Shown: piece by piece, positions 1 to 64,000 of the stretch
Numbering within the stretch: position 1 is the stretch's first letter
Layout of the letters: the number at the start of each line of letters is the position of its first letter
Position numbers and translations under genes: made by a program
Notes under the pieces: generated by a model
What the model saw: only the letters and a program-made list of their open reading frames with translations
Told to the model about the DNA's origin: nothing
Database searches by the model: none
Sequence record: PP582757.1
DNA length: 64,000 nt
Strand: one strand, 5' to 3'
Origin: Klebsiella phage vB_KM5a1-KLB31

Positions 1-1132
1 TAACTTTCTTCTGGTCTTTCAACGAATTGAAGATAATAGCGTCCCAAGTCTTAATTGGACTGAACACTGATTGAATCTGCATCTTCGCATAATAACCCAT
101 CGACAAACTCAGGTTAATGAACTGGCGTTTCATGTCGATTTGAATAACACGATACACATCGATAATGTTATAAGAAATATAACGTTGATGGTTCGTTTCA
201 CGTAATTTGGAAATAGGACCATCATAAGGCAGTTTGCCGACCTTCAATTCGTATTCAGACACATAGTCCAAAGAATAAGATGGCTGGTTGGTGAAACTGA
301 ATTTCTTATAAAGGTCGATATAATCCAGCATACTGATACCGTACAACTGAATAATCTGACGAGTACCATACATGTTCTCAACTTCTTTAATACGAACACG
401 ACGGTGTGGTGACAGACGTTTAGCAGTACTTTCACTGAACAGGTTCTTCAAACGGTTATACACGTACGGCACGTCAAATGCCTCAACGTTCCAACCAGTC
501 AGAACTACTGGGGTCTTTTCTTCCCACAGGTTCAAATATTCAAGCAGAAGTTCTTTTTCATCATCGAACGGCATATAAACGATTTTTTCTGCAATTTCTT
601 CAGGCAGTGCATCACCACCTTGTTCTTCAATCTTACGAGCAAGTTCTAGTGACCAACGTCTCACATTACCATATGGAGAACCAAGAAGGTCAAACACATA
701 GAAACGATCGTCGATAGAATCATAATGTGTGATTGCGTCAATCGGATGTTTAGCTTCAGCAGGTTCAGGGAATCCATCAGGAGATGTTACCTCGATGTCA
801 AAGTTAGCCACACGAATTTTAGTTTGGTCATAATGAATTTCACCACGATAAGTGTCACTGATATAGGACAATTTGTAGTCGTCCATACCAAGAGCTTCAA
901 GACCCATATCGTCCATACGTTTCATCCAATCTTTGGCTTCACGCATGGTTTCAAATGGTTTCTTCTTACAATACTTTCCGTAGATATCTTTATATTCAGT
1001 TTCTTCGTTAGTGTGCATGAACATGCATGGCGCATAAATCACTTCACGAGTTTGTTCCCGACCATTCTTATCAATGAATCGTTCAAAGATTTTATCACCG
1101 GCTTGTTCGACTGTCAAATAAAATTCTTGCAT
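1..1132 (-). CDS. 43: DNA polymerase gp43, N-terminal part (the C-terminal remainder lies upstream of window position 1 on the minus strand)
   Basis: The reverse-strand translation from the ATG at 1132-1130 reads MQEFYLTVEQAGDKIFERFIDKNGREQTREV...VANFDIEVT...ISYNIIDV... This is a near-collinear match to the T4 gp43 N-terminus and its exonuclease motifs. It is absent from the ORF track only because no stop codon falls inside the window. Confidence 0.9.
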   Translation of the reverse strand, partial: MQEFYLTVEQAGDKIFERFIDKNGREQTREVIYAPCMFMHTNEETEYKDIYGKYCKKKPFETMREAKDWMKRMDDMGLEALGMDDYKLSYISDTYRGEIHYDQTKIRVANFDIEVTSPDGFPEPAEAKHPIDAITHYDSIDDRFYVFDLLGSPYGNVRRWSLELARKIEEQGGDALPEEIAEKIVYMPFDDEKELLLEYLNLWEEKTPVVLTGWNVEAFDVPYVYNRLKNLFSESTAKRLSPHRRVRIKEVENMYGTRQIIQLYGISMLDYIDLYKKFSFTNQPSYSLDYVSEYELKVGKLPYDGPISKLRETNHQRYISYNIIDVYRVIQIDMKRQFINLSLSMGYYAKMQIQSVFSPIKTWDAIIFNSLKDQKKV

Positions 1133-1186
1133 GGTTTTCCCTTAGACGAGTAATTGTCTTTTGTTTGATGAACTTATTATACTCCA

Positions 1187-1207
1187 AATGGGACCGAAGT
1201 CCCATTG
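1187..1207 (-). terminator. Stable stem-loop, GGGAC-UUCG-GUCCC on the minus-strand RNA, between regA and gene 43
   Basis: AATGGGACCGAAGTCCCATT forms a perfect inverted repeat. On the minus transcript the loop is a UUCG tetraloop. Confidence 0.6.
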
Positions 1208-1208
1208 C

Positions 1209-1577
1209 TTAATTTCCAATCGTGTATTTGGCTTTCAAAGTCCATTCGTGTTTCTGTTTGAAAGAAATAACACGGAAGTTGTTAGACAGTTCTTTCATGA
1301 ATGTACGTTGACCAGGAGCGATTTCAATCAGACCCCAGTCTTCAAGCAGCCATGTGATGCTATCACGACGAATTTCATCTTCTTCGTCAATAACAACTGG
1401 TCGTCCGTCCATCTTCAACATTTCTTTAAAGTGGACAACAAAATAACGACCTTGTTTTTGAAGGATATGGCAACTCTGATATAATACTTTATCTTTGTTG
1501 TTAGCAATACCCATACGTGTCAGGGTTTCTTTTACCTTCAGAAAGTCTTCAGGGTTTTTCAGGTTAATTTCAATCAT
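1209..1577 (-). CDS. regA: RegA translational repressor
   Basis: The 122 aa product MIEINLKNPEDFLKVKETLTRMGIANNKDKVLYQSCHILQKQGRYFVVHFKEM... closely matches T4 RegA. It sits in the conserved 43-regA-62 position. Confidence 0.9.
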   Translation of the reverse strand: MIEINLKNPEDFLKVKETLTRMGIANNKDKVLYQSCHILQKQGRYFVVHFKEMLKMDGRPVVIDEEDEIRRDSITWLLEDWGLIEIAPGQRTFMKELSNNFRVISFKQKHEWTLKAKYTIGN

Positions 1578-1578
1578 A

Positions 1579-2151
1579 TTACCATTCCAATGCTTGCTTT
1601 TTAAATTGCTTTTGTTCTTTCACATTCTTAGTGATGGACTTCAGGAATTCGTCAGTCACTAACCCTTTCATCTTCTTCAATACTGCAGGAAGATTGCCTT
1701 TCAATTTGTAGGTTTCGAGATAACGGACAGCGTCATCGTTATTAATCGTATGGAACTTCATTAATAACCGGGTGATGAACACAACGTTCACATCATCGTC
1801 ATGGGCCTTAGCCCATTTACCGAATCTCTTACCTTTTGGAACTGCATGAAGCAAATAGTTGAAATGACTTTGGTCATCTAATTTCAAACAATTCACTAAA
1901 GCCGATTGCATAATACAATCGACATGTTGACTCAGACTATTATCAATCCAGAACTGATTATAGTTCTCAGATTGTGCCAGGTTACGTTGTTTCTTACCGA
2001 ATGTGATATCATTCAAGATTGCAAACAATTCGTTCTCTGCCTTCTCTTTAAACGAATCGGACAATTCTTGAACCTTATCAAAGTCGCGTTGTTTCCAGGC
2101 GACTTCATGTTCATTCAGTTCAACGTCATCATCAAAGAGACTTACAGCCAT
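1579..2151 (-). CDS. 62: Clamp loader small subunit gp62
   Basis: A 190 aa ORF lies immediately upstream of regA and overlaps the stop of gene 44, which is the T4 62/44 arrangement. Confidence 0.8.
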   Translation of the reverse strand: MAVSLFDDDVELNEHEVAWKQRDFDKVQELSDSFKEKAENELFAILNDITFGKKQRNLAQSENYNQFWIDNSLSQHVDCIMQSALVNCLKLDDQSHFNYLLHAVPKGKRFGKWAKAHDDDVNVVFITRLLMKFHTINNDDAVRYLETYKLKGNLPAVLKKMKGLVTDEFLKSITKNVKEQKQFKKQALEW

Positions 2152-3125
2152 TGGAGCTCCAGAGCAAGTTGAATGAACAGATATGTCATGTGAATTTCAG
2201 GGTTCGCAGCGATACCGTGATATTGGTTATTTTCACCGACAATTTCATACATTCTAACAATACTTGCAGATGGCAGTTTACCATACAGGTCATTGGCTAG
2301 AGCTTGAACAAAGTTTGCATAATCGTTCACATGACGTGGAGCCAGTGCACGAAGGTCTTTGAAGTTCTTATCTTTCAATGCTGCAACGACTTCATCAATT
2401 GGCGATGCCGTATTCATGATAACACTGAGAATACCGGTATCAATCTTGCCACTTGCCGCATAACGGTCTAGCTGATTAATGGTCTTACGGAAGTCTGGGA
2501 AATTCTGTTTAACCAGGGCTGCAATAACTTTCAGGTCTTCGACCACAACTTCTTCGTTCTTACAAATCGCTACAGCACGATGAATCATTTCTTTCATCAT
2601 ATTTGTTTGGTCTGTAGGAGTTGCTTCACCAAACTTAATAACACGACAACGTGACTGCAATGGAGTAATAATACCATCGATGTTGTTTGCCGTAATAATA
2701 ACAGAGCAGTTTGAAGAATATGCTTCTAAGAATGAACGAAGGTGGCGTTGAGCTTCAGCAACACCTGCACGGTCAAATTCATCAATAACGATTACTTTAC
2801 GACGACCTTCAATAGATTTTGAAGATGCAAAACGAGTGAGTTCATTACGAACAAAATCAATACGACAGTCTGAACCATTCACAAACATCATATCAGAATT
2901 TGTATCATGACACAATGCTTTGGCTACAGTTGTTTTGCCTGTACCTGGTGAAGCAGAAACGAGGATAATGTTTGGGATAAGACCCTTATCAACGATTGCT
3001 TGAAGAGTGGCTTTATCTTGAGCCGGAAGAATACATTCGGCCAGAGTAGTAGGACGGAATTTTTGTTCCCACATGAATTCATTATTATTAACGCTTAACA
3101 TTACATTTTCCTCAGTTGGTTTCAC
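2142..3125 (-). CDS. 44: Clamp loader large subunit gp44 (AAA+)
   Basis: Walker A SPGTGKTT and Walker B VIVIDEFD are present. The product is collinear with T4 gp44 (MK..QKFRP...ILP...). Confidence 0.92.
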   Translation of the reverse strand: MKPTEENVMLSVNNNEFMWEQKFRPTTLAECILPAQDKATLQAIVDKGLIPNIILVSASPGTGKTTVAKALCHDTNSDMMFVNGSDCRIDFVRNELTRFASSKSIEGRRKVIVIDEFDRAGVAEAQRHLRSFLEAYSSNCSVIITANNIDGIITPLQSRCRVIKFGEATPTDQTNMMKEMIHRAVAICKNEEVVVEDLKVIAALVKQNFPDFRKTINQLDRYAASGKIDTGILSVIMNTASPIDEVVAALKDKNFKDLRALAPRHVNDYANFVQALANDLYGKLPSASIVRMYEIVGENNQYHGIAANPEIHMTYLFIQLALELQWL

Positions 3126-3135
3126 TTAATACTCC

Positions 3136-3156
3136 ATGGGAGCCGAAGCTCCCAAT
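3136..3156 (-). terminator. UUCG-tetraloop hairpin (GGGAGC-UUCG-GCUCCC on the minus RNA)
   Basis: The inverted repeat ATGGGAGCCGAAGCTCCCAAT lies between genes 45 and 44. Confidence 0.55.
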
Positions 3157-3158
3157 TA

Positions 3159-3851
3159 TTATGCAAATTCGTGAGTACTGCCTTCTTCCATTGCAATAAC
3201 ATAGGAAGCTTGAGAACCTTCGAACTTGGTTGCAAATTTCTTATCTTTTGCCCACAGCATAACACGATAGTCAGCTGGAATCATTCGCATATTAGACATG
3301 TTGATAATAAACTTGAATTGTTCAGGCGCATCATAATCGCCTACAACTAGAGAATAAATGGTACGAACCAGGTCTTTATCTTCCAGCTGGTTATGACCAT
3401 CGATAACGATTTTACCATCTTTAGAACGGAAGACCAAAGTATCGATCTGCATACCACGTGCTACACGCATCAGCTGTTGTAGGTCTTCACCTTTAAGGTC
3501 GAAAATAACATTCGCTACTGGGAATGGAATTTTCTTGGCTGGGAACACGATAGTACTCGGATCGGCTACTGGCCAATGAATTGTTGAACGCTGGTCACGA
3601 ATTACCAGAGTCGTTTCGTCTTCACTTACTGATACTTCGGCAGAATCAGAAACCAGACTCAGAATAGACAGGAAACCATTCAGGTCATAGATTGCCGCTT
3701 CGATATCAATTTCATCATTAACTTCGGCTTCACCATAACTTGCACCTGTTACAGAACGAGTTAGAATTGTATTACCAGGACGAAGCATAATACCAGAATA
3801 GATGCCGGAGAAGTTTTTCAGTACTGCAATGGTGTCTTTAGAGAATTTCAT
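3159..3851 (-). CDS. 45: Sliding clamp gp45
   Basis: MKFSKDTIAVLKNFSGIYSGIMLR...FIINMSNMRMIPADYRVMLWAKDK... is highly similar to T4 gp45 (228 aa). Confidence 0.93.
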   Translation of the reverse strand: MKFSKDTIAVLKNFSGIYSGIMLRPGNTILTRSVTGASYGEAEVNDEIDIEAAIYDLNGFLSILSLVSDSAEVSVSEDETTLVIRDQRSTIHWPVADPSTIVFPAKKIPFPVANVIFDLKGEDLQQLMRVARGMQIDTLVFRSKDGKIVIDGHNQLEDKDLVRTIYSLVVGDYDAPEQFKFIINMSNMRMIPADYRVMLWAKDKKFATKFEGSQASYVIAMEEGSTHEFA

Positions 3852-3881
3852 TTAATTACCTTTTATTCAAATCAGATTTAA

Positions 3882-4313
3882 TTATACTACAGCTTCGATA
3901 ACAGCCATTTGTTTCTTGATTGCAGCAGGCAGAGATTCAATGAACTCTGGGATGCTTGCAGCAATGATTTCACCAGCTTCGAGCAGTTGGTCATCAGCAT
4001 CAACACAATATTCGTCTTCAAGACGATCGGCACCGACTGGGTCCATTACGAACTTAGCACCGGAATCTACACTGTCAGAAATGTGTTGGCGCATAATATC
4101 TAACCACTTTTCAGAAACTTCATCATCAATTGCTTCATAAAGCATGAACTTAGTTTCTTGTGGCAGAGATTTCAGACGAGTCGCAGATGTTTCATCACAA
4201 TGGAGAACCCATGAACGACGAATTTTATTTTGGTTGTTCGGATTAGAATCAGTACGAACATTTTTAGGCTGGATATCACGAGCAGTAAAACCAAGTGCAG
4301 ATACATATGACAT
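3882..4313 (-). CDS. rpbA: RNA polymerase-binding protein RpbA-like
   Basis: An acidic 143 aa product sits in the T4 rpbA position between 45 and 46. Confidence 0.55.
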   Translation of the reverse strand: MSYVSALGFTARDIQPKNVRTDSNPNNQNKIRRSWVLHCDETSATRLKSLPQETKFMLYEAIDDEVSEKWLDIMRQHISDSVDSGAKFVMDPVGADRLEDEYCVDADDQLLEAGEIIAASIPEFIESLPAAIKKQMAVIEAVV

Positions 4314-4324
4314 ATTATTTCTCT

Positions 4325-4519
4325 CTAATCAAAATATTCATAAACGAACCAAGCAGGATGACGGTTCGACATTATTTTATCACACTCAGAAAGAAAAGCA
4401 TTTTTAAGCATTTCTTTAGTCACTAAGTGATTCGTCTCGTTATGTGTATTTGTCAACACATAACGTTTAACTTCAGGAAAGGCCAGCAGATGCTGACCTG
4501 TTGCAAATTCAATAGCCAT
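4325..4519 (-). CDS. Small conserved hypothetical protein (45.2 position)
   Basis: This 64 aa ORF is tightly packed between rpbA and 46. Confidence 0.45.
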   Translation of the reverse strand: MAIEFATGQHLLAFPEVKRYVLTNTHNETNHLVTKEMLKNAFLSECDKIMSNRHPAWFVYEYFD

Positions 4520-6201
4520 TATTCCATTACCGTAAAGCGTCCGACCTTTTTCATCTGAAGATGTTGGCCGTATGCCTGTGGGTCATGGTCACGATGTGAA
4601 ATAATAAACACGTTTGAATCTTGTAGACTATTCAGTATTGTACCAATGGTTTTAACACCGTCGGTATCAGTTGCTGAATCGAATACTTCATCCAAAATCA
4701 GGGTGGAGATATTAATACCACTCACCTTAGAAGCAATATCACGCCAAGTAAATAACAAGGCGATATCTATACGTGCCTTTTCACCTTGACTAAAGCTGAA
4801 ATAGCTAAAGTCTTCACGACCACGAGATTTAATAGACTCGTTGAACTCTTCGTCTAAAGTGAAAACATAATCAGCTTCCATAATCTTTAAGTAGTGATTA
4901 ATCTGCTTATTGAAAATTGGAATGTACTTCTTAATGATTGCACCCTTGATGCCAGAGTCCTTTAACATTTCGGTCAAGATACCACGATGGTATTTTTCCA
5001 TGACCAGAGTTGTTTTCTCTTTCACAATTTTATCCAAGTCTGCTTGGAGCACTGCAATTTCATCGGCATGACTGATGAATTCAGCTGCGGCCTGTTCGAT
5101 TAAGACTTTAACCTTCTTGGCTTTTTCTACGGCTGTAATGGCTGTAGATTTATGACCCTGAATTTGTGTCTTAATATCACGAGCAACAGATTGTTGACGA
5201 TGAACTTCATCTTGAATTACTTTCAATTCACGACGTTGAGATTGTATCTCTTGAATGTTCGTTTGTAACGTATTAGCTTTATCTTTAATCTTAGAGACAA
5301 GATTACTGTGAGTATCTAATGCCTGCATACACGTAGGACAATCACCACCATGGTCGTACAGCCCAATAACCTTATTATAGGTTTGGAAACCATTTTGAAG
5401 TGCAGCTGCTTGTCGGTCTAAAGTGTCCAGGGCGTCGCTAGGGTCATCATCAATGATTACGGCAAGTAAATCATCAGTTAACTTTTCGATGTTCGCCTTG
5501 GCGGTCCTGGCTTCACCTACGAGGTCATCGTACATTGTTTGTAGACGAGCAGCGTTATCACCAGACAATTTCTTCTGACGTTCTTCGTTGTCATTGTAAA
5601 TCTTAATCTGTTGTGTGATACCGTCTTGTTTAACATCGATTACCTGAATCTGAGAATTCGTTTCACGAATCAATGATTTGTTCAGTTTGTCCATTTCAGC
5701 TAAGATTGATACTTCGAGCAAATCTTCGACGAGCTTACGTCTTGCGGGTGTGCTAAGACCCATGAACGGAGTATAGCCTGCCGTTCCGAGCACGACAATT
5801 TGTTTAAAGCTGGAATAGGACATTCCGATGAGTTGTTCGAATTGCTCTTGGAAGTCTTTAGCGCTTGCACTTTCATCAAGTGCTTTACCGTTGACGTGGA
5901 CTTCGAAGACATTTGGTTTCTGGCCTCGTTTAACATAATATTCTTTGCCATCAAATTCCATCCAGAGTTCGACCAAAAGGTCTTTCTTATTAGAACTGTT
6001 CAGCAATTGGCCTTTCTTGACATCACGGAATGGCTTACCAAATAAAGCAAAAGTTATTGCTTCAAGGAATGTTGATTTGCCTGCTCCATTTTTACCAGTG
6101 ACAAGAGTCTTTTGATGTTTGTCAAGAATAATAGTGATGGGCTGAGCGCCCACCGACATAATATTTTTATAGATGACTTTCTTTAGCTTAAACGTTTTCA
6201 T
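4519..6201 (-). CDS. 46: Recombination endonuclease subunit gp46 (Rad50/SbcC-like ATPase)
   Basis: Walker A GKNGAGKST near the N-terminus, central coiled-coil with a CPTC zinc hook, and C-terminal signature/Walker B (LILDEVFD). The 560 aa product matches T4 gp46. Confidence 0.93.
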   Translation of the reverse strand: MKTFKLKKVIYKNIMSVGAQPITIILDKHQKTLVTGKNGAGKSTFLEAITFALFGKPFRDVKKGQLLNSSNKKDLLVELWMEFDGKEYYVKRGQKPNVFEVHVNGKALDESASAKDFQEQFEQLIGMSYSSFKQIVVLGTAGYTPFMGLSTPARRKLVEDLLEVSILAEMDKLNKSLIRETNSQIQVIDVKQDGITQQIKIYNDNEERQKKLSGDNAARLQTMYDDLVGEARTAKANIEKLTDDLLAVIIDDDPSDALDTLDRQAAALQNGFQTYNKVIGLYDHGGDCPTCMQALDTHSNLVSKIKDKANTLQTNIQEIQSQRRELKVIQDEVHRQQSVARDIKTQIQGHKSTAITAVEKAKKVKVLIEQAAAEFISHADEIAVLQADLDKIVKEKTTLVMEKYHRGILTEMLKDSGIKGAIIKKYIPIFNKQINHYLKIMEADYVFTLDEEFNESIKSRGREDFSYFSFSQGEKARIDIALLFTWRDIASKVSGINISTLILDEVFDSATDTDGVKTIGTILNSLQDSNVFIISHRDHDPQAYGQHLQMKKVGRFTVME

Positions 6202-6433
6202 CTTCCCACTCGCTTTTAATTAACGTTTCAGCTAATTGTATCACAGAAGCATCGGTGTCATCTTTATATGCATTAAAACTGAACTCGTAGCCGACATCAG
6301 TAGAAATATAATATGAAACCACTTTGCCTGAATTATCCAGGCATTTTTCAATATCATATTTGATGTGGAAAGTTTGGTCGAAATTCTCAACGTAACAAGT
6401 ACCATGCAGCATATTGCTATTAGCAGAAATCAT
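6188..6433 (-). CDS. Hypothetical protein (46.1 position)
   Basis: This 81 aa ORF overlaps the 46 start and the 47 stop. Confidence 0.45.
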   Translation of the reverse strand: MISANSNMLHGTCYVENFDQTFHIKYDIEKCLDNSGKVVSYYISTDVGYEFSFNAYKDDTDASVIQLAETLIKSEWEDENV

Positions 6434-7449
6434 TTACTCACCTCAATATAAAGTTGTTTGGCTAAAGACTTCAATGACTTACGGTCTTCATCAGAATGAC
6501 CATCAGGCAGTGCATCGATATAATCTTCCATCAGGTCTAACAATGATTTAATATCAATTTCTTCATCTGCTTCGCCTTCAACAGAGTCATCAACCTTTGA
6601 GACTACACGTAATGAATGGACTACTTTTTCAAGTTCACTTTCGAACTTAGGTAATCCTTTATCGATTGACTCAACAATAACACGCACTGCCAGATTTTTA
6701 AACTCGTCGTATTTGATTGTTTCGTTGGGATAACTAATCTTACGGTGCCATGTTGTAGGATTTGGGACGAAGTCAAACGTTTCTTTTTGAGTGTCCTGAA
6801 CCCAGAATCCTCGAGGGTCATTTTCGTCGCCCGCTGTAAGCGTCCACGGTGTGCCAATGTATTTGACATTAGCTGCGCTAGAGATTGTGTGGAAATGGCC
6901 TGACCACACTTGTTTGTATTTTTTGAGGAAGTCTGGTTCGAGCCCATGAGATTTCATTCCTTTATAGAAGTAGAAGCCATTCAGCTCCCAGTGACCAATA
7001 CAATATTGAGCAGAGCTTGTCTTGATGTGTTCCATTATTTCGGTCGTGTTCTCATCACACATCCATGGAATCAGGTCAATCAAAGTACCGTCAAAGTCAA
7101 ATGATACAGGCTTTTCAATCACAGTGATATGAGCATATTTACCAAGAACTTCTGTTGCCGCATTAGGAGTCAGAGTATTCTTGTAATGCATATCATGGTT
7201 GCCAACAATCGTAATCAGATGAATACCAGCTTCTTCAAGCTCATTAGCAATCTGACGAGCAAATTCCATGCACTTATGGGTAATTGCTTTACGTACGTCG
7301 AAGATATCACCATATTGAATAATGGTTTTGATGTTATGCTTTTTAGCATAAGCGATGTGGTCTCTGATACCCTTTAATTGGATTTCTTGGACCCACGGGT
7401 CATCGGCCTTAACACCTAAGTGCCAGTCGCCAGAATGGATAATTTTCAT
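6430..7449 (-). CDS. 47: Recombination endonuclease subunit gp47 (Mre11/SbcD-like phosphoesterase)
   Basis: MKIIHSGDWHLG...GDIFD...GNHD...GHWEL...GHFH carries the calcineurin-like phosphoesterase motifs. The product is collinear with T4 gp47 (339 aa). Confidence 0.95.
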   Translation of the reverse strand: MKIIHSGDWHLGVKADDPWVQEIQLKGIRDHIAYAKKHNIKTIIQYGDIFDVRKAITHKCMEFARQIANELEEAGIHLITIVGNHDMHYKNTLTPNAATEVLGKYAHITVIEKPVSFDFDGTLIDLIPWMCDENTTEIMEHIKTSSAQYCIGHWELNGFYFYKGMKSHGLEPDFLKKYKQVWSGHFHTISSAANVKYIGTPWTLTAGDENDPRGFWVQDTQKETFDFVPNPTTWHRKISYPNETIKYDEFKNLAVRVIVESIDKGLPKFESELEKVVHSLRVVSKVDDSVEGEADEEIDIKSLLDLMEDYIDALPDGHSDEDRKSLKSLAKQLYIEVSK

Positions 7450-7495
7450 TTGTTCACCTCTAAGGACATTATATTCTCCCGATTTAATAGCAGAA

Positions 7496-7515
7496 AAGGG
7501 ACCGAAGTCCCTTAA
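7496..7515 (-). terminator. UUCG-tetraloop hairpin downstream of the 47.x region
   Basis: AAGGGACCGAAGTCCCTTAA is a perfect inverted repeat. Confidence 0.55.
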
Positions 7516-7842
7516 ATTTTCTTGTACGTGATAGTGCCTTCAGCTTTAGCCTTTTCATACGACTCTTTGAATCGTCTCATTGCTTCAACCTTACCGGCAC
7601 GAATCTTTTCGTAATCAGGCTTAGAGGTCTGGTCTTTCATCAAAGACATCCACATCTTCGGCAAGTCTTACCATTGATACCACCTTTTAACCATAATTGT
7701 ATCGGCCCATACGACTTCTTTAGGATTGGCTTCAATAGCCTTACCTGTGTCGCCTAGAACACGATAGTGGGTTTCGGATAACTTGACAGCCATAACACCA
7801 TTAGCAACAGATAAAGTGAACCCTGCGTTAACCTTGAGACGC

Positions 7843-8163
7843 TTAAACGGTTTTTGTACCAGCATTGATAATATTCCAAATTTGTTGACGTGTCGAAGCC
7901 CACATAGAAGCAATGAGTACGTCGTTATAAGGCTGACGATAAATTGTACGCAGTTTTTCAATAGCATACTTATATGCGTCGTAGTTATTTTCTAGAACAG
8001 CACCTTGGGCGTGTTCATTCAAACGTTTGATTTCACGTTTGTGCTTTTTAAGAATAGCATTAGCCTGTTCTGTCGCAGTTTTGGCATTGGCTTCTTCTAA
8101 ACGTTTCTGAGCTTCTTCGATCTGTTCATCAGTTAGTTCAGACAGGCTGTCAATATCTTTCAT
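7843..8163 (-). CDS. Hypothetical coiled-coil protein (47.1 region)
   Basis: 106 aa ORF. No alpha-glucosyltransferase-sized gene is present between 47 and 55. Confidence 0.45.
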   Translation of the reverse strand: MKDIDSLSELTDEQIEEAQKRLEEANAKTATEQANAILKKHKREIKRLNEHAQGAVLENNYDAYKYAIEKLRTIYRQPYNDVLIASMWASTRQQIWNIINAGTKTV

Positions 8164-8164
8164 T

Positions 8165-8413
8165 TTAATCCTTTGGAGTTAGTTCAAGTGTGATATAGAA
8201 ATTATCATCAGTTACATGATAGCGATATTCTATATCATTATCATCGCTGGTCAAGTGAACTTCACCAGGATTCATAGGGTCTATTTTTATCGGCAACTTC
8301 TCAACATCCCGTAAATACATCTTAAGCAAATACGGTACTGCAGTGATGTCGCCGACTTCTTCAAGGAACCCAGCGAGGTTAATTGTTAGCCTCATATAAA
8401 AAATCCAATCCAC
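8165..8413 (-). CDS. Hypothetical protein
   Basis: An acidic 82 aa ORF that overlaps the gp55 start. Confidence 0.4.
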
Positions 8414-8951
8414 CTTCTTTAGGTTCGTCGCTCTTATCAGACCCTGGCGGCTTAATTAAAGAAGTTTCATACTGTGTCATTTTATCGTAGATGTCTTGGA
8501 TGAATGTTTCATCAGCCAATGCTACGATATCATCGTCACGACTGTCATAGACGTTGTGAACGAAATAACTGTACTTTTTAGCCATTTCTTTACGTTCTTT
8601 TTTGATACGCTGAACGAAGGCATTAAAGCAAGCTGTAGTTATATACGCATGAGGATTATCATACTTCGTTTCGTCAAAGTTATGAAGGCCTTTAATTGCG
8701 GCTTCAATACCGTCTGCGATCATTTCATCTTTCCAGGACTGGGTATATCCTGAGAAGTTAAAACGTTTTGACAGACCTTCGGCGATTAGCATAATAGCAA
8801 GACCAATCACATCATTCTGACGAACGATTTTATTTGGGTCTGTATTCGCATTGAGCTCTTGTTTCCATTTAGAAATGGCTTTCAAAAGCTCCTTATTATT
8901 TACATAATTGTTCTTGGTACGTTTGACTTCCATAGCAGCCTCTTTACTCAA
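8379..8951 (-). CDS. 55: Late-transcription sigma factor gp55
   Basis: ...[58 protein letters not shown]...[12 protein letters not shown]...LDFLYEAN is near-identical in its blocks to T4 gp55. Confidence 0.95.
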
Positions 8952-8998
8952 TTCATAGGTCCATTATATCATAGGTTGAGGGACCCGAATTTAAAGCA

Positions 8999-9271
8999 TC
9001 AAAAAGCGTTAGGACATGTCTCGTTCCAATGCTGTCGAACAATACCAGCAAAACGGTTAAATTCAATCGGATTCAACATAGGACGATTATTAACCTTTGT
9101 TGCATGATGAATAGCACCTAAAAACATCGTCTGGTTGATAACCAGGTCACGAAGATGGCTTTCAAAAAGCTCTCCAGCAGAGTCATCAATATAATGAATA
9201 GTATTATCTTTGCTTAGGATAAGCATACCATCTAAAGTAAGAAAACGATAAGGTATTTTAAGATTAATCAT
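8999..9271 (-). CDS. Hypothetical protein
   Basis: 90 aa ORF in the densely packed minus-strand operon. Confidence 0.45.
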   Translation of the reverse strand: MINLKIPYRFLTLDGMLILSKDNTIHYIDDSAGELFESHLRDLVINQTMFLGAIHHATKVNNRPMLNPIEFNRFAGIVRQHWNETCPNAF

Positions 9272-9543
9272 GGTAACTTTCTCAGAATCTGATACATTTC
9301 GAACAGTCGTTCACAAATGTTCAGGAATTCTTTGTAACTGAACGGTGCTTCAGTGAAGCCAATTTCTTTAACGTATTCGGTGAGTTCACGATAAAGACGT
9401 TCATAATGGCTATGATTCAGTTCAGACACATGCCACTGGTAGCTGTCATCAGCTTCTTCGTATGGGATAAAATAAATTCCCATATAGCTGTCAACAACAA
9501 ACTGAACGGTTCCCACGTCAAGAGCTAATTGATTGCGATTCAT
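9268..9543 (-). CDS. Hypothetical protein
   Basis: 91 aa, with stop/start overlap to its neighbours. Confidence 0.45.
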   Translation of the reverse strand: MNRNQLALDVGTVQFVVDSYMGIYFIPYEEADDSYQWHVSELNHSHYERLYRELTEYVKEIGFTEAPFSYKEFLNICERLFEMYQILRKLP

Positions 9544-9761
9544 TCTAGAACATCCTTAATATAATCTACAGCATTATACACTGAAGTAAAGGCATCTAAG
9601 AACTCATATGAATTCTCACGAATGATATACAGATGCCATTGTTCGAAGTCTTCTTCAATGACGTATTTGTCATTCTCTACAAACGTTTGGCCTTCTTTAT
9701 TAGAGACTAGATAACCTAATAGGCGAAGGTTAGCGATATCATCAGGAAATAATTTAGTCAT
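9540..9761 (-). CDS. Hypothetical protein
   Basis: 73 aa. Confidence 0.4.
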   Translation of the reverse strand: MTKLFPDDIANLRLLGYLVSNKEGQTFVENDKYVIEEDFEQWHLYIIRENSYEFLDAFTSVYNAVDYIKDVLE

Positions 9762-10017
9762 TCAGATATTCCTCAAATTCTTTTAAAGTCATGCCTTCGT
9801 TCCAGGCTGTAGAAGTGTTAACCTTAGTGTATTTTGTTTTAGAACTAATAGGATAAATTCTAAATTTACGATTAGTTTCTCTGAACGCAATGCACGCCTT
9901 GGCAATAGCATAACCTTGAGTCATTTTACGAGTTCGACACAACTTATTGTTGTATTCAACATAAGTCATTATAACTGAAACACCTTCAGGCAAATTAAGC
10001 ATCAAGATATTCCTCAA
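9754..10017 (-). CDS. Hypothetical protein, paralog of the next ORF (EEYL C-terminus)
   Basis: 87 aa; ends ...LKEFEEYLND. Confidence 0.45.
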   Translation of the reverse strand: MRNILMLNLPEGVSVIMTYVEYNNKLCRTRKMTQGYAIAKACIAFRETNRKFRIYPISSKTKYTKVNTSTAWNEGMTLKEFEEYLND

Positions 10018-10276
10018 GTTCGGCCACGGTTAATGCTTCATTCCACATTTCGCCTTTTAAAGGTTCGCTCCAAGCATATTTGTTTTCAGAGCCACCTAAA
10101 GGACGTGGGAATATTCTGCAGTTCTCAAGAGCTCCGGTACTGTGAAAATGTTGAAGCTCTATGATGCCGATATAAGAATGGACCACGGTCACTCTGGCGT
10201 GCCAGAAATCAAGTCGTTCCATTTTGAGTACGACGAATCGTACTCCTTTAGGACATCCAGCAATGTTTAGACTCAT
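9995..10276 (-). CDS. Hypothetical protein, paralog of the previous ORF
   Basis: 93 aa; ends ...VAELEEYLDA and shares the W-x-E...L...E...EEYL tail. Confidence 0.45.
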   Translation of the reverse strand: MSLNIAGCPKGVRFVVLKMERLDFWHARVTVVHSYIGIIELQHFHSTGALENCRIFPRPLGGSENKYAWSEPLKGEMWNEALTVAELEEYLDA

Positions 10277-10605
10277 GATGCAGCCTTAACAATCTTGAGG
10301 TCACGGAAACCTTTCTTACGCTGGTTCTTCATCTTACGAATGGTCTTATCAGAAATCTGATTCTTGTCTGGGTCATAGGTGCCCACACCAAATGCAGGAG
10401 TACTGAACTCTGACAGAATATAACCGACAACCAATTCACGAATACGGGCCTTACCGATCTTCTGATCGTTTTCTTTCATGGTACCGTGCAGGTCTTGTTC
10501 CCACTTGTCGAGGATTTCCGGAGTAACATAGCCACCAGATTTCATGATGCTAACAACTTTGTCATAAGCGAAAGAATTCAGAACGTTTTTAATAGCTTGA
10601 GACAT
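10273..10605 (-). CDS. Hypothetical basic protein
   Basis: 110 aa; a good RBS context (GGAGGACA) lies upstream at ~10640. Confidence 0.5.
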   Translation of the reverse strand: MSQAIKNVLNSFAYDKVVSIMKSGGYVTPEILDKWEQDLHGTMKENDQKIGKARIRELVVGYILSEFSTPAFGVGTYDPDKNQISDKTIRKMKNQRKKGFRDLKIVKAAS

Positions 10606-10671
10606 AGCAATTTCCTCAGTAAATTAATATTTTGTTATCCAAGGAGGACATTATACCCTGTCCTCACGGGT

Positions 10672-10932
10672 TTAGAACACTTGAAGATGTTGATTAATCA
10701 ACCAGCCCATGTGGTCTGCTTCGCTTTCAGTCATTTTAACACCGATTTCTTTAAAGCGTCTTTGAAGATCATATGTGGTACCACGACGAATCAGAGCTAC
10801 TTTAGGTCCATAAGCAAGCTCGACAATAATGCCGGTTTGGTGTGCTGTAGGCCAAATGGTAACAAAGACTACTTTTTGGTCGTCTACAATCAGGCGAATG
10901 ATATTCTTGACTTCAGATATTTTTATAGCCAT
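10672..10932 (-). CDS. Hypothetical protein
   Basis: 86 aa. Confidence 0.4.
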   Translation of the reverse strand: MAIKISEVKNIIRLIVDDQKVVFVTIWPTAHQTGIIVELAYGPKVALIRRGTTYDLQRRFKEIGVKMTESEADHMGWLINQHLQVF

Positions 10933-11246
10933 TAGATGAGCCCCAGTACAAGTACAGAAACATTATCTGCTTCATAATCGTAGATATCAGAGATTAAAGC
11001 ATGAACAGCATTATTTACAAGAGAAGTCTTTTGTTTAGCCATCAGACAATTCACTTCGGTCATCATTCCGCGAGCACGAAAGATAATTTCAGAACCACGA
11101 ACTTCAATGGTCATGTTAGTCGGGTAAGAACTAGTTGATACACGTACTTCGGCAATAATGTGACGTTGAACTTCGAGAGTAATCATGTGAACCTCCATTT
11201 GTTTGTGTAGGAACATACTATCACGAACAAATGGAGTTGTAAACAC
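10932..11246 (-). CDS. Hypothetical protein
   Basis: 104 aa. Confidence 0.4.
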   Translation of the reverse strand: MFTTPFVRDSMFLHKQMEVHMITLEVQRHIIAEVRVSTSSYPTNMTIEVRGSEIIFRARGMMTEVNCLMAKQKTSLVNNAVHALISDIYDYEADNVSVLVLGLI

Positions 11247-11588
11247 CTAATCTTCTATGATGTCAGGGTCAAAGCCCTTGTCGAGGAGGAACTGCTTGAG
11301 GAAGCGGATGTTATGGATGAGTTTGTCATCGATAAAGATAACAGGATAGCGTATAGAGAGGCTAGGGAAACCTGCACGCTTGGCTAATGAAACTATAAGA
11401 GGTCTGTCATAAGTGAACCCTACGCCGTCAGGAGATGGCGAGAGCACTTCTTTGAATTCATACGGAAGCGACAGGTTTTCCAGAAGTTTACGAACAAAAA
11501 TACAGCCAGCACAATGGCTGACTGTATCAGGAATTCCGTAGACTTCAATCTTTAATGATTGGTTTTCCACGTGTGATACCACCTTCAT
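11247..11588 (-). CDS. nrdH: Glutaredoxin-like protein (NrdH-like redoxin, CxxC = CAGC)
   Basis: KIEVYGIPDTVSHCAGCIFVRKLLEN...YEF...RYPVIFIDDKLIHN is a thioredoxin-fold glutaredoxin signature. The likely start is the internal Met (MKVVSH...), because the 134 aa track ORF overlaps the neighbouring ORF in another frame. The position corresponds to T4 nrdH. Confidence 0.6.
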   Translation of the reverse strand: MKVVSHVENQSLKIEVYGIPDTVSHCAGCIFVRKLLENLSLPYEFKEVLSPSPDGVGFTYDRPLIVSLAKRAGFPSLSIRYPVIFIDDKLIHNIRFLKQFLLDKGFDPDIIED

Positions 11589-11853
11589 AGGACCATGAAC
11601 CAAGTTCTTGATATTCGCCGTCTTCAGATTCTCTCCAGAGACTGATTTCAATCAGGAAACCTGTATCAGCAAATTGGAAATAGACGGATGGTTGTACACC
11701 AAATGTAGAACTCATTTCATTGATTCGAGCCAAAGTTTCTTCTTCGCCGACAAAGAAATCAGGGTTCAGCGTACAGCCACCAAACTGGTAGCCGTCGCCA
11801 AGGTCGTCCCATTCTTTCCAGTCAACAACTACAAATTCTTCGAAACGTTTCAT
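11545..11853 (-). CDS. Hypothetical acidic protein
   Basis: 102 aa. Confidence 0.4.
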   Translation of the reverse strand: MKRFEEFVVVDWKEWDDLGDGYQFGGCTLNPDFFVGEEETLARINEMSSTFGVQPSVYFQFADTGFLIEISLWRESEDGEYQELGSWSYEGGITRGKPIIKD

Positions 11854-12125
11854 TTTGAAGCCTTTTTAAGTTCTTCAGCTTTAGCTTCAACTTTGGCAAT
11901 AGCCTTGTCAATTGAAGCTTTAAAATCGAATTTCTGACCATCGACTTTAGGGTCAATATAATGAATCAGTGCGGCAAAGATAACAACCGGAATCATGGCA
12001 GTCAGAGCATAAGCCATCAGGATAACGAACAGAACTACAACCAGATATTTACGAAACTGAATCATTTTATTCCTTACATATTTGCGATAATAGACAGAAC
12101 AGGAGAAACTACACCCATATACCAT
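11850..12125 (-). CDS. Small membrane protein (one TM helix)
   Basis: 91 aa; the hydrophobic stretch LVVVLFVILMAYALTAMIPVVIFAALI is followed by a charged tail. Confidence 0.45.
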   Translation of the reverse strand: MVYGCSFSCSVYYRKYVRNKMIQFRKYLVVVLFVILMAYALTAMIPVVIFAALIHYIDPKVDGQKFDFKASIDKAIAKVEAKAEELKKASK

Positions 12126-12186
12126 TGAGACCAGAATTCAGGGCCAAATTTTTCGGTAAAGGTATTAAACTCTACAATTAAATCGG

Positions 12187-12660
12187 TCATTTTAACGATT
12201 TCCTCAGTTGTTTTTTAAACGATGCTACCATCTTAGGTTTAGTATCGCTTTCGATATAAGTGAAGCCATGTTGTTTGAACATCGCTATCATATCATCTTT
12301 ATTACCACGAGCGAACTCTTTTGCTTTATCAGTCACAAAACTCGGGTGGATATTATTTTCACTATAATCATCTTTCAGATAGGTCAGCAAACTCTCAAGC
12401 CATTCGAGGTAGTCGATGTTTTGACCTTTTAAACCAGAGCGGTTGAACTTATGCTTCATTTGGCCTTCTGCGGCATTGCACAGATTACATAGCAACCCAC
12501 GAACCTTACCAGCTTTTGGCCCGCTTAATTCATGGTCGTGGTCAAGGTGATTCGCTTGAACATCGGTAGAAAGCTCTCGCTTACAGAGCAGACATTTACC
12601 ATGCTGTGCATCATAAAATTTTTGTTTTTGTTCTTTGTATAGTTTACCAGTCAATAACAT
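12187..12660 (-). CDS. 49: Endonuclease VII (Holliday junction resolvase) gp49
   Basis: MLLTGKLYKEQKQKFYDAQHGKCLLCKRELSTDVQANHLDHDHELSGPKAGKVRGLLCNLCNAAEG... is about 80% identical to T4 gp49 (157 aa) and has the zinc-binding Cys cluster. Confidence 0.95.
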   Translation of the reverse strand: MLLTGKLYKEQKQKFYDAQHGKCLLCKRELSTDVQANHLDHDHELSGPKAGKVRGLLCNLCNAAEGQMKHKFNRSGLKGQNIDYLEWLESLLTYLKDDYSENNIHPSFVTDKAKEFARGNKDDMIAMFKQHGFTYIESDTKPKMVASFKKQLRKSLK

Positions 12661-12693
12661 ACGTTCACCTCAATATAAGATGAACGTATTTAA

Positions 12694-13122
12694 TCAGAAT
12701 GCTCGATCAGAGAATTCAAGACGTTTTTCGAGTTGACGAATATAGTCTGCAGCGCACTGCATCAAGTTGGCTTCATATCCGTTTACACGGGTTTTAGCTT
12801 CTTCCAGACGAACAGTAATTTCCATACCGTCGAATTGATTCATCGGAGCTTCAGGGAAGAAATCAGAAGCAAGCTCTTCAATTTCTTTAAGTTGGTCCAT
12901 TGTATCAGCACAATAGAAGCACCAGAACCAAGAGTCGCGACTGTTTACATGAAGATAAGGGCCGTTCTTGATTTTAACAGAAGTGATGCCATCTTCATAG
13001 TCACGATCACGTTCGGCAACAGTAACAACCTTGAACACAACACCTTTCTTTAATTCAGGGAACTGCATCAACAGTTCTTCGTCATCAGCGATGATTTCAA
13101 AAACTTTATCGACTAATTTCAT
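12694..13122 (-). CDS. Hypothetical protein (49.x / pin region)
   Basis: 142 aa. Confidence 0.45.
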   Translation of the reverse strand: MKLVDKVFEIIADDEELLMQFPELKKGVVFKVVTVAERDRDYEDGITSVKIKNGPYLHVNSRDSWFWCFYCADTMDQLKEIEELASDFFPEAPMNQFDGMEITVRLEEAKTRVNGYEANLMQCAADYIRQLEKRLEFSDRAF

Positions 13123-13331
13123 TATCTTCTTCTCACAGGTTTATCGTGAATGGCACAGTGGATAGCACCCACTAACATAATAGCAGAGATACTTATAGCG
13201 ATTGCAAGTTCCATGTTTTATCCTCCAGGTCAAGTAATTCATTCACTGTAGGTTCATCATAACATGGAACTTCCTCTGTGTAAACAGGTTCTTCAGGCTC
13301 GACGGTTTCCCATCGAGCTGCGTACCATGGC

Positions 13332-13649
13332 TTAATGCTCACGCCAATAGCTTGAGACTTCGAAATCAGGCGCATCATCATATTCCCAGAACCAGTCGCC
13401 TACCGGAATGTATTCAGTGCAACCTGTTTCTTTATTCTGGACTGGCTCGTAGTCAGTGTTCTCGAGACCAACAAATTGCCATTGAACTTCGAATGCAACA
13501 CCACCAATCACTACGGTGTTCTCACCCCAGGCATTTTCTACAGCCCATTCAATACCTTGCTCTTTTGCAAGAGCGACCATGTAGTCATAAAGACGCCATT
13601 CCAGGTCGTCTTCGACACCATCGCCTAAATTGATAATTTGGTCTTTCAT
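13332..13649 (-). CDS. Hypothetical acidic protein
   Basis: 105 aa. Confidence 0.45.
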   Translation of the reverse strand: MKDQIINLGDGVEDDLEWRLYDYMVALAKEQGIEWAVENAWGENTVVIGGVAFEVQWQFVGLENTDYEPVQNKETGCTEYIPVGDWFWEYDDAPDFEVSSYWREH

Positions 13650-13818
13650 TATTTCTTCTCAAAGTTAACAAAAGCAGATGCCAATAAAGCGAACGGCCAG
13701 ATAACGAACGCAAATATATGATCGTCTACTTTTCGTTCATCATTATAAGCACAAAGGAGTTTAGCGGCTCCGATACCAAAAATTGTATAAACGATTGCCG
13801 CAATAATCCAAATCAAAG

Positions 13819-14088
13819 TCATTTCAGTTGTCCTGCTACAGCACGGAAATCATCGAAGCCACCAAGGTGGTTATCATTCCAGAAAATCTGAGGCATTGTG
13901 ATACCGACTTTACTTTCGCGACCAAGACGTTTCAGAAGGTCAGCGATAACAGCATCATCGAATACTTCTTTCTGGGGCATCACATTCACAAATTGGAATG
14001 GAATACCTTTCATAGTCGCCAGTCGTTTAGCATTATCACAATAAGCACATTTATGAATTGTGCTGTCGTAACCAAAAATCGTTAACAT
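13819..14088 (-). CDS. nrdC: Thioredoxin NrdC
   Basis: MLTIFGYDSTIHKCAYCDNAKRLATMKGIPFQFVNVMPQKEVFDD...GITMPQIFW...GGFDDF matches T4 NrdC (87 aa), including its CxxC site. Confidence 0.93.
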   Translation of the reverse strand: MLTIFGYDSTIHKCAYCDNAKRLATMKGIPFQFVNVMPQKEVFDDAVIADLLKRLGRESKVGITMPQIFWNDNHLGGFDDFRAVAGQLK

Positions 14089-14359
14089 CTTCGTCTATTT
14101 CCTTAAAAATTTGTTCGAGTACATCATTGAAATCAGGATGGCTATGAAGCGGACCTTGCCAGTTGTCATAGCTAATACCAAGACGTTTACGCGCTTCCTG
14201 ATAAATCGTAGAAGAAGCGAAGTTCTTGGCTTTTGTCATAGCTGATTTTATCACTGAATCGTTTGGAGCAGAGTTATTCTCTTTGTGATACATCATGAAT
14301 AAACGCAGAGCACAACGCTCTGCTTCTTCTACATATTGCTTACGTTTTGGTTTAGTCAC
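14051..14359 (-). CDS. Hypothetical protein (nrdC.x)
   Basis: 102 aa. Confidence 0.45.
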   Translation of the reverse strand: MTKPKRKQYVEEAERCALRLFMMYHKENNSAPNDSVIKSAMTKAKNFASSTIYQEARKRLGISYDNWQGPLHSHPDFNDVLEQIFKEIDEDVNDFWLRQHNS

Positions 14360-14735
14360 GTTTAATCACCTGCTTATATGCTTCATGGGCCGCAATAGCA
14401 ATACGTTCGTTCATAGGCAAAGTTGTTTCTGGTTGGGTAGACAACTTATGGAATGCAGCAGTTTTAAACCAAATAGAAGTAAATTCTACTGTACCTTGTA
14501 AAGAGCATGAAAGAGCTTCATGAGAATATTCTTCGCCTGCTTCTTCGGCATGTTGAAGGCAAATTCGAGACGTAAGTTCATTAAGCTCTTTGAACAGAGC
14601 TTTCATTTCAGGAGAACTAAACCGATCTTTATATTCAAATGGATTCATCTTACACCCCAGGGAAAATGGTTTTAACACGTTCGGCAATAGCACGATCCAG
14701 AACTTCAGTGAACTTCTTATTAAGTCGATCAACAA
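14352..14735 (-). CDS. Hypothetical protein (nrdC.x)
   Basis: 127 aa. Confidence 0.45.
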   Translation of the reverse strand: MLIDLIRSSLKFWIVLLPNVLKPFSLGCKMNPFEYKDRFSSPEMKALFKELNELTSRICLQHAEEAGEEYSHEALSCSLQGTVEFTSIWFKTAAFHKLSTQPETTLPMNERIAIAAHEAYKQVIKRD

Positions 14736-15150
14736 TGAGCTGTTCTATACGAGATTCAGACATTTTCAGGGCGTTTTCAATACGATCTTCAAGGTCTTTG
14801 ACAGCCTTTTCAACCTGGTCGTTTACTGCACCCATAACCTGAGAATAAGCAATACGGTTTGCTTCTTCTTTCATGATACGTTCGAGTTCGAAAGTACCTT
14901 CAACCTTATTCCAGCCTTTAGAGACAAAGAACTTATTCAGCTGCTCTTTAACCATTGGAGATACGTCAGGCAGGCGGGCGCCTACGAGACTGATTTCTTT
15001 CTGAATAGTTTCTTGCACTTTGTTCTTACTATTCTTCAGGACGAGTTCCTGGACAATATTATTGATAACTGCTTGCTGGAGCTTAACACGAGAAGCTTCA
15101 TCACCAAACAGTTTCATTACAGCATTTGTATCAAGTTTTAAATCGATCAT
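14650..15150 (-). CDS. Hypothetical coiled-coil protein (nrdC.x)
   Basis: 166 aa. Confidence 0.45.
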   Translation of the reverse strand: MIDLKLDTNAVMKLFGDEASRVKLQQAVINNIVQELVLKNSKNKVQETIQKEISLVGARLPDVSPMVKEQLNKFFVSKGWNKVEGTFELERIMKEEANRIAYSQVMGAVNDQVEKAVKDLEDRIENALKMSESRIEQLIVDRLNKKFTEVLDRAIAERVKTIFPGV

Positions 15151-15434
15151 TTTATGGTTCTCACAAATTTTTGTTTACATGTACGGCACTTGAATTGAAG
15201 TGTCGGCGTGGCCCATTGGGTAAGTTGTACCTGAATACTATCACAGAAAGGACATGGCTCGGCATGCTTTCGAGCCCATTCACGACGATCTGCCATTTGC
15301 ATTACAGTGTCCCAATTAATATCAGGGACTTCTTCGTCACAACCTTCGAAAGGGACAGGACCTTTTTCAAGGTCCACTTCGTGCCAGCCTTCAGGTAAAG
15401 ATAAATCTAAATCTTCGGCTAATTGATTTTTCAT
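15147..15434 (-). CDS. Small zinc-ribbon protein
   Basis: 95 aa carrying CPFCD...CRTCKQKF, i.e. two CxxC pairs. Confidence 0.45.
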   Translation of the reverse strand: MKNQLAEDLDLSLPEGWHEVDLEKGPVPFEGCDEEVPDINWDTVMQMADRREWARKHAEPCPFCDSIQVQLTQWATPTLQFKCRTCKQKFVRTIK

Positions 15435-16444
15435 TTGCGCAGTTCCTGCATTGCGTGAAGCAATTTACCACGCTGAGCACGCATTTTATCTGCTTTAGAA
15501 GTAAGTTCATCAATCTGACGATCGTACCCATCAAGAATAAGGGTGATTTCGTTTACAGACTTTTCCATCTCTTTGAAGAAATGCTCTTCAATAGGAGTAT
15601 GTTCAGGCTGAGCAATTTTAAAGTAGGCCAATTCACCGCTATTAGACCAATTACCTTTAAGAACAAAATCTTTCTGTTCTGCTGACAAAGGTTCGGTTTT
15701 AATTGGGTCTGGTTTAACTTGAGCCTGGCGAACCGTAATAGTGAACGTGTTACCAACAAACGTATAATGCAACAGGTCTTCATTTACCGCGTCAAGGAAT
15801 GCACGTAACTGAGCAAATGCCTGGTCCGGAGCATGACCCATCACTTGGACTGTGAACTTATTATCATAACCGGCAACCATCTTAGCATCAATATAAGGCA
15901 GAATACCACCACAAGTTTTGAACACTAATTCGCGACTACGTCCTACACACAGACGCGAGCCAAGAGTCAGAATCATTCGCCAGTTATAATTAAACTCTGA
16001 ACAGAAGCTTTGAGTATATGCTTTCATTGTCGGAGAACATGCCGAAGTGAAATGACCACGAGCATTCTTACGAGTAAACTTCATGCCTTCTTTACGAACA
16101 CCGAACTGAGAGATACGTTTCAGAGCACGGTCTACGGCAAAGTACTTTGAGTCGCGCAGAGCTTTATAGAAATCATAGACACACAGATAAGTGTGCGCTG
16201 CATCCAGACGAGGCAGACGATTCATAATAGCCTGAACACCGCCAATATGGTCGAATGCGTCTTTATTCAGAGAGAAACGAATCTGCTCCACAAATGGTTT
16301 TACATCACTTGGGTGATTCTTTACAACCATCTTTGAATCGGTAAAATCATCTTTATGATGGTCTGATGGAGAACGAAAACGATTAGCCGTTTCACGGCAC
16401 GCTTCGCGTACTACGATTCTGTTATTCAACTTTTGGATTGTCAT
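15431..16444 (-). CDS. Conserved hypothetical protein (337 aa, nrdC.10/.11-like position)
   Basis: A long ORF with overlapping stop/start to its neighbours; no motif recognised. Confidence 0.5.
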   Translation of the reverse strand: MTIQKLNNRIVVREACRETANRFRSPSDHHKDDFTDSKMVVKNHPSDVKPFVEQIRFSLNKDAFDHIGGVQAIMNRLPRLDAAHTYLCVYDFYKALRDSKYFAVDRALKRISQFGVRKEGMKFTRKNARGHFTSACSPTMKAYTQSFCSEFNYNWRMILTLGSRLCVGRSRELVFKTCGGILPYIDAKMVAGYDNKFTVQVMGHAPDQAFAQLRAFLDAVNEDLLHYTFVGNTFTITVRQAQVKPDPIKTEPLSAEQKDFVLKGNWSNSGELAYFKIAQPEHTPIEEHFFKEMEKSVNEITLILDGYDRQIDELTSKADKMRAQRGKLLHAMQELRK

Positions 16445-16537
16445 AATTTTTTCCTCTATCTCTCTTGGCTGATAAATAATCCCGTTTTGAAAGGACCATG
16501 ATTCATTATACCATAGCCCTTCCTAAAGCATTAAAGG

Positions 16538-16747
16538 TTAATCGAAAATCATCTCACAAATCCAAATGAATGGGCTGATGAGAACTTTAAGAATATAAAA
16601 TACCCAGAACACAGGCCACATCACAACAACCATTGCTGCAGTATTTCCGTCAAAATCGTCTAAGAACCAATCACCAACCCATCGGAAATAGAAGGCTGAA
16701 GCAAAGCCTATAACAATATAGGCTATTGCGAATAAAATAACTTCCAT
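16538..16747 (-). CDS. Small membrane protein
   Basis: 69 aa with two hydrophobic segments. Confidence 0.4.
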   Translation of the reverse strand: MEVILFAIAYIVIGFASAFYFRWVGDWFLDDFDGNTAAMVVVMWPVFWVFYILKVLISPFIWICEMIFD

Positions 16748-17517
16748 TAAATCACCACTGATGAAGGACGTTTAAAGAATGAATGAGTAATATCATTCAC
16801 TGCTTGACTGAACGTCGCTGTGAACTCGATATCGCCACGGAAATCATTTGGTACTGCCTTGGGCAGAGAACCATAAACCGTAGCACCATTTTCCAGTCGA
16901 ACGGTCATCTTAGCAACAGGTCCCCAGATATCCATCCATTCTTTGACTGAAACTACTTTACCTTTTACTGTCTGTTTGCCCACAGGAGCTTCGCCTTTGG
17001 ACTTATTCAGCTCAGCATAATAATTACTATACCAAGCTTCACTGTACGCCTGAATCGCTTCCAGGATGGTCTTATGAGCACGTACTTTACACATACCTGC
17101 TTTAATTCCACCTTCCAGGTCCCAGATTTTATAAGGAGTCTGGATTTCCATGTTAGAGATTGCTTTAATCTCTTTGTACATATCATACGTCAAACGCAGT
17201 TTCCACCAGCCATGATCGCCTGTGTATTCTGGTTTGTCAAAGCTATCCAACTCAGTGACATATGGAAGGTAACTACCAGCGTGATACGCTTCCACTTCAC
17301 CTAATTCATTTTCCCACAAGTAACCATCAAATGGCGCATGTGGACGGTCATCAACACCCCAGGTAGGAGCTACAACTTTATCGAATGATTCACGTCCGTA
17401 ACGGGACTTGCTCCATCCTGAGTTCAACTCCTCGGCGCGTTTTTCAACTTTCGCTCGGTGCTCACGGTGGGCTTTACGATTTTCTTCAAAAAGGTCGTTG
17501 ATGATTTTAGTTAACAT
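16747..17517 (-). CDS. Hypothetical protein
   Basis: 256 aa. Confidence 0.5.
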   Translation of the reverse strand: MLTKIINDLFEENRKAHREHRAKVEKRAEELNSGWSKSRYGRESFDKVVAPTWGVDDRPHAPFDGYLWENELGEVEAYHAGSYLPYVTELDSFDKPEYTGDHGWWKLRLTYDMYKEIKAISNMEIQTPYKIWDLEGGIKAGMCKVRAHKTILEAIQAYSEAWYSNYYAELNKSKGEAPVGKQTVKGKVVSVKEWMDIWGPVAKMTVRLENGATVYGSLPKAVPNDFRGDIEFTATFSQAVNDITHSFFKRPSSVVI

Positions 17518-17573
17518 TTTGTATCTCCATGTTGGTGTAGGAGCACTATAACACGCCTCTACACCATTGTAAA

Positions 17574-17762
17574 CTACTTCGTGTTAATGATGTAGGTTAA
17601 CCAGAAAGGCCAGAACAGGATAATCAAAATGTTCTTTGGCAAACGTTGCATTGCCGTCTTACCTTTAACATATCCTGAAGTAATAACGGCCGACAGAAGA
17701 CCGGTTACTACCCAGGCCATAGGAGCCCATACACAAAGTAAAGCCGTCGCTATAGGTGTCAT
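17574..17762 (-). CDS. Small membrane protein
   Basis: 62 aa; hydrophobic. Confidence 0.35.
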   Translation of the reverse strand: MTPIATALLCVWAPMAWVVTGLLSAVITSGYVKGKTAMQRLPKNILIILFWPFWLTYIINTK

Positions 17763-17930
17763 GTTAACCCTTATTCACACAGTACAATAGCCAAGCAGGC
17801 CAGAAGATAACGCATACCAGAGATTTGAACAAATTAGCCTGTTTTAGCTTAATCTCTGTGATTACTAGACATGCCATCCCAGTAAGCATCCAAACAGACC
17901 ATATGGCTAAAGCAATTAGTAATTCAATCA

Positions 17931-18278
17931 TTAGTAATAAGTCCTTTCGTCGTATTCGCCGCCGAACCAGGCGCTCTGAGGAGCTTTAGGCTGTTGTGAC
18001 TTTTTAAATTCGGCACGAGCAATATGAGTAGCCATGCTGAAAATGCTTGCGGCTTGAATTTGTTCACGGTCCATTGTGATAAGACCTTTGGCCTTTGCAT
18101 GCAGAATCACACGCTTACGAGTACCAATCATGCCAGCCGGGAACATACGCATCTGATGATATTGGACGTTCATATACTGACTAAACTTTGCAACGGAACG
18201 GCACATTGCACGTTTGAACTCTTCACCTGCTTTGTGAAGGTCCCATTCTAAACGAGTTACAGGAGTCATATTAATCAC
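17931..18278 (-). CDS. Hypothetical protein
   Basis: 115 aa. Confidence 0.45.
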   Translation of the reverse strand: MINMTPVTRLEWDLHKAGEEFKRAMCRSVAKFSQYMNVQYHQMRMFPAGMIGTRKRVILHAKAKGLITMDREQIQAASIFSMATHIARAEFKKSQQPKAPQSAWFGGEYDERTYY

Positions 18279-18462
18279 CCATTAATGCTTCAACATCAGA
18301 ACGGTAGATATTTGCTTCAGCAACTTCTTCGCCATCAAAAGAGGCTTTGATAGAAAGTGTACCAAACAAACCATCATAATCAACAGAAAGCTCAAGCTCT
18401 TCACGAAGAACACGTTTAACTTCGAGCTGAATAAGCTCTTTAATCTGTTCTACAGTAATCAT
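18271..18462 (-). CDS. Hypothetical protein
   Basis: 63 aa. Confidence 0.35.
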   Translation of the reverse strand: MITVEQIKELIQLEVKRVLREELELSVDYDGLFGTLSIKASFDGEEVAEANIYRSDVEALMGD

Positions 18463-19013
18463 TGATCGTCACCATTGTACATTTCTTCTTCATCGTAAAC
18501 TTCAGGCTTACGTTCCATGATATAGTCATACGGGTCATCAATGTCCATACGTTGCCAGAATGTGCCAAGTTGGATATTCTTAGGAGCATTGCTTTTAGAA
18601 CCGGTGCAACGACCGATGTCACGACGTGAATAACGATGGTGTCCGTTTTCATCCATAATGGTTTCATACGTCGTACGGCCCATGTTTTCAAGGTCTTTAT
18701 ATTTGACCATCTTGACCGTTTTGCCTTCCAGAGTTTCGTATGTCGCACCCGGAAGAAGCAGAGTTGGGTTACCGTCCAGTGAATGGACCATCACAATAAC
18801 ATCTTCGATGTTTTCGGCCGGATAAGCGATACCTACATTAACACCATGCTGATAAACCGCTTGGTATTGGTTTTCAGCAGAAATAACGGTCTTACGGAAT
18901 TTATTGTCCCAAACACCATCAGTGAAGCGTTTGTATTTCAGTTCATAGCGAATCAGTTTCATAATATTTTCCTCAGATTTTGTGAACAGTGTTATCACGT
19001 TTGTAGATGTCAA
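18459..19013 (-). CDS. Hypothetical protein
   Basis: 184 aa. Confidence 0.5.
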   Translation of the reverse strand: MTSTNVITLFTKSEENIMKLIRYELKYKRFTDGVWDNKFRKTVISAENQYQAVYQHGVNVGIAYPAENIEDVIVMVHSLDGNPTLLLPGATYETLEGKTVKMVKYKDLENMGRTTYETIMDENGHHRYSRRDIGRCTGSKSNAPKNIQLGTFWQRMDIDDPYDYIMERKPEVYDEEEMYNGDDQ

Positions 19014-19190
19014 TCAACATCTGGCTTGGCTCTTCATAAGTCCAGGTGTCATAGGCTTTTACCGCAGAAATTGCAATCATAGCTATTGCAAGAATCTTAA
19101 CCAGTTCATCAAACACGCTTTTTAAAAATTTCATTTTGTTTCTCCGTTTTGGTAGGAAGACTATATCATGCCTTCCTACCGTTGTAAACC

Positions 19191-20171
19191 TTATTTCAGA
19201 AGAGTTACTTCAGCAATCTCTTCCCAACCATTTGCATCGGTAGCGACGAAGTCAGCCAGGTAAAGCGCTGTACGTAAGGAAACGTTACGGAGTTTAGTAA
19301 CATTAGCCTTCATCCAGTTGAGTGCCATGGACGTCTGAGCGTCGCTTAAACCACGTTTCTGCATCATGTTGGTGTTCAAGATTACATCTTCAACGCGAAT
19401 CATGATTTCTTCGTTTGAGTGAACACCCAGGTCCAGATAAACTGAACGTGATACAAGAGCATGAAGGTGTGGAGCAAGTTTAGAACCACGTTCTAATTCT
19501 TTATCGATATCAACGTTAGTGATGAAAACGATAGTACCTTCAAACTCGAATTCTTTATCGATGTTTTTGTCATCGAGGTAAGAAGAAGCAGTGCTCCAGC
19601 AAACTTTACGAGTTTCGCCTGTATCGAGTGCTGCTTTCAGGAGGTTAAGCATATCCATATCAGAGAATACGTCAACATCATCAATAAGCAGAACGCTGTT
19701 TGCATCACGGTTGTTCCAAAGCTGCTCATAAAGACCGATACCTGAGATTTTACCGTTGATGCTTTTATAAACGATTTCACCATATTCATGAGAAGTTTTC
19801 AGGGCTTTATCCAAGCTGTAAGTTTTACCAATACCTGCGGCACCAGAGATGATTAAAGAACGGATGTTGCCAGAGATAATACCTTTGGTCATCATGTTCA
19901 TAACTGTGAAGCGTTTGTTGATACGCTGTTTCATTTCTTCGACTGACTCAACTGTAGCCAGTAGAGAAACCTCCATACCTTCCATTTCGATATCAGATTT
20001 GAACACCCATACACCACGTTCTTTGCCATCAACTTGGATGAACACTTTACCATCACCAAGGTGTGCTTCATGAGCAGGAACAACATCTGGGAACCAAGTC
20101 TTGGTTGCAACGAATTTACCAGAGATGTCGTTACCGCGGAAAGTACCTTTGTTGATTTGAACGTTGAACAT
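19191..20171 (-). CDS. AAA+ ATPase with DnaA/DnaC/IstB-like Walker B and a novel ~100 aa N-terminal domain
   Basis: Walker A ISGAAGIGKTY; Walker B SVLLIDDVDVF, which is the hhhhDDhD form typical of the DnaA/DnaC/IstB clade; a helical C-terminal domain. Confidence 0.6.
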   Translation of the reverse strand: MFNVQINKGTFRGNDISGKFVATKTWFPDVVPAHEAHLGDGKVFIQVDGKERGVWVFKSDIEMEGMEVSLLATVESVEEMKQRINKRFTVMNMMTKGIISGNIRSLIISGAAGIGKTYSLDKALKTSHEYGEIVYKSINGKISGIGLYEQLWNNRDANSVLLIDDVDVFSDMDMLNLLKAALDTGETRKVCWSTASSYLDDKNIDKEFEFEGTIVFITNVDIDKELERGSKLAPHLHALVSRSVYLDLGVHSNEEIMIRVEDVILNTNMMQKRGLSDAQTSMALNWMKANVTKLRNVSLRTALYLADFVATDANGWEEIAEVTLLK

Positions 20172-20243
20172 TTTATTCTCCAGTGGTTTTCAGTATTTGT
20201 TTCGATGCAGCTATAATAACATGTTGAAAGCAGATGTAAACAC

Positions 20244-20666
20244 TTATTTGCAAAGATTCCACTGAATCAGAGTATATTTTTCATTGTAGCCATCTTTAAT
20301 CATCATTGCAGCAAACTCTTCAAAGTTGTTAGAAGCATTGAAGAACGCTACAGCTTTCTTAGTAGGCTTTGCAACACGCTTTTCAGTTTTTGCAACTTTA
20401 ACTTCTTCAACAACTGGCGCTGCTTCAACGATATCGCAAGAACCATCTGAGTAGCGAGCCCATACTTCGTTACCAACTTTAAACATTGCTGCTTTACGAC
20501 CATTTGGCATTTCAACCATTTTGCCTTTCAGCTTAGTCACTTCAGTGATAACCTGATCGCCATATTCTTCATAACGATCTTTAGAAGTAACACCATCAGT
20601 AGAAGCAATCATTGGGAAGTTGAAGTGGTAATAAGCAAAGTTACGAATCGCGTAGTAAGTTTTCAT
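20244..20666 (-). CDS. Hypothetical protein
   Basis: 140 aa. Confidence 0.45.
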   Translation of the reverse strand: MKTYYAIRNFAYYHFNFPMIASTDGVTSKDRYEEYGDQVITEVTKLKGKMVEMPNGRKAAMFKVGNEVWARYSDGSCDIVEAAPVVEEVKVAKTEKRVAKPTKKAVAFFNASNNFEEFAAMMIKDGYNEKYTLIQWNLCK

Positions 20667-20751
20667 TTTATATCTCCGTTTAATTTGTTTCAGTTCGTTT
20701 AGCTGATAGGTCTATAGTAACCTGCCTTAAAGCATATGTAAACTGGAAAGT

Positions 20752-20759
20752 TATAAATA
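20752..20759 (+). promoter_or_regulatory. T4-type late promoter TATAAATA
   Basis: An exact TATAAATA octamer lies 26 nt upstream of the AAGGAG RBS and ATG of the collagen-like gene. Confidence 0.7.
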
Positions 20760-20784
20760 ATTTAGGCCTAAATAAGGAGATTTT

Positions 20785-21558
20785 ATGTTAATTGCTGCAG
20801 ACTCTATAGAAAGCCTGAACACTAAGATTCAAGAGAAGATAGCTGATGGGATGTATTTGTTTGGAGCACCAACTATTCTACCATCTACACAGTTTGATTC
20901 TGATAGATATTTTCAGTTGATGTCTGACACAAGAGATACTGTACCAGGCCCGCCAGGTGCTAAAGGGGATAAAGGAGATACTGGAGCCGATTCTACTGTT
21001 CCGGGTCCTCCAGGTGCAAAAGGAGATACAGGCGCTGCAGGACTTTCTGCTTATCAAACATGGCTTAATCTCGGGCATACTGGTACTGAACAAGATTTCT
21101 TAAATTCCATAGCAGGAACAAGACAAAAATCTGAAGCGTTTTGGACCGGGTTGTCTATAGCATTGACTGCAGGAACTACTTACAATCTGATAAACATTTT
21201 GAAAGGAACACCTACTACTGCAGGTCAATTAGCTCCATTCTTTAGAATTGCTGATAATAAATTATGGCCATTCAACTCTGACACCACAATGACATTTAAG
21301 CTTAACGTAACAGGTGTTTTTACCGGTGTGAGTCAAGCCCGTAGTCTGACAATTAACTTTGTTGGGACCAACGGTAACACTTTAGTTCAAAACCGTCCTG
21401 AAAATGCTATAGACACTATGTCATTTGCCACATTCTTTAGTGTAGACAAGAATGGACAAATGGCAACTAATGGTTCTGTTATCGATATAATCGCCAATGG
21501 AGGTGTGTTCACCATTAACAGTGTTCTTTTAGTAGCAGAACAAGTAGTGAAGTCTTAA
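20785..21558 (+). CDS. Collagen-like repeat protein (late-expressed, probably virion-associated)
   Basis: VPGPPGAKGDKGDTGADSTVPGPPGAKGDTGAAGLSAYQTW contains two runs of G-X-Y triplets. The C-terminal region is Thr/Asn/Gly-rich and beta-type. This is the only plus-strand gene within ~50 kb of minus-strand genes, and it is flanked by a late promoter and a terminator hairpin. Confidence 0.75.
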   Translation: MLIAADSIESLNTKIQEKIADGMYLFGAPTILPSTQFDSDRYFQLMSDTRDTVPGPPGAKGDKGDTGADSTVPGPPGAKGDTGAAGLSAYQTWLNLGHTGTEQDFLNSIAGTRQKSEAFWTGLSIALTAGTTYNLINILKGTPTTAGQLAPFFRIADNKLWPFNSDTTMTFKLNVTGVFTGVSQARSLTINFVGTNGNTLVQNRPENAIDTMSFATFFSVDKNGQMATNGSVIDIIANGGVFTINSVLLVAEQVVKS

Positions 21559-21564
21559 TGCCCA

Positions 21565-21586
21565 AAAGGGACCGTAAGGTCCCTTT
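21565..21586. terminator. Bidirectional hairpin (GGGACC-GUAA-GGUCCC on the plus RNA)
   Basis: AAAGGGACCGTAAGGTCCCTTT is a perfect inverted repeat followed by a T-run. Confidence 0.65.
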
Positions 21587-21587
21587 A

Positions 21588-21836
21588 TTATTTGTTAATC
21601 TGATTTTCGGCGATACGTGCCGGGAACTGAGCAACCCACTTCAGCAAAGACCATAATCCACCAATAATGAACAGTGGGAGCCATAAGATAAAGTAGAACC
21701 AGTAATCAGAAACAGATTCGATAGTATTGTTCTTGATGAATGCTTTGCACACCAAGAATCCGAGTGCAAAATAAACCAACCCAATAAAGATAGGCATAAT
21801 CCACCATAGTTGTGCTAATAGTAAAGTCATAATCAC
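21588..21836 (-). CDS. Small multi-pass membrane protein (last gene of the nucleotidyltransferase cassette)
   Basis: 82 aa with two or three hydrophobic helices (LLLAQLWWIMPIFIGLVYFALGFLV ... FYFILWLPLFIIGGLWSLL). Confidence 0.5.
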   Translation of the reverse strand: MIMTLLLAQLWWIMPIFIGLVYFALGFLVCKAFIKNNTIESVSDYWFYFILWLPLFIIGGLWSLLKWVAQFPARIAENQINK

Positions 21837-22843
21837 CTGTAATAAGAGTTATGGTTCGCCAAATAAACCTCTTCGAGGAACTTGTTCCAGAAGCTCATAT
21901 CAACTTCTTTACGCATACCATTCTTTTCTGCATTCACAGCCAACAGTTCTACTATATCAACTGTATCTTCCAGCAATTCTTGAACTTCTTTGAATGGAAG
22001 AGCACCAGACTTAATCAGTCGCACCATTCCGGCTTCACGCAGTGGGAATACCAAGTCGCCAGTAGAATAGATTTCTTTCAGCTGAATACCTGCACGATAA
22101 GCATGACTCAGAGCTTTCCAATCCACACCTTCATTAGCTTCTGCCTTACGAGCACGTTCACCATATTCGGCTTCAAGCTTAGTCAAACTGTATTTAATTT
22201 CAGCAATAGTGATTGTGTCCTGGAATTTACGACCCAATACATTATAGAAATGTTGAACACCCATTTTGGAATCAACATCGTCTTTCCAGAATAAGAATTC
22301 ACTTGTCGGTAAAAGATGAGCAATTTCACCCAGCTTCCAACGTTGGTTGTGGGCCTTATCTTTAGGACGATCTTCATATTTCCATTCAGGATATTCGTTC
22401 AGAATATTGAGAATGATTTTCAGGTCTGCCAGACGTGAACCTTTGACACCATATTTCGCAGCCTGTTTACGGACATAACCCAGATAAGATTTCATGTCAG
22501 TAGTATAGAAGCGTTCACGGTTATCTTGGATGAATTTCCATACATCAGCCAGGTCGGATTTAACAACCAGTTCGGCTGGGGTGTGAATCATATCAAGAGC
22601 AACAGTTTCTCCTGACTGAGCAAGCTCTAACCAATACTTCAGAGAATAAAGCTCATGGTCGACATCATCATGGCCATTCTTAGAAGCAGTATTGTTGGTG
22701 TTCATGTTGGTATGGTTCATTGCACGACCCATGAGAATATCTTTTGGGTGTGGAACGAAGATTTCTTTGAAATCTGTGTCACTTTCAGGTGTTGACGTAC
22801 CATATAAATGGCTTCCGAAGAAGCCTTTCATAACTGTTTTCAT
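21833..22843 (-). CDS. Pol-beta-superfamily nucleotidyltransferase with a large helical C-terminal domain
   Basis: The N-terminus GFFGSHLYGTSTPESDTDF fits the G-S-x(9-13)-D-x-D minimal-NTase signature; a candidate third acidic residue is VALDMIH. The product is 336 aa. Confidence 0.6.
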   Translation of the reverse strand: MKTVMKGFFGSHLYGTSTPESDTDFKEIFVPHPKDILMGRAMNHTNMNTNNTASKNGHDDVDHELYSLKYWLELAQSGETVALDMIHTPAELVVKSDLADVWKFIQDNRERFYTTDMKSYLGYVRKQAAKYGVKGSRLADLKIILNILNEYPEWKYEDRPKDKAHNQRWKLGEIAHLLPTSEFLFWKDDVDSKMGVQHFYNVLGRKFQDTITIAEIKYSLTKLEAEYGERARKAEANEGVDWKALSHAYRAGIQLKEIYSTGDLVFPLREAGMVRLIKSGALPFKEVQELLEDTVDIVELLAVNAEKNGMRKEVDMSFWNKFLEEVYLANHNSYYR

Positions 22844-23379
22844 CGTGTAGGATTACCCCATTCAAAACCACGGAATGTGCGAATCAGAACATCATCGTTC
22901 AGGTTAACTACAAGACCCGCGCCAGATACGGTATCTTCCATGAACATTGTACCACCATTACCGGCAATAGCAAGTACTTTAAATTCACGGTCGTGTTTAC
23001 CGAAGATATCACCAACTTCGACCGGAACTTTCTTAATAGTCTTTTCGTCGGTCCAGTAATTCAGCTCATCGGCCTGAGAAGTATGAAGCTTTTCTTGTTT
23101 GCCTTGAGACATCACAGTGGCTTCTTTTACTTTATAGACACCAACTTGGTCTTCAGAATACACAACCAGTTCAATCAGAGTACGATTAGAATAAATTTTC
23201 AGTTGAGTACGGTTTTTATTATTACCATCAATAAAGATGTTATGAGCACCATGAGCCAGAGAAATGAAGTCTACAATACCGTCAATACGACGACCATTCT
23301 CGAGATGAATTTCTAAAGAACGGCCCACTTCTAGGGCCTTTTTATTACGATCTTCGACTTTAGTTTGTTTAATGAACAT
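22840..23379 (-). CDS. Hypothetical protein, translationally coupled to the nucleotidyltransferase
   Basis: 179 aa; its stop overlaps the NTase start. Confidence 0.5.
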   Translation of the reverse strand: MFIKQTKVEDRNKKALEVGRSLEIHLENGRRIDGIVDFISLAHGAHNIFIDGNNKNRTQLKIYSNRTLIELVVYSEDQVGVYKVKEATVMSQGKQEKLHTSQADELNYWTDEKTIKKVPVEVGDIFGKHDREFKVLAIAGNGGTMFMEDTVSGAGLVVNLNDDVLIRTFRGFEWGNPTR

Positions 23380-23382
23380 GGC

Positions 23383-23871
23383 TTATTCCTTTTCTTCTGT
23401 TTTTGTGAAATTCAGAGTAGGACAGAATTTATCGTGCTTAGCTTTAACAAAGGCCCATACAATATTAGGCTGTTTCGGTTCGATACCATTTGCACGATCA
23501 ATTTCAGCCTGTCGTTCACGTTCTACTGCTTTATCATACTTGCGATCAGACCACCATTCAGAAATACGCTGCCATACCCATACACCGCCAAACACCACAG
23601 CACATGCACCAGCCAGAATTACAGCCAGGAACAGAATAGAACCAAAGAAGCTTGCTACATAAGCCCAAACACCTGTTGCACCCCAGGCAATCATTGGAGC
23701 AAGCATCATATTAGACAGCATAATAGTCAAACCAGTACCTACAGCGCTCAAGAATAGAACACGATAAATTACGGCACGTACATAAGGACAAAGTGAACGT
23801 GGAACACCTTTAGAAGAGGTGAAAGTGTTTTTAACGAGTTTGTAGTGCCAAGAATTTACATTGATATTCAT
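23383..23871 (-). CDS. Multi-pass membrane protein
   Basis: 162 aa with at least 3 TM segments (VIYRVLFLSAVGTGLTIMLSNMMLAPMIAWGATGVWAYVASFFGSILFLAVILAGACAVVFGGVWV). Confidence 0.5.
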   Translation of the reverse strand: MNINVNSWHYKLVKNTFTSSKGVPRSLCPYVRAVIYRVLFLSAVGTGLTIMLSNMMLAPMIAWGATGVWAYVASFFGSILFLAVILAGACAVVFGGVWVWQRISEWWSDRKYDKAVERERQAEIDRANGIEPKQPNIVWAFVKAKHDKFCPTLNFTKTEEKE

Positions 23872-23892
23872 TTTATTTTATTTCCTTTCAAA

Positions 23893-24108
23893 TTAAAGAG
23901 TAGAAGTTACTTGAACCAGATAATCACGCAGAGCCATAATATCACGCTTATCTAAAGCAATAATATCGGTGCCCTGTTTAATAGTCATAATAGCATTACG
24001 AGATGTATCATAAGTCTTTTTGATATTCAGACGGATATCATCGTCGCCGTCATCATTATGGATTGTTGCGCCATAGCCATAACCTTCATAGTTCAGACCA
24101 ACTTTCAT
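23893..24108 (-). CDS. Hypothetical protein
   Basis: 71 aa. Confidence 0.4.
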   Translation of the reverse strand: MKVGLNYEGYGYGATIHNDDGDDDIRLNIKKTYDTSRNAIMTIKQGTDIIALDKRDIMALRDYLVQVTSTL

Positions 24109-24383
24109 TTTAACTCACCTTTAGCCTTTGCTTCGTGGATTGCAGCCAGAACACTTGCATAGTTCTCCGGGTCGCTTTTACGTACGATAGACACGCTATA
24201 AGGCATACTATCATGGTCTTTGATGAAACGTTCTAACTGACATGTCAGAAGAACTTCAGGGTGAAATAGAGTGTACATCAGGTTGCCTGTTGCGGCCCTG
24301 TATTGACAAATCTCTACGGATTGTTTACCTTCCCACTGACGTGTCAGGACTAAATCGCCTACTTCAAGTTTTGGAAAACCCAT
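24105..24383 (-). CDS. Hypothetical protein
   Basis: 92 aa. Confidence 0.4.
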   Translation of the reverse strand: MGFPKLEVGDLVLTRQWEGKQSVEICQYRAATGNLMYTLFHPEVLLTCQLERFIKDHDSMPYSVSIVRKSDPENYASVLAAIHEAKAKGELK

Positions 24384-24445
24384 TTCAATTTCCTCTCGTT
24401 TGTCTGTAGGAGTATAATAACACGTCCTACAGACGTTGTAAACAC

Positions 24446-24661
24446 TTAGCGATTGTGCTTAAGGATTGAATACAACTGTTCAAGTTGATTCCAATCTAGT
24501 ACGATGCAACTATCACCTTGAGTGAAGATGACCCCATTTTTAACGCTCTCACATTCACACAGCTTAAAATTAAAATTAGAATCAGGTTCTAAAGCAATCG
24601 CGCCGTTTTTAGAACTACCATATGGATCGTATAACATTATCTCATGCTCCTGTGCCAGCAA
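24446..24661 (-). CDS. Hypothetical protein
   Basis: 71 aa. Confidence 0.4.
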   Translation of the reverse strand: MLAQEHEIMLYDPYGSSKNGAIALEPDSNFNFKLCECESVKNGVIFTQGDSCIVLDWNQLEQLYSILKHNR

Positions 24662-24894
24662 TTACGTGGCTCACGTTTAAAAATTTCATCATGCATTGAT
24701 TGACACTTCACACAATACATGACGCCTTTTACCGCTAAACGTCGTGCTTCTGGAATCTTTTCATCACATTCATAGCAGAATTCCAGAGATTCACGATGTT
24801 CGTTAATTTGGCTTCGAGCATGAACTACTGCAGCCTGTACGACCGCAGCAATTTCATCCTGTTCAGCACCATCTTTAGCAAATCCTACGGCCAT
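24637..24894 (-). CDS. DksA/TraR-type C4 zinc-finger protein
   Basis: CYECDEKIPEARRLAVKGVMYCVKCQ has the Cys-x2-Cys-x17-Cys-x2-Cys spacing. Confidence 0.55.
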   Translation of the reverse strand: MAVGFAKDGAEQDEIAAVVQAAVVHARSQINEHRESLEFCYECDEKIPEARRLAVKGVMYCVKCQSMHDEIFKREPRNCWHRSMR

Positions 24895-25127
24895 TAGAGC
24901 TCCGGGAAACTGTTCAGAAGTTGTTTGAATCGAGACAGTTCGTCAAGTTTCATTTGACCACCACCAAAAGAAGACATACCATTGAATTTGAAAGAAGCAC
25001 CGATAGCACGTCCTTCATGAATATCCATGGTAAGCAAGGTGTTGTCATGGCCATTGTTGTACTCGATAGAGCGAGTTACACTGATATGGTTTCCACCATG
25101 TTCTGCAATACGTTCGATAATTTCCAT
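24894..25127 (-). CDS. Hypothetical protein
   Basis: 77 aa. Confidence 0.4.
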   Translation of the reverse strand: MEIIERIAEHGGNHISVTRSIEYNNGHDNTLLTMDIHEGRAIGASFKFNGMSSFGGGQMKLDELSRFKQLLNSFPEL

Positions 25128-25299
25128 TAGAGCCTCTCTATCATATCATGAAGACGTTGTTTCGCTTCAGCCATTTTCTCTTCGTGCTTTTTGGCCGTAC
25201 CATGGCCTTGCCAGCCTGCACCAAACTTAACCGATGCTTCTTGAAGCTCATAGACAAGTTTAATGAGCTCGACTTTAACATTAGTAGGAACCATGTTCA

Positions 25300-25569
25300 T
25301 TATGCAATCCAGTCTTCAATAGCTTTAACCAGACGAAGTGCTTCACCGCTACGCAGCCAATGATACTCTTCATCGATAAGAAGCAGTTTAGTACCGAGTG
25401 AAGCAGAAGTTTCCAGCCAGAAGCTGTAAGGAGCATTCACTGAATCATTATCAATGCAAATACCTATTTCGCCGATAGCAGGAATGTACTTCAGGTTAAA
25501 AGTGACTTCGTCACCATCTTTATGAACGAGTTTGATTTCGCCAAAGCTACGAGACATTTGAATACTCAT
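25300..25569 (-). CDS. Hypothetical protein
   Basis: 89 aa. Confidence 0.4.
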   Translation of the reverse strand: MSIQMSRSFGEIKLVHKDGDEVTFNLKYIPAIGEIGICIDNDSVNAPYSFWLETSASLGTKLLLIDEEYHWLRSGEALRLVKAIEDWIA

Positions 25570-25644
25570 TTCTTTACTCCAGTTCGTTAGTGTAGGAACA
25601 TCTTAACACGAACAAAACTGGATGTAAACACTAAAACGAAAAAA

Positions 25645-25666
25645 GGGTCCCACCGAAGTAGGACCC
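25645..25666 (-). terminator. Long hairpin with a UUCG tetraloop on the minus RNA
   Basis: GGGTCCCACCGAAGTAGGACCC; the minus RNA reads GGGUCCUAC-UUCG-GUGGGACCC. Confidence 0.55.
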
Positions 25667-25671
25667 TGTAA

Positions 25672-26055
25672 TTATTCTAACGTTAACAGATACTTAGTCT
25701 GGTAGGCAAGACCAGAAATTTCATCTAGGACGGCTTGGATAGCACGTGGACATACTGAGTATGCTGCATTAGTTCTTTCTATAACTGCATCCAGGAAAGC
25801 AATTGTGTCTTTAGGCATCTGTCCCATATCAGGCAGATTTGCGGTGTATGGTTGACCACTATAACCTAACCATTGCTCACTGAATGTATCAGTAAGGTCT
25901 CTGATACCGTTATAATAAAAATCATAAGCTTTGTGTCGAGCGTAACTTTTGGTTTCAAGATGGGCTGACTTAATATAAGCTGACGAGGCTAAAAGCCAAC
26001 CAATGTACTCGTCAATTTTATTGCCAGGTCCTTTAACAAAGTCGTTAAATGTCAT
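25672..26055 (-). CDS. Hypothetical protein
   Basis: 127 aa. Confidence 0.45.
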   Translation of the reverse strand: MTFNDFVKGPGNKIDEYIGWLLASSAYIKSAHLETKSYARHKAYDFYYNGIRDLTDTFSEQWLGYSGQPYTANLPDMGQMPKDTIAFLDAVIERTNAAYSVCPRAIQAVLDEISGLAYQTKYLLTLE

Positions 26056-26335
26056 TGTCTAACTTAACCTTATTTACCGTAGCATACGCAATCCCAGCAG
26101 ATTGGCCATCTAATGTACATTCGTTTGATAGACACGATTCATTATCGGCTTTCCATCTTTGATTAACAAATGATAGAAACTTCTGAGACTCTTTGACACT
26201 CGGCTCTTCAAACTGTTTGTAGATTTGTAAGGCACCCTCAACATAACTGTTGTAATCTCGTTCTGTTGCCTGTGCTACTGGGGTTATACAAACCCCGACC
26301 AAAATGGCGGTTGAACAAATCTTAATAAGGTCCAT
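26045..26335 (-). CDS. rI: Lysis-inhibition regulator RI-like periplasmic protein
   Basis: 96 aa with an N-terminal signal-anchor (LIKICSTAILVGVCITPVAQA). Its size, its position next to tk and its Cys pattern (W...C..NEC) resemble T4 RI. Confidence 0.55.
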   Translation of the reverse strand: MDLIKICSTAILVGVCITPVAQATERDYNSYVEGALQIYKQFEEPSVKESQKFLSFVNQRWKADNESCLSNECTLDGQSAGIAYATVNKVKLDNDI

Positions 26336-26345
26336 AATCGGACTC

Positions 26346-26564
26346 CTATTGATTTAAAACATTCCTTTTCGCTGTCAGGACAGCCTTAACTTTAGTGAGG
26401 TACTTTTCCAGTAAACGTTGATGTACGTAGTCGGCTTTGGCCCCATTCTGTTCAAAGGAATGTTTTGCTGAGCCGATAGAGGTACCAACTTCACGACGGA
26501 TTTCGTCGAGAGATTCAACGGACAGATTACGGAGTTGCTTTTCAGTCAAATACTGCATATACAC
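26346..26564 (-). CDS. Hypothetical protein
   Basis: 72 aa. Confidence 0.4.
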   Translation of the reverse strand: MYMQYLTEKQLRNLSVESLDEIRREVGTSIGSAKHSFEQNGAKADYVHQRLLEKYLTKVKAVLTAKRNVLNQ

Positions 26565-26619
26565 CTCTTAGTTAGTCATAGGTATTTATTATGAGGTACA
26601 AGTGTACCTCGATTTAGCT

Positions 26620-27003
26620 TTAGTCCCACAACATCAACGCAATACCTTTCTCGTTTTTACGAGCGGCCTTTTCGTCCCAGTTGTAGTCAGTGTCGCTTCT
26701 CAGCGAGTTTTTGATTTCCATCTTGTGGAATACACGTGGAATAGGTGAAGCATAGCGCATCCAGCGCAGAGTCTTCCAGAATGAATCACGATGACGTTCT
26801 TTCATCATAGAAGCAAGCTCTGATGGCCTTTCCTTGTTTTGTGCAATTTGCTTATCAACATATTTCTGTTGATGCTCTTTGTCTTTCTTGGTTTTAACGT
26901 ATTCGGTATAGCGTTTGATATAAGCGAATTCGTTATTTTTCTGGTCGTGCCACTTAGAAGAAGTAGTTACGTGCCAGCCTTTACGACGGATAGTTCTTGA
27001 CAT
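26620..27003 (-). CDS. Hypothetical basic protein
   Basis: 127 aa. Confidence 0.45.
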   Translation of the reverse strand: MSRTIRRKGWHVTTSSKWHDQKNNEFAYIKRYTEYVKTKKDKEHQQKYVDKQIAQNKERPSELASMMKERHRDSFWKTLRWMRYASPIPRVFHKMEIKNSLRSDTDYNWDEKAARKNEKGIALMLWD

Positions 27004-27060
27004 TTTATCACCTTTGAGTTAAGTAAGCTCAACGGTAATAGAATCCTGATTTGAAGAATT

Positions 27061-27639
27061 TCATACACCCACCAGTTCGCACCAATGTTTTCGACACAAC
27101 GAGACATATTTGTCTTCGCCACCCAACTCAACCTGAGCACCTTCGGTTACTGCAGAGCCATCTTCTCTGATACGTGCAACCATTGTAGCTTTACGTCCAC
27201 AATGACATACACCTTTCAATTCTACCAACTTATCGGCTACAGCAAGTAAAGCCTTAGAACCTTCAAAAAGATTGCCTTTGAAATCCGTACGTAAGCCGTA
27301 GCACATCACAGGCGTATTATAAAGGTCTACTATTTTACACAGTTGGAAGACTTGTTCAGATTCAAGGAACTGAGCCTCATCAATCATGACGCAATGAATA
27401 TCACGCTGTGTATGGGCCCATTTAAAGAATTCAAGAAGGTCCATACCAGGTTTAATGATATTTGCTTCCTGTTTCAGGCCGATACGAGATACAATTTCGG
27501 AGGATGAATCACGGTCGTCTATTGCAGGTTTCATTACTAAGGTGCCCATACCACGCTCTTTATAGTTATTAGCATGTGACAGCAAAGCCAGAGATTTACC
27601 GGCATTCATACTTGCGTAATGAAAATAAAGTTGTGACAT
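27061..27639 (-). CDS. tk: Thymidine kinase
   Basis: MSQLYFHYASMNAGKSLALL...VMIDEAQF...C-x2-C...C-x2-H carries the TK P-loop and a zinc ribbon. It is collinear with T4 Tk (193 aa). Confidence 0.93.
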   Translation of the reverse strand: MSQLYFHYASMNAGKSLALLSHANNYKERGMGTLVMKPAIDDRDSSSEIVSRIGLKQEANIIKPGMDLLEFFKWAHTQRDIHCVMIDEAQFLESEQVFQLCKIVDLYNTPVMCYGLRTDFKGNLFEGSKALLAVADKLVELKGVCHCGRKATMVARIREDGSAVTEGAQVELGGEDKYVSLCRKHWCELVGV

Positions 27640-27647
27640 AATGTTCC

Positions 27648-27833
27648 TTAAGCCATAATGCTTTCTAAATATTGTTCTAATGCGATACGTGAATCTTCTA
27701 AATCACGTTCGGCTTCTGCTTTAGCAGAACGAGAAGATGACCAGGAAGATTGTTCCCATGCATCAGCGGCAGCCATGATACGCATCTCGTCCGCCAAGTA
27801 GAAAATATGTTCTTTCTGCTCTTTAGTAATCAT
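27648..27833 (-). CDS. Hypothetical protein (tk.x)
   Basis: 61 aa. Confidence 0.35.
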   Translation of the reverse strand: MITKEQKEHIFYLADEMRIMAAADAWEQSSWSSSRSAKAEAERDLEDSRIALEQYLESIMA

Positions 27834-28008
27834 ATTCTATACCATCCATAGCAAGAATGTGTTTACGTTGCTTTTGTAGAGCCTCTGCAGCAAAAGTATA
27901 TTCGTCTTCAGTGCCTATAGCAGCCATAACTCCGGCATGTTTAGCCAATTTAATAAGCTTATCAATTTGCTCTACAATATAACACTGCTCTTCATCAGAC
28001 ATAGTCAT
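27823..28008 (-). CDS. Hypothetical protein (tk.x)
   Basis: 61 aa. Confidence 0.35.
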   Translation of the reverse strand: MTMSDEEQCYIVEQIDKLIKLAKHAGVMAAIGTEDEYTFAAEALQKQRKHILAMDGIEYDY

Positions 28009-28214
28009 TTCGGCTCACCATATTCAACCCATTCAGGAGTAGATTGGAAGAATCCTTCACCAGCATGATTCTTACACGTTTTGTTAGAGCAATATAACCA
28101 CCAATCCCATTCAGAATACGGTTTAGTGTTCATAAGCCCATCATTACATAAAGAGAACACGATAGGCCATTTGCAATCTTTACAACGGTTCTTTTCTTTG
28201 ATATGGGTTTGCAT
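28005..28214 (-). CDS. Small Cys-rich protein
   Basis: 69 aa with CKDCKW...C...C..KTCKNH. Confidence 0.4.
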   Translation of the reverse strand: MQTHIKEKNRCKDCKWPIVFSLCNDGLMNTKPYSEWDWWLYCSNKTCKNHAGEGFFQSTPEWVEYGEPK

Positions 28215-28684
28215 TAATTACCGTCCCAATCAACAATAATGATATTCAGATTAGGAGTGAATATATCAATTAGAATTGATACCTTTTCCCAATCACCACC
28301 AGCAATACCACAACCGATACGAGGCATATAAATTGTCGGAGGAACAATCATTCTGTTACCCCATTGATTTAATTCTATCATACAGTTAACTAAAGCACCA
28401 TAGTCAAGATTTGGCCCGGGTTCGTATTGGGTATAAAGATTGAAGCAATATACTTCATGGTCATCTTGCCCATGTAACTTAACAGCACGAGTAAATGTAC
28501 CAAGTTTTTCTTTATCGCCTAATTCTGACAAACCTTTATCGGCGTTAAGAACTACAGGATAAGCGGCAGCCAATTGTCCTGCTACGCCTGCGCCCATTGT
28601 ATGGAAGCAATTACAGCCATGGGCTACGTTGTAACCTGACTTAAAAAGTGATACGATATTGCCAGTGATGTATTTGGTTATCAT
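28214..28684 (-). CDS. Macro-domain (ADP-ribose binding/processing) protein
   Basis: NVAHGCNCFHTMGAGVAGQLA corresponds to the macro-domain N-x(5)-G-G-G-V block; the product is 156 aa. Confidence 0.55.
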   Translation of the reverse strand: MITKYITGNIVSLFKSGYNVAHGCNCFHTMGAGVAGQLAAAYPVVLNADKGLSELGDKEKLGTFTRAVKLHGQDDHEVYCFNLYTQYEPGPNLDYGALVNCMIELNQWGNRMIVPPTIYMPRIGCGIAGGDWEKVSILIDIFTPNLNIIIVDWDGN

Positions 28685-29028
28685 TTGGAATTCAATCCAC
28701 GGTTATAAGAATCGACTAGTCTGTCAACCATTGATTCACAGACCGATTTATATTTTTCATCTGAAGGAATACATTCAGTAGTTAAAAGGCGGTCTTCGTA
28801 ACGTTTAGATAAGGTCCCTTCTCTAAAACGAGAACGGGAATCCATTTGACCATCTTTATACGCGACTATGACCTGGCTACTGAATTCGCTTATGCATTGT
28901 GTATTCTTAGGTGCGCAATAATCTTTAGCAGTTCTGTTCGCGTAGTCAATAATTTCTGACATATCGGTTGATGCTGAAACTCCCAAACTGAGTGTTAACC
29001 CCAAAGCTAAAGTTATCTGCTTTAACAT
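28681..29028 (-). CDS. Secreted/periplasmic protein
   Basis: An N-terminal signal peptide MLKQITLALGLTLSLGVSAS is present; 115 aa. Confidence 0.5.
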   Translation of the reverse strand: MLKQITLALGLTLSLGVSASTDMSEIIDYANRTAKDYCAPKNTQCISEFSSQVIVAYKDGQMDSRSRFREGTLSKRYEDRLLTTECIPSDEKYKSVCESMVDRLVDSYNRGLNSK

Positions 29029-29580
29029 TTATTCCACCGTTTGATGTAACATTTTGCGTGATTTTAGATAATTAGCTTTTTCAAGAACTTGTGATGCATA
29101 TTTGTTACCTGCTTTCACATTCCATCCTGCGTTGTATGAAGAAATAGCCTTTCTCATATCACCTTTGTGCACGTTTAACCAGTAAGATAATTCGATATAA
29201 GCCCAGGAAGCGCTATTAGAGCGTTTCTTGACCATTCTGATTATCTCTTTGTCTGACATGTTCCATCCAACCTGGTTGACCCTGTTACGTAAGGTTGGCA
29301 GGTAATTTTGGAACATACCGTATGCATGATGTTTCTGTTTTTGCATACCTGTATTTAAGCCAGCTGATGATTCTTGCCAAACCAAGGCAGCCATGATATA
29401 TCCCAAACCATTATTGTCATAACGGCTTTCGTGCTCTTTGAACTTACCCGACTTCTGGTATTGTTCACCAAAAGCATACGCATAATGTAAATTATCGAGT
29501 TGTTCATTACTGAAAGTAGGCTCTACGCTATGGGCAGACATACTTGCTGTCAATAGTAAGGCAGCTAATACTTTTTTCAT
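29029..29580 (-). CDS. Periplasmic lytic transglycosylase-like (SLT domain) protein
   Basis: Signal peptide MKKVLAALLLTASMSAHS plus the SLT catalytic block GYIMAALVWQESSAGLNTG. Confidence 0.6.
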   Translation of the reverse strand: MKKVLAALLLTASMSAHSVEPTFSNEQLDNLHYAYAFGEQYQKSGKFKEHESRYDNNGLGYIMAALVWQESSAGLNTGMQKQKHHAYGMFQNYLPTLRNRVNQVGWNMSDKEIIRMVKKRSNSASWAYIELSYWLNVHKGDMRKAISSYNAGWNVKAGNKYASQVLEKANYLKSRKMLHQTVE

Positions 29581-29590
29581 GAATTTTCCT

Positions 29591-30049
29591 TTAAATTAAA
29601 TCGATTACCTTTGTGCTGATTTTTCCTTCAAGACGACGATTGTTAATAAAAGCCATACGGCAGCACAGAGATGGCAGGCGTCCAGGAGTTGGACGATCTA
29701 CTGTCATTCCTAGCCATAAATTACGGTCTGTAATTTCCAGACGTAATGGACGATACTCTACACCTTCCACTTTGTCATCTTCAACATCAGGCAAGGCTGG
29801 GAGTTTGAGGAACTCTACAACGGTAGTGACATGGTTGTGGAGCAATTTGAACAGAGTAAAGACGTATTGCTCATCGATTTCACGTTGGATAGCACGGTCC
29901 AAGAGGTGTGGGCTGTACTTTACAAAAAAGCGTTCAACGCCATTTGCAGCACAAGATGTAGCAATTGTTTTGTTGATTTCTGCGAACTCGGTCTCAAAGA
30001 CACGACGCAGTTTGTTACGACGAATGTAAACGCTAGAATCAATAGACAT
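29591..30049 (-). CDS. regB: Sequence-specific endoribonuclease RegB
   Basis: MSIDSSVYIRRNKLRRVFETEFAEINKTIATSCAANGV...KYSPHLLDRAIQREIDEQYVF...GVEYRPLRLEITDRNLWLG...CRMAFINNRRL matches T4 RegB (153 aa). Confidence 0.93.
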   Translation of the reverse strand: MSIDSSVYIRRNKLRRVFETEFAEINKTIATSCAANGVERFFVKYSPHLLDRAIQREIDEQYVFTLFKLLHNHVTTVVEFLKLPALPDVEDDKVEGVEYRPLRLEITDRNLWLGMTVDRPTPGRLPSLCCRMAFINNRRLEGKISTKVIDLI

Positions 30050-30107
30050 TTTTATCTCCTTTTAGTGTGTAGAGTGATAGTAACACAACTAAAAGGAGAT
30101 GTAAACA

Positions 30108-30362
30108 CTATGGATAGAACGGGGTTAAAGACCAAGATTCTTTAGAAACTTTGTCGGCGAAAGCCATCATTTCTTCGATTTGACGCAGACGTTGGTCCGC
30201 ATAATCTTCTTCACCTTCTTCCTTACATGCTTCAAGGTCTTCTTCGAGATATTTCAAGTACTCGTTACAAATCTTGTTGACCTTTTCTTGAAAGTCCATC
30301 AGACCCGCTACAGTGCTCATCAGTATTTCTCTTCTGGCTGGAAAACTGCACGGCATGCCCAC
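30108..30362 (-). CDS. Hypothetical acidic protein (vs.x)
   Basis: 84 aa. Confidence 0.4.
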   Translation of the reverse strand: MGMPCSFPARREILMSTVAGLMDFQEKVNKICNEYLKYLEEDLEACKEEGEEDYADQRLRQIEEMMAFADKVSKESWSLTPFYP

Positions 30363-30649
30363 ATAGAGGCTTCTTTCAGTTTCTCTTTAGCGATACGCAT
30401 AGCATCACAGGCAGACAGAGCTTGGTCTAGTTCATTCTCGGACAAGCCTTCGCTGTTGACATAGACTTCAGTGAGCTCTTCGTCTAGGGTTTTAAAAATT
30501 AGACCAAGACGTTCTTCAGCATCTTTGATGGCATTTACTTTACCGATTTTATCTTCGGTATGCGGACGATAACCCTTAATATCTTCAATCGACATAAGGC
30601 ACCTCTTCATCGGTTTCTTTATCATATTCGACCAAGCGAATAGGTTCAT
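30320..30649 (-). CDS. Hypothetical protein (vs.x)
   Basis: 109 aa. Confidence 0.4.
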   Translation of the reverse strand: MNLFAWSNMIKKPMKRCLMSIEDIKGYRPHTEDKIGKVNAIKDAEERLGLIFKTLDEELTEVYVNSEGLSENELDQALSACDAMRIAKEKLKEASMWACRAVFQPEEKY

Positions 30650-30839
30650 TCACACCATAACCACGAGTAGAAATATAAGTGGTAGCATCTTCCCACTTCA
30701 TAGTTTCTTCGTTCCAGACACCATTCTGGTGAGCTTCCATAAAGTCTTGCTCACCTTGATTACTGAACCAGCCACAAAATGATTCCACTAAATGTGGCGC
30801 GCATTCGATAACAATTTTCGCCATGTTGGCTCCAAACAA
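30585..30839 (-). CDS. Hypothetical protein (vs.x)
   Basis: 84 aa. Confidence 0.4.
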   Translation of the reverse strand: MFGANMAKIVIECAPHLVESFCGWFSNQGEQDFMEAHQNGVWNEETMKWEDATTYISTRGYGVNEPIRLVEYDKETDEEVPYVD

Positions 30840-31138
30840 ATAATCTTACGATCGTAAGTGATAAGGCTTGAAGTTTTGATACCCTTACAAGGACCAGAGA
30901 TAAACTCTACTTCAAACCACGGATGCTCATTCATCAGACCAAGGTCTGGTGCTGTGCAAGTGAATAATGAGCCCTTAAAAGGCCCATCTAAAAATCGATG
31001 AAGACGAGGAGGCAAATGAGTTTTGCCAGAGAAATTAATATGAGCCAGCTTAACCAGTGTCTCAACGTTGCACTTACCCGAATCAATAAAGAAACGGAGC
31101 CATTCAGAAGCATTTTTAAAGCCCATATAATTCATCAT
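30788..31138 (-). CDS. Hypothetical protein (vs.x)
   Basis: 116 aa. Confidence 0.4.
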   Translation of the reverse strand: MMNYMGFKNASEWLRFFIDSGKCNVETLVKLAHINFSGKTHLPPRLHRFLDGPFKGSLFTCTAPDLGLMNEHPWFEVEFISGPCKGIKTSSLITYDRKIICLEPTWRKLLSNARHI

Positions 31139-31656
31139 TGTATTCCCATCACAAAGAACAGAGGATATTTGGCCCCACTTGTACGGGTAGCCAGTTTTAC
31201 GTTGTCTTCATACGCCTTATAAAACTTGTAAATTTCAGGCATCTTTGAACAAGGTTCATCAATTATAACTAAGACACGTGAAAGCGAAGTACCACGATAA
31301 GGTCTGTCACCAGAATCAGACAGAAAGCTACGCATTGAATGCGAAAATATTTGCAGTGGATTTATTTTAACATACTTATGCATGCATTTAATACGAATAC
31401 GGTCTTCTGTCGCTTTAGCATAAGAGCTATTATAAGCCAAACAAATTACCGTACCGCCTTCGTCAATCCAGTCTGCAGCAAATAAGGCTACTGCTTCGGT
31501 TTTACCGCTTTGACGGCCTGCATCAAGACGAAGTGTGCAATATTCTTGCATATTTGCTATACGGTCTTGTTCGTATTTTTGATTACTTAAAACATCGTCA
31601 GCATGGGCATGAAACGCATGCATCAGGGTCAAGTATGGAGCTGTAAGATATTTCAT
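31135..31656 (-). CDS. Small P-loop NTPase with a terminase-like Walker A (x-R-Q-S-G-K-T)
   Basis: Walker A LDAGRQSGKTEAV and Walker B RVLVIIDEP. The likely start is MKYLTAPY; the longer 223 aa reading frame would run through the upstream repeat copy and is probably not real. Confidence 0.5.
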   Translation of the reverse strand: MKYLTAPYLTLMHAFHAHADDVLSNQKYEQDRIANMQEYCTLRLDAGRQSGKTEAVALFAADWIDEGGTVICLAYNSSYAKATEDRIRIKCMHKYVKINPLQIFSHSMRSFLSDSGDRPYRGTSLSRVLVIIDEPCSKMPEIYKFYKAYEDNVKLATRTSGAKYPLFFVMGIQ

Positions 31657-31699
31657 TTTTGGATTCTCGGTTGGTTGGGCCGTTCCTTGGCACATTATG

Positions 31700-31950
31700 G
31701 TCCATTCGATACCACGTGTAAACCCCTTACCGTCGCGGACTGGCCTTATTACAGGCGGGAAAGGCCCATCACTCAAAGAGGAGAGGGTTGGTTCACCTTT
31801 TTCCATCCATGTTAATTATCCATCAGCCATCGGGATTGATGGGACCCTGATTGTAACTGGCTTTACCGCGCTCGGGCTCGACCTTGTTACAGGTGGGAAA
31901 AGGTACATCACTCAGAGGACACGACGTTCATGAGGAGAGGTTCGGTTCAC
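31700..31950. repeat. Two degenerate tandem copies of a ~100-bp element ending in GAGGAGAGG-TT(G/C)GGTTCACCTTT
   Basis: Copy 1 spans ~31705-31800 and copy 2 ~31845-31945. Both share the blocks TTACAGG(C/T)GGGAAA(A)GG..CATCACTCA(A/G)AG.....GAGGAGAGGTT.GGTTCACCTTT. Confidence 0.6.
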
Positions 31951-31960
31951 CTTTATTAGA

Positions 31961-32521
31961 TTAGCGAGCAGCGTTAGCTACTTCGTAAGCATATTCCACG
32001 TTAGGGTCTTTGAATACACCTTTACGGGTGTCCATTTCAGCTTTAAATCCACCACGAGTCATAACACCGCTGAATTCTTTACGGAAGTCAAAGCTATCCA
32101 TACCTTTCCATTGGCCTTTATTCTTAGCAAATTCAAGACCTGCAAAGTTAACTGCTTTAGCTAGTTTGTTATCAATTGTCCATTTGCCACCCTTAGGAAC
32201 GAAGGTGGGACCTTTCTGCTTAGAGAACAGTTTCAGGTGGACACGACGAAGAGCGGTGTCGGCCTTAACAAAGGCTGGGTCTAAGTTACCCGCAACGTAA
32301 TCTTCAATATGAGCAAATTTAAGACCATCGACTTCAATATTTAAATCAGTACGGTTCTGAAGACCTTGCCAAGCGAAAGCTTTAAAGTCGCTTCCTTTGG
32401 TGGCCAGATAACGATCAATGGATGCAGTTTTAGAATCAAAACCATTACCGCCATAAGTCCACTCGTCTTTGTTGATACCTTTGATGGCAGATTCAGCTAA
32501 AAATTCTTGGTAAGTTTTCAT
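31961..32521 (-). CDS. Internal head protein (IPII/IPIII-like) with capsid-targeting signal
   Basis: It starts MKTYQEFLAES..., the T4 internal-protein targeting peptide that gp21 prohead protease cleaves. Confidence 0.75.
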   Translation of the reverse strand: MKTYQEFLAESAIKGINKDEWTYGGNGFDSKTASIDRYLATKGSDFKAFAWQGLQNRTDLNIEVDGLKFAHIEDYVAGNLDPAFVKADTALRRVHLKLFSKQKGPTFVPKGGKWTIDNKLAKAVNFAGLEFAKNKGQWKGMDSFDFRKEFSGVMTRGGFKAEMDTRKGVFKDPNVEYAYEVANAAR

Positions 32522-32560
32522 AGAGTATCCTAAATAAGCCATCCTGGCACATTAAAGTCC

Positions 32561-33010
32561 TTAGAAGTATTTTTTGTATTCAGCCGGCGCTGATGATTTG
32601 TCGTACATCTTATCGCCAAGAACAAGACGCAGACCATCGCTATTGAAACGCTTCTTAGATTTCAAGAACGTGTCAGCGTAGTCGATAATAACAGCATTAC
32701 TGGAAATCACGTTTTGGATTTTGTATGCATGCATATTTGAAGGATAATCAGGGCGATATTTAGCCATGGTACCCGAAGCGTCTTTAACACCGAGAGAATC
32801 ACCGGCATTTAAAGAATAGACTTTTTCACTTGCGGCGGATTTCTTGGCCTGAGACAATACTTTTTTAGAAATCCAAGAATCTTTGGAAGCTTTTGAAGTA
32901 CTGTCATACGCAAAATTGTCGATGCCACCCACTAAACCAGGGACAGCAAATTTAGAAAGTTTTACCCACTTATCAGTGGATTCGGCTAAAAATTCTTGGT
33001 AAGTTTTCAT
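32561..33010 (-). CDS. Internal head protein (IPII/IPIII-like)
   Basis: MKTYQEFLAESTDKW...; 149 aa. Confidence 0.75.
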   Translation of the reverse strand: MKTYQEFLAESTDKWVKLSKFAVPGLVGGIDNFAYDSTSKASKDSWISKKVLSQAKKSAASEKVYSLNAGDSLGVKDASGTMAKYRPDYPSNMHAYKIQNVISSNAVIIDYADTFLKSKKRFNSDGLRLVLGDKMYDKSSAPAEYKKYF

Positions 33011-33018
33011 TTTATTTC

Positions 33019-33438
33019 CTAGTTTTGTGAATATGCCTTACCATAATATTTGTACCACAAAGGCTTTTGAGCAATTTTTTCATCAAGACGTGCCTGAGAC
33101 AACATGATGTCATCCAAAGATGGACGATAATGATTACGAAATTCCTTAGGAATGGCACTGATATCCTGGACAGTAACATCCTTGATATTGAACCCACGTT
33201 TTAAGCATTCGGCAATTAGTTGAGTTTGACGATCAACTAAGTAGTCAAGTTTGTCGTAGAAGAACGTGACATGACCTGTGCCTAACAAGAACTTAGAAGC
33301 AATTTTAAAGTCCTTGAGGCGTTTGCCGTTTTGCACATGCTTACGAACAGCGCCGAATACACGAGGCAGTTCACGATACTCGGCCATGAGATGTTGATCG
33401 GCGAGTTCAGAAACGAGAGTTAAGTTAATACGTGTCAT
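33019..33438 (-). CDS. denV: Endonuclease V (pyrimidine-dimer DNA glycosylase)
   Basis: [35 protein letters not shown]...[12 protein letters not shown]...WYKYYGKA is close to identical to T4 DenV (138 aa). Confidence 0.95.
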
Positions 33439-33492
33439 GATGTCCTCCAAAGTTTAGGAAGACATCATACCACGGTACTATCCGGTTGTAAA

Positions 33493-33771
33493 CTACTTCT
33501 TAGAGTAGTCAGCCATCAGTTTAGCAACATCGCCTAGTTTCTTACCAAACAGGTAATCAACTTCTTTGCCGGCTTTATTAACGATCTGCCATTGGCCGTC
33601 ACCTTTGTTACCGAAAGTGAAATCACCTACTTTAAAAGAAGTGCCATTAACTTTTTTAATTGGAGTGAATTCAAAACCTTCTTTCTTTGCCAAGAAGGTC
33701 ATACGACGAAGAGTATCATCTTCTTCGTTCAGCTGAGTGCTTTCAGCGATAAATTCATTATAGGTTTTCAT
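33493..33771 (-). CDS. Internal head protein-like ([11 protein letters not shown] targeting peptide)
   Basis: It carries the capsid-targeting consensus at the internal Met; about 93 aa. Confidence 0.65.
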
Positions 33772-34255
33772 ATGCTTTCCAAGTTCCTGTTTTAAATGTT
33801 GCAATCACGCGACGAGCACGATTAGGGGTTTGTGTTTTGTACCAACGAGAATCAGCAAGCTCAATCGCTGCGGCGTCCCATTGTTTTGCTTTCAGAAGAC
33901 GCATTCCTTTAGGGAAGCCTGCAACGCCGGCTACGCCCATTTGGAATACCATATTAATTAATGCACAACGACGAACTTCATCAAGTACATCATAAACTGG
34001 TTTCAGGGTAGCATTAGCGAATATGCCTTTACGAGCCTTTTCTACAGAACCGTTAAACAATTCTTCGGCTTCACGTTGTGTAATACGACCATCACATATA
34101 CGACCCATCAATTTATCCAGAGCATCACGAGCGACGTCTTTAGATGGGTTCTTAGTAATCAGCTGGCCTATACCGATGGTCCAAAAGCCTTCGGTGTCTT
34201 TATACAATTCTAATTTGCAACCTTCGTCGATACGAAGCATGCCAAAAATGTCCAT
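33758..34255 (-). CDS. e: Lysozyme (endolysin) e
   Basis: [35 protein letters not shown]...[20 protein letters not shown]...[14 protein letters not shown]...GTWKAYENL is about 70% identical to T4 lysozyme (164 aa). Confidence 0.95.
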
Positions 34256-34286
34256 AGGACCTCCTATCTATTGATAGGAGTATTTA

Positions 34287-34763
34287 TCAGCCTACAGACT
34301 TACTTTCTTTTGGAAACAGTCGTTGCATAACATTGAACAGACTTGGTCCCATTACGTAGTTCCACATGCATGGTTTAATCAATGCAAAACGATCAATTTC
34401 CGGGAAACGTTCGCCTGTTTCAGAGTCTTCATGATATGCCGTACAAACACAATCCTTGAACTGCTCGTGGCGGACAGGGAGCGGATAAAGGAATACATGC
34501 AAATCTTTATTACTGGCATACTTCTGGCGTCCTAGGTCCACCAGGAGTGACGCATCGTAATCAGTGAAACCTGTTTCTTCCCAGCATTCACGGATTGCTG
34601 CACGTAGAGGAGTTTCACCTTCTTCGACATGACCTTTTGGAATGTCCCAACGGGACGGCATTCCTGCACCAAGTCCTGAATTAGTCACACGACCCATAAA
34701 CAGTTCTTTGTCTTCGGTAAAGAACATAATACCTGCTGATACTTCTTTCTTAATTACTGCCAT
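34287..34763 (-). CDS. nudE: Nudix hydrolase NudE
   Basis: The Nudix box GHVEEGETPLRAAIRECWEETGF is present; the start is set at MAVIKKEV. Confidence 0.8.
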   Translation of the reverse strand: MAVIKKEVSAGIMFFTEDKELFMGRVTNSGLGAGMPSRWDIPKGHVEEGETPLRAAIRECWEETGFTDYDASLLVDLGRQKYASNKDLHVFLYPLPVRHEQFKDCVCTAYHEDSETGERFPEIDRFALIKPCMWNYVMGPSLFNVMQRLFPKESKSVG

Positions 34764-35259
34764 CTCTGCATCCTTTAATGAAGTTATCAAATTCGTCCCG
34801 TTTTGCTTGTTTCTTTTCTCTTGCTCTAAGAACCGGATAATGAATACCATAAGCCACAATACCAGTGAGAAGAGCAAGAGCACCACCTACTAATACAGAG
34901 AAAATTACCCATGGGATAGCGCAAGCTAATGAAACAAAGATTGCTCCTGCAATAGGTAGGCCTTTAGCCATAAAGATAGGCCATAAAATGAAATACACCA
35001 AAAGTGGATAACCAATCCACCCAAGAGAGTGAATGCCTACATCGACATTGCGGTCTATATTATCATACCAATATTCTTTTTCGTTTAGGTCTTTTTCTTT
35101 CTTAGGTTGATATCCAGCCACTTGACACCCCATATTATATTCCTCGATCAGACTTTGTTTTAAGTCTTCAGGACAACCAGTCCAATCAATCCAGTTCTCT
35201 GAACAACCCCAACAGGGGTCATCCAATTGTCGCCAATCAATTTGATGAATGGCCATCAC
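34750..35259 (-). CDS. Membrane protein
   Basis: 169 aa; the C-terminal half has 3 hydrophobic helices. Confidence 0.45.
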   Translation of the reverse strand: MMAIHQIDWRQLDDPCWGCSENWIDWTGCPEDLKQSLIEEYNMGCQVAGYQPKKEKDLNEKEYWYDNIDRNVDVGIHSLGWIGYPLLVYFILWPIFMAKGLPIAGAIFVSLACAIPWVIFSVLVGGALALLTGIVAYGIHYPVLRAREKKQAKRDEFDNFIKGCRDGSN

Positions 35260-35960
35260 CAGCCTTCCATCGGGAACTCAAGATAAACCTGAGCGTTCAC
35301 ACGAATTTCGTTGGTAATCTTTTTGACTCGGTCTGTATTACGAGAGACTCGACCGAACCAGCGCCAACCGTTAAGAACAGCTTTCGAACCAGTGTGCCAC
35401 GTTGCATGGTTAAATTCAAGCAAAGTACGGTCTGGGGCTTCCCACTTTTGGAGAGTTCCTTCTTCAATGTGACGAAGTACTTCCGGGTGCCAATGCTTAT
35501 AAATTGTTTTTCCTTCAGGCACTTCAGAGAACTCAGCCACCCCGGTAGCAAAATGAGTAGGACACACATCAGCATTAACAAGCCCAATAATATGTTCAGA
35601 GAGGTAACGAGGGTTATCATAATCGGGCTGTCCTGCTGTAAGGAAATGTTGTCCTGCAGGAATATCAGGACGAGGAACATCATCATGATGATAACCAGGG
35701 ATAGCAGGGTACCAGCCAGGCATCAACATATGGATACGTGTGTCAATTACAACCTGGTCGGTATTCCAATCATCAGGCAAGTTCATGATAAAGCTACGAG
35801 TAATAGGACCACCATTGTCGAAAGCGAAAGCCAATGAACTATTGAAGAACATTGTTTCATTCTTGATTTTATCATTGTCGATACGTCCAGCAAAACTACC
35901 TACTGCACGAGCCTGAGAATCAAAAGTTTTTGGACCGTTCATAATATTTTTCTCATTCAA
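35256..35960 (-). CDS. Hypothetical protein (e.x region)
   Basis: 234 aa; His/Asp-rich blocks (GYHHDDV, HWHPE). Confidence 0.5.
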   Translation of the reverse strand: MNEKNIMNGPKTFDSQARAVGSFAGRIDNDKIKNETMFFNSSLAFAFDNGGPITRSFIMNLPDDWNTDQVVIDTRIHMLMPGWYPAIPGYHHDDVPRPDIPAGQHFLTAGQPDYDNPRYLSEHIIGLVNADVCPTHFATGVAEFSEVPEGKTIYKHWHPEVLRHIEEGTLQKWEAPDRTLLEFNHATWHTGSKAVLNGWRWFGRVSRNTDRVKKITNEIRVNAQVYLEFPMEGW

Positions 35961-36150
35961 GAGTTATCAGACAGATTTCGATTTGACCTGTGGCCATGTT
36001 CACACATTGTACATCATTCAGCCTTAAGCCTACTTGACCTGTATTGGTAATACCGAGTTCAGTTTTCTCACCTTCAACGGTTGTTTCAGTGTAAGTAACA
36101 TCACAGCCTACAAGAGACATTGCAATCAAAATCATAGCTAAAGTTTTCAT
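35953..36150 (-). CDS. Small lipoprotein
   Basis: MKTLAMILIAMSLVGC has a signal peptide and a lipobox (LVGC); 65 aa. Confidence 0.55.
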   Translation of the reverse strand: MKTLAMILIAMSLVGCDVTYTETTVEGEKTELGITNTGQVGLRLNDVQCVNMATGQIEICLITLE

Positions 36151-36203
36151 TTCATCTCCTTAGTTGGTAGGAAGACTATACCACATCTTCCTACCATTGT
36201 AAA

Positions 36204-36647
36204 CTATACTCGGGTCACACCACCAGTAAATTTCTTAAGCTCATTTGCAAAACCTAATGCAACTTCGCGTTCACGGGTTTTAGCATTCATCAATTGGGCT
36301 TTAGAGTCTTTACGTTTTTGAAACCATTTCTTAAAAATATTGTTTGAAGCAATAGTACCATCAGACTTCAGACGGTTTTGCCGACGAAGACGTACATAAC
36401 GACACCAACGAGTCCAGAAATAGAACTGCTGGGCAATAACTGCTGCCCAAGTGAAATACCAAACCTGGGCAGAACCTTGGAACCAAGGACCAAAAATACT
36501 TAATCCCCACCAGGTCATCATACCAGTACCAAAAGCATATAGTGCAGATAAAACTACAATACCGAACATAACAAAGTCTTCATCAGACCAGCTTGCATTC
36601 ATCTTCCATAAGTATAGTTGCTTAATAATCATATTATTTTCCTTCAA
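36204..36647 (-). CDS. Membrane protein
   Basis: 147 aa with 3-4 TM helices and a basic C-terminal tail. Confidence 0.5.
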   Translation of the reverse strand: MKENNMIIKQLYLWKMNASWSDEDFVMFGIVVLSALYAFGTGMMTWWGLSIFGPWFQGSAQVWYFTWAAVIAQQFYFWTRWCRYVRLRRQNRLKSDGTIASNNIFKKWFQKRKDSKAQLMNAKTREREVALGFANELKKFTGGVTRV

Positions 36648-37563
36648 ATGGCAGAATCATGTGCTCGTTTTTCTTAAAGCGGTCGATGTAATCATTTACA
36701 CCCAGAGTCTTATACATATGAACTACTTTGTGGTAGTTTTCCCAAGCGTATTCACGGAACCAACCACTAGTAATCGACGTACAGACCTTCTCTAAGGCCA
36801 TCATGAAAGAATGCTCTGAAGATACATTCTGGAAGTTATTAGGAACCTGGGAACGTTCCAGGGCTAACACACATGTCTCTTCGTAGACACCTGCCAGTTT
36901 AATAGCTTCAGGCAGTGCTTCGAACTTTTCACGGCTTGTCATGACTTCAGAACCGTCCTTCATGTAGAAGGTATAAGCAGGCCGGTCTGCCAGAGCTACA
37001 GCACGGTGGATTGAATCATGGTCTAATGTGTAGATAGTGTCATTAAAGAACGTCGATTTATTCACATCCAGTTTTGGATGATTATAGCTCAACGTTTCCT
37101 TCTGGCGTTCAGTGACAATCAGCTCAAGAGGAGTTGAAAGTTTAACGCCTTTGTTACGAAGGAAACGAATGTGATGCATTGTCTTACGGAAGAACGGATT
37201 GTTCTTTTTGAAACGATGAGAAAGCTTAATAGCCAGGCACATCTCTGGAGTGGCCCAATGGAAGCCTGAAAGATTATCTTTCTTACATTTAAGATCGGCA
37301 TAATTCAAAAGCATCGCATTCGAATTTGTGTTGTAGCCTTCTTTAACGATATATGCTTCAAAGTAAGTCTCGCGACCATTGTGCATACATTTGAAAGCAC
37401 GAACGTCTTCGTTTTCTACTTCGACTTCAGCACCGAACATACGACCTTTGAAAGCTTCCCAATCAGGTTCTTCTGCGATGAAGTCCCAATCTGAATTTTT
37501 AATATCGTCGTAGCCAATCAAACCGTGGTGCTCAAGAGCACGTGAACCGATAACTAACATCAT
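36634..37563 (-). CDS. Hypothetical protein (309 aa)
   Basis: Long ORF; no motif recognised. Confidence 0.5.
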   Translation of the reverse strand: MMLVIGSRALEHHGLIGYDDIKNSDWDFIAEEPDWEAFKGRMFGAEVEVENEDVRAFKCMHNGRETYFEAYIVKEGYNTNSNAMLLNYADLKCKKDNLSGFHWATPEMCLAIKLSHRFKKNNPFFRKTMHHIRFLRNKGVKLSTPLELIVTERQKETLSYNHPKLDVNKSTFFNDTIYTLDHDSIHRAVALADRPAYTFYMKDGSEVMTSREKFEALPEAIKLAGVYEETCVLALERSQVPNNFQNVSSEHSFMMALEKVCTSITSGWFREYAWENYHKVVHMYKTLGVNDYIDRFKKNEHMILPFEGK

Positions 37564-37624
37564 AATATTTTCCTCTCTGTTTGTGTAGGAGTATCATAAC
37601 ATGGTTCCTACACGTTGTAAACAC

Positions 37625-37894
37625 TTAAATTTCTTGGCAGTACACATTATGAGTATGGATATACTCTTCGGCAGAACCTCGTACAAGAGGTACGATGCAA
37701 CCGTTGACATCCTCATCATATGGATCGATGCCGCAATGGGCATCTTCGAATCTGATGTTGTAATCAGACTTTTTGTACTTGATGTTGAAGATTTCTTCAA
37801 AACGCTTACGAGTGATTTTGTAACACTCTTCATCGCCATTAGGATGATAAATCATGTTTACCTCAACACCGATAAGATGAAGAAGCCCAGCCAT
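37625..37894 (-). CDS. Hypothetical protein
   Basis: 89 aa. Confidence 0.4.
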   Translation of the reverse strand: MAGLLHLIGVEVNMIYHPNGDEECYKITRKRFEEIFNIKYKKSDYNIRFEDAHCGIDPYDEDVNGCIVPLVRGSAEEYIHTHNVYCQEI

Positions 37895-38105
37895 TTACGG
37901 CGATACTGTTCCCATCGACACGAATACCGTTATGGAAATCAATACCACTACGGTCTGTGAAGTACATAGTTACATCTTCACGTTCTTCGGCGACGATTTG
38001 GAATAGGTTTTCTAATGCTGCCTGAGCAGTACGAACAGCGCAATCTAATTCACGACGAGACATTTTGATTCCTTCTACACATTTGGATGAAAGCATCGAG
38101 TTCAT
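37863..38105 (-). CDS. Small protein of the W-x-SSS-x-x-C tail family (member 1)
   Basis: 80 aa; the C-terminus is ...NGWASSSYRC. Confidence 0.5.
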   Translation of the reverse strand: MNSMLSSKCVEGIKMSRRELDCAVRTAQAALENLFQIVAEEREDVTMYFTDRSGIDFHNGIRVDGNSIAVNGWASSSYRC

Positions 38106-38340
38106 ACATTTTAAATTCAGGTGAATCGACGCTGATAATTTTAGTCCATAAACAACGTATTGGGTCCCAACTCATATCAGGCCAAGTAAACGGGTCTGGT
38201 TGTTGTCGATGATACACAGCTACAGCACGCCTGATATAATCGGTTCCATAAATCGAATGAGCTACATGCGATAATGCTATACATGTTGTCCCATCGAGTC
38301 CATCTACTTCAAGATAGCCATCGACAATACGAAGTTTCAT
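38050..38340 (-). CDS. Hypothetical protein
   Basis: 96 aa. Confidence 0.4.
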   Translation of the reverse strand: MKLRIVDGYLEVDGLDGTTCIALSHVAHSIYGTDYIRRAVAVYHRQQPDPFTWPDMSWDPIRCLWTKIISVDSPEFKMYELDAFIQMCRRNQNVSS

Positions 38341-38402
38341 TTTCTACTCCTTTCTAAACAAGTACGGGTATCTTATCACTAAGACACCCGTTTGTAAACT
38401 GC

Positions 38403-38645
38403 TTAGCAACTCTGCATAGAAGAACTATACCAGAAGCCTTGGTCGTGAGGCAAGTAGTTCTCATCACGAATCCATTTGTAGTCCTCGAATTCACTAGAAC
38501 TCACAGGAATGTATTCTTCATTACCGACAGTGAAGATTTCACCTGTAGCGTCGGCTATGTCTACGCCTTTACTGATAAGGTCACGAATGGCCTTTTCAAC
38601 ATTAGCTACAGTTTCAATTTTAATAGTCATATGTTTCCTTAGCAA
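38403..38645 (-). CDS. Small protein of the W-x-SSS-x-x-C tail family (member 2)
   Basis: 80 aa; the C-terminus is ...GFWYSSSMQSC. Confidence 0.5.
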   Translation of the reverse strand: MLRKHMTIKIETVANVEKAIRDLISKGVDIADATGEIFTVGNEEYIPVSSSEFEDYKWIRDENYLPHDQGFWYSSSMQSC

Positions 38646-38869
38646 GAAGAAGGTTGCCAGATGGAGCCATCGGCTTCAACATTGAATTCACGACCAGTTT
38701 CTTCGCCATAACAAGAAGAGTTATTCCAGTCATCAAAACGCATGCTACCATCAGAGGTATCAAATTCAAAACCAAAAGAATCGGCTGCTGCGAGTTCGCT
38801 TACTTTGTTAAACAGAACGGCCAGTTCTTTAGCCGCTTGTTCGAGTTCAATATTACCAGATACAGACAT
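38639..38869 (-). CDS. Small protein of the W-x-SSS-x-x-C tail family (member 3)
   Basis: 76 aa; the C-terminus is ...SIWQPSSC. Confidence 0.5.
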   Translation of the reverse strand: MSVSGNIELEQAAKELAVLFNKVSELAAADSFGFEFDTSDGSMRFDDWNNSSCYGEETGREFNVEADGSIWQPSSC

Positions 38870-38878
38870 AATAATTCC

Positions 38879-39163
38879 TTAACATTCCATAGAAGAAGAT
38901 ACCCAGCCACCAGATTCGAGGCTAGTATAATATGAGTGTTGATTAACGACAGCCCAATTAGGATGCCCCATTTCGGTTTCACGTTCAAGGTCTTTTTTCA
39001 AAGCACCAGGCGAATAATATGTTCCACCCATACCATACGCTGGTGACATTTCAAAACTTAGACCATATTTGTCGGCTACTTTCTTTGCATGGTTAATAGC
39101 TTCGCAAATGGCTGCCTCGGCAGCAGCCATAGCCAGTTCGGGTTTATGTTTAGACATTAACAC
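38879..39163 (-). CDS. Small protein of the W-x-SSS-x-x-C tail family (member 4)
   Basis: 94 aa; the C-terminus is ...GGWVSSSMEC. Confidence 0.5.
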   Translation of the reverse strand: MLMSKHKPELAMAAAEAAICEAINHAKKVADKYGLSFEMSPAYGMGGTYYSPGALKKDLERETEMGHPNWAVVNQHSYYTSLESGGWVSSSMEC

Positions 39164-39477
39164 ATCTCGCTTGAAGAAATCCAGACGCCTTCAGTAAGAT
39201 TACCATTACCATCAAGGTCGTAACCATTACATGAACAAGCATATTCAATATAATATTCAGATGCATTACTGCCTTTAGGATAATAGGTTTCGCCATTACC
39301 GTAATCGCCACGGCTCATAGAGATGCCGTATTTGTCCATCAGTTGTTCGGCACGTGCCTCATCAACCGGTTCAAGCAGAGCTTCAATGGCCTTACGAGCA
39401 GAAGCGGCATCAGTTACCAGAGGAATACGGGTTTCGATTACTTCCATTGCTTCAGCTTTGTTTTTAGGATTTTTCAT
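39157..39477 (-). CDS. Small protein of the W-x-SSS-x-x-C tail family (member 5)
   Basis: 106 aa; the C-terminus is ...GVWISSSEMC. Confidence 0.5.
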   Translation of the reverse strand: MKNPKNKAEAMEVIETRIPLVTDAASARKAIEALLEPVDEARAEQLMDKYGISMSRGDYGNGETYYPKGSNASEYYIEYACSCNGYDLDGNGNLTEGVWISSSEMC

Positions 39478-39869
39478 TTTCTTCTCACATTTCGAATAAA
39501 AAGTTCAGTGGATTTACGCTCATTCACAAGGTCGCGAGCAGCACGTTCGGCAGTCCATTCTTTAAGATGTTTCTTCCACGGCAAATATTCTTTAAAGAAA
39601 TATTGCACACGTTCACATTGATAGGTCATATACCAAGTTAATGGAAACCCACAAATCAAATACTTCGTTACTTCAATAACCCAGGGAGCTACTTCATCTT
39701 TCATGCCTTTGTCAAAAATAATCATATCACTAAAACATGCAGCAAGTGCTAATGTGGCAGAGACCAATGCTGCAATTAGCATAGAGCCAAATTTGTCTAA
39801 GTTACGACGGAACATTGGTTTCATTTTATAACTCATTATTGGCCTCTGCTTTCTGGCGTGCTTTAACAT
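39474..39869 (-). CDS. Membrane protein
   Basis: 131 aa with 2-3 TM helices. Confidence 0.45.
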   Translation of the reverse strand: MLKHARKQRPIMSYKMKPMFRRNLDKFGSMLIAALVSATLALAACFSDMIIFDKGMKDEVAPWVIEVTKYLICGFPLTWYMTYQCERVQYFFKEYLPWKKHLKEWTAERAARDLVNERKSTELFIRNVRRK

Positions 39870-40536
39870 TTGTGCGACATTGCTCTACGAAGTCAAGAAC
39901 AATAACAGATTTATCTTGATTGCGAACATTTTCAGCATGAAAATATTGGTCAATCTTAGGGAACCAATATTCTTTTAAAGACTTGTTCCGATCATCAGAA
40001 TAACCAAGTTTACCTACTTTTGTATGATACGAGCTAACAATAATGCCAAATGGCTTCTTATTATAAGTGAGCTCAATATGATAAAGGTCATCACGACAAT
40101 TATTGAAATCACGTACTGATTTCTTCAATGATGTCCAGTGGTCTGCTTTATCATTAAATGCAAAGATTGAATATTCAAGTGACTTGATATCAACAATCTT
40201 TAATGAACCCTGTGAATCAAGTTCGGCAAAAAATTTCGTGATATTAGCGATATCATCAATAACAAATCCGGCGACTAATGCGGCCTTATAATCATCACGA
40301 TATGCAGAAAAGCGATGAAGTTTCCAATCAGAATCCGAACAACTTCCACCACACGGATATTTCGCTGCTGCCTGAACGACTTCAATAGGCACACGGGTTT
40401 GCATAGCAAATTGCTGAATCATATCCCGTTTTGAACCACTTAAACTACGTGTGATATCAATAACATTATCGGTGTAATCTCCGACTGGCATTTTAGGTTT
40501 AGTTTCGTAGCCGCCATCACCTTCATAGAAACTCAT
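39826..40536 (-). CDS. Hypothetical protein
   Basis: 236 aa. Confidence 0.5.
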   Translation of the reverse strand: MSFYEGDGGYETKPKMPVGDYTDNVIDITRSLSGSKRDMIQQFAMQTRVPIEVVQAAAKYPCGGSCSDSDWKLHRFSAYRDDYKAALVAGFVIDDIANITKFFAELDSQGSLKIVDIKSLEYSIFAFNDKADHWTSLKKSVRDFNNCRDDLYHIELTYNKKPFGIIVSSYHTKVGKLGYSDDRNKSLKEYWFPKIDQYFHAENVRNQDKSVIVLDFVEQCRTNVKARQKAEANNEL

Positions 40537-40573
40537 AATATTTTCCTCAAGAAGTTAATCTTAGTTCTCCAAA

Positions 40574-40594
40574 AGAGAGGGCCGAAGCCCTCTT
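40574..40594 (-). terminator. UUCG-tetraloop hairpin
   Basis: AGAGAGGGCCGAAGCCCTCTT is a perfect inverted repeat. Confidence 0.55.
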
Positions 40595-40598
40595 CATA

Positions 40599-41192
40599 TT
40601 ACTTCAGACTTGCCAGATATTCTTCAACATCTGCATCAGTCGTTACAGTGCCAGGTTCAGCAGTGTGGAAGGTGTCGACTTTCATCAGAGTTTCATCGAC
40701 GCTTACTTTAGTCAGTGCAGCGATTTCGATTACATCATCGGCAGTTGCGATACCCAGGGCATTTGCAGAGCGAGTTTCACGAATGAACTCAAGTTTCACA
40801 GCCAGGTCCTGACGAGCATCATCAAGCTCTACAACCTTGGCTTCAATTTCAGAACGCATACCTGCATATTCATCGGCTTTAGTAAGCAGAGCTGCTGCAG
40901 TACGACGATACAGAAGACCCAGTTTAGCGTGAGTACCGACCGGAGAACCATTAGCCAGAAGACGCTTAATTTCTTTTTCTTTACTTTCAGCCAGAGTTGC
41001 TTTATCAGCAGCCAGAGCACGAATACGTTTTTCTTCATTCACGGACAGAACGTGAGAAGTTTTGAGCTGAGTGATACGGTCAATCAGAGTGTTGGCCGCT
41101 TCAGTGTACTGGTCTTCGACAGTAGTGTTACGAGCAACGAAAGAACCGAATTTAGCACGGATGAATTCAACCAGTTTTTTCAGAATAGCCAT
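40599..41192 (-). CDS. PspA/IM30 (phage-shock protein A / Vipp1)-like coiled-coil protein
   Basis: The N-terminus [19 protein letters not shown]...[22 protein letters not shown]...[27 protein letters not shown] follows the PspA heptad pattern (MGIFSRF...ED..K.L.Q.I.EM...L). It is 197 aa and predicted to be all-helical. Confidence 0.45.
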
Positions 41193-41281
41193 TGTTATTT
41201 TCCTTTCATGTGATTAAGAATTAAATTATATCCCGTTTGTGTAGGAGCATACTAACACAACTCCTACACGTTGTAAACACT

Positions 41282-41518
41282 TTACTTATAAGTGTTAATC
41301 AGTTCTTCCATTTTGTCAAGAACTTCAATGTCGATGATGTGATACATCGCCGGGTCATCATGATATTTGTGCATGCCTTCATCGATAATACGCTCGATGG
41401 TTTGAAGCGCTGCAGTACGTTCTTCACCTGACGGGAAGTTAGGAGTCTCGCCAAACAGACGAGCAAAAGAACTGAAATACGTTTGTGCCGCAGCTTTGGC
41501 TTTATCAGGATAATGCAT
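41282..41518 (-). CDS. Hypothetical protein
   Basis: 78 aa. Confidence 0.4.
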   Translation of the reverse strand: MHYPDKAKAAAQTYFSSFARLFGETPNFPSGEERTAALQTIERIIDEGMHKYHDDPAMYHIIDIEVLDKMEELINTYK

Positions 41519-41528
41519 TTTGTTTTCC

Positions 41529-41729
41529 TCACATACGGTTGCCGATTACCAGCTGAGCCGTAGGCCAGTTAGTAACAGAATACTCGATTACATCTTTAAC
41601 ATCTTTAGCTTCAACAATATCGGTCACATGATACTCATGGTCACCTGTGTTCAGGATTGCACGATAATGAGTAACTTCACCGAAATCGTTAGTGATTTCA
41701 TGAATTGTAGAAGTATTGAAAGTTGTCAT
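41529..41729 (-). CDS. Hypothetical protein
   Basis: 66 aa. Confidence 0.35.
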   Translation of the reverse strand: MTTFNTSTIHEITNDFGEVTHYRAILNTGDHEYHVTDIVEAKDVKDVIEYSVTNWPTAQLVIGNRM

Positions 41730-41806
41730 TTTATTCTCCAGTGGTTTTCATCATTTGTTTCGATGAAGCTATAATAACACAACCACCGGAGAAGTAAACA
41801 CTTTTA

Positions 41807-42193
41807 TCAATTTTTAATTCGGCAGATACGCCGGGCTTCATCTTCGGCTAAGTCAATGATGCTACGCAGAACTGGAGTCTTTTGATAAAGGTTTGCAACA
41901 CGAAGTACAACATGTTTAGTCTTACCATCATCATGCCAACCCCATGACTTTTCACCATGAGAACCTTTGATTACAGCAGACACTTCAACAGAGCATCCGT
42001 TATCAGCAATCTTAGTTTCAACAGTCCAGATGCCACGGGCAATTGCTTCAGCCTTACGACGGTTTTCAATAGCCATTTCTTCGGCCCAGTTAGTCTTTTG
42101 GAAACCTAAATGCATATTCTGTGCAAAATGGTCTGCTGCAGCTTTTTGTTCTGGGGTCAACTTTTCATAAATCTTTTGCATATCGAGATTCAT
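41807..42193 (-). CDS. Hypothetical protein
   Basis: 128 aa. Confidence 0.45.
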   Translation of the reverse strand: MNLDMQKIYEKLTPEQKAAADHFAQNMHLGFQKTNWAEEMAIENRRKAEAIARGIWTVETKIADNGCSVEVSAVIKGSHGEKSWGWHDDGKTKHVVLRVANLYQKTPVLRSIIDLAEDEARRICRIKN

Positions 42194-42432
42194 TCCACTT
42201 CCTCGCTGTTTTCCATTGACAGAGGTTCAGACAAAGCCATGAGTTCGTCAACTGTCAGGCATTCGGTATCATCAGTAATAGCGAAACGCTTCAGATAGAA
42301 TGGATAATCCAGACAGTTATGAGTCTGCGCAGTCAAAGGACTGATACGAATCAGTTGTTGACCATTATGCATTACAAAGTTTTCGCCAACTTCAACATCT
42401 TTAAACAGTTTCATATTAATGTCCTTTGCCAA
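42190..42432 (-). CDS. Hypothetical protein
   Basis: 80 aa. Confidence 0.4.
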   Translation of the reverse strand: MAKDINMKLFKDVEVGENFVMHNGQQLIRISPLTAQTHNCLDYPFYLKRFAITDDTECLTVDELMALSEPLSMENSEEVE

Positions 42433-42724
42433 AGAAATAATCGGTCAGAGCAATTTCAACCGATTCATCGAGGAACACAAGTTCGTCATCAGCATCAAGC
42501 ATATCAGGGGTATCTTCCAGAGCGGCTTCACCGTCACGAAGACCTTGAAGTGCTGCTGCCCATGCACCTTCGAAATCACCATCAGCCTGTCGAGCAATAA
42601 GATTTGCATGAGACATTACCCATGATGCCTGCCAATGTTCAGTTTTATCATCGAAGATTTTGAATGAAGGACATTCAAACATCTCGGCAGGATAGTTGTT
42701 AACACCGTTCAGATTACGACGCAT
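42416..42724 (-). CDS. Hypothetical acidic protein
   Basis: 102 aa. Confidence 0.4.
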   Translation of the reverse strand: MRRNLNGVNNYPAEMFECPSFKIFDDKTEHWQASWVMSHANLIARQADGDFEGAWAAALQGLRDGEAALEDTPDMLDADDELVFLDESVEIALTDYFFGKGH

Positions 42725-42802
42725 TTTGTTTCTCCAGTTCGTTAGTGTAGGAACATACTAACACGTCTTTTTATGGTTGTAAACACCTGCCCCTAAATAC
42801 CC

Positions 42803-42834
42803 GAAAGGGTCCCTCGGCAAAGAAGGACCCTTTC
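42803..42834 (-). terminator. 10-bp-stem hairpin (GAAAGGGTCC / GGACCCTTTC)
   Basis: An inverted repeat with a 12-nt loop sits at the boundary between the protein-coding block and the RNA region. Confidence 0.45.
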
Positions 42835-42899
42835 AAGTCGGCGCTGTACTTGGTCGCACCCAGAGGTAGCATTCGCCTTACGGTTTCACTTGCGATATC

Positions 42900-43140
42900 C
42901 ACCGTCGTTCGTTTAAGTTGATTTGTCATAGGGCTCGAACCTACACGCTTAGGTCTGTCGCACCGGCTTCCGCCTTACTCACCTGGGTACCAACCAGGGT
43001 TTCAAACAAGCTATTCCAGTCGTGTCTACCAAATTTCACCACACAAATCATAAATTGTACGGAACGCCTGGATTCGAACCAGGTTACAGGGCAGTTGACG
43101 CTACACTGCATTTTGGATAAGGCCGTCAACGCATTTCCTC
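42900..43140 (-). ncRNA. ORF-free region with two tRNA-like T-arms but no canonical cloverleaf (tRNA-like/stable-RNA candidates)
   Basis: Minus-strand GTAGG-TTCGAGC-CCTAT sits at ~42927-42945 and CCTGG-TTCGAAT-CCAGG at ~43062-43080. I could not pair the acceptor stems in either. A 7-bp GTTGACG/CGTCAAC hairpin lies at ~43085-43125. Confidence 0.3.
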
Positions 43141-43237
43141 AACAGGAGCATCGTCAAATGCTTCATCCTGGAGAAAACTTGTCAAGTCCTCGAACCGATA
43201 GTCAGCAATGCCTACTCAAAGAATAGGCATTAATAAC

Positions 43238-43654
43238 TTAGAAACCGAAACCTACACCGCCGCCATAAACAACTTCTTCGGAGGTAGCTGCTACAGAAAC
43301 TTTAAATGCTGCTGGAGCATCAGTTGGAGTGAAGTTCAGACCTGCTGCCAGGGCTTTTTCACCATCATAACCACCTACAGCCACGCCAACAGAGAATTCA
43401 TGGCCAGGCACTGCAGGAATATTAGACATTGCTGCTACACCGGCAATACCAGCAGAAGCATGTTCTTGTGCTTTCTGAATTTTATGATCGGCGCGCTGGT
43501 TAACATCACCAGTGATTACGCGATATTCGTCAGAGGCACGAATTTTTTCTTCTTTCTTAATTTGATCGATATCGATGTTAGGAATTTCGAATGCTGCCTG
43601 AGCAGTAAAAGAAGCACCAACGATTGCGATAACAGCCAGAGTACGTTTCATCAT
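43238..43654 (-). CDS. Secreted Ala/Gly-rich protein
   Basis: Signal peptide MMKRTLAVIAIVGASFTAQA; 138 aa with a Gly-rich C-terminus. Confidence 0.5.
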   Translation of the reverse strand: MMKRTLAVIAIVGASFTAQAAFEIPNIDIDQIKKEEKIRASDEYRVITGDVNQRADHKIQKAQEHASAGIAGVAAMSNIPAVPGHEFSVGVAVGGYDGEKALAAGLNFTPTDAPAAFKVSVAATSEEVVYGGGVGFGF

Positions 43655-43689
43655 TTCATTTTTACCTTTGTCATTGTTAACATTATATA

Positions 43690-44100
43690 GCCTCCGGGTT
43701 CAGAGAGTACAAACAAGTAGTTTGATATAGAACACCGTTTAACCTCAAGGATTTAATTAACAGTGGGAATAACATCACTTTGGTCCTCGGCATTTACTTA
43801 TAGGACCTCTAACTCATCTCTCTGAACTGCCTCGTATATCTAGTAGGTTGGACGCCACTCTACATTTAAGGGTCGAGTCTCCAACATATCTCGTCACGGT
43901 CCTCGGCGATTTTCCGTGGTCTACTTTAAAAGATTGCGCCCATCTTGTTGTGGTATTAGGCCATACCTTTCGGCTGGGTACTTCCAGGGAACAGAGCTTG
44001 GACGACTTAAGGGTGTACATCCATCTGGGCTTAGGGTCGTCTTACAGACACGAGTATTATTCCAACTCTACCACATCACCAGCTTGGCCCCTCTTGTTTT
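43690..44100. ncRNA. ~410-bp ORF-free structured region inside the tRNA cluster (candidate stable RNAs, cf. T4 RNA C/D)
   Basis: It has no credible ORF (the track ORFs here are short and overlap tRNA genes) and contains several hairpins. The 10-mer GGTCCTCGGC occurs twice (~43783 and ~43898). Confidence 0.25.
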
Positions 44101-44101
44101 C

Positions 44102-44177
44102 TGGCAGGCGCTTGAGGAATCGAACCCCAGACCAATGGATTTGGAATCCACCGCTCTACCAACTGAGCTAAGCACCT
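44102..44177 (-). tRNA. tRNA-Trp (anticodon CCA)
   Basis: Minus-strand AGGTGCT-TA-GCTC-AGTTGGTA-GAGC-G-GTGGA-TTCCAAA-TCCAT-TGGTC-TGGGG-TTCGATT-CCTCA-AGCGCCT-G-CCA gives a full cloverleaf, with the CCA encoded. Confidence 0.85.
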
Positions 44178-44180
44178 AAT

Positions 44181-44256
44181 TGGGGTGACCTATGGGACTT
44201 GAACCCATGACTACAAGAATCACAATCTTAAATTCTACCAACTGAATTAAGGCCAC
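44181..44256 (-). tRNA. tRNA-His (anticodon GUG)
   Basis: GTGGCCT-TA-ATTC-AGTTGGTA-GAAT-T-TAAGA-TTGTGAT-TCTTG-TAGTC-ATGGG-TTCAAGT-CCCAT-AGGTCAC-C-CCA. The discriminator C73 is typical of His. Only 3 nt separate it from tRNA-Trp. Confidence 0.85.
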
Positions 44257-44289
44257 AGCAATGTTCACTCAAATGAACGAACATTAATC

Positions 44290-44365
44290 TGGCGGATGTG
44301 CACGGATTCGAACCGCGGACCAATCACTTAACGGGCGACCGCTCTACCAACTGAGCTACACATCC
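44290..44365 (-). tRNA. tRNA-Asn (anticodon GUU)
   Basis: GGATGTG-TA-GCTC-AGTTGGTA-GAGC-G-GTCGC-CCGTTAA-GTGAT-TGGTC-CGCGG-TTCGAAT-CCGTG-CACATCC-G-CCA. The anticodon stem has two G-U pairs and position 33 is C. Confidence 0.8.
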
Positions 44366-44366
44366 T

Positions 44367-44894
44367 TTATCTTGCAGATTTTATTTTGTTTTCTTTAAAT
44401 AGGTCGATAATAGAGTTAACATCGCCTTTAATCCACTCACCATCAGCATTTAAAGCTTTATGGAAAGAAAACTCTTCTTCAAAACGTTTATCACTGAAAT
44501 AGTAACATTCTAATTTATAATCACGTAAAGGGCAGTAGGATTGATAAGTGTTCAACCTATCATAAACATCCACTGTAGAACCTATTTTATACCATCCTTC
44601 AAAAGCAGGATTAGTTACGCAATAAATGAAACCTTCTTTAATACCTTTAGAAGAATTACCATTTCTGAAATACTTTACACGCAACAATGATAACTTGGTG
44701 AAGTTCACTTGTCGTGAAATCAATTTATCAGACTTTCGTGAAGCAGTGTCTGTATACTGGAGCTTAAAATTAGGATGAATATATTTGAAATAAATGTATT
44801 TAGCGAACTCAGTATTTATATCAAAATCAATCCCACTAATACCTTCTTCATTAAGATAAGCACTATATTGATTAATTATTTTGGCCTTATCCAT
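44367..44894 (-). CDS. GIY-YIG / T5orf172-type nuclease-domain protein inserted in the tRNA cluster (Seg-like, putative mobile)
   Basis: The C-terminal block GFIYCVTNPAFEGWYKIGSTVDVYDRLNTYQ has the G-h-I-Y...N...YKIG-T...R spacing of GIY-YIG/T5orf172 domains. The ORF is markedly AT-rich relative to its surroundings, and its position is analogous to T4 segB. Confidence 0.55.
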   Translation of the reverse strand: MDKAKIINQYSAYLNEEGISGIDFDINTEFAKYIYFKYIHPNFKLQYTDTASRKSDKLISRQVNFTKLSLLRVKYFRNGNSSKGIKEGFIYCVTNPAFEGWYKIGSTVDVYDRLNTYQSYCPLRDYKLECYYFSDKRFEEEFSFHKALNADGEWIKGDVNSIIDLFKENKIKSAR

Positions 44895-44910
44895 ATTCTT
44901 CTCATAAATT

Positions 44911-44988
44911 TGGTAGGACGTGAGGGATTTGAACCCATCGACATCTCGATTAAAAGTCGAGTGCTCTAACCAGCTGAGCTAACGTCCT
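44911..44988 (-). tRNA. tRNA-Lys (anticodon UUU), with an imperfect T-stem
   Basis: AGGACGT-TA-GCTC-AGCTGGTTA-GAGC-A-CTCGA-CTTTTAA-TCGAG-ATGTCG-ATGGG-TTCAAAT-CCCTC-ACGTCCT-A-CCA. The acceptor, D and anticodon arms are perfect, but the T-stem has 3 G-C pairs plus T/T and A/C mismatches. Confidence 0.65.
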
Positions 44989-45000
44989 TCTTAATTCTAT

Positions 45001-45237
45001 TTATTCAGTATATCTCTTAAACTGTAAAGCAAAATCTTCATCAACTTTAGTTAAGAAGTGTCCTGCCTTAAATCGTTTAGAGCTACCTTCGACTTCTACA
45101 CCATATCCGTTCTTACCAAGGACTCGACCAACTCGCATTTCGCCAGGGTCACCCATTGAATTACAACGAACACCGTACAGAACAAAATCATTTTCGAATA
45201 CCGGAGCATTTTTCCGGTCAGTAATTAATTCTATCAT
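45001..45237 (-). CDS. Hypothetical protein
   Basis: 78 aa. Confidence 0.4.
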   Translation of the reverse strand: MIELITDRKNAPVFENDFVLYGVRCNSMGDPGEMRVGRVLGKNGYGVEVEGSSKRFKAGHFLTKVDEDFALQFKRYTE

Positions 45238-45244
45238 ATTAACC

Positions 45245-45700
45245 TTAAAGCATATTACGTTTTAAGTTTTCACGAACTCGATAAAGGTTTGAACAGAATT
45301 CCTGTTCAGTCAAAACAGTTTCGTTCTTTTTCGACTTACCCATCGAGTGAGTTAATGTAGCGTTCTGCGTAGCCAGGAGCGCTCTCTGGAACCCTTCATT
45401 CAAGGCTAATTGATTATATGCTCGTTCGATAAGAAGACTGTAGGCGTCACTCTGGCGTTGCATAGGCACACCTTTCCAGTATAATGTCTGGAGTCGCCAC
45501 CAATTCTTTTTCTTACCTTTGAACTTAGCTTTCTTACCAACTAGAGTACAAACATGTTCCTGCATTTCTACTGAAGAAAATTTCAGTGATTGCAAAAAGC
45601 CTTCCATCGAAGCACATTGTACACCATCAATTTCAAAAGCATGAGGTGCAAAGTTACTTAGTGAAGAAGCAGGATATCCTGCGCCTGAACCGATATCCAT
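45245..45700 (-). CDS. Hypothetical protein (N-terminal D-I-G-S-G-A-G motif)
   Basis: 151 aa; MDIGSGAGYPASSL resembles a SAM-binding glycine loop, but the protein is too short for a full methyltransferase. Confidence 0.45.
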   Translation of the reverse strand: MDIGSGAGYPASSLSNFAPHAFEIDGVQCASMEGFLQSLKFSSVEMQEHVCTLVGKKAKFKGKKKNWWRLQTLYWKGVPMQRQSDAYSLLIERAYNQLALNEGFQRALLATQNATLTHSMGKSKKNETVLTEQEFCSNLYRVRENLKRNML

Positions 45701-45924
45701 TAATCACCCCATTGCATAATCATTGCGATATCATCAATATCTGTCACGATGTTTTCAATTTCATTGATAAAATTAGACAGATATGGAACCACATTAGGAG
45801 TATAAAGCCAATTGGCACATTGAATGCATTGATTGCCTACTTTATCCTGAAATATTACAGCTTCGGAATGGCTTCCACCTTTCCATCGTATTAAAGCAAA
45901 CCCTAATGGATATTTCTGACGCAT
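45700..45924 (-). CDS. Hypothetical protein
   Basis: 74 aa. Confidence 0.35.
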   Translation of the reverse strand: MRQKYPLGFALIRWKGGSHSEAVIFQDKVGNQCIQCANWLYTPNVVPYLSNFINEIENIVTDIDDIAMIMQWGD

Positions 45925-45944
45925 TATATTTTCCTCAGTTGTTT

Positions 45945-46100
45945 GTTCACAGCGGGGTGGATTCGAACCACCAATATTAAGTCACTCATGCTCCAAGCAT
46001 GCTAGGGCACTTACCCCGGACGGAATCGAACCGCATCTACAATACCTATCGCCATGTCTGGTGGCCCTTCTGGGAGTCTAACCCAGCTTACACCGATTAT
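45945..46100 (-). ncRNA. Two tRNA-like elements with canonical T-arms (GGTGG-TTCGAAT-CCACC; GCGG-TTCGATT-CCGT) but non-canonical remainder
   Basis: The T-loop and T-stem consensus is perfect, but I could not form 7-bp acceptor stems. They may be degenerate tRNAs or small stable RNAs. Confidence 0.3.
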
Positions 46101-46145
46101 GAGTCGGGTACTTTCACACGAAAGTATAAAGGGCCTGAATAAACT

Positions 46146-46234
46146 TGGTACGGGTGACGAGATTCGAACTCGTAAGAGCTTAAGCCCTATGGCATTTTAA
46201 GTGCCATGCGTACTGCCAATACCGCCACACCCGC
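46146..46234 (-). tRNA. tRNA-Leu (anticodon UAA), class II with a long variable arm
   Basis: GCGGGTG-TG-GCG-GTATTGGCAGTA-CGC-A-TGGCA-CTTAAAA-TGCCA-TAGGGCTTAAGCTCTT-ACGAG-TTCGAAT-CTCGT-CACCCGT-A-CCA; 89 nt. Confidence 0.8.
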
Positions 46235-46441
46235 TTTTCTATTTCGAAAGCTCTCACAGGACCGCAGCTTCATGGCCACGTATCTCTAACGTTTGTCTCG
46301 ACTTCACAGATCGCGTATTCCATTTGTCGTCTAGAGAACTTTCTGAATAGAGGCCTCAAATTTTTAGAGAGGGTATAGGATTAGCTTAGCTATCCTTGAG
46401 GCCAGATTGGAGTCATAACTCCAGGTAGTAATAATACTACA

Positions 46442-46744
46442 TTAACATAAAAGCATATTAATGTAAGTGTGTTGAATTCGTTTCAATTTCAACTTATTTT
46501 CAAAGATGTCATATTCACGAACCTGCTTACCATCTTCAGAAATAAAGAAGGAAAGGTTCACACTATTGAATTCCCAACGAATGTCTTTAAGATGCACATC
46601 CGTGGAGCTACGACCAATATCAACACGTTCAACTTCATATAAGTATTCAGAGCCGTTCTGCTCAATATGACGTTTTGAAGCTTCTTGGTCAGGCAGATAA
46701 CCATTTTCAGGCTTAGTAATCTGAGCAAATAATTTAATCATCAA
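46442..46744 (-). CDS. Hypothetical protein
   Basis: 100 aa. Confidence 0.45.
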   Translation of the reverse strand: MMIKLFAQITKPENGYLPDQEASKRHIEQNGSEYLYEVERVDIGRSSTDVHLKDIRWEFNSVNLSFFISEDGKQVREYDIFENKLKLKRIQHTYINMLLC

Positions 46745-47142
46745 TAGTAACCTTTATCAACAATAACATGAGTATTGGCATTAACAATCTGCCACCAATC
46801 AAACTTACCGGAACCGTAGCGAGATTTATTACGATTTGATTCAATTACTTCACGTAATTCATCTTCGGTTGCTGCTTTATGTTTCAGGTCTTCATACCCA
46901 CCAGAAGGATAATAGTTATCACCGGCAAATAAAAGGAAATTAACCTGTTTAGATTTGTGCATTTCAAGGTCGATTACATTGCCATCAGGCCCTACGATAT
47001 CGACATAACTGTAAGGCGTATTTTGAGCAATGTCCACCGCTTCAAGCAGAGAATCAACACTTGTGCCTATTTGGCAATCCCATTTTGCAGAAGGATTTGC
47101 CGATGTATCACCATAAATTTTATAGCTCATCGCAGGCCCCAC
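46741..47142 (-). CDS. Hypothetical protein with a YYP-x-GG-x-x-DL motif (paralog of the next ORF)
   Basis: 133 aa; contains FAGDNYYPSGGYEDLKHKAATEDELREVIE. Confidence 0.45.
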   Translation of the reverse strand: MGPAMSYKIYGDTSANPSAKWDCQIGTSVDSLLEAVDIAQNTPYSYVDIVGPDGNVIDLEMHKSKQVNFLLFAGDNYYPSGGYEDLKHKAATEDELREVIESNRNKSRYGSGKFDWWQIVNANTHVIVDKGYY

Positions 47143-47356
47143 TATAAATTGTCGTGAATGATGAATCCATTACTTCGTAACGGTCGTAACAATCAGATGC
47201 GCCATTTTCTCTGGCGTACTCTAAAGCTTGTTCAGGCGAGCCAAAAGTATCGATAAGGTCTCGAGACCCACCATTAGGATAGTAACGAGACCACATGAAT
47301 AATGCGTACATATTTTCCTCACTTTGCGATATGGTGCATAACACCTGCAATGCCAC
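47120..47356 (-). CDS. Hypothetical protein with a YYP-x-GG-x-x-DL motif (paralog)
   Basis: 78 aa; contains MWSRYYPNGGSRDLIDTFGSPEQALEYARE. Confidence 0.45.
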   Translation of the reverse strand: MALQVLCTISQSEENMYALFMWSRYYPNGGSRDLIDTFGSPEQALEYARENGASDCYDRYEVMDSSFTTIYSGACDEL

Positions 47357-47510
47357 CGACTACAGCACAAACTGCCAGAGAAACCATGTTCTCAGTAGTT
47401 GTCAGCAGACCGGTCATGAATCCAGCAAACATGCTGAAAGAGAAAGCGGTTACTGCTACTAAGGCTGCTACATTACGGATTGCTTCTGCACGTTTCATTT
47501 TATTCTCCAA
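47319..47510 (-). CDS. Small membrane protein
   Basis: 63 aa with two hydrophobic helices. Confidence 0.4.
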   Translation of the reverse strand: MENKMKRAEAIRNVAALVAVTAFSFSMFAGFMTGLLTTTENMVSLAVCAVVGGIAGVMHHIAK

Positions 47511-47582
47511 GTGTTTTTCGTTTTGATGTGTCTATAGTATCACGTTCCCTGGAGAAGTAAACACCTTTCTTTAAATGCCAAA

Positions 47583-47602
47583 AAGGAGCCCGTAGGCTCC
47601 TT
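47583..47602 (-). terminator. Hairpin with a UACG (UNCG) tetraloop on the minus RNA
   Basis: AAGGAGCCCGTAGGCTCCTT is a perfect inverted repeat. Confidence 0.55.
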
Positions 47603-47603
47603 A

Positions 47604-48617
<1,014 letters not shown>

Positions 48618-48618
<1 letters not shown>

Positions 48619-49322
48619 TATAATACCTTTTTAAGTTTTTCAAATAATTCTTCAACAGTACCATTATTTTCGATAACGATATCAGTTGGGCCAATTGGAA
48701 GTCCAGCTTCCGTAATATGTAAATCTTCTGAATCGACAGCATCAGGACGAACCACATGAATAATAGTGGCACCCATCGCTCTGAGTGTTTCGATTTCGTG
48801 AACTTGTCTTACATCTGGTACAACGAAGTAATCATAGTCAGAATACATATTATCAAAATACGTATCTGCAAATAACTTCATCCAAAACATGCGATCGAGC
48901 TCATCAACAACAATATCAGTCCCAAGGGTCTGCATGAAACGTCGAATGGTCCATGGCTCTCTGTTATTTAGTGTAAGTTTTTCAACAACATCTTGAACTT
49001 TATACCCGCCATCAGTGCCGAACGTATCAAGTCGATATTGGCGAGATAAAATCATTAATGATTCGTTGAACAAATCTGCAGCGTCACGGTTATTCATTGC
49101 AAATGGACGTTCACGGTCCCATTCACCATTACCTTCCCAATCATCAAAATTCAAATTAGGTTGTGATTGTGTATTACCGAAACGAATATTATATGCACGA
49201 TGCAAAGTTTCTTTAATAGGCTGTGCAAGTTGATACTTCATTGAATTCAATTCGTTGGCAACAAAATTAGCGCAGGTATCTTTACCACTGCGCTTTTTGC
49301 CTACAATACAAACAAGTTTCAT
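48618..49322 (-). CDS. 1: Deoxynucleoside monophosphate kinase gp1
   Basis: MKLVCIVGKKRSGKDTCANFV...QTLGTDIVVDELDRMFWMKLFAD...IHVVRP is closely similar to T4 gp1. Confidence 0.92.
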
Positions 49323-49324
49323 AG

Positions 49325-49912
49325 TTATCTCATTGAAGGATGCATAGACATACGGCTCTCAACTTTACCTTGAGCGGCAGAGTCAATCTGTGGCCGACCT
49401 TGTACTATTATACCATCTATCTCTACCGCAAAAGACTTATAGCCGAACGAGACTGTACAAGGGACAGCCGGGTCTGAATCTTCACGATAGTTGAATTCAA
49501 CTTCTGACATGTTTGTAGGAAATGCACCGTAATAATGTATAGAGACAACGATTTTTGTTTTGGTGTTATCCAAGATATGGATGGTCACCGCTTCTGGACG
49601 TCCCTTTGGATGCCAGGCTTTGCTCTCGTGTGTCACGTAGTTGTTTATTGATAACATCCATTTATAGATTTCGAGCCAACCATTGAGCTCTCTGTCCACC
49701 AGGAATGTTACTATCATCGGGTCAAATTCTATCGTACTTGCCGGAGTCATCCCTCGAGAAATACCTTGCGTGCCGCCAGGGTTATCACTAATTGGAATAG
49801 TAATCCCAGGAAGATTGACCGATTGACAGTTCAACTTGAACGTTTCGGTGAGGCCTGCATCAGAGACCTCTAATATAAAGTTAGTTACGTTTGTCTGGTT
49901 ATAAAGACTCAT
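49325..49912 (-). CDS. 3: Tail completion / sheath stabiliser protein gp3 (start uncertain)
   Basis: Position between 1 and 2. The track ORF is 234 aa, but the T4-sized product begins at the internal MSLYNQT. Confidence 0.6.
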   Translation of the reverse strand: MSLYNQTNVTNFILEVSDAGLTETFKLNCQSVNLPGITIPISDNPGGTQGISRGMTPASTIEFDPMIVTFLVDRELNGWLEIYKWMLSINNYVTHESKAWHPKGRPEAVTIHILDNTKTKIVVSIHYYGAFPTNMSEVEFNYREDSDPAVPCTVSFGYKSFAVEIDGIIVQGRPQIDSAAQGKVESRMSMHPSMR

Positions 49913-49994
49913 AGTCCACCTTATTCGCTTAAATCCCAGCCAGTGTATAATGGTGTTAGGTCTGTTCCATTCAATAACTGGCTGGGTTAATAGA

Positions 49995-50837
49995 TTATTT
50001 CTTAGAGTTAGCCCATACTTTCTGAGCACTGAAACGCTTACCTTTAGACATGAATTGCTGCAATGGCATCATGACAACGTTAGCCCAATCTTGAGGTTTG
50101 ATTTCAATCAAGGTCCCCTTGATATTAGCCGGGATATACGCTTTTATCATTTGGTCAGCACCTTGGAATCCTTTCACTTTACTCCAATCAATTTTTAATT
50201 TAGTGCTGTTAGTAATTGTTGGTGTGCTTGCATATTGCTTCAAAAGTTCTTCAAGAAATTGTTGACGAGCTTTAGGTGGAATATAGTGTAAGTTCAACCC
50301 ATACATTAAATTATGCTTACCTAAACCAAGATAAATGATAAGTGGATATTTGTCCCAATATGGTAAAGTTTCTTTATGTTTAGCATCATAGATATATGCA
50401 TAAAGTTTACCTGGTGACGGTTTGGCTACTTTATGACCTCTTACACCTTGTTTGATGCTATCAGTGAACCATTTTGCTGATTTGTTATTAACAGCTGCGC
50501 CTTCGTTAGCAATCTTATCTCTAATGCTTTTACGGAAGCTGTTAATCATTATCAATTGACGTTCTGCTTTAGTTAATTTATGTCCTGGTTTCTTTTCAAG
50601 TTTACTTACTTGAACAGCAGTCTTTATTCTTGACTGATAACGAGACATAGCCTTAGTAAATGAAGCATAATTTAGCCCTCGCTCATCGGCAAAAGCTTTA
50701 CCTGTCATGCCTTTGGCTTTCGCGTTAGCGAATTCAACACCTATAGCAATCCATTGTTGTTCATTTTTTGTAGGTCGAGCACCGGATGATTTAGATTCGG
50801 CCTCTGTGATGAATTGAAATATACTCATCCTTTCCAC
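49995..50837 (-). CDS. 2: DNA end protector gp2
   Basis: A basic 280 aa protein in the T4 gene-2 position, with T4-like size. Confidence 0.7.
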
Positions 50838-51274
50838 CCTAGTTTCTTCAAACTGTTTTCGGTGATTAATCGGAAATGAATACCCATCTTATCAGCAGTC
50901 TTCTGAGCTGCGGTCCATTTATCTTTATTCACAGACCATGTGTAGTATTCATTCATAAATCGTTTTTTAGAAGCTGCCGTCATATTGGCAGGCTGTTTTG
51001 GTGGCTGAGTTTCTTTGGCTGGCTTAACTTCAAAGAAGAATTGTTTGCCGTCATCGAACTTAGCCCAGAAATCCATATAGTACCGACGTTTCTTTCCATC
51101 AGCATTGCTAAAGTAAGGAATAACTACTTCTTCAGAGTTCCATTGGACCACATTCTTATGGTTGTCCAACCACCTCATAAAATACTGCTCCCAAGAAGAA
51201 CGATAAGTGATTTTCTTCCAGTCGCCTTTATATTTTTCTTTATTGACAGGCACGAATTTGCCGGAGTAAGCCAT
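50825..51274 (-). CDS. 4: Head completion protein gp4
   Basis: [70 protein letters not shown]... is about 75% identical to T4 gp4. Confidence 0.93.
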
Positions 51275-51286
51275 CTTACGCCTCCT

Positions 51287-51294
51287 TATAAATA
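51287..51294 (+). promoter_or_regulatory. Late promoter TATAAATA for the 53-5-... baseplate operon
   Basis: An exact octamer lies 31 nt upstream of the gp53 ATG (RBS GGAGG). Confidence 0.7.
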
Positions 51295-51304
51295 TTCATA
51301 TACT

Positions 51305-51312
51305 TATTTATA
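51305..51312 (-). promoter_or_regulatory. Late promoter TATAAATA (minus strand) for the 4-2-3 operon
   Basis: The reverse complement of TATTTATA lies ~30 nt upstream of the gp4 ATG. It is arranged back-to-back and crossing with the plus-strand late promoter. Confidence 0.65.
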
Positions 51313-51324
51313 AATGGAGGCTTT

Positions 51325-51927
51325 ATGCTATTCAGTTTTTTCGACCCAATTGATTATGAAGCCAAGACTATAGTTAAGAACTCGCCTTCATTACCAAAGT
51401 CTTTAGCTAATCCTACACCGATGACGGACATATTCCGTAATTATCGGGCTTATTTTGATAAAGTGGCCAAACGTTATACACTAAAAACTTATTATATAAC
51501 CGGAGCGCCACGCCCAGAAGAACTTTCATATCAGCTCTATGGAAACACTCAGTTGTATTGGGTTCTCTTGATGTGCAACAACGTCTATGACCCTTATTGG
51601 GGTTGGATTACCAATCAAGAAGCTGCATACCAAGGAGCAATGCAAAAATACGCTGATGTTGGCGGTAATAAAACCATCTACCATGTTAATGAAAAAGGCG
51701 AGAAATTCTGGAACTTGATTTCATATCCAGAAGCACCGACAACCTGGTATGATAAAGGCGACCGTTTAAAACGTTATCCACAATATCAAGGCGCATTGGC
51801 TGCTGTAGATACTTATGAAGATGCAATCAAACGAAATGAATATAAGCGTGAAATAAAAATTATCGACCCATATGATATTGAATCATTTATTTCAACCTTA
51901 GTTCGTGAAATGGAAAAAGCCGTATGA
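51325..51927 (+). CDS. 53: Baseplate wedge protein gp53
   Basis: MLFSFFDPIDYEAKTIVKN...PMTDIFRNYRAYFDK...YQGALAAVDTYEDA is collinear with T4 gp53. Confidence 0.92.
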   Translation: MLFSFFDPIDYEAKTIVKNSPSLPKSLANPTPMTDIFRNYRAYFDKVAKRYTLKTYYITGAPRPEELSYQLYGNTQLYWVLLMCNNVYDPYWGWITNQEAAYQGAMQKYADVGGNKTIYHVNEKGEKFWNLISYPEAPTTWYDKGDRLKRYPQYQGALAAVDTYEDAIKRNEYKREIKIIDPYDIESFISTLVREMEKAV

Positions 51928-53663
51928 TTAATGTAAGCGATTCTGTAAGTTGGTTCGTCGGTGTTGTAGAAGATCGAATGGACCCAATGGAACAAGGTCG
52001 TGTACGCGTACGTGTGTGGGGTCTTCACCCTTATGAGAAAACTCAAGGCCCTGTAAAAGGGATAAAAACTGAAGACCTTCCATGGATGTCCGTATTACAA
52101 CCTACAAGTTCAGCATCTGTTTCTGGTGTTCAACAGGCAATTACCGGTATGGTTCCGGGTACGCACGTGTATGGTCATTTTTTAGATAAGTGGAAATTGA
52201 ATGGCCTTGTAATAGGAACATACACAAGTAACAGTAATGTAAAACCAAATAAAAATGAAGGCTTCTCTGACCCAACAGGTCAATATCCTCTTTATGTTGG
52301 TTCTGATACAAACCCATTAATTCGTGGTGGTGCTACCGGTGATAGTTCGACCACTAACGTAATCCAAGATGCTAACCTTGATGTCGGTATTAACCCTGAC
52401 GATACCGACCTAGCTGATATCCCAGAGGATAATAATCCTCGTTATGATATCGAAACAATGCTTCGTCGTGATGAAGGCCTTCGACTTAAAATATTTTGGG
52501 ATGTAAAAGGGTACACCGTAGGTATAGGCCACTTTATTGGTGAATTTAGAAAAGGTGATATGGATGGTGCTAATGCTGCCTTATCAAAACAGATAGGCCG
52601 TGAAGTAACAGGGAATCCAGGTTCTATTTCAATGGATGAAGCTTCAAAGTTATTTGAAGAAGATGTTTCTGAAGTTCAAAGAGACATGAGAACTAATACG
52701 ACTGTAGCACCTGTTTATGCTAAAATGAATAAATCCCGTCAAATGGCCCTTGAAAATATGGCCTTCCAAATGGGTATTGGCGGCTTAGCTAAATTTACTA
52801 ATATGCTTGCTGCGATGTTTATTGGTGATTGGAAAACTGCTTATAATGAGGCACGTGATTCTACTTGGTATAACCAAACTAAAGGTCGTGCATCTAGGGT
52901 ATCAATGATTATCCTTACTGGTAATATGGAATCTTATGGCATTCCAGTTAACCCAGACCAAGGTAATGGTCGTATGGCACGGGCTATGTTAATGGCTGCT
53001 CCAGCCGCAGCAGGCGATGACCCGAGTGACCCATGGACCCCGGAAGATTCAAGAATTCTTTTTAGAGAACCTGAAAGCAGTTATCAAGGCGCTTATCCTT
53101 ATGTCCAAACAATGGCCACTGAAGGTGGACATATAGAAGAATTCGATAATACGCCTGGTCAGGAACGTTATCGTTTGGTGCATCCAACAGGAAGCTATGA
53201 AGAAGTAGCGCCTGACGGTCGCAGGACGATTAAAACTGTTGCAGACGATTATTATATGGTTCAAGGCGATAGTTCCTTGATGGCGTCTGGTGATCGCAAG
53301 GTTAACGTCGGTGGTGATGAAGTTTATTATAATATGGGCTCACGCCGTAGACAAACCGATGGTTCTGAATCAATCTTTATACGAGGCGATGAAACGAAAA
53401 CTATTGAAGGCAATGGTACATTATACGTTAAAGGTAATGTGACTATTGTTGTTGATGGGAATGCTGATATAACTGTTAAAGGCGATGCAACGACATTAGT
53501 CGAAGGCAACCAAACTAATACCGTAAATGGTAATTTGTCTTGGAAAGTAGCTGGTACAGTTGATTGGGATGTAGGTGGTAATTGGACAGAGAAAATGGCT
53601 GCCATGACTTCTACAGCATCCGGACAGTATACTATCGATGGTTCTCGTATCGATATTGGCTAA
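51924..53663 (+). CDS. 5: Baseplate hub + tail lysozyme gp5
   Basis: An N-terminal OB domain, a central T4-lysozyme-like domain (DEGLRLKIFWDVKGYTVGIGHFIG) and a C-terminal beta-helix with VxGxxxxx repeats; 579 aa. Confidence 0.95.
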   Translation: MINVSDSVSWFVGVVEDRMDPMEQGRVRVRVWGLHPYEKTQGPVKGIKTEDLPWMSVLQPTSSASVSGVQQAITGMVPGTHVYGHFLDKWKLNGLVIGTYTSNSNVKPNKNEGFSDPTGQYPLYVGSDTNPLIRGGATGDSSTTNVIQDANLDVGINPDDTDLADIPEDNNPRYDIETMLRRDEGLRLKIFWDVKGYTVGIGHFIGEFRKGDMDGANAALSKQIGREVTGNPGSISMDEASKLFEEDVSEVQRDMRTNTTVAPVYAKMNKSRQMALENMAFQMGIGGLAKFTNMLAAMFIGDWKTAYNEARDSTWYNQTKGRASRVSMIILTGNMESYGIPVNPDQGNGRMARAMLMAAPAAAGDDPSDPWTPEDSRILFREPESSYQGAYPYVQTMATEGGHIEEFDNTPGQERYRLVHPTGSYEEVAPDGRRTIKTVADDYYMVQGDSSLMASGDRKVNVGGDEVYYNMGSRRRQTDGSESIFIRGDETKTIEGNGTLYVKGNVTIVVDGNADITVKGDATTLVEGNQTNTVNGNLSWKVAGTVDWDVGGNWTEKMAAMTSTASGQYTIDGSRIDIG

Positions 53664-54172
53664 TGGCACAAATAACACCTATTAACACCACCCTCGAAGA
53701 AAAAGTAGAGGGTGAGTCTGAAGATATTACTTTCGGATATATTTTATTAGCCGATGAGACATTCAAGTCAATAAATATAATTGATTATCAGCCTACACCA
53801 GGCATGAATGTTTCTGGGGCTAGGCTTTATGGTACATATCAAAGTGTGTTCTCATTTTCCGGTGATGCTTTAAAGTATCGTCAAGGCGATGAAATAAAAT
53901 CGGCTTCAGCTTGGGAACAACTCCCTCCTCCATCTGAAGCCGATTTGTTTTTATGGAAAGCCCCTGCATCGCTAGAGAGGACATTTACTTATACAGTTGA
54001 GTTAATCTATATGTGGCAGCCTCCTGAGGTCCCTCCCGCCACAGAGGGTGGTTCTGCGGTTGTTCCAGAACCAGTCGAAAAGAAAATTCAACAGGTTTAT
54101 TCCCAACGAGTAGTTGGTAATTGGAGTAAATGGGCTACTCAATTAAGAAATTACGTTTATGCGGGTACATAA
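53663..54172 (+). CDS. 5.1: Baseplate-associated protein gp5.1
   Basis: Starts at [10 protein letters not shown] in a TAATG overlap with the gp5 stop; 169 aa. Confidence 0.7.
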
Positions 54173-54465
54173 TGGCCGGATTAAGTTTTGATAAATGCGT
54201 TACGGCTGGGCATAGTTCATATCCACCTACTCAAATTAACGCAACCCAAGGTAAAGTATTCACAGGTGGAATTGCCGTATTAGTTGATGGCGATCAGATT
54301 ACACCTCATACAAAAACATCAAAGCCATATGATACACATGGCGGTTCAGTCCAACCAAGAACAAGCAAAGTATACGTAACTGGAAAGAAAGCCGTTCAAA
54401 TGGCAGACCCTATTTCATGTGGAGATACGGTTGCTCAATCTTCTTCTAAAGTCTTTATTCACTAG
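54172..54465 (+). CDS. 5.4: PAAR-repeat spike-tip protein gp5.4
   Basis: [15 protein letters not shown]...[16 protein letters not shown]... is 97 aa with the PAAR-type fold signature. It begins with a TAATG overlap. Confidence 0.85.
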
Positions 54466-54473
54466 GAATTAAA

Positions 54474-56426
54474 ATGGCAGACCAACCTACTAATTTTCAG
54501 TTGACCAGGACGGTTAACGCAATCCCACAGGTATTCGTGGGAGCAACATTTGATGAAATTAAAAAGAACATTATCGATTGGCTGACTAGTCAAAAAGAAT
54601 TCCAGGATTATGACTTTACTGGCTCTCGTATGAACGTTCTCATCGATATGTTGGCATACAACACCCTGTATATCCAGCAATTCGCGAACACTGCGGTATA
54701 TGAATCATTTATCGGTACTGCGAACAGACGTTCTAGCGTCGTCCAGGCTGCACAGGATAAAGGGTATCTTCCTTCATCTATGTCTGCGGCTAAAACCAGT
54801 ATTTTACTGACATGTTCTTCTGCTAATCCAGACCCGAGTATCAAGATTCCTCGTGGAACCAAATTCTTGGCTTACGCACGTGATTCTTCTGTTGACCCAT
54901 TTGCATTCGTTACTACAGAAGATGTAATCGCAATTCGTGATAAAAATGGTAAATATCTTCCTATTGTCAATATGGCCCAAGGACGTATTATCCGTACTGA
55001 ATTGCTTTATGACCCAGACCAGCCTATTTTGATTCGCGACCCTAACATCGACCGTAAAGAAGTCCGCTTATTTGTCAACGGCGCTCGTTGGGAAGATTGG
55101 ACTAATAAATCAATGGTCCATGCTGGTTCGACTTCAACTATTTTCTATATGCGCGAAACCGTAGATGGAAATACCGAATTCTTCTTCGGCGAAGGTGAAC
55201 AGTCTCCCTCTGTCGCTGGCGGTGTATTAGAAGCCAACTATATTGGTGGTCTGAAACCTGTTAAAGAATCTACTATCGTTATCGAATATCTTCGTACAGA
55301 TGGTGAGAAAGCTAATGGCGCAGTCGATTTTAGCTATGCAGATACATTAACGAATATCACAATCGATAGTATCACTGAGAACCCAACCGATAGTCCTGAT
55401 TATGTTGGCGCAGATGGTGGTGGTGACCCTGAAGATATTGAACGTATTCGTGAACTGGCCGTAGTTAAACGTGAAGCACAAATGCGTTGTGTGACTGGTA
55501 CAGACTATGATACATTCGTTTCCGAACGATTTGGTTCTATTGTCCAGGCTGTCCAGACATTTACCGATGTTCAAAAACCAGGCTATGCATTCATTGCTAT
55601 AAAGCCTAAGTCTGGTTTATATCTCACGGCTGTTCAACGTGAAGATGTCCAAAACTATCTGAATGGCTTTAACGTTTCGACAATTACGCCAAGTGTAATC
55701 AGTCCTAACTACATGTTCTTGAAACACGATATTAAAGTGACTTATTCGCTTAATAAACTCCAAGAATCTGAACAGTGGCTCCGTGCTCAAGTAATTGACC
55801 AAATGGACCGCTATTACATTGATGAAGTTGAAATCTTTAACGCAGGTTTTGCTAAGTCTAAAATGTTGACTTATATTGATAATAGTGACCACTCGGTACT
55901 TGGTTCTTCAGCGTCTATTACTATGGTTCGCGAAATTCTGAACTTTATGAAAACACCTGAAGCAGGCATTAAATACTATAATCAATATACTAACCGTTCA
56001 GTGGAATCTAGTGTCTTTGAGTTTACGCCTACAACCGGTACTAACTACAACGTTCGTATTGTAGCAACTGACCGAGATTCAAAAGGCGATGGTAAAATGG
56101 TTATAGGTCCTTTCCGTAATGGCGATGTCGTAGAAAATGCGAATGTTAAACCTTATACTGGAACAGACTTCAATAAAATGCCTGGTGCTCCAGCCAATCA
56201 AACCAAGTATTATGTTATTGGTGAGATTGATTATTGGTCAGATTACATTTATTGGGACATAAGCAAACTCGGATTAACATCAGCCCAGTTTGAAGTCCAG
56301 AGCATTGAGCTTTATGCAGGCCCTACACAAGATAACATTTTTACCAAAGACGGTTCACTGATTGTATTTGAGAACGATCTTCGTCCTCAATACACTACCA
56401 TTACTATGGAGCCTATTACTCAATGA
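54474..56426 (+). CDS. 6: Baseplate wedge protein gp6
   Basis: MADQPTNFQLTRTVNAIPQVFVGATFDEIKKNIIDWL...; 650 aa; collinear with T4 gp6. Confidence 0.95.
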   Translation: MADQPTNFQLTRTVNAIPQVFVGATFDEIKKNIIDWLTSQKEFQDYDFTGSRMNVLIDMLAYNTLYIQQFANTAVYESFIGTANRRSSVVQAAQDKGYLPSSMSAAKTSILLTCSSANPDPSIKIPRGTKFLAYARDSSVDPFAFVTTEDVIAIRDKNGKYLPIVNMAQGRIIRTELLYDPDQPILIRDPNIDRKEVRLFVNGARWEDWTNKSMVHAGSTSTIFYMRETVDGNTEFFFGEGEQSPSVAGGVLEANYIGGLKPVKESTIVIEYLRTDGEKANGAVDFSYADTLTNITIDSITENPTDSPDYVGADGGGDPEDIERIRELAVVKREAQMRCVTGTDYDTFVSERFGSIVQAVQTFTDVQKPGYAFIAIKPKSGLYLTAVQREDVQNYLNGFNVSTITPSVISPNYMFLKHDIKVTYSLNKLQESEQWLRAQVIDQMDRYYIDEVEIFNAGFAKSKMLTYIDNSDHSVLGSSASITMVREILNFMKTPEAGIKYYNQYTNRSVESSVFEFTPTTGTNYNVRIVATDRDSKGDGKMVIGPFRNGDVVENANVKPYTGTDFNKMPGAPANQTKYYVIGEIDYWSDYIYWDISKLGLTSAQFEVQSIELYAGPTQDNIFTKDGSLIVFENDLRPQYTTITMEPITQ

Positions 56427-59400
56427 CTGTAAAAGCACCTTCCGTTACCAGTTTACGTATCGATAAACTGTCTGCTAACCAGGTACACATTCGTTGGGAT
56501 AACGTGGGTGCAAACTTCTACTATTTTGTAGAAATCGCTACAACTCGTACTGATGGGGTCGCCTTAGACCCCTCAAAATACATTTGGCGTGCACTTGGTT
56601 ATACCCCAGACAATGACTGGTTTGAAGATGACGCAATCCGTCCTCTAAATTATTACAAAATGCGGGTATCCGTAGCCGCCAAAGGGTTTGAACAGTCTGA
56701 TTGGGAAACCACTGAAGAATTCCAATCATTTGCAACTAACGCATACACATTTACTCATATGCGCGAGTTCAACCTTGTCACTAAATTTATCCAAGAGAAG
56801 TTCGTTCTTAATAATGGATATATCGATTTCAACAAAGACCAGATTATTGCATCTTTGATGTCTGAAGATTTCCAATTCAGCCCTTCTTATGTCGATATCA
56901 GTTCAATTAAAAACTTTGTTCTGCAAGAAGATGAATTCCATGAGATTCAAGGGCCTATCCAAAAAGTTTGTTCTGATGATTTAGAACGTATTATGCTGGC
57001 CGAGCTCGGTGGCGTTCTTTATGAATTCGAACGTTTCCAACCTATGGTTAAAGTGTCTAATGACAAAGGCCAGAACTGGAAATATGTTAAACTTTTGACC
57101 GACCGTGCTGGGAACCCTGTTTCTAAGGTCCCTTATTACCAGACAACCACAACTACTTATTTGCTCGGTTATGACCGTGTATTTTATGGCCGTAAATCAA
57201 ACGACGTTCGTTGGTCGTCTGATACGGTTAAAATGTCTTCACAAGACGTAACGTTTGCTAAAATTGGTGACCAACTTAAATTAGGTTTTGACGTTGAGAT
57301 ATTCGGTACTTATGCTCGTCTTCCATTAGCAGTATCGACTATTGCCGAAGCAATGACCGTAAGTGATGACTTCATTTATGTTGCTGGTCGTGGTAAAGTC
57401 TATAAAGCTAAAGTAACCAATGCTCCTATCGATTTAGACCCAGGTTCTCCTAGTTTTGGTGAGAAGTTATTTGAAACCGGCTTCAGTACAATTGTCGACA
57501 ATACAAAAGCTGTTTGCTTTAAAATGGATTCAGTCCAGGGCAATACTTATGCTTTGATTACCGGTGAAGTTAAAGAAGAAGGACAAGACCCGACTATTCC
57601 TGATAATGTTATTAGTTCAGAATCTAAAGGCGTTTATCTTTTAGACCCGGAAACAGATGTATGGACTCGTGTATTTGGTAACACTGAAGAAGAACGTCGT
57701 CGAATTGAACATGGTTGGACCTCAATGGGTGCCAATGGTGATGAAGTTTATTTCAGTAGCAGCAACTTTGCATACCAAGTAGAAAATGACCCAGAAGTAG
57801 TTCAGGAATACCCTGACCAGGTCAATGAAGGTGTTAAATTCGTTTACGAACCTCAGTATATTCATGATAAACATTATCTGATGATGAGCTTCAGAACTAG
57901 CGCCGAAAATGGTTGGACCAAATTTAAACCAGGTCGAATGGATTATTATGCAGAGCCGTTTTTTGCTTGGTCACGTCGTGATAAGACTCGTTGTTGGATT
58001 ACTAATTCGCGTCGTTGCATGGTAGTCTATGAAGACATGCTTTATCAGAAAGTTGTTGATGAATTTGGTTCTGGTTCTCCGGACCGTATTATTCATGAGA
58101 CTTGGGACAAAGGCCATGTAACTGTTACCTGTCCTAATATAGAGTTCCAAGGATTTAAACGTTATGCTTCTGGTATTATGCTTCATAAAAATACTGGTGA
58201 GCTCATCGGTTATTTCGAGTTCGATTATCGTGTTCGTGATGAAGTCCGTTTAATCTGGAAACCAAAAGAAATCATGTTCACTGCAGACCTTCAAGGTCAG
58301 GAACGTGAAATTCCTTGGACGCCAGAAGTTACTAATAAAGAACGTGACCCAGACCTTCGTCCTTTACTGAACAAGATGATGCCAGACAGTTATTTGCTCC
58401 AAGACACCAACTTTGAGAAGTTCTGCGAGTATTATCTGCAATTCTTAAGTGATGGTTCCGGAACATATTATAATAACCTTCTGAATCTGATTCGAGACCA
58501 ATATCCTCGTGAAGAAGATGCATGGAACTATTTGTGGTCTGAGATTTACAAACGTAATATCTATTTGAGCAAAGACAAACGTGATGAAGTGGTTCGTTTC
58601 TTTGAAGCCCGTCAATCTGATTTCTGGATGACTAAAGGCACTGAAGCAAGCTATAAATTCTTGTTTAAATTGCTTTATAACGAAGATGTTGAAATCGACA
58701 TCGAATCTAAGAACACAACTGAATATGATATTCTTGTTGAATCTGACAATATTAACGAAGACATCGTAGGTCAAACAATATACACCAAAACCGGTCGTAG
58801 TAATGTGACTTATCTTGAACGTTATTACAATGAAGGTAAACTTCAGTGGCGTGTCACGATTCATAACCTTTTAGGTAATTTTAATGCTGGTCAGGAAATT
58901 CTTTCTGAACGTACCGCATTTAAAGGAATGATTATTCGAGGCGTACGTGGTAAAGAGCTGTTAAGTAATACGATTGAGTACATCAACCGTAACCGTTCTT
59001 ATTATGTGATGACAATTAAATCTAATCTGCCAACCTCTCGTTATCGTGGCGACGTATTACGTTTTGTTCACCCGGTTGGTTTTGGATTCATAGGTATCAC
59101 ACTTTTGACTATGTTCATTAATGCCGGCTTAACATTAAAACATGTTGAGACGATTTTGAATATATACAAAAACTATCGTTGGGACGCAGGACTTCCTTCA
59201 GTTTATCCAGATCGAGTTGCAGTAATGGATTCGAATGGCGATGTTGAAAGAGACCCTGTAACAGGTGAAGTTCGTTATGATACACCTCCTAATGCAGGAC
59301 TTCCGTTCCCTATTCGTCCTGATTATATAGATGAGAACAATAACAGTATGTGGCATGGATTAAATCCTGACGAACGTAGACGTCCTATGTCGCCATTATT

Positions 59401-59518
59401 TGACCAGAGTGCAGTAACATTCGCTCAGTGGCGTGCATTAGTTGATAAACGTTTGAAAGATGATGTTGGCCATCCGCGTGACCCACAGAACCCAACACAG
59501 GTAAAAGTAGATGAATAA
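56423..59518 (+). CDS. 7: Baseplate wedge protein gp7
   Basis: 1031 aa, matching T4 gp7 in size (1032 aa) and position. Confidence 0.9.
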   Translation: MTVKAPSVTSLRIDKLSANQVHIRWDNVGANFYYFVEIATTRTDGVALDPSKYIWRALGYTPDNDWFEDDAIRPLNYYKMRVSVAAKGFEQSDWETTEEFQSFATNAYTFTHMREFNLVTKFIQEKFVLNNGYIDFNKDQIIASLMSEDFQFSPSYVDISSIKNFVLQEDEFHEIQGPIQKVCSDDLERIMLAELGGVLYEFERFQPMVKVSNDKGQNWKYVKLLTDRAGNPVSKVPYYQTTTTTYLLGYDRVFYGRKSNDVRWSSDTVKMSSQDVTFAKIGDQLKLGFDVEIFGTYARLPLAVSTIAEAMTVSDDFIYVAGRGKVYKAKVTNAPIDLDPGSPSFGEKLFETGFSTIVDNTKAVCFKMDSVQGNTYALITGEVKEEGQDPTIPDNVISSESKGVYLLDPETDVWTRVFGNTEEERRRIEHGWTSMGANGDEVYFSSSNFAYQVENDPEVVQEYPDQVNEGVKFVYEPQYIHDKHYLMMSFRTSAENGWTKFKPGRMDYYAEPFFAWSRRDKTRCWITNSRRCMVVYEDMLYQKVVDEFGSGSPDRIIHETWDKGHVTVTCPNIEFQGFKRYASGIMLHKNTGELIGYFEFDYRVRDEVRLIWKPKEIMFTADLQGQEREIPWTPEVTNKERDPDLRPLLNKMMPDSYLLQDTNFEKFCEYYLQFLSDGSGTYYNNLLNLIRDQYPREEDAWNYLWSEIYKRNIYLSKDKRDEVVRFFEARQSDFWMTKGTEASYKFLFKLLYNEDVEIDIESKNTTEYDILVESDNINEDIVGQTIYTKTGRSNVTYLERYYNEGKLQWRVTIHNLLGNFNAGQEILSERTAFKGMIIRGVRGKELLSNTIEYINRNRSYYVMTIKSNLPTSRYRGDVLRFVHPVGFGFIGITLLTMFINAGLTLKHVETILNIYKNYRWDAGLPSVYPDRVAVMDSNGDVERDPVTGEVRYDTPPNAGLPFPIRPDYIDENNNSMWHGLNPDERRRPMSPLFDQSAVTFAQWRALVDKRLKDDVGHPRDPQNPTQVKVDE

Positions 59519-60521
59519 CTCTTCAGTAGTTTACCGTTCGATTATAACTTCAAAGTTCAGAACGGAAAAGATGTTAAACTTCTATCAAACTATCGGTGAT
59601 GGTGAAGACCAGAATACGATGTATGTAACATTCGGCCGCTCAGAACCTTGGGCGGCCAACGAGAATGACCCTGGCTTTGCACCACCATATCCGGTTGATG
59701 ACGTAGAAGGTGTAGAAGATATGTGGACCCACATGATGGGTTCTGTAAAAGTTTATAAGAGTATGCTGGATTCTATTATCCCTCGTAAAGATTGGGGCGA
59801 TGTTCGTTATCCAAACCCAAGAAATTTCCAGATTGGCGATATCATAGTTGCAAACTCTGCTCCATATAACCGAACTGATGCCGGTTCTGGCTGGATGGTT
59901 TATCGTTGTGTTGATATTCCTGATGAAGGTACATGCTCTATTTTCAGTATTACCGAAAAGCATGAGTGTATTAAGCTAGGTGGTATTTGGACTTCAGATG
60001 CATCAAGTATGCGTCCGCCTTCAGGTACACGAGATACCGAAGGCGACAATATCATTAATATGGGTGATGGTTACTTATGGGAATATCTCTATGAGATTCC
60101 ACCTGACGTAAGTATTAACCGTTGCACAAACGAATATATTGTTGTTCCGTGGCCTGAAGAAGTCAGAGCTGACCCTGAACGTTGGGGTTATGAAAATAAT
60201 CTTACCTGGGAACAGGATGATTATGGAATAGTGTTCAGGGTAAAAGCTAATACTATTCGATTCAAAGCTTTCTTGGACTCTGTTTATTTCCCTGAATTCA
60301 GTCTGCCAGGTAACAAAGGATTCCGTCAAATTTCTATCATAAGCAATCCGCTTGAAAAGAAAGTTATCCCTAGTGACCCTAATGTCAAGGCAATCAAAGA
60401 GTATTATGATGCTGTAGATATGGAACGTCATTCAGGTGAAATGATTTACATGGAAAACCGTCCTCCTGTTATTCGTTCAATGGACCAAACAGAAGAAGTC
60501 AACATTATCTTCGAATTCTAA
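59511..60521 (+). CDS. 8: Baseplate wedge protein gp8
   Basis: 336 aa, in the T4 gene-8 position. Confidence 0.85.
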   Translation: MNNSSVVYRSIITSKFRTEKMLNFYQTIGDGEDQNTMYVTFGRSEPWAANENDPGFAPPYPVDDVEGVEDMWTHMMGSVKVYKSMLDSIIPRKDWGDVRYPNPRNFQIGDIIVANSAPYNRTDAGSGWMVYRCVDIPDEGTCSIFSITEKHECIKLGGIWTSDASSMRPPSGTRDTEGDNIINMGDGYLWEYLYEIPPDVSINRCTNEYIVVPWPEEVRADPERWGYENNLTWEQDDYGIVFRVKANTIRFKAFLDSVYFPEFSLPGNKGFRQISIISNPLEKKVIPSDPNVKAIKEYYDAVDMERHSGEMIYMENRPPVIRSMDQTEEVNIIFEF

Positions 60522-60523
60522 AT

Positions 60524-60544
60524 AAGGGACCGCAAGGTCCCTTT
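60524..60544 (+). terminator. GNRA-loop hairpin (GGGACC-GCAA-GGUCCC) after gene 8
   Basis: AAGGGACCGCAAGGTCCCTTT is followed by a T-rich stretch. Confidence 0.6.
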
Positions 60545-60550
60545 CGGGTC

Positions 60551-60558
60551 TATAAATA
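60551..60558 (+). promoter_or_regulatory. Late promoter TATAAATA upstream of gene 9
   Basis: An exact octamer lies 29 nt upstream of the gp9 ATG (RBS TGAGG). Confidence 0.7.
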
Positions 60559-60586
60559 AATCTATAAACTAATAGTGAGGCAGAAT

Positions 60587-61450
60587 ATGGTTACCCAAGA
60601 ACCTAAAAAATTAATTGACGTCGGAGAGATTGGTAACGCCTCTACCGGCGATATCCTCTTTGACGGTGGTGAAAAAATAAACCACGACATGAACCAAATC
60701 TATAACACCTTTGGTGACCAACGTCTTTTTGTAAATGATTCTGGCAATAATACTCAGATGTTGCATGCCACTGGTTATTACCAGAAACCGACTATTGCTG
60801 AATGGTCTGCTCAAGTTCCTCTTGGAGCTTTGCGTGATGTTGATGCATCCACTGGTCCTGTTTTGTGTGTTCTTCAACGTGGTAAAGTTGGCGAAGGCAT
60901 GGTGTTTATTAACTCCAACGGAAGTATAAGCCCTACTAACTATTTTGAAATCCAGGCATTAGATTCATTTGTTTCTGTTCCTACAGGAACTTTAAAAATC
61001 GTTCAACCATTTTGCCGTGTTACTGTTTGGTGTGTATCGGTAGAAGGTGGTATTTCACGTTGGGACTACTCAATTGAAAGCATGTTTGGTAATAAACATG
61101 TGCCATTAGATAAAACGTTCACTTTAAGCTCTGCGCAACGTGAAATTCAAATTGCTCCTGTAAACGCATATCAGACAATTAAACTTTTCTTGACATGTGC
61201 CTCTACAGATGGATTGAAAGTCAAGACATCCGAAGTGATGCTTTATATTGATTCTAAAGCTTCTAAAGTTTACTCTACCGAATATGCAGTAATTCGTAAA
61301 GGTAACGTGGATGAAGATGATGAAATATATTCGATTAACTACATATTTGATAACAACGGATTTATTTCTGCAGTAGCATCCAGTACGACTCAGAACATGC
61401 AACTAGCAGTTAAGGTCGTTAGCACACAATCATTTGGGGTTCCAGTATAA
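60587..61450 (+). CDS. 9: Baseplate wedge / long-tail-fibre socket protein gp9
   Basis: MVTQEPKKLIDVGEIGNASTGDILFDGGEKINHDM...; 287 aa; T4 gp9-like. Confidence 0.9.
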   Translation: MVTQEPKKLIDVGEIGNASTGDILFDGGEKINHDMNQIYNTFGDQRLFVNDSGNNTQMLHATGYYQKPTIAEWSAQVPLGALRDVDASTGPVLCVLQRGKVGEGMVFINSNGSISPTNYFEIQALDSFVSVPTGTLKIVQPFCRVTVWCVSVEGGISRWDYSIESMFGNKHVPLDKTFTLSSAQREIQIAPVNAYQTIKLFLTCASTDGLKVKTSEVMLYIDSKASKVYSTEYAVIRKGNVDEDDEIYSINYIFDNNGFISAVASSTTQNMQLAVKVVSTQSFGVPV

Positions 61451-63264
61451 TGAAACAAAATATCAAAATTGGTAACGTAGTAGATGACGGTACTGGTGAC
61501 TACCTTCGCCAAGGTGGCTTAAAAATTAATGAAAACTTTGACGAGTTGTACTATCAATTAGGCGATGGTGCTACACCTCATGCCGCCGGTGCTTGGAAGA
61601 AACATTCGAGCGCCACAAGTGCAACTTTAGATGCAGAGTTTGGCCACAGCTACACAATTGACACTACTCCTGGTCGTTGCACCGTTAAGCTCCCTAAAGG
61701 GACCGCAACAGAATATAACTTCGTAATCCGTCTACGCGACGTTTATTCTACTTGGCAACTCAATCCGGTTACTATTCTTCCTGCTACTGGTGATACCATT
61801 AAAGGTTCTCCTAATGCAGTAGAAATTAAACGTAACCTTTCAGACCTTGAATTGGTTTACTGTTCTCCTGGTCGTTGGGAATACATCAACAACAAATCAA
61901 TCGACCGTATTGATAATAATGACGTTGCAACAGTAGCTTCCCAGGAATATATTGCGACTGAAGGTCAAACTGACTTCATGAATATTTTCCCGGCTCATGG
62001 TTATAACCCTGTGAACCTTAAAGTCTATCATCGTGGTAACGTCCTGTTCTACGGTAAAGATGGTATTTTCGATGCAACGAATGCTGAAGTAGGTTCACCA
62101 GGAACGGCGCCTGGTGAACTTATTGCATATGATGGTAAAAACATCAGATTGCGTAATGCGTGTAAAGCAGGCGACACAGTAATCATCGTATCGTATATGG
62201 ACGGCCTCGGCCAATGGCGAAGTTCTTATAATCGCCGTCAAGTCCGTGTTCTTGACTCATCAAGAACAAACAAAACGTCCGTAAACGGTTCTGTTATTGT
62301 TGATGACCTGGCTAACAAACTGATTTACACAGTAGAAGAACTTGGTATTAATGCAAGCCAGCCGGTTAACCCTAATGCATGTGAACTGACCATTAACAGT
62401 ACGCTTCAAAACCAGGCGGGTACTGCAGGTCTTCCATTATTCCGTTGTGAAGGTGCCGAAGGTGAAACTGAAGAAGTATGTTTTGCTAATAATGGTACTT
62501 GGGTTTATTCTGCCACTGACTTCGTATTTGAAATGGACGATACGGGTCTTAAAATTGAATCGGTTCGTTTTGATAAGCCTTTAGAACATGATGATGTTAT
62601 AGGTCTTATTTGGTATAACAATAACATCGGTACTACTCTTGAGATTGAAGAAATCTTGGCAGTAACCGATGATCGTTATATTTCAGGTACAGAACCTATT
62701 ACTCTGACCGGCCAGGTTCGAATCACTGATTTAGATAACCCATTTTCTCCTAATGTGGAAGCTGTAGCCGAAACAGAATTTAAACCGAGCTCTGTTGGTG
62801 CTTTATTTGAACTGTTTTATCCAGTAGGAACCGTATATGAAAACACGGTGAACCCAAATAACCCTTCAACATTTATGGGCTTTGGTTATTGGAAGAGATT
62901 AGAAGATCGTGTTCATGTTGGTTGGTCTGCTGATGCAGGCACTAAATTTAACCTGAACAATAACGACCTTGATTCGTTTGGTAATCCACGTGCTACGGCT
63001 GGTGGTACTGGCGGTTCGACAACCGTTACCTTGAAATCTCAGAATATTCCTAAATTACTTACTGATGATAAAGTTCTTATCGTAGACCCTAACGGTCCTA
63101 TTATTGTAGGTGGTTGTCAGTTTGACCCTGATTCACAAGGTCCTGCTTATACTAAATACCGTGAAGATTACGCTACTATTAACAAAATACAAGACCCGGT
63201 TGCGGTGGCAGTTGATACCATGAACCCGTATCTTGTTGTTCATCGTTGGGTGAGGGTTTCTTAA
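61450..63264 (+). CDS. 10: Baseplate wedge protein gp10
   Basis: 604 aa; MKQNIKIGNVVDDGTGDYLRQGGLKINENFDELYYQLGDG; T4 gp10-like. Confidence 0.92.
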   Translation: MKQNIKIGNVVDDGTGDYLRQGGLKINENFDELYYQLGDGATPHAAGAWKKHSSATSATLDAEFGHSYTIDTTPGRCTVKLPKGTATEYNFVIRLRDVYSTWQLNPVTILPATGDTIKGSPNAVEIKRNLSDLELVYCSPGRWEYINNKSIDRIDNNDVATVASQEYIATEGQTDFMNIFPAHGYNPVNLKVYHRGNVLFYGKDGIFDATNAEVGSPGTAPGELIAYDGKNIRLRNACKAGDTVIIVSYMDGLGQWRSSYNRRQVRVLDSSRTNKTSVNGSVIVDDLANKLIYTVEELGINASQPVNPNACELTINSTLQNQAGTAGLPLFRCEGAEGETEEVCFANNGTWVYSATDFVFEMDDTGLKIESVRFDKPLEHDDVIGLIWYNNNIGTTLEIEEILAVTDDRYISGTEPITLTGQVRITDLDNPFSPNVEAVAETEFKPSSVGALFELFYPVGTVYENTVNPNNPSTFMGFGYWKRLEDRVHVGWSADAGTKFNLNNNDLDSFGNPRATAGGTGGSTTVTLKSQNIPKLLTDDKVLIVDPNGPIIVGGCQFDPDSQGPAYTKYREDYATINKIQDPVAVAVDTMNPYLVVHRWVRVS

Positions 63265-63926
63265 TGTTTAGTTTAACACGTTCTAAGGCGGGATTAGTTT
63301 CTCGCCTTGCAGATTATCTGCAATTCCGTACAAATCCTAAAAAGCCTGCATTCGTTGCAGGCCAAAGACCTTTAGGTGCGGCAAACGTTTCTGCAACTTC
63401 TAAGGGTATTTTTTATCCTACTGTTCAAGGCGCTATTGATGATTTAGCCGGTCGTTGTGAACTTCCGATAGATTCTGTTATCATGAACGTTTCTGGTACC
63501 GCTCCGCGCGTTATTAACCAGTCGGACCAATTAGCTTTTACAGGTGATGTTATTGGTGAAGTTGGAACTCAAATAATGATTTACGTATTTGGCTTCCCTG
63601 TTATTGTCGAAGGTGGTGATTCGTCTATTGCCGTTGCTTCTAAAGTCCAAGCTGTATTAGCCGAAGCGGTTATTTCTGGGACGGCTATTGCATCAGTAGA
63701 AGTAGATGCAACAGATGCTTCTATATTAAATATTACATACAACGACTACCAAGACCATGTATTTGAGCCCGAATCACAATATGGTGTCACAATGACTCAA
63801 ACTACAGTTGTTGAACCTCAGCCTGGATATGGTGATTGGGAATGGCTTGGCAGTGCTGCTCAAACTCTTGCAGGCGGTTCCGTTGATGGCACAATTACCT
63901 TCCATTATTTTAAACGGACGGCATAA
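63264..63926 (+). CDS. 11: Baseplate wedge protein gp11 (short-tail-fibre attachment)
   Basis: About 220 aa; it starts MFSLTRSK in an overlap with the gp10 stop. Confidence 0.85.
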   Translation: MFSLTRSKAGLVSRLADYLQFRTNPKKPAFVAGQRPLGAANVSATSKGIFYPTVQGAIDDLAGRCELPIDSVIMNVSGTAPRVINQSDQLAFTGDVIGEVGTQIMIYVFGFPVIVEGGDSSIAVASKVQAVLAEAVISGTAIASVEVDATDASILNITYNDYQDHVFEPESQYGVTMTQTTVVEPQPGYGDWEWLGSAAQTLAGGSVDGTITFHYFKRTA

Positions 63927-64000
63927 TGGCAACTAATACACTAAATCACGTAAGTGATGCATCGATTTATAAAACATTCGATCCTGCTGGTACGGCATTT
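63926..64000 (+). CDS. 12: Short tail fibre gp12, N-terminal fragment (continues beyond the window)
   Basis: MATNTLNHVSDASIYKTFDPAGTAF resembles the T4 gp12 N-terminus (MSNNTYQHVSNESRYVKFDP). Confidence 0.75.
   Translation, partial: MATNTLNHVSDASIYKTFDPAGTAF

Follow-up and report, generated by a model that had tools for sequence, protein, structure and literature searches.

What is a lone plus-strand gene doing in a long block of genes that all run the other way, and what does its product do for the phage? The question is raised by a locus in the window analysed here, a stretch of 64,000 nucleotides of Klebsiella phage vB_KM5a1-KLB31 (PP582757.1, one strand, 5′ to 3′). A preliminary description of this DNA, made from the letters alone, reported a 257-aa plus-strand ORF as the only plus-strand gene in ~50 kb and proposed that it encodes a late, virion-associated decoration, fibre or adhesin. 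The ORF was found exactly as described (Table 1) and is the orthologue of PEi20 gp099, which is named "conserved hypothetical protein" in GenBank and "tail needle knob" in RefSeq; we call it the knob-fibre gene. At the DNA level, positions 20600–21700 share 97–98% identity with the Edwardsiella ictaluri phages PEi20 and PEi26 (Kanagawavirus, Straboviridae), and no DNA-level matches to this segment were found beyond these two phages. On the PEi20 annotation the isolation of the gene holds true, since the stretch of about 52 kb that runs from gene 43 to gene 4 has all its other genes on the minus strand. A crude ORF census of the window shows further plus-strand ORFs, but they overlap annotated minus-strand genes or sit in the tRNA region. 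Genes 55 and 45 are annotated in the part of PEi20 that matches the window.

Between the window and PEi20, the gene differs by 16 synonymous and 5 non-synonymous codon changes (pN/pS about 0.10), confirming that the ORF is real and under purifying selection. Together with the homologues described below, this ratio ruled out a chance ORF or a pseudogene. Three of the five amino-acid replacements fall inside the interruption of the collagen-like part.

Table 1. Features of the knob-fibre locus, in coordinates of the 64,000-nt window
Feature	Position	Strand	Remarks
Sigma-70/T4-early-like promoter match (GTTTACA, 17 nt, TACTAT)	20714..20742	−	Consensus scan, 9/12; a consensus match only
T4-type late promoter octamer TATAAATA	20752..20759	+	Exact match, 33 nt 5′ of the ATG; putative promoter function
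Shine-Dalgarno AAGGAG	20774..20779	+	Read from the sequence, 5 nt before the ATG
CDS, 257 aa	20785..21558	+	ATG start, stop codon included in the range; orthologue of PEi20 gp099
N-terminal domain, aa 1–50	20785..20934	+	Divergent DUF1737, putative capsid anchor (Pfam and hhalign)
Collagen-like stalk, aa 55–88	20947..21048	+	Two runs of five G-X-Y triplets, STVP interruption
Helix-turn-helix linker SAYQTWLNLGHTGTEQDFLNSIAG, aa 88–110	21046..21114	+	Conserved motif in the alignment
Sf6-type knob (TNF/C1q-like jelly roll), aa 109–257	21109..21555	+	PF16532, PDB, Foldseek
GC-rich hairpin with GUAA loop	21565..21586	both	Between convergent stop codons; terminator-like

The gene carries its own candidate expression signals, and those that the preliminary description listed (an exact T4 late promoter sequence, a ribosome-binding site and a bidirectional GNRA hairpin) were all present. 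The octamer TATAAATA occurs five times in the window against 4.3 expected, which is no enrichment. However, three of these copies are each found a short way 5′ of the start of a plus-strand gene, namely the knob-fibre gene, gp53 (51325) and gp9 (60575), so that it is position rather than the octamer count that matters as evidence. The hairpin occupies the 29-nt gap separating the knob-fibre stop codon from that of a convergent 82-aa minus-strand ORF and folds on both strands, with a U-rich run after each: on the plus strand at −15.6 kcal/mol (z −4.6), with UUUAUUAUUU after it, and on the minus strand at −14.2 kcal/mol (z −3.3), with UUUU after it. The early-like promoter match on the minus strand stands back-to-back with the late promoter, and GTTTACA is found at the equivalent place in phages C6 and AnYang. 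The minus-strand TGCTTTA at ~20725–20731 was considered as a MotA-type middle promoter but not retained, since it lies too close to the −10 match. From its sequence, the cassette looks designed for coexistence with opposing early transcription. A gp55-dependent late promoter would drive the plus strand, insulated from the neighbouring early genes; the hairpin would end the late transcript as well as the early minus-strand transcript that arrives from the other side; and the early-type promoter would restart minus-strand transcription beyond it.

This arrangement recurs in the T4-like relatives examined for the cassette (PEi20, fHe-Yen9-01, C6, AnYang, RB43 and Margaery). All six have (T/C)ATAAATA at −30 to −33 from the ATG within differing flanks, the Pseudotevenvirus version of the late octamer being CATAAATA, and in all six the gene opposes its flanking minus-strand genes and lies near nrdC.10/nrdC.11. 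A GC hairpin comes directly after the stop codon in each of the six, those in fHe-Yen9-01, RB43, C6, AnYang and Margaery being analogous to that at 21565–21586. In C6 and AnYang the cassette sits precisely between nrdC.10 and nrdC.11; in T4, from which the knob-fibre gene is absent, these two genes adjoin with nothing between them. The promoter–gene–hairpin cassette is thus kept in four T4-like genera, consistent with the self-contained module that had been proposed, and it appears moron-like in having its own predicted promoter and terminator and in being inserted within a conserved gene backbone. The further suggestion that the module had been acquired was not borne out, and recent foreign acquisition was rejected: the GC content of the gene equals that of the genome (0.404 compared with 0.406 for the window) and the gene occupies the same region in several genera. 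Its place near nrdC.10/nrdC.11 in these genera indicates that it is old in the T4-like lineage, though absent from T4 itself.

Full-length homologues with 46–58% identity are encoded by Tegunavirus fHe-Yen9-01, by the Dhakavirus phages C6 and AnYang and other Escherichia T4-like phages, and by the Pseudotevenvirus phages RB43, Miller, Margaery and CfP1. Klebsiella phage Carvaje, a 57-kb siphovirus, has a full-length homologue at 41% identity. Altogether, a full-length copy is present in 42 phage records with a patchy distribution. A frameshifted pseudogene state in related phages had been named beforehand as a finding that would count against a functional fibre; frameshifted or internally deleted alleles do exist in some metagenomic relatives, indicating that the gene is dispensable, but most copies are intact and constrained, and the broken alleles do not point to a loss of function in the window.

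The C-terminal part of the protein gave the clearest assignment. PF16532 (Phage_tail_NK) matched residues 109–253 (3.7e-29; 102 bits against a cut-off of 27), and the knob part matched PHROG 1030 at 1e-70. Searching PDB sequences with phmmer retrieved the knobs of HS1 (4k6b) and Sf6 (3rwn) at about 4e-27, and the C-terminal 145 aa are homologous to these tail needle knobs at roughly 40% identity. The AF2 model of the knob (pLDDT mostly 75–93) matched 3rwn in Foldseek with E 3e-14 and TM 0.86, and more distant matches were C1q-like heads, EDA/TNF, PRD1 P5 and the exosporium protein ExsFA. Residues E117, K172, S219 and D221 align with the L-glutamate contacts E146, K200, S248 and D250 of Sf6 and are invariant in 20 sequences, and the universal Arg of the Sf6/HS1 knobs is also conserved. 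Based on the conserved interface ligand site and the collagen-like stalk, the protein is probably a homotrimer. The C-terminal domain, which had been likened to fibre or adhesin tips, is a bona fide Sf6/HS1 knob and a virion protein domain; its adhesin role is presumptive. That T4-like phages, RB43 among them, encode homologues of the knob whose function was unknown had been reported before (Leavitt et al. 2013, PMC3741392). The same study showed the P22 knob to be neither essential nor a determinant of host range, although changes at the needle tip alter DNA-delivery kinetics (PMC3741392). A receptor role of the knob is not demonstrated even in P22/Sf6, which counts against an adhesin role.

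Preceding the knob are a stalk and a linker. The two G-X-Y runs that had been described are present, at residues 55–69 and 74–88, and at the DNA level they resemble an old duplication. The Pfam Collagen profile (PF01391) scored 20.9 bits against a cut-off of 27.2 and the triple helix is accordingly putative; one homologue (P0122) passes this cut-off with 56 bits. Stalk length varies widely among homologues, from none in RB43-like phages and Carvaje to long collagen runs above the Pfam threshold, and even a relative at 96% identity differs by one triplet. The linker follows the conserved pattern SAYQxW...G..GT..DFL...AG, with helices at residues 89–95 and 102–109 in the AF2 model, and no Pfam match to it was found. 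In another homologue (P0121) the linker motif occurs three times, alternating with collagen segments.

The N-terminal domain was identified at the level of the family. The window protein alone scored 13.8 bits against PF08410 (DUF1737), below the cut-off of 24. However, PF08410 was the top match for this protein and for all seven full-length homologues (E 6e-6 to 0.05), with near-full-length coverage in all seven and scores above the gathering threshold in two (26.4 and 26.3 bits). Besides family members, an exhaustive search with an N-domain profile matched two small stand-alone proteins (P0124 and P0128) that independently pass the Pfam DUF1737 threshold and so bridge the two groups. In hhalign, the N-domain alignment against five canonical DUF1737 sequences (NanS-p esterases of Stx phages and one Burkholderia phage protein) gave 95.9% with E 6e-9 over 43 columns, and the N-domain profile against the lone 933W sequence gave 77.6%. 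Other searches were uninformative: a PHROG scan with the N-domain alone had no match; a word-indexed profile search returned no independent families, its four matches all being alleles of the knob-fibre gene with a truncation or a frameshift; and the N-domain profile against PDB sequences gave chance GCN4-type matches only, no DUF1737 structure being detectable in the PDB copy searched. On this family-level and profile–profile evidence, the N-terminal 50 aa are a putative divergent DUF1737.

A cryo-EM study has shown the DUF1737 domain of phi24B gp84 to consist of one helix and three antiparallel strands (bioRxiv 10.64898/2026.04.10.717836) and to form a hexamer that plugs the central hexon pore, making it a capsid-decoration domain (bioRxiv 10.64898/2026.04.10.717836, April 2026). 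The 933W N-terminus used in our comparison has the Tyr42, Gly54 and SISSP positions named in that work (10.64898/2026.04.10.717836). In the full-length AF2 model, the N-domain is built as strand-helix-strand-strand (E2–5, H8–20, E24–32, E41–47; pLDDT 58–73); modelled alone from a 5-sequence alignment it gave two helices with low confidence (pLDDT 60), unlike the full-length model, which counts against the capsid-anchor reading. The homology to a capsid-binding domain and the same order of elements in the full-length model suggest that the capsid is the most likely anchoring site. Neither the gene nor its relationship to the knob is new; the DUF1737-like N-domain, the full architecture and the likely location are.

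Taken together, these data lead us to favour, with moderate confidence, a homotrimeric fibre of the virion surface that is made late, is not essential and is anchored most likely on the capsid; its timing, trimeric state, location and adhesin role are what we infer from the evidence above. The ~50-aa DUF1737-type anchor would attach the fibre to the particle, most likely at capsid hexon centres as in phi24B, with the short collagen-like triple helix and the small helical linker forming a stalk of variable length. The distal knob, with L-glutamate pockets at its subunit interfaces, would present a binding surface. Its targets may be the bacterial envelope or glycans in the environment, and binding to them would help the phage to find, or stay near, its hosts. 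The class originally proposed for the protein, a late fibre, decoration or adhesin of the virion surface, fits all of the findings, with late transcription and virion association as its presumptive elements.

The strongest competitor places the fibre on the tail. By analogy with the needle tip of Sf6, the protein might be an accessory fibre or receptor-binding protein of the tail or baseplate, whose N-domain docks on the tail and whose knob contacts the outer membrane; we regard this as unlikely, though worth serious consideration. All solved homologues of the knob form the tip of a tail needle, tail-fibre PHROGs often contain collagen-like segments and the SAYxxW linker, and both PHROG 1030 and RefSeq label the family 'tail', a filing that also stands against the capsid fibre. 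These labels, however, are transferred names and not tests. Needle-protein matches in PDB and Pfam are confined to residues 109–253, the N-terminal and coiled-coil needle parts of the P22 gp26 type are missing, and the phage is a T4-like myovirus, which has no tail needle. Thus 'tail needle knob' names a domain and not a role. The N-domain, moreover, is homologous to a capsid-binding domain. Gene position elsewhere also argues against the tail, since the relatives that are located in structural modules lie in the head module each time. In Carvaje the gene lies between TerL and the portal gene. In Klebsiella phage P8734 (147 kb), a collagen-knob protein with a different N-terminus is encoded two genes past the major capsid protein; the product of the next gene shares its N-terminal motif and belongs to "head fiber" families. 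A further case is the T4-like Aeromonas phage 44RR2.8t, whose genes 23 and 24 flank a gene for a fibre-repeat-knob protein; a segment of this homologue matches 'Phage tail fiber repeats' in Pfam, which speaks for the tail.

Rather improbable is a late-expressed protein that never joins the virion, such as an intracellular protein or a lysis-released binder of host surfaces or debris. The neighbours of the locus, which belongs to the hyperplastic nrdC region, are indeed accessory genes with no structural role, and the gene is dispensable, with broken alleles in existence. On the other hand, both terminal domains derive from virion proteins, and no signal peptide or membrane segment was evident on reading the sequence by eye. 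In Carvaje-like metagenomic phages, the slot after TerL holds the same N-domain with a knob, a 520-aa repeat protein or a 151-aa protein; on these sequences, a conserved anchor with a variable tip is an arrangement typical of particle-attached proteins, which also argues against a free protein. As for virions themselves, a knob-only Ackermannviridae homologue was detected in CsCl-purified virions of Sajous1, a list that is not clean because non-structural proteins such as RegB appear on it too, and in JA15 the homologue carries the annotation of structural protein. The literature on virion proteomics and transcripts of PEi20, fHe-Yen9-01, GuL6, Carvaje and JA15 contained none covering the knob-fibre protein. 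Finally, the gene might be what is left of a fibre gene that came in by horizontal transfer and is now decaying or without function. This would agree with the patchy distribution (42 phage records, none of them T4) and the frameshifted or deleted metagenomic alleles, but is very improbable given the low pN/pS, the intact full-length copies in several T4-like genera and a siphovirus, the conserved promoter, ribosome-binding site and terminator, and the invariant ligand-site residues.

The capsid-anchored fibre that we prefer meets two difficulties on the capsid itself. First, DUF1737 is hexameric in phi24B, whereas collagen and the knob are trimeric, which tells against this reading; a precedent for such a mismatch between a trimer and six-fold symmetry is SPP1 gp12, a collagen-like trimer on hexon centres. 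Second, PEi20 encodes Hoc, which in T4 is located at hexon centres, so that a binding site of the phi24B type may be taken or different. A bolder version, which we put forward tentatively and consider doubtful as a whole, is that these proteins form a second class of capsid appendage besides Hoc: C1q-like trimeric fibres plugged via DUF1737 into gp23 hexon pores, with stalks tuned by collagen-triplet indels and an anchor reused across unrelated phage families with interchangeable tips, through which the phage would attach reversibly to the envelopes of hosts or to glycans of animal or fish mucosa. Each six-fold ring may then carry two trimers or, if occupancy is partial, a single one.

Should the protein prove to be a capsid fibre, dozens of T4-like, Vequintavirinae-like and Carvaje-like genomes carry a misleading label in the widespread "tail needle knob", the range of the DUF1737 anchor, characterised only in 2026, would extend from Stx podoviruses to T4-type capsids, and coexistence with Hoc becomes a question. 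Were the gp23-pore version true, it would amount to a new portable system for capsid display and adhesion. The compact modular design (a 50-aa anchor, an adjustable stalk and a stable trimeric head) is attractive for phage display, and the modular fibre is of interest for adhesion engineering in aquaculture-therapy phages, Edwardsiella ictaluri being a fish pathogen. If the protein is tail-bound or non-virion, the gene is an ordinary accessory one.

Several known systems share parts of this architecture. The Sf6 gp9/HS1 knob (3RWN, 4K6B, PF16532) is homologous to the C-terminal part and has its L-glutamate residues in common with the window protein. Compared with P22 gp26 and Sf6 gp9, however, the window protein has neither a plug-binding N-terminus nor a coiled-coil needle, and its shaft is collagen-like. 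With phi24B gp84 and 933W NanS-p (PF08410), it is the N-terminal 45–50 aa that align, over almost the whole DUF1737 domain, and the layout is common to all three: an N-terminal module, then a linker, then a variable functional part. Identity to these domains is only about 20%, and capsid binding by the window protein is presumed from this kinship. The distal parts differ, a collagen-knob fibre here and a SASA esterase in NanS-p, as do the capsids, T4-type prolate with Hoc compared with the T=9 podovirus phi24B.

The closest parallel in mode of attachment is SPP1 gp12, a small, dispensable, collagen-like trimer on the centres of capsid hexamers, which is the mode proposed for the window protein. 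It has been reviewed as a collagen-like spike with no mention of a knob domain, and sequence kinship is not expected. PRD1 P5, C1q and BclA-type proteins have the same plan, in which a short collagen-like stalk joins an N-terminal anchor to a trimeric head of the TNF/C1q type, although the match is at the level of the fold only, with about 12% identity; P5 sits on the vertex of a membrane-containing phage, and C1q and BclA are cellular proteins. The folds of T4 Hoc (Ig-like domains, a monomer) and phi29 gp8.5 (a helical coiled coil) are unrelated to that of the window protein, but both are appendages on the outside of the capsid that the phage can do without and whose supposed benefit is to adhesion, not to stability.

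Set against T4, the entire 1.6-kb interval that holds the cassette and its two flanking small minus-strand ORFs is extra in the window. In both T4 and AnYang, nothing equivalent to either ORF lies between nrdC.10 and nrdC.11. The window is also distinct from its relative PEi20, in which two additional small ORFs, gp276 and gp275, separate gp8 from gp9. As a result, the window is ∼785 bp shorter at this point and is therefore not PEi20 itself.

Features of the window and of the Aeromonas phage 44RR2.8t locus
Feature	Location	Strand	Remark
ORF of 140 aa	window 20244-20666	-	beside the cassette
ORF of 82 aa	window 21588-21836	-	beside the cassette; hydrophobic-looking
TATAAATA (T4-type late promoter octamer)	window 51287	+	gap separating minus-strand gene 4 from plus-strand gene 53
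TATAAATA	window 51305	-	same gap
gp8	window 59511-60521		
TATAAATA	window 60551		between gp8 and gp9
gp9	window 60575-61450		almost directly after gp8
ORF of 95 aa	44RR2.8t, between genes 23 and 24		extra gene
288-aa protein	44RR2.8t, between genes 23 and 24		extra gene; tail-fibre repeat and Sf6-type knob

The two opposite-strand octamers between gene 4 and gene 53 (window 51287-51312) are spaced 18 nt apart and resemble two late promoters arranged divergently. In the Pseudotevenvirus members RB43 (L003, 2971-2978) and Margaery (L012, same position), the octamer of the cassette is CATAAATA. Its bases 1-3, read as the reverse complement, give the ATG that starts the divergent DNA methyltransferase gene, and the putative promoter and the start codon therefore overlap.

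Five metagenomic relatives (P0112, P0114, P0115, P0118 and P0122) carry broken alleles of the fibre gene. The lesions comprise frameshifts past the N-domain, a frameshift in the C-terminal part and a single large deletion that stays in frame and leaves the N-domain joined directly to the knob's final 14 residues. Unless these alleles are assembly errors, RB43-like, Carvaje-like and Dhakavirus-like phages can do without the gene.

In some other phages, fibre genes lie among the head genes. Downstream of its capsid gene, Klebsiella phage P8734 (L008, 4848-5800) carries two adjacent genes whose products share an N-terminal motif (MSIASAGVAGVVYGRTLV / MATSGVAGLVYGTKLI) and differ in their distal parts (collagen-knob versus a ‘head fiber’-type C-terminus); from these sequences, the pair looks like paralogous fibres built on a single anchor. 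In Aeromonas phage 44RR2.8t (L023, 1771-2935), two extra genes separate gene 23 from gene 24, an insertion that is unusual for the core T4 head gene cluster. Besides the window's own fibre protein, a further example of a predicted capsid-binding domain joined to a collagen-like stalk is the metagenomic protein P0019 (421 aa), in which a Phage_cement_2 (capsid cement) domain is combined with long collagen repeats.

Follow-up and report, generated by a model that had tools for sequence, protein, structure and literature searches.

MenT and AbiEii nucleotidyltransferases are bacterial toxins or abortive-infection effectors that block tRNAs. In MenAT1 and AbiE, a DUF1814 nucleotidyltransferase of this type (MenT/AbiEii) is encoded with an upstream antitoxin (PMC10435456, PMC11375011, PMC3985639). 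MenT1 is controlled by MenA1, a helical protein of 68 aa encoded upstream, and the helix alone controls the enzyme (PMC10435456, PMC11375011). In HEPN-MNT systems, the nucleotidyltransferase MntA poly-AMPylates its partner HepT (PMC7641770). Here, an array of phage genes encoding small proteins with a common W-x-S-S-S-x-x-C tail was analyzed together with the gene of a predicted nucleotidyltransferase lying just downstream. The evidence points to a previously undescribed enzyme-plus-partner system.

The window, i.e., the whole stretch of 64,000 nucleotides that was analyzed, is from Klebsiella phage vB_KM5a1-KLB31 (PP582757.1), a T4 relative resembling Edwardsiella phage PEi26. The array (Table 1) sits in the plastic e.2-e.5 region, where T4 has different genes; both the tail family and the enzyme are missing from the syntenic region of T4.

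Table 1. Features of the tail-protein array and the adjoining enzyme gene (positions in the window).
Feature	Position	Strand	Description	Basis or best match
g1	39157-39477	minus	106 aa, acidic, pI 4.4, subtype 'YGNGETYYP ... VWISSSEMC'	ORF and translation; phrog_899, E 2e-18
g2	38879-39157	minus	92 aa, canonical subtype 'ADKYGLSF...AYGMGGTYY...GGWVSSSMEC'	phrog_899, E 2e-18
g3	38639-38869	minus	76 aa, ends ...IWQPSSC, charge -11.5	phrog_899, E 1e-7
g4	38403-38630	minus	75 aa, '...NEEYIP...GFWYSSSMQSC'	phrog_899, E 5e-11
Hairpin	38364-38391	minus	12 bp, GUGA loop, in 62-nt gap after g4	
ORF between g4 and g5	38050-38340	minus	96 aa, no tail	phrog_32323
g5	37863-38063	minus	66 aa, '...NGWASSSYRC'	phrog_4882, E 3e-32
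ORF between g5 and enzyme gene	37625-37855	minus	76 aa, four Cys, no tail	phrog_3723
Enzyme gene	36634-37563	minus	309 aa, DUF7277 (residues 2-89) and DUF7275 (residues 108-294), just downstream of array	

The C-terminal tails claimed for five minus-strand ORFs in a sequence-only reading of this DNA were verified by translation for all five endings. The lengths given there (76-106 aa) were corrected to those of Table 1, using ATG starts in agreement with the PEi26 annotation. The tails of g1 to g5 follow the consensus W-x-(S/P)-S-S-x(0-3)-C-stop. Following a search of all 639 ORFs of the window (stop-to-stop, at least 40 aa) for W.{1,2}SS.{0,4}C-stop, five matches were obtained, namely g1 to g5 only, versus 0.02 expected by chance from composition-matched random tails. 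In g3, a short motif occurs twice, internally as WNNSSC and terminally as WQPSSC; this double-motif subtype was also found in ESCO13 and Aeromonas phage Assk. The ORF between g4 and g5 indeed lacks the tail, as had been noted. No counterpart of it was seen inside the arrays of other lineages at the loci examined, and it lies outside the conserved module; the ORF between g5 and the enzyme gene is specific to the lineage.

Genes of the array overlap or are separated by 7-11 nt, the exception being the 62-nt gap between g4 and the next ORF. The g1 start overlaps the stop of a 131-aa gene upstream, and the g2 start overlaps the g1 stop (TAATG). The hairpin in the 62-nt gap overlaps a promoter-like TTTACA-17-TAAGAT and, judged from a consensus scan for promoters and terminators, may be a transcript boundary or processing site within the array; the number of sites in that scan was not above that in shuffles.

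Comparison at the DNA level, proposed earlier as a check for identity extending beyond the last codons, revealed no similarity between the paralogues, and the conserved tail Ser residues are encoded variously by TCT, TCA, AGC, and AGT. The paralogy is therefore old and under selection at the protein level, and recent duplication was ruled out as the source of the common tail. Orthologues in related phages have nearly unchanged tails (entirely unchanged for g2) on bodies with identities down to 54-88%; g4 was found in 114 phage records by tblastn. The claim that only the tail is common to all five proteins had to be restricted by tail-less profile-profile comparison using hhalign. It does not apply to g1, g2, and g4, whose bodies are homologous (probabilities of 99% for g1-g2, 94% for g1-g4, and 92% for g2-g4), is doubtful for g3, whose body is a marginal match to g2 (40%), and holds for g5, which has an unrelated body (at most 4% versus each of g1 to g4). 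Matches of phrog_899 to g1-g4 span the whole protein length. At least three body types carry the tail in the window, and tail proteins of 145-175 aa occur elsewhere. Once the tail is removed, g5, g3, and the 145-175-aa proteins have no detectable homology to the YGMGG type, and all of them cluster at the enzyme gene.

The family (phrog_899/phrog_4882) comprises 356 clusters. The tail was present in 146 of the best 150 library matches and in 123 of 125 matches at enzyme-anchored loci; its W, two S, and C do not vary, with a W-to-C spacing of six residues in 105 of 112. It is the most constrained part of these proteins and sits on diverse bodies, as first proposed. Since one extra residue follows the terminal Cys in 10 of 150 relatives, the Cys can do without a free carboxylate. 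In some relatives the motif is repeated up to three times. The AlphaFold model of g1 had an overall pLDDT of 77, rising to 91-95 over the C-terminal half; the tail Trp belongs to a strand modelled with confidence (pLDDT 91-95), and the last six residues to a short terminal helix (mean pLDDT 80). The C-terminal module runs from an amphipathic helix through a short beta hairpin to G-W-x-S-S-S-x-x-C at the very end.

The tail proteins are acidic (median pI 4.5, charge -8), with polar or charged N-termini that, when inspected by eye, contained no hydrophobic stretch (pI 4.05-5.7); both features suggest that the proteins are cytoplasmic. The family is uncharacterized, as had been supposed: its PHROGs are of unknown function, scans of the five tail proteins and the two tail-less ORFs against Pfam, NCBIfam, and PADLOC gave nothing meaningful, no PDB fold similar to the tail proteins was found, and a literature search for the module of tail proteins and DUF7277+DUF7275 returned no publication.

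The enzyme gene had been overlooked in the sequence-only reading. Its product scored 94.9 bits for DUF7277 and 261.7 bits for DUF7275 (cut-off 27), and both domains were matched by eight of eight diverse homologues. Based on a confident model, the enzyme is predicted to be a nucleotidyltransferase of the Pol-beta superfamily with a MenT/AbiEii-like shape. The closest structures were MenT1, ANT(2''), MenT3, and MenT4, and LnuA was also among the structural neighbours. The MenT-type fold carries hG[GS]...DxD...E motifs with conserved catalytic carboxylates; DUF7275 adds a highly conserved helical domain of ~190 aa with no PDB counterpart. AlphaFold modelled the KVCTS segment as a helix end together with a loop. 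No sequence match to Pfam AbiEii/DUF1814 was obtained for the eight homologues at a listing threshold of E 10, the filters dropping most matches above ~0.1; the sole Pfam match other than DUF7275 and DUF7277 was to DUF1059 (E 0.12, one homologue). A weak match to the RNase L KEN domain (E 0.19), the only one obtained when a profile of the enzyme was compared with PDB sequences, was treated as chance. The enzyme was found in 732 records of the phage collection and, on the bacterial side, in six MAG contigs among 185,579 species. It is essentially absent from bacterial genomes and phage-borne.

Distant family members that were looked up all (7/7) lie zero to two genes upstream of, and on the same strand as, a DUF7277+DUF7275 gene, with surrounding genes that vary among the loci (PolA/DnaB/T7 gp5.9; PolB/RNA ligase; NAMPT/rIIB; PhoH/SIR2). 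Further loci were obtained using a degenerate DNA pattern, a search with the g2 subgroup having yielded close relatives only; all pattern-derived loci with enough flank showed the arrangement of tail gene and enzyme. When the search was anchored on the enzyme, one to six tail or family ORFs lay upstream in 72 of 80 viral loci, and the remaining loci included one with a degenerate tail and one that was cut off. In Xanthomonas phage X1 and Stenotrophomonas phage Moby, the tail genes are instead located immediately downstream of the enzyme. Conservation extends to no other neighbour: the genes that follow the enzyme fall into 58 clusters across 96 loci. The backbones carrying the enzyme include T4-like phages, Phapecoctavirus, Otagovirus, jumbo phages, and others, and the linkage spans at least eight of them. 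About 10% of enzymes with the KVCTS Cys had no detectable partner within 4 kb. Enzymes lacking this Cys (phages of Gordonia, Mycobacterium, and Streptomyces, Vibrio VH7D, and Ochrobactrum OC) also lacked a nearby tail ORF, a correlation that comprises about five lineages and is uncorrected for phylogeny.

Tail proteins and enzyme are probably functional partners. Alternatively, the small proteins could hit host targets alone, as nucleic-acid mimics or anti-defence inhibitors, with the tail serving as an intrinsic structural or metal-binding element and the enzyme being nearby merely through a common variable early region. Small size and acidity are found in many phage inhibitors, the array occupies a region filled by other genes in T4, the Trp belongs to the modelled fold, and partnerless enzyme genes exist. 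This explanation is nevertheless improbable: adjacency is kept among otherwise different neighbours and in both gene orders, and at pattern-derived loci with flank sequence, every family member lay by the enzyme gene.

Since the tail genes are nearly always beside one nucleotidyltransferase gene, the earlier proposal of a recognition or modification signal becomes more concrete, with the exception of its export, packaging, and degron versions. In these, the tail would be read by host or phage machinery for capsid packaging, export or lipidation, or degradation. Sorting signals typically look like this tail, being invariant short peptides at the end of diversified proteins; such a role is nonetheless highly improbable here, given the nucleotidyltransferase as conserved neighbour, the absence of a conserved protease or transporter gene nearby and the relatives with a residue beyond the Cys. 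Export or lipidation is unsupported for very acidic proteins without hydrophobic signal peptide or lipobox, and nothing was found in favour of a degron.

Packaging can be compared with the T4 internal proteins IPI, IPII, and IPIII, which are encoded in the hypervariable IP locus and carry an N-terminal targeting signal cleaved by the prohead protease. Both sets consist of small, diversified genes, early or accessory, that lie in one genome quarter and have a short terminal signal in common. However, the T4 signal is N-terminal, and a T4-type capsid targeting sequence is absent from the array proteins: apart from Met1, their five-protein alignment has no conserved N-terminal column, leaving the packaging tag without support. 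C-terminal tag and enzyme pairs such as LPXTG/sortase, PEP-CTERM/exosortase, and GlyGly-CTERM/rhombosortase are known by co-occurrence, and here too, diverse proteins with a short invariant motif at the C-terminus go together with one enzyme gene. Those tags serve membrane sorting and include a transmembrane helix, and their partner is a transpeptidase or protease, whereas the phage proteins are soluble and acidic, with an eight-residue tag at the extreme end and a nucleotidyltransferase as partner.

Docking is the favoured explanation of the linkage. In this proposal, the C-terminal module would tie the small proteins to the nucleotidyltransferase, with the Trp-anchored, exposed Ser-Ser...Cys end docking near the conserved KVCTSITSGWFRE segment, so that the conserved Cys of the tail and that of the enzyme would be brought close together. 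The small proteins would be exchangeable regulatory or specificity subunits, with several diversified partners served by one catalytic subunit, and would either restrain the enzyme, antitoxin-like as for MenT/AbiEii, or steer it to different targets. The most likely activity of the enzyme, early in infection, would be the addition of nucleotides to RNA 3' ends or to other hydroxyl acceptors. The tail is slightly more likely than not the contact element with the enzyme. That the small proteins regulate or adapt the enzyme non-covalently, and are not covalent acceptors, is advanced with some hesitation, and the complete chain from docking to exchangeable subunits remains tentative. In favour of docking are the linkage found from both ends, the constraint on the tail and its presence on unrelated bodies, the enzyme's fold and catalytic motif, the MenT1 precedent, and the lack of tail ORFs beside enzymes without the KVCTS Cys. 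The acidity of the partners fits occupation of a nucleic-acid-binding groove. As a counter-point, many phages keep two to six old paralogues though one antitoxin would suffice, and the same tail-protein subtypes recur across different phage families; adaptors or substrates fit better. The enzyme's missing Pfam AbiEii match and the partnerless Cys-bearing enzymes also count against it. In addition, the invariant Ser, Ser, and Cys of the tail are nucleophiles and point to chemistry more than to docking alone.

Such chemistry, the main alternative, would make the tail an acceptor, one of its invariant Ser residues (or the Cys) on each tail protein being covalently nucleotidylylated by the enzyme. 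Elimination and formation of a thioether with the terminal Cys might follow, and the array would then consist of clients that are matured, activated, or switched. Known Pol-beta-fold protein nucleotidylylation targets Tyr, and no enzyme of the MenT/AbiEii type is known to modify any protein but itself. The Trp and tail start are moreover modelled inside the fold, and a conserved lyase or cyclase is missing from the neighbourhood. These points make covalent modification somewhat unlikely, against several observations in its favour: one tail occurs on several unrelated bodies clustered beside one enzyme, the W-to-C spacing of its nucleophilic motif is fixed, the motif is duplicated within g3-type proteins and reaches three copies in some relatives, the catalytic carboxylates are retained, the structural neighbours ANT(2'') and LnuA attach AMP to hydroxyls, and MntA acting on HepT provides a precedent for partner modification by this fold (PMC7641770). 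Less likely still is its extended form, a phage-specific protein-modification system in which a MenT-like enzyme recognizes W-x-S-S-S-x-x-C on unrelated effectors for O- or S-nucleotidylylation, possibly with a ring involving the terminal Cys.

RiPP and lanthipeptide precursors are also encoded by several genes beside an enzyme and have a C-terminal core rich in Ser, with a Cys three to five residues later. In the phage module, precursor-like genes likewise lie next to one enzyme gene, and the Ser-rich end has its Cys at such a distance. The phage proteins differ in being folded domains of 60-170 aa with the Trp within the fold. A Pfam search of the window and the seven distant loci gave no LanB, LanM, LanKC, radical-SAM, dehydratase, cyclase, leader-peptidase, or protease/transporter gene, and the suggestion of a RiPP-like recognition sequence is unsupported.

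In this module, an enzyme structurally related to MenT/AbiEii is borne by phages, nearly always with its own tail-tagged small partners. This suggests that phages either harness a defence-type enzyme under tight control or run a novel protein-tagging pathway. If covalent modification were true, virulent phages would possess a novel pathway of post-translational modification, and the MenT/AbiEii class would gain an activity. A C-terminal G-W-x-S-S-S-x-x-C beside DUF7275 provides an annotation rule for hundreds of phage genes, and the module an entry point to a large set of 'hypothetical' early genes.

Like HEPN-MNT, the module has a Pol-beta-fold nucleotidyltransferase beside a small partner, and the action of MntA on its partner is the precedent for a covalent acceptor. 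It differs in having several partners per enzyme, a larger, MenT-like enzyme, and the C-terminal Ser or Cys as candidate acceptors instead of Tyr; neither a HEPN domain nor an Rx4-6H motif was found in the tail proteins using Pfam and alignments. With MenAT1/AbiE, it shares a small protein encoded directly upstream on the same strand and the conserved Pol-beta catalytic motif. The phage enzyme differs in its near absence from bacterial genomes, its lack of a Pfam AbiEii sequence match, and its extra DUF7275 domain, and its partners do not belong to the known antitoxin families AbiEi/COG5340 and MenA1. They differ in fold and family and finish with an invariant W-x-S-S-S-x-x-C, and one to six diversified partners accompany each phage enzyme where MenAT1/AbiE has one antitoxin.

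A conserved, phage-specific module is formed by one predicted MenT/AbiEii-like nucleotidyltransferase (the enzyme) and one to six small acidic proteins with a C-terminal W-x-S-S-S-x-x-C (the tail). In the window, five small tail genes (g1 to g5) lie upstream of the enzyme gene, which encodes a 309-aa Pfam DUF7277+DUF7275 protein. A tail-type end was found in just five of the 639 window ORFs of at least 40 aa, namely g1 to g5, with 0.02 expected by chance. The common tail and the intervening ORF without it, both described in the sequence-only reading, were thereby borne out.

Features of the array and its surroundings
Feature	Position	Strand	Remarks
g1	39157-39477	-	C-terminus VWISSSEMC
g2	38879-39157	-	C-terminus GWVSSSMEC
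g3	38639-38869	-	C-terminus IWQPSSC
g4	38403-38630	-	C-terminus FWYSSSMQSC
g5	37863-38063	-	C-terminus GWASSSYRC
Intervening ORF	38050-38340		ends without tail
Enzyme gene	36634-37563	-	309 aa
Hairpin	38364-38391	-	12 bp, GUGA tetraloop; overlaps T4-early-like TTTACA-17-TAAGAT
Promoter-like site	37593-37621	-	TTTACA-17-TATGAT, extended TG
76-aa ORF	37625-37855	-	phrog_3723; four Cys, no tail; between g5 and enzyme gene
131-aa ORF	39474-39869	-	phrog_31588; overlaps g1 start by ATGA
ORF after enzyme gene	36204-36632		phrog_9350; 142 aa in PEi26 annotation, 147 aa from TTG start
Five tRNA genes	44102-46234	-	Trp, His, Asn, Lys, Leu; about 5-7 kb upstream of module

Genes in the array overlap or are 7-11 nt apart, the sole exception being a 62-nt gap after g4. 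The hairpin in this gap may mark a transcript boundary or serve in RNA processing or stability. The promoter-like site directly upstream of the enzyme gene may allow its transcription apart from the array as well. In a consensus scan, promoter and terminator matches were no more frequent than by chance. The 131-aa ORF and the ORF after the enzyme gene, both lineage-specific, read as hydrophobic and membrane-spanning. Window positions 37500-40000 share 98% identity with Edwardsiella phage PEi26, 97% with PEi20 (Kanagawavirus) and approximately 77% with Kosakonia and Enterobacter phages; phages of the PEi26/PEi20 type are T4 relatives. The PEi26 counterpart is located between e.2 and e.5, every gene there being annotated as hypothetical, and the syntenic region of T4 holds neither tail gene nor enzyme gene.

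No DNA similarity was found among g1 to g5, and the conserved Ser residues are encoded by four different codons. The tail is thus kept by protein-level selection, and recent duplication, the alternative source raised earlier, is ruled out. PHROG family phrog_899 matches g1 to g4 over their whole length and phrog_4882 matches g5. Following removal of the tails, profile-profile comparison of orthologue alignments gave 99% for g1-g2, 94% for g1-g4 and 92% for g2-g4, showing that g1, g2 and g4 have a common body (N-terminal amphipathic helix, 'AD..G..F.F', 'YG.GG.YYP', acidic linker). Values were 40% for g2-g3 and at most 4% for g5 against every other. The earlier claim that only the tail is shared therefore fails for g1, g2 and g4, and stands for g5, which has a different body before the same end; for g3, body homology is marginal. 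An AlphaFold model of g1 (pLDDT 77 overall, 91-95 at residues 61-100) places the Trp within a strand and the final six residues in a short terminal helix (pLDDT 80).

An exhaustive profile search yielded 356 family clusters at E ≤1e-3. Among the best 150 of these, the exact end W-x(1-2)-S-[ST]-x(0-4)-C was present in 136, and 10 more had one extra residue. In a 112-member alignment (median pI 4.5), the W, the C and one S never vary, and a second S is almost invariant; W-to-C spacing is six residues in 105 members and the terminal Cys is the sole Cys in 66. Internal motif repeats occur in some members, g3-type proteins always having two copies. No family member carries a name or Pfam domain. 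In some phages, proteins of 145-175 aa have unrelated N-terminal domains fused to a common C-terminal helix-strand-tail module. Long fused tail proteins were seen in L087 (2454-3335), L094 (1938-3316) and L101 (1769-2685), one subtype ending in ...GWISSSICW, with Trp after Cys. One lineage has an extra member downstream of the enzyme (L120 5104-5367, L123 3116-3421, L126 5073-5537) with the altered tail GWQPSAG[IT]C and additional Cys pairs.

For all seven distant metagenome family members looked up, a same-strand DUF7277+DUF7275 gene follows 0-2 genes downstream, in varying surroundings (PolA, DnaB, Thy1 and T7 gp5.9 at one locus; PolB, RNA ligase and ART at a second; NAMPT, DUF5906 and rIIB at a third; PhoH, Metallophos and SIR2 at further loci). 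HMM scans of all loci fetched via the small proteins recovered the enzyme pairing wherever the flank sufficed. Conversely, 72 of 80 viral contigs that the enzyme profile retrieved (38-100% identity) carry one to six tail or family ORFs upstream of the enzyme; the eight exceptions include L130, with a degenerate tail (DEWYESRC), and L131, which is cut off. In Xanthomonas X1 and Stenotrophomonas Moby the tail genes are directly downstream instead. The pair also occurs in ESCO13 (Phapecoctavirus), Pseudomonas M5.1 (Otagovirus), Acinetobacter fHyAci03, Aeromonas Assk and two jumbo contigs. No conserved gene was found after the enzyme (58 clusters among 96 loci). By tblastn the enzyme was detected in 732 phage records, and among 185,579 species of bacteria and archaea a scan gave six matches, all MAG contigs, five with tail ORFs. 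Independent effector functions of the small proteins fit poorly with this linkage and are improbable; a sorting, packaging or degradation tag, as suggested in the sequence-only reading, fits it poorly too and is very improbable.

Upstream of the enzyme in L079, a locus without tail genes, ORF 1176-1484 begins with MKTYQEFINE, resembling the N-terminal capsid targeting sequence of T4 internal proteins. Within a few kb of the module, Phapecoctavirus-like and other large phages (L046, L052, L054, L146, L147) carry SIR2-like, metallophosphoesterase and PhoH genes, and NAMPT is near it in L048 and Moby. In Gordonia phage Yvonnetastic, a related enzyme gene is 1.5 kb from a tRNA cluster; nearby tRNA genes are possibly relevant if the enzyme targets tRNA 3′ ends.

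In the AlphaFold model of the enzyme (18-sequence alignment; pLDDT 85, pTM 0.78), the N-domain is alpha/beta and the C-domain entirely helical. The enzyme is probably active, as at least 91 of 100 homologues retain the Pol-beta signature G6-S7...D25-x-D27...E69. It is not an AbiEii/DUF1814 member according to Pfam. Its best-conserved part is DUF7275, which has no PDB counterpart; numerous Lys, Arg, His and Asp residues are invariant there, and it carries a KVCTSITSGWFRE motif. The name 'nucleotidyltransferase' is already in use in a few GenBank records; a literature search found no paper mentioning DUF7275 or DUF7277.

Almost all enzymes with tail partners have the Cys of the conserved KVCTS segment. 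It is missing in Gordonia Yvonnetastic, Mycobacterium WXIN, Streptomyces Ankus, Vibrio VH7D and Ochrobactrum OC, where no tail ORF was found within 3.5-4 kb of the enzyme; this correlation, from few lineages and uncorrected for phylogeny, suggests that the enzyme and tail cysteines meet. Reversed, the enzyme motif C-T-S-I-T-S-G-W (W-G-S-T-I-S-T-C), which contains this Cys, matches the partners' W-x-S-S-S-x-x-C in W-to-C spacing and Ser/Thr pattern (window 36634-37563; L144, L145, L146, L152, L153).

The most likely reading, a tentative one, is that the tail would dock the small proteins onto the enzyme, where they would act as subunits for regulation or specificity. Its main rival, somewhat unlikely, is that the tail would be a covalent acceptor: the invariant tail residues are nucleophiles, the motif can occur duplicated, related enzymes, ANT(2'') and LnuA among them, nucleotidylylate hydroxyls, and MntA modifies its partner HepT (PMC7641770). 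For docked subunits, the diverse bodies and the old paralogues retained across phage families favour adaptors over a simple antitoxin. Among known systems, the proposed docking is analogous to MenA1 on MenT1, a pair in which MenT1 is controlled by the 68-aa MenA1 encoded upstream (PMC10435456, PMC11375011).
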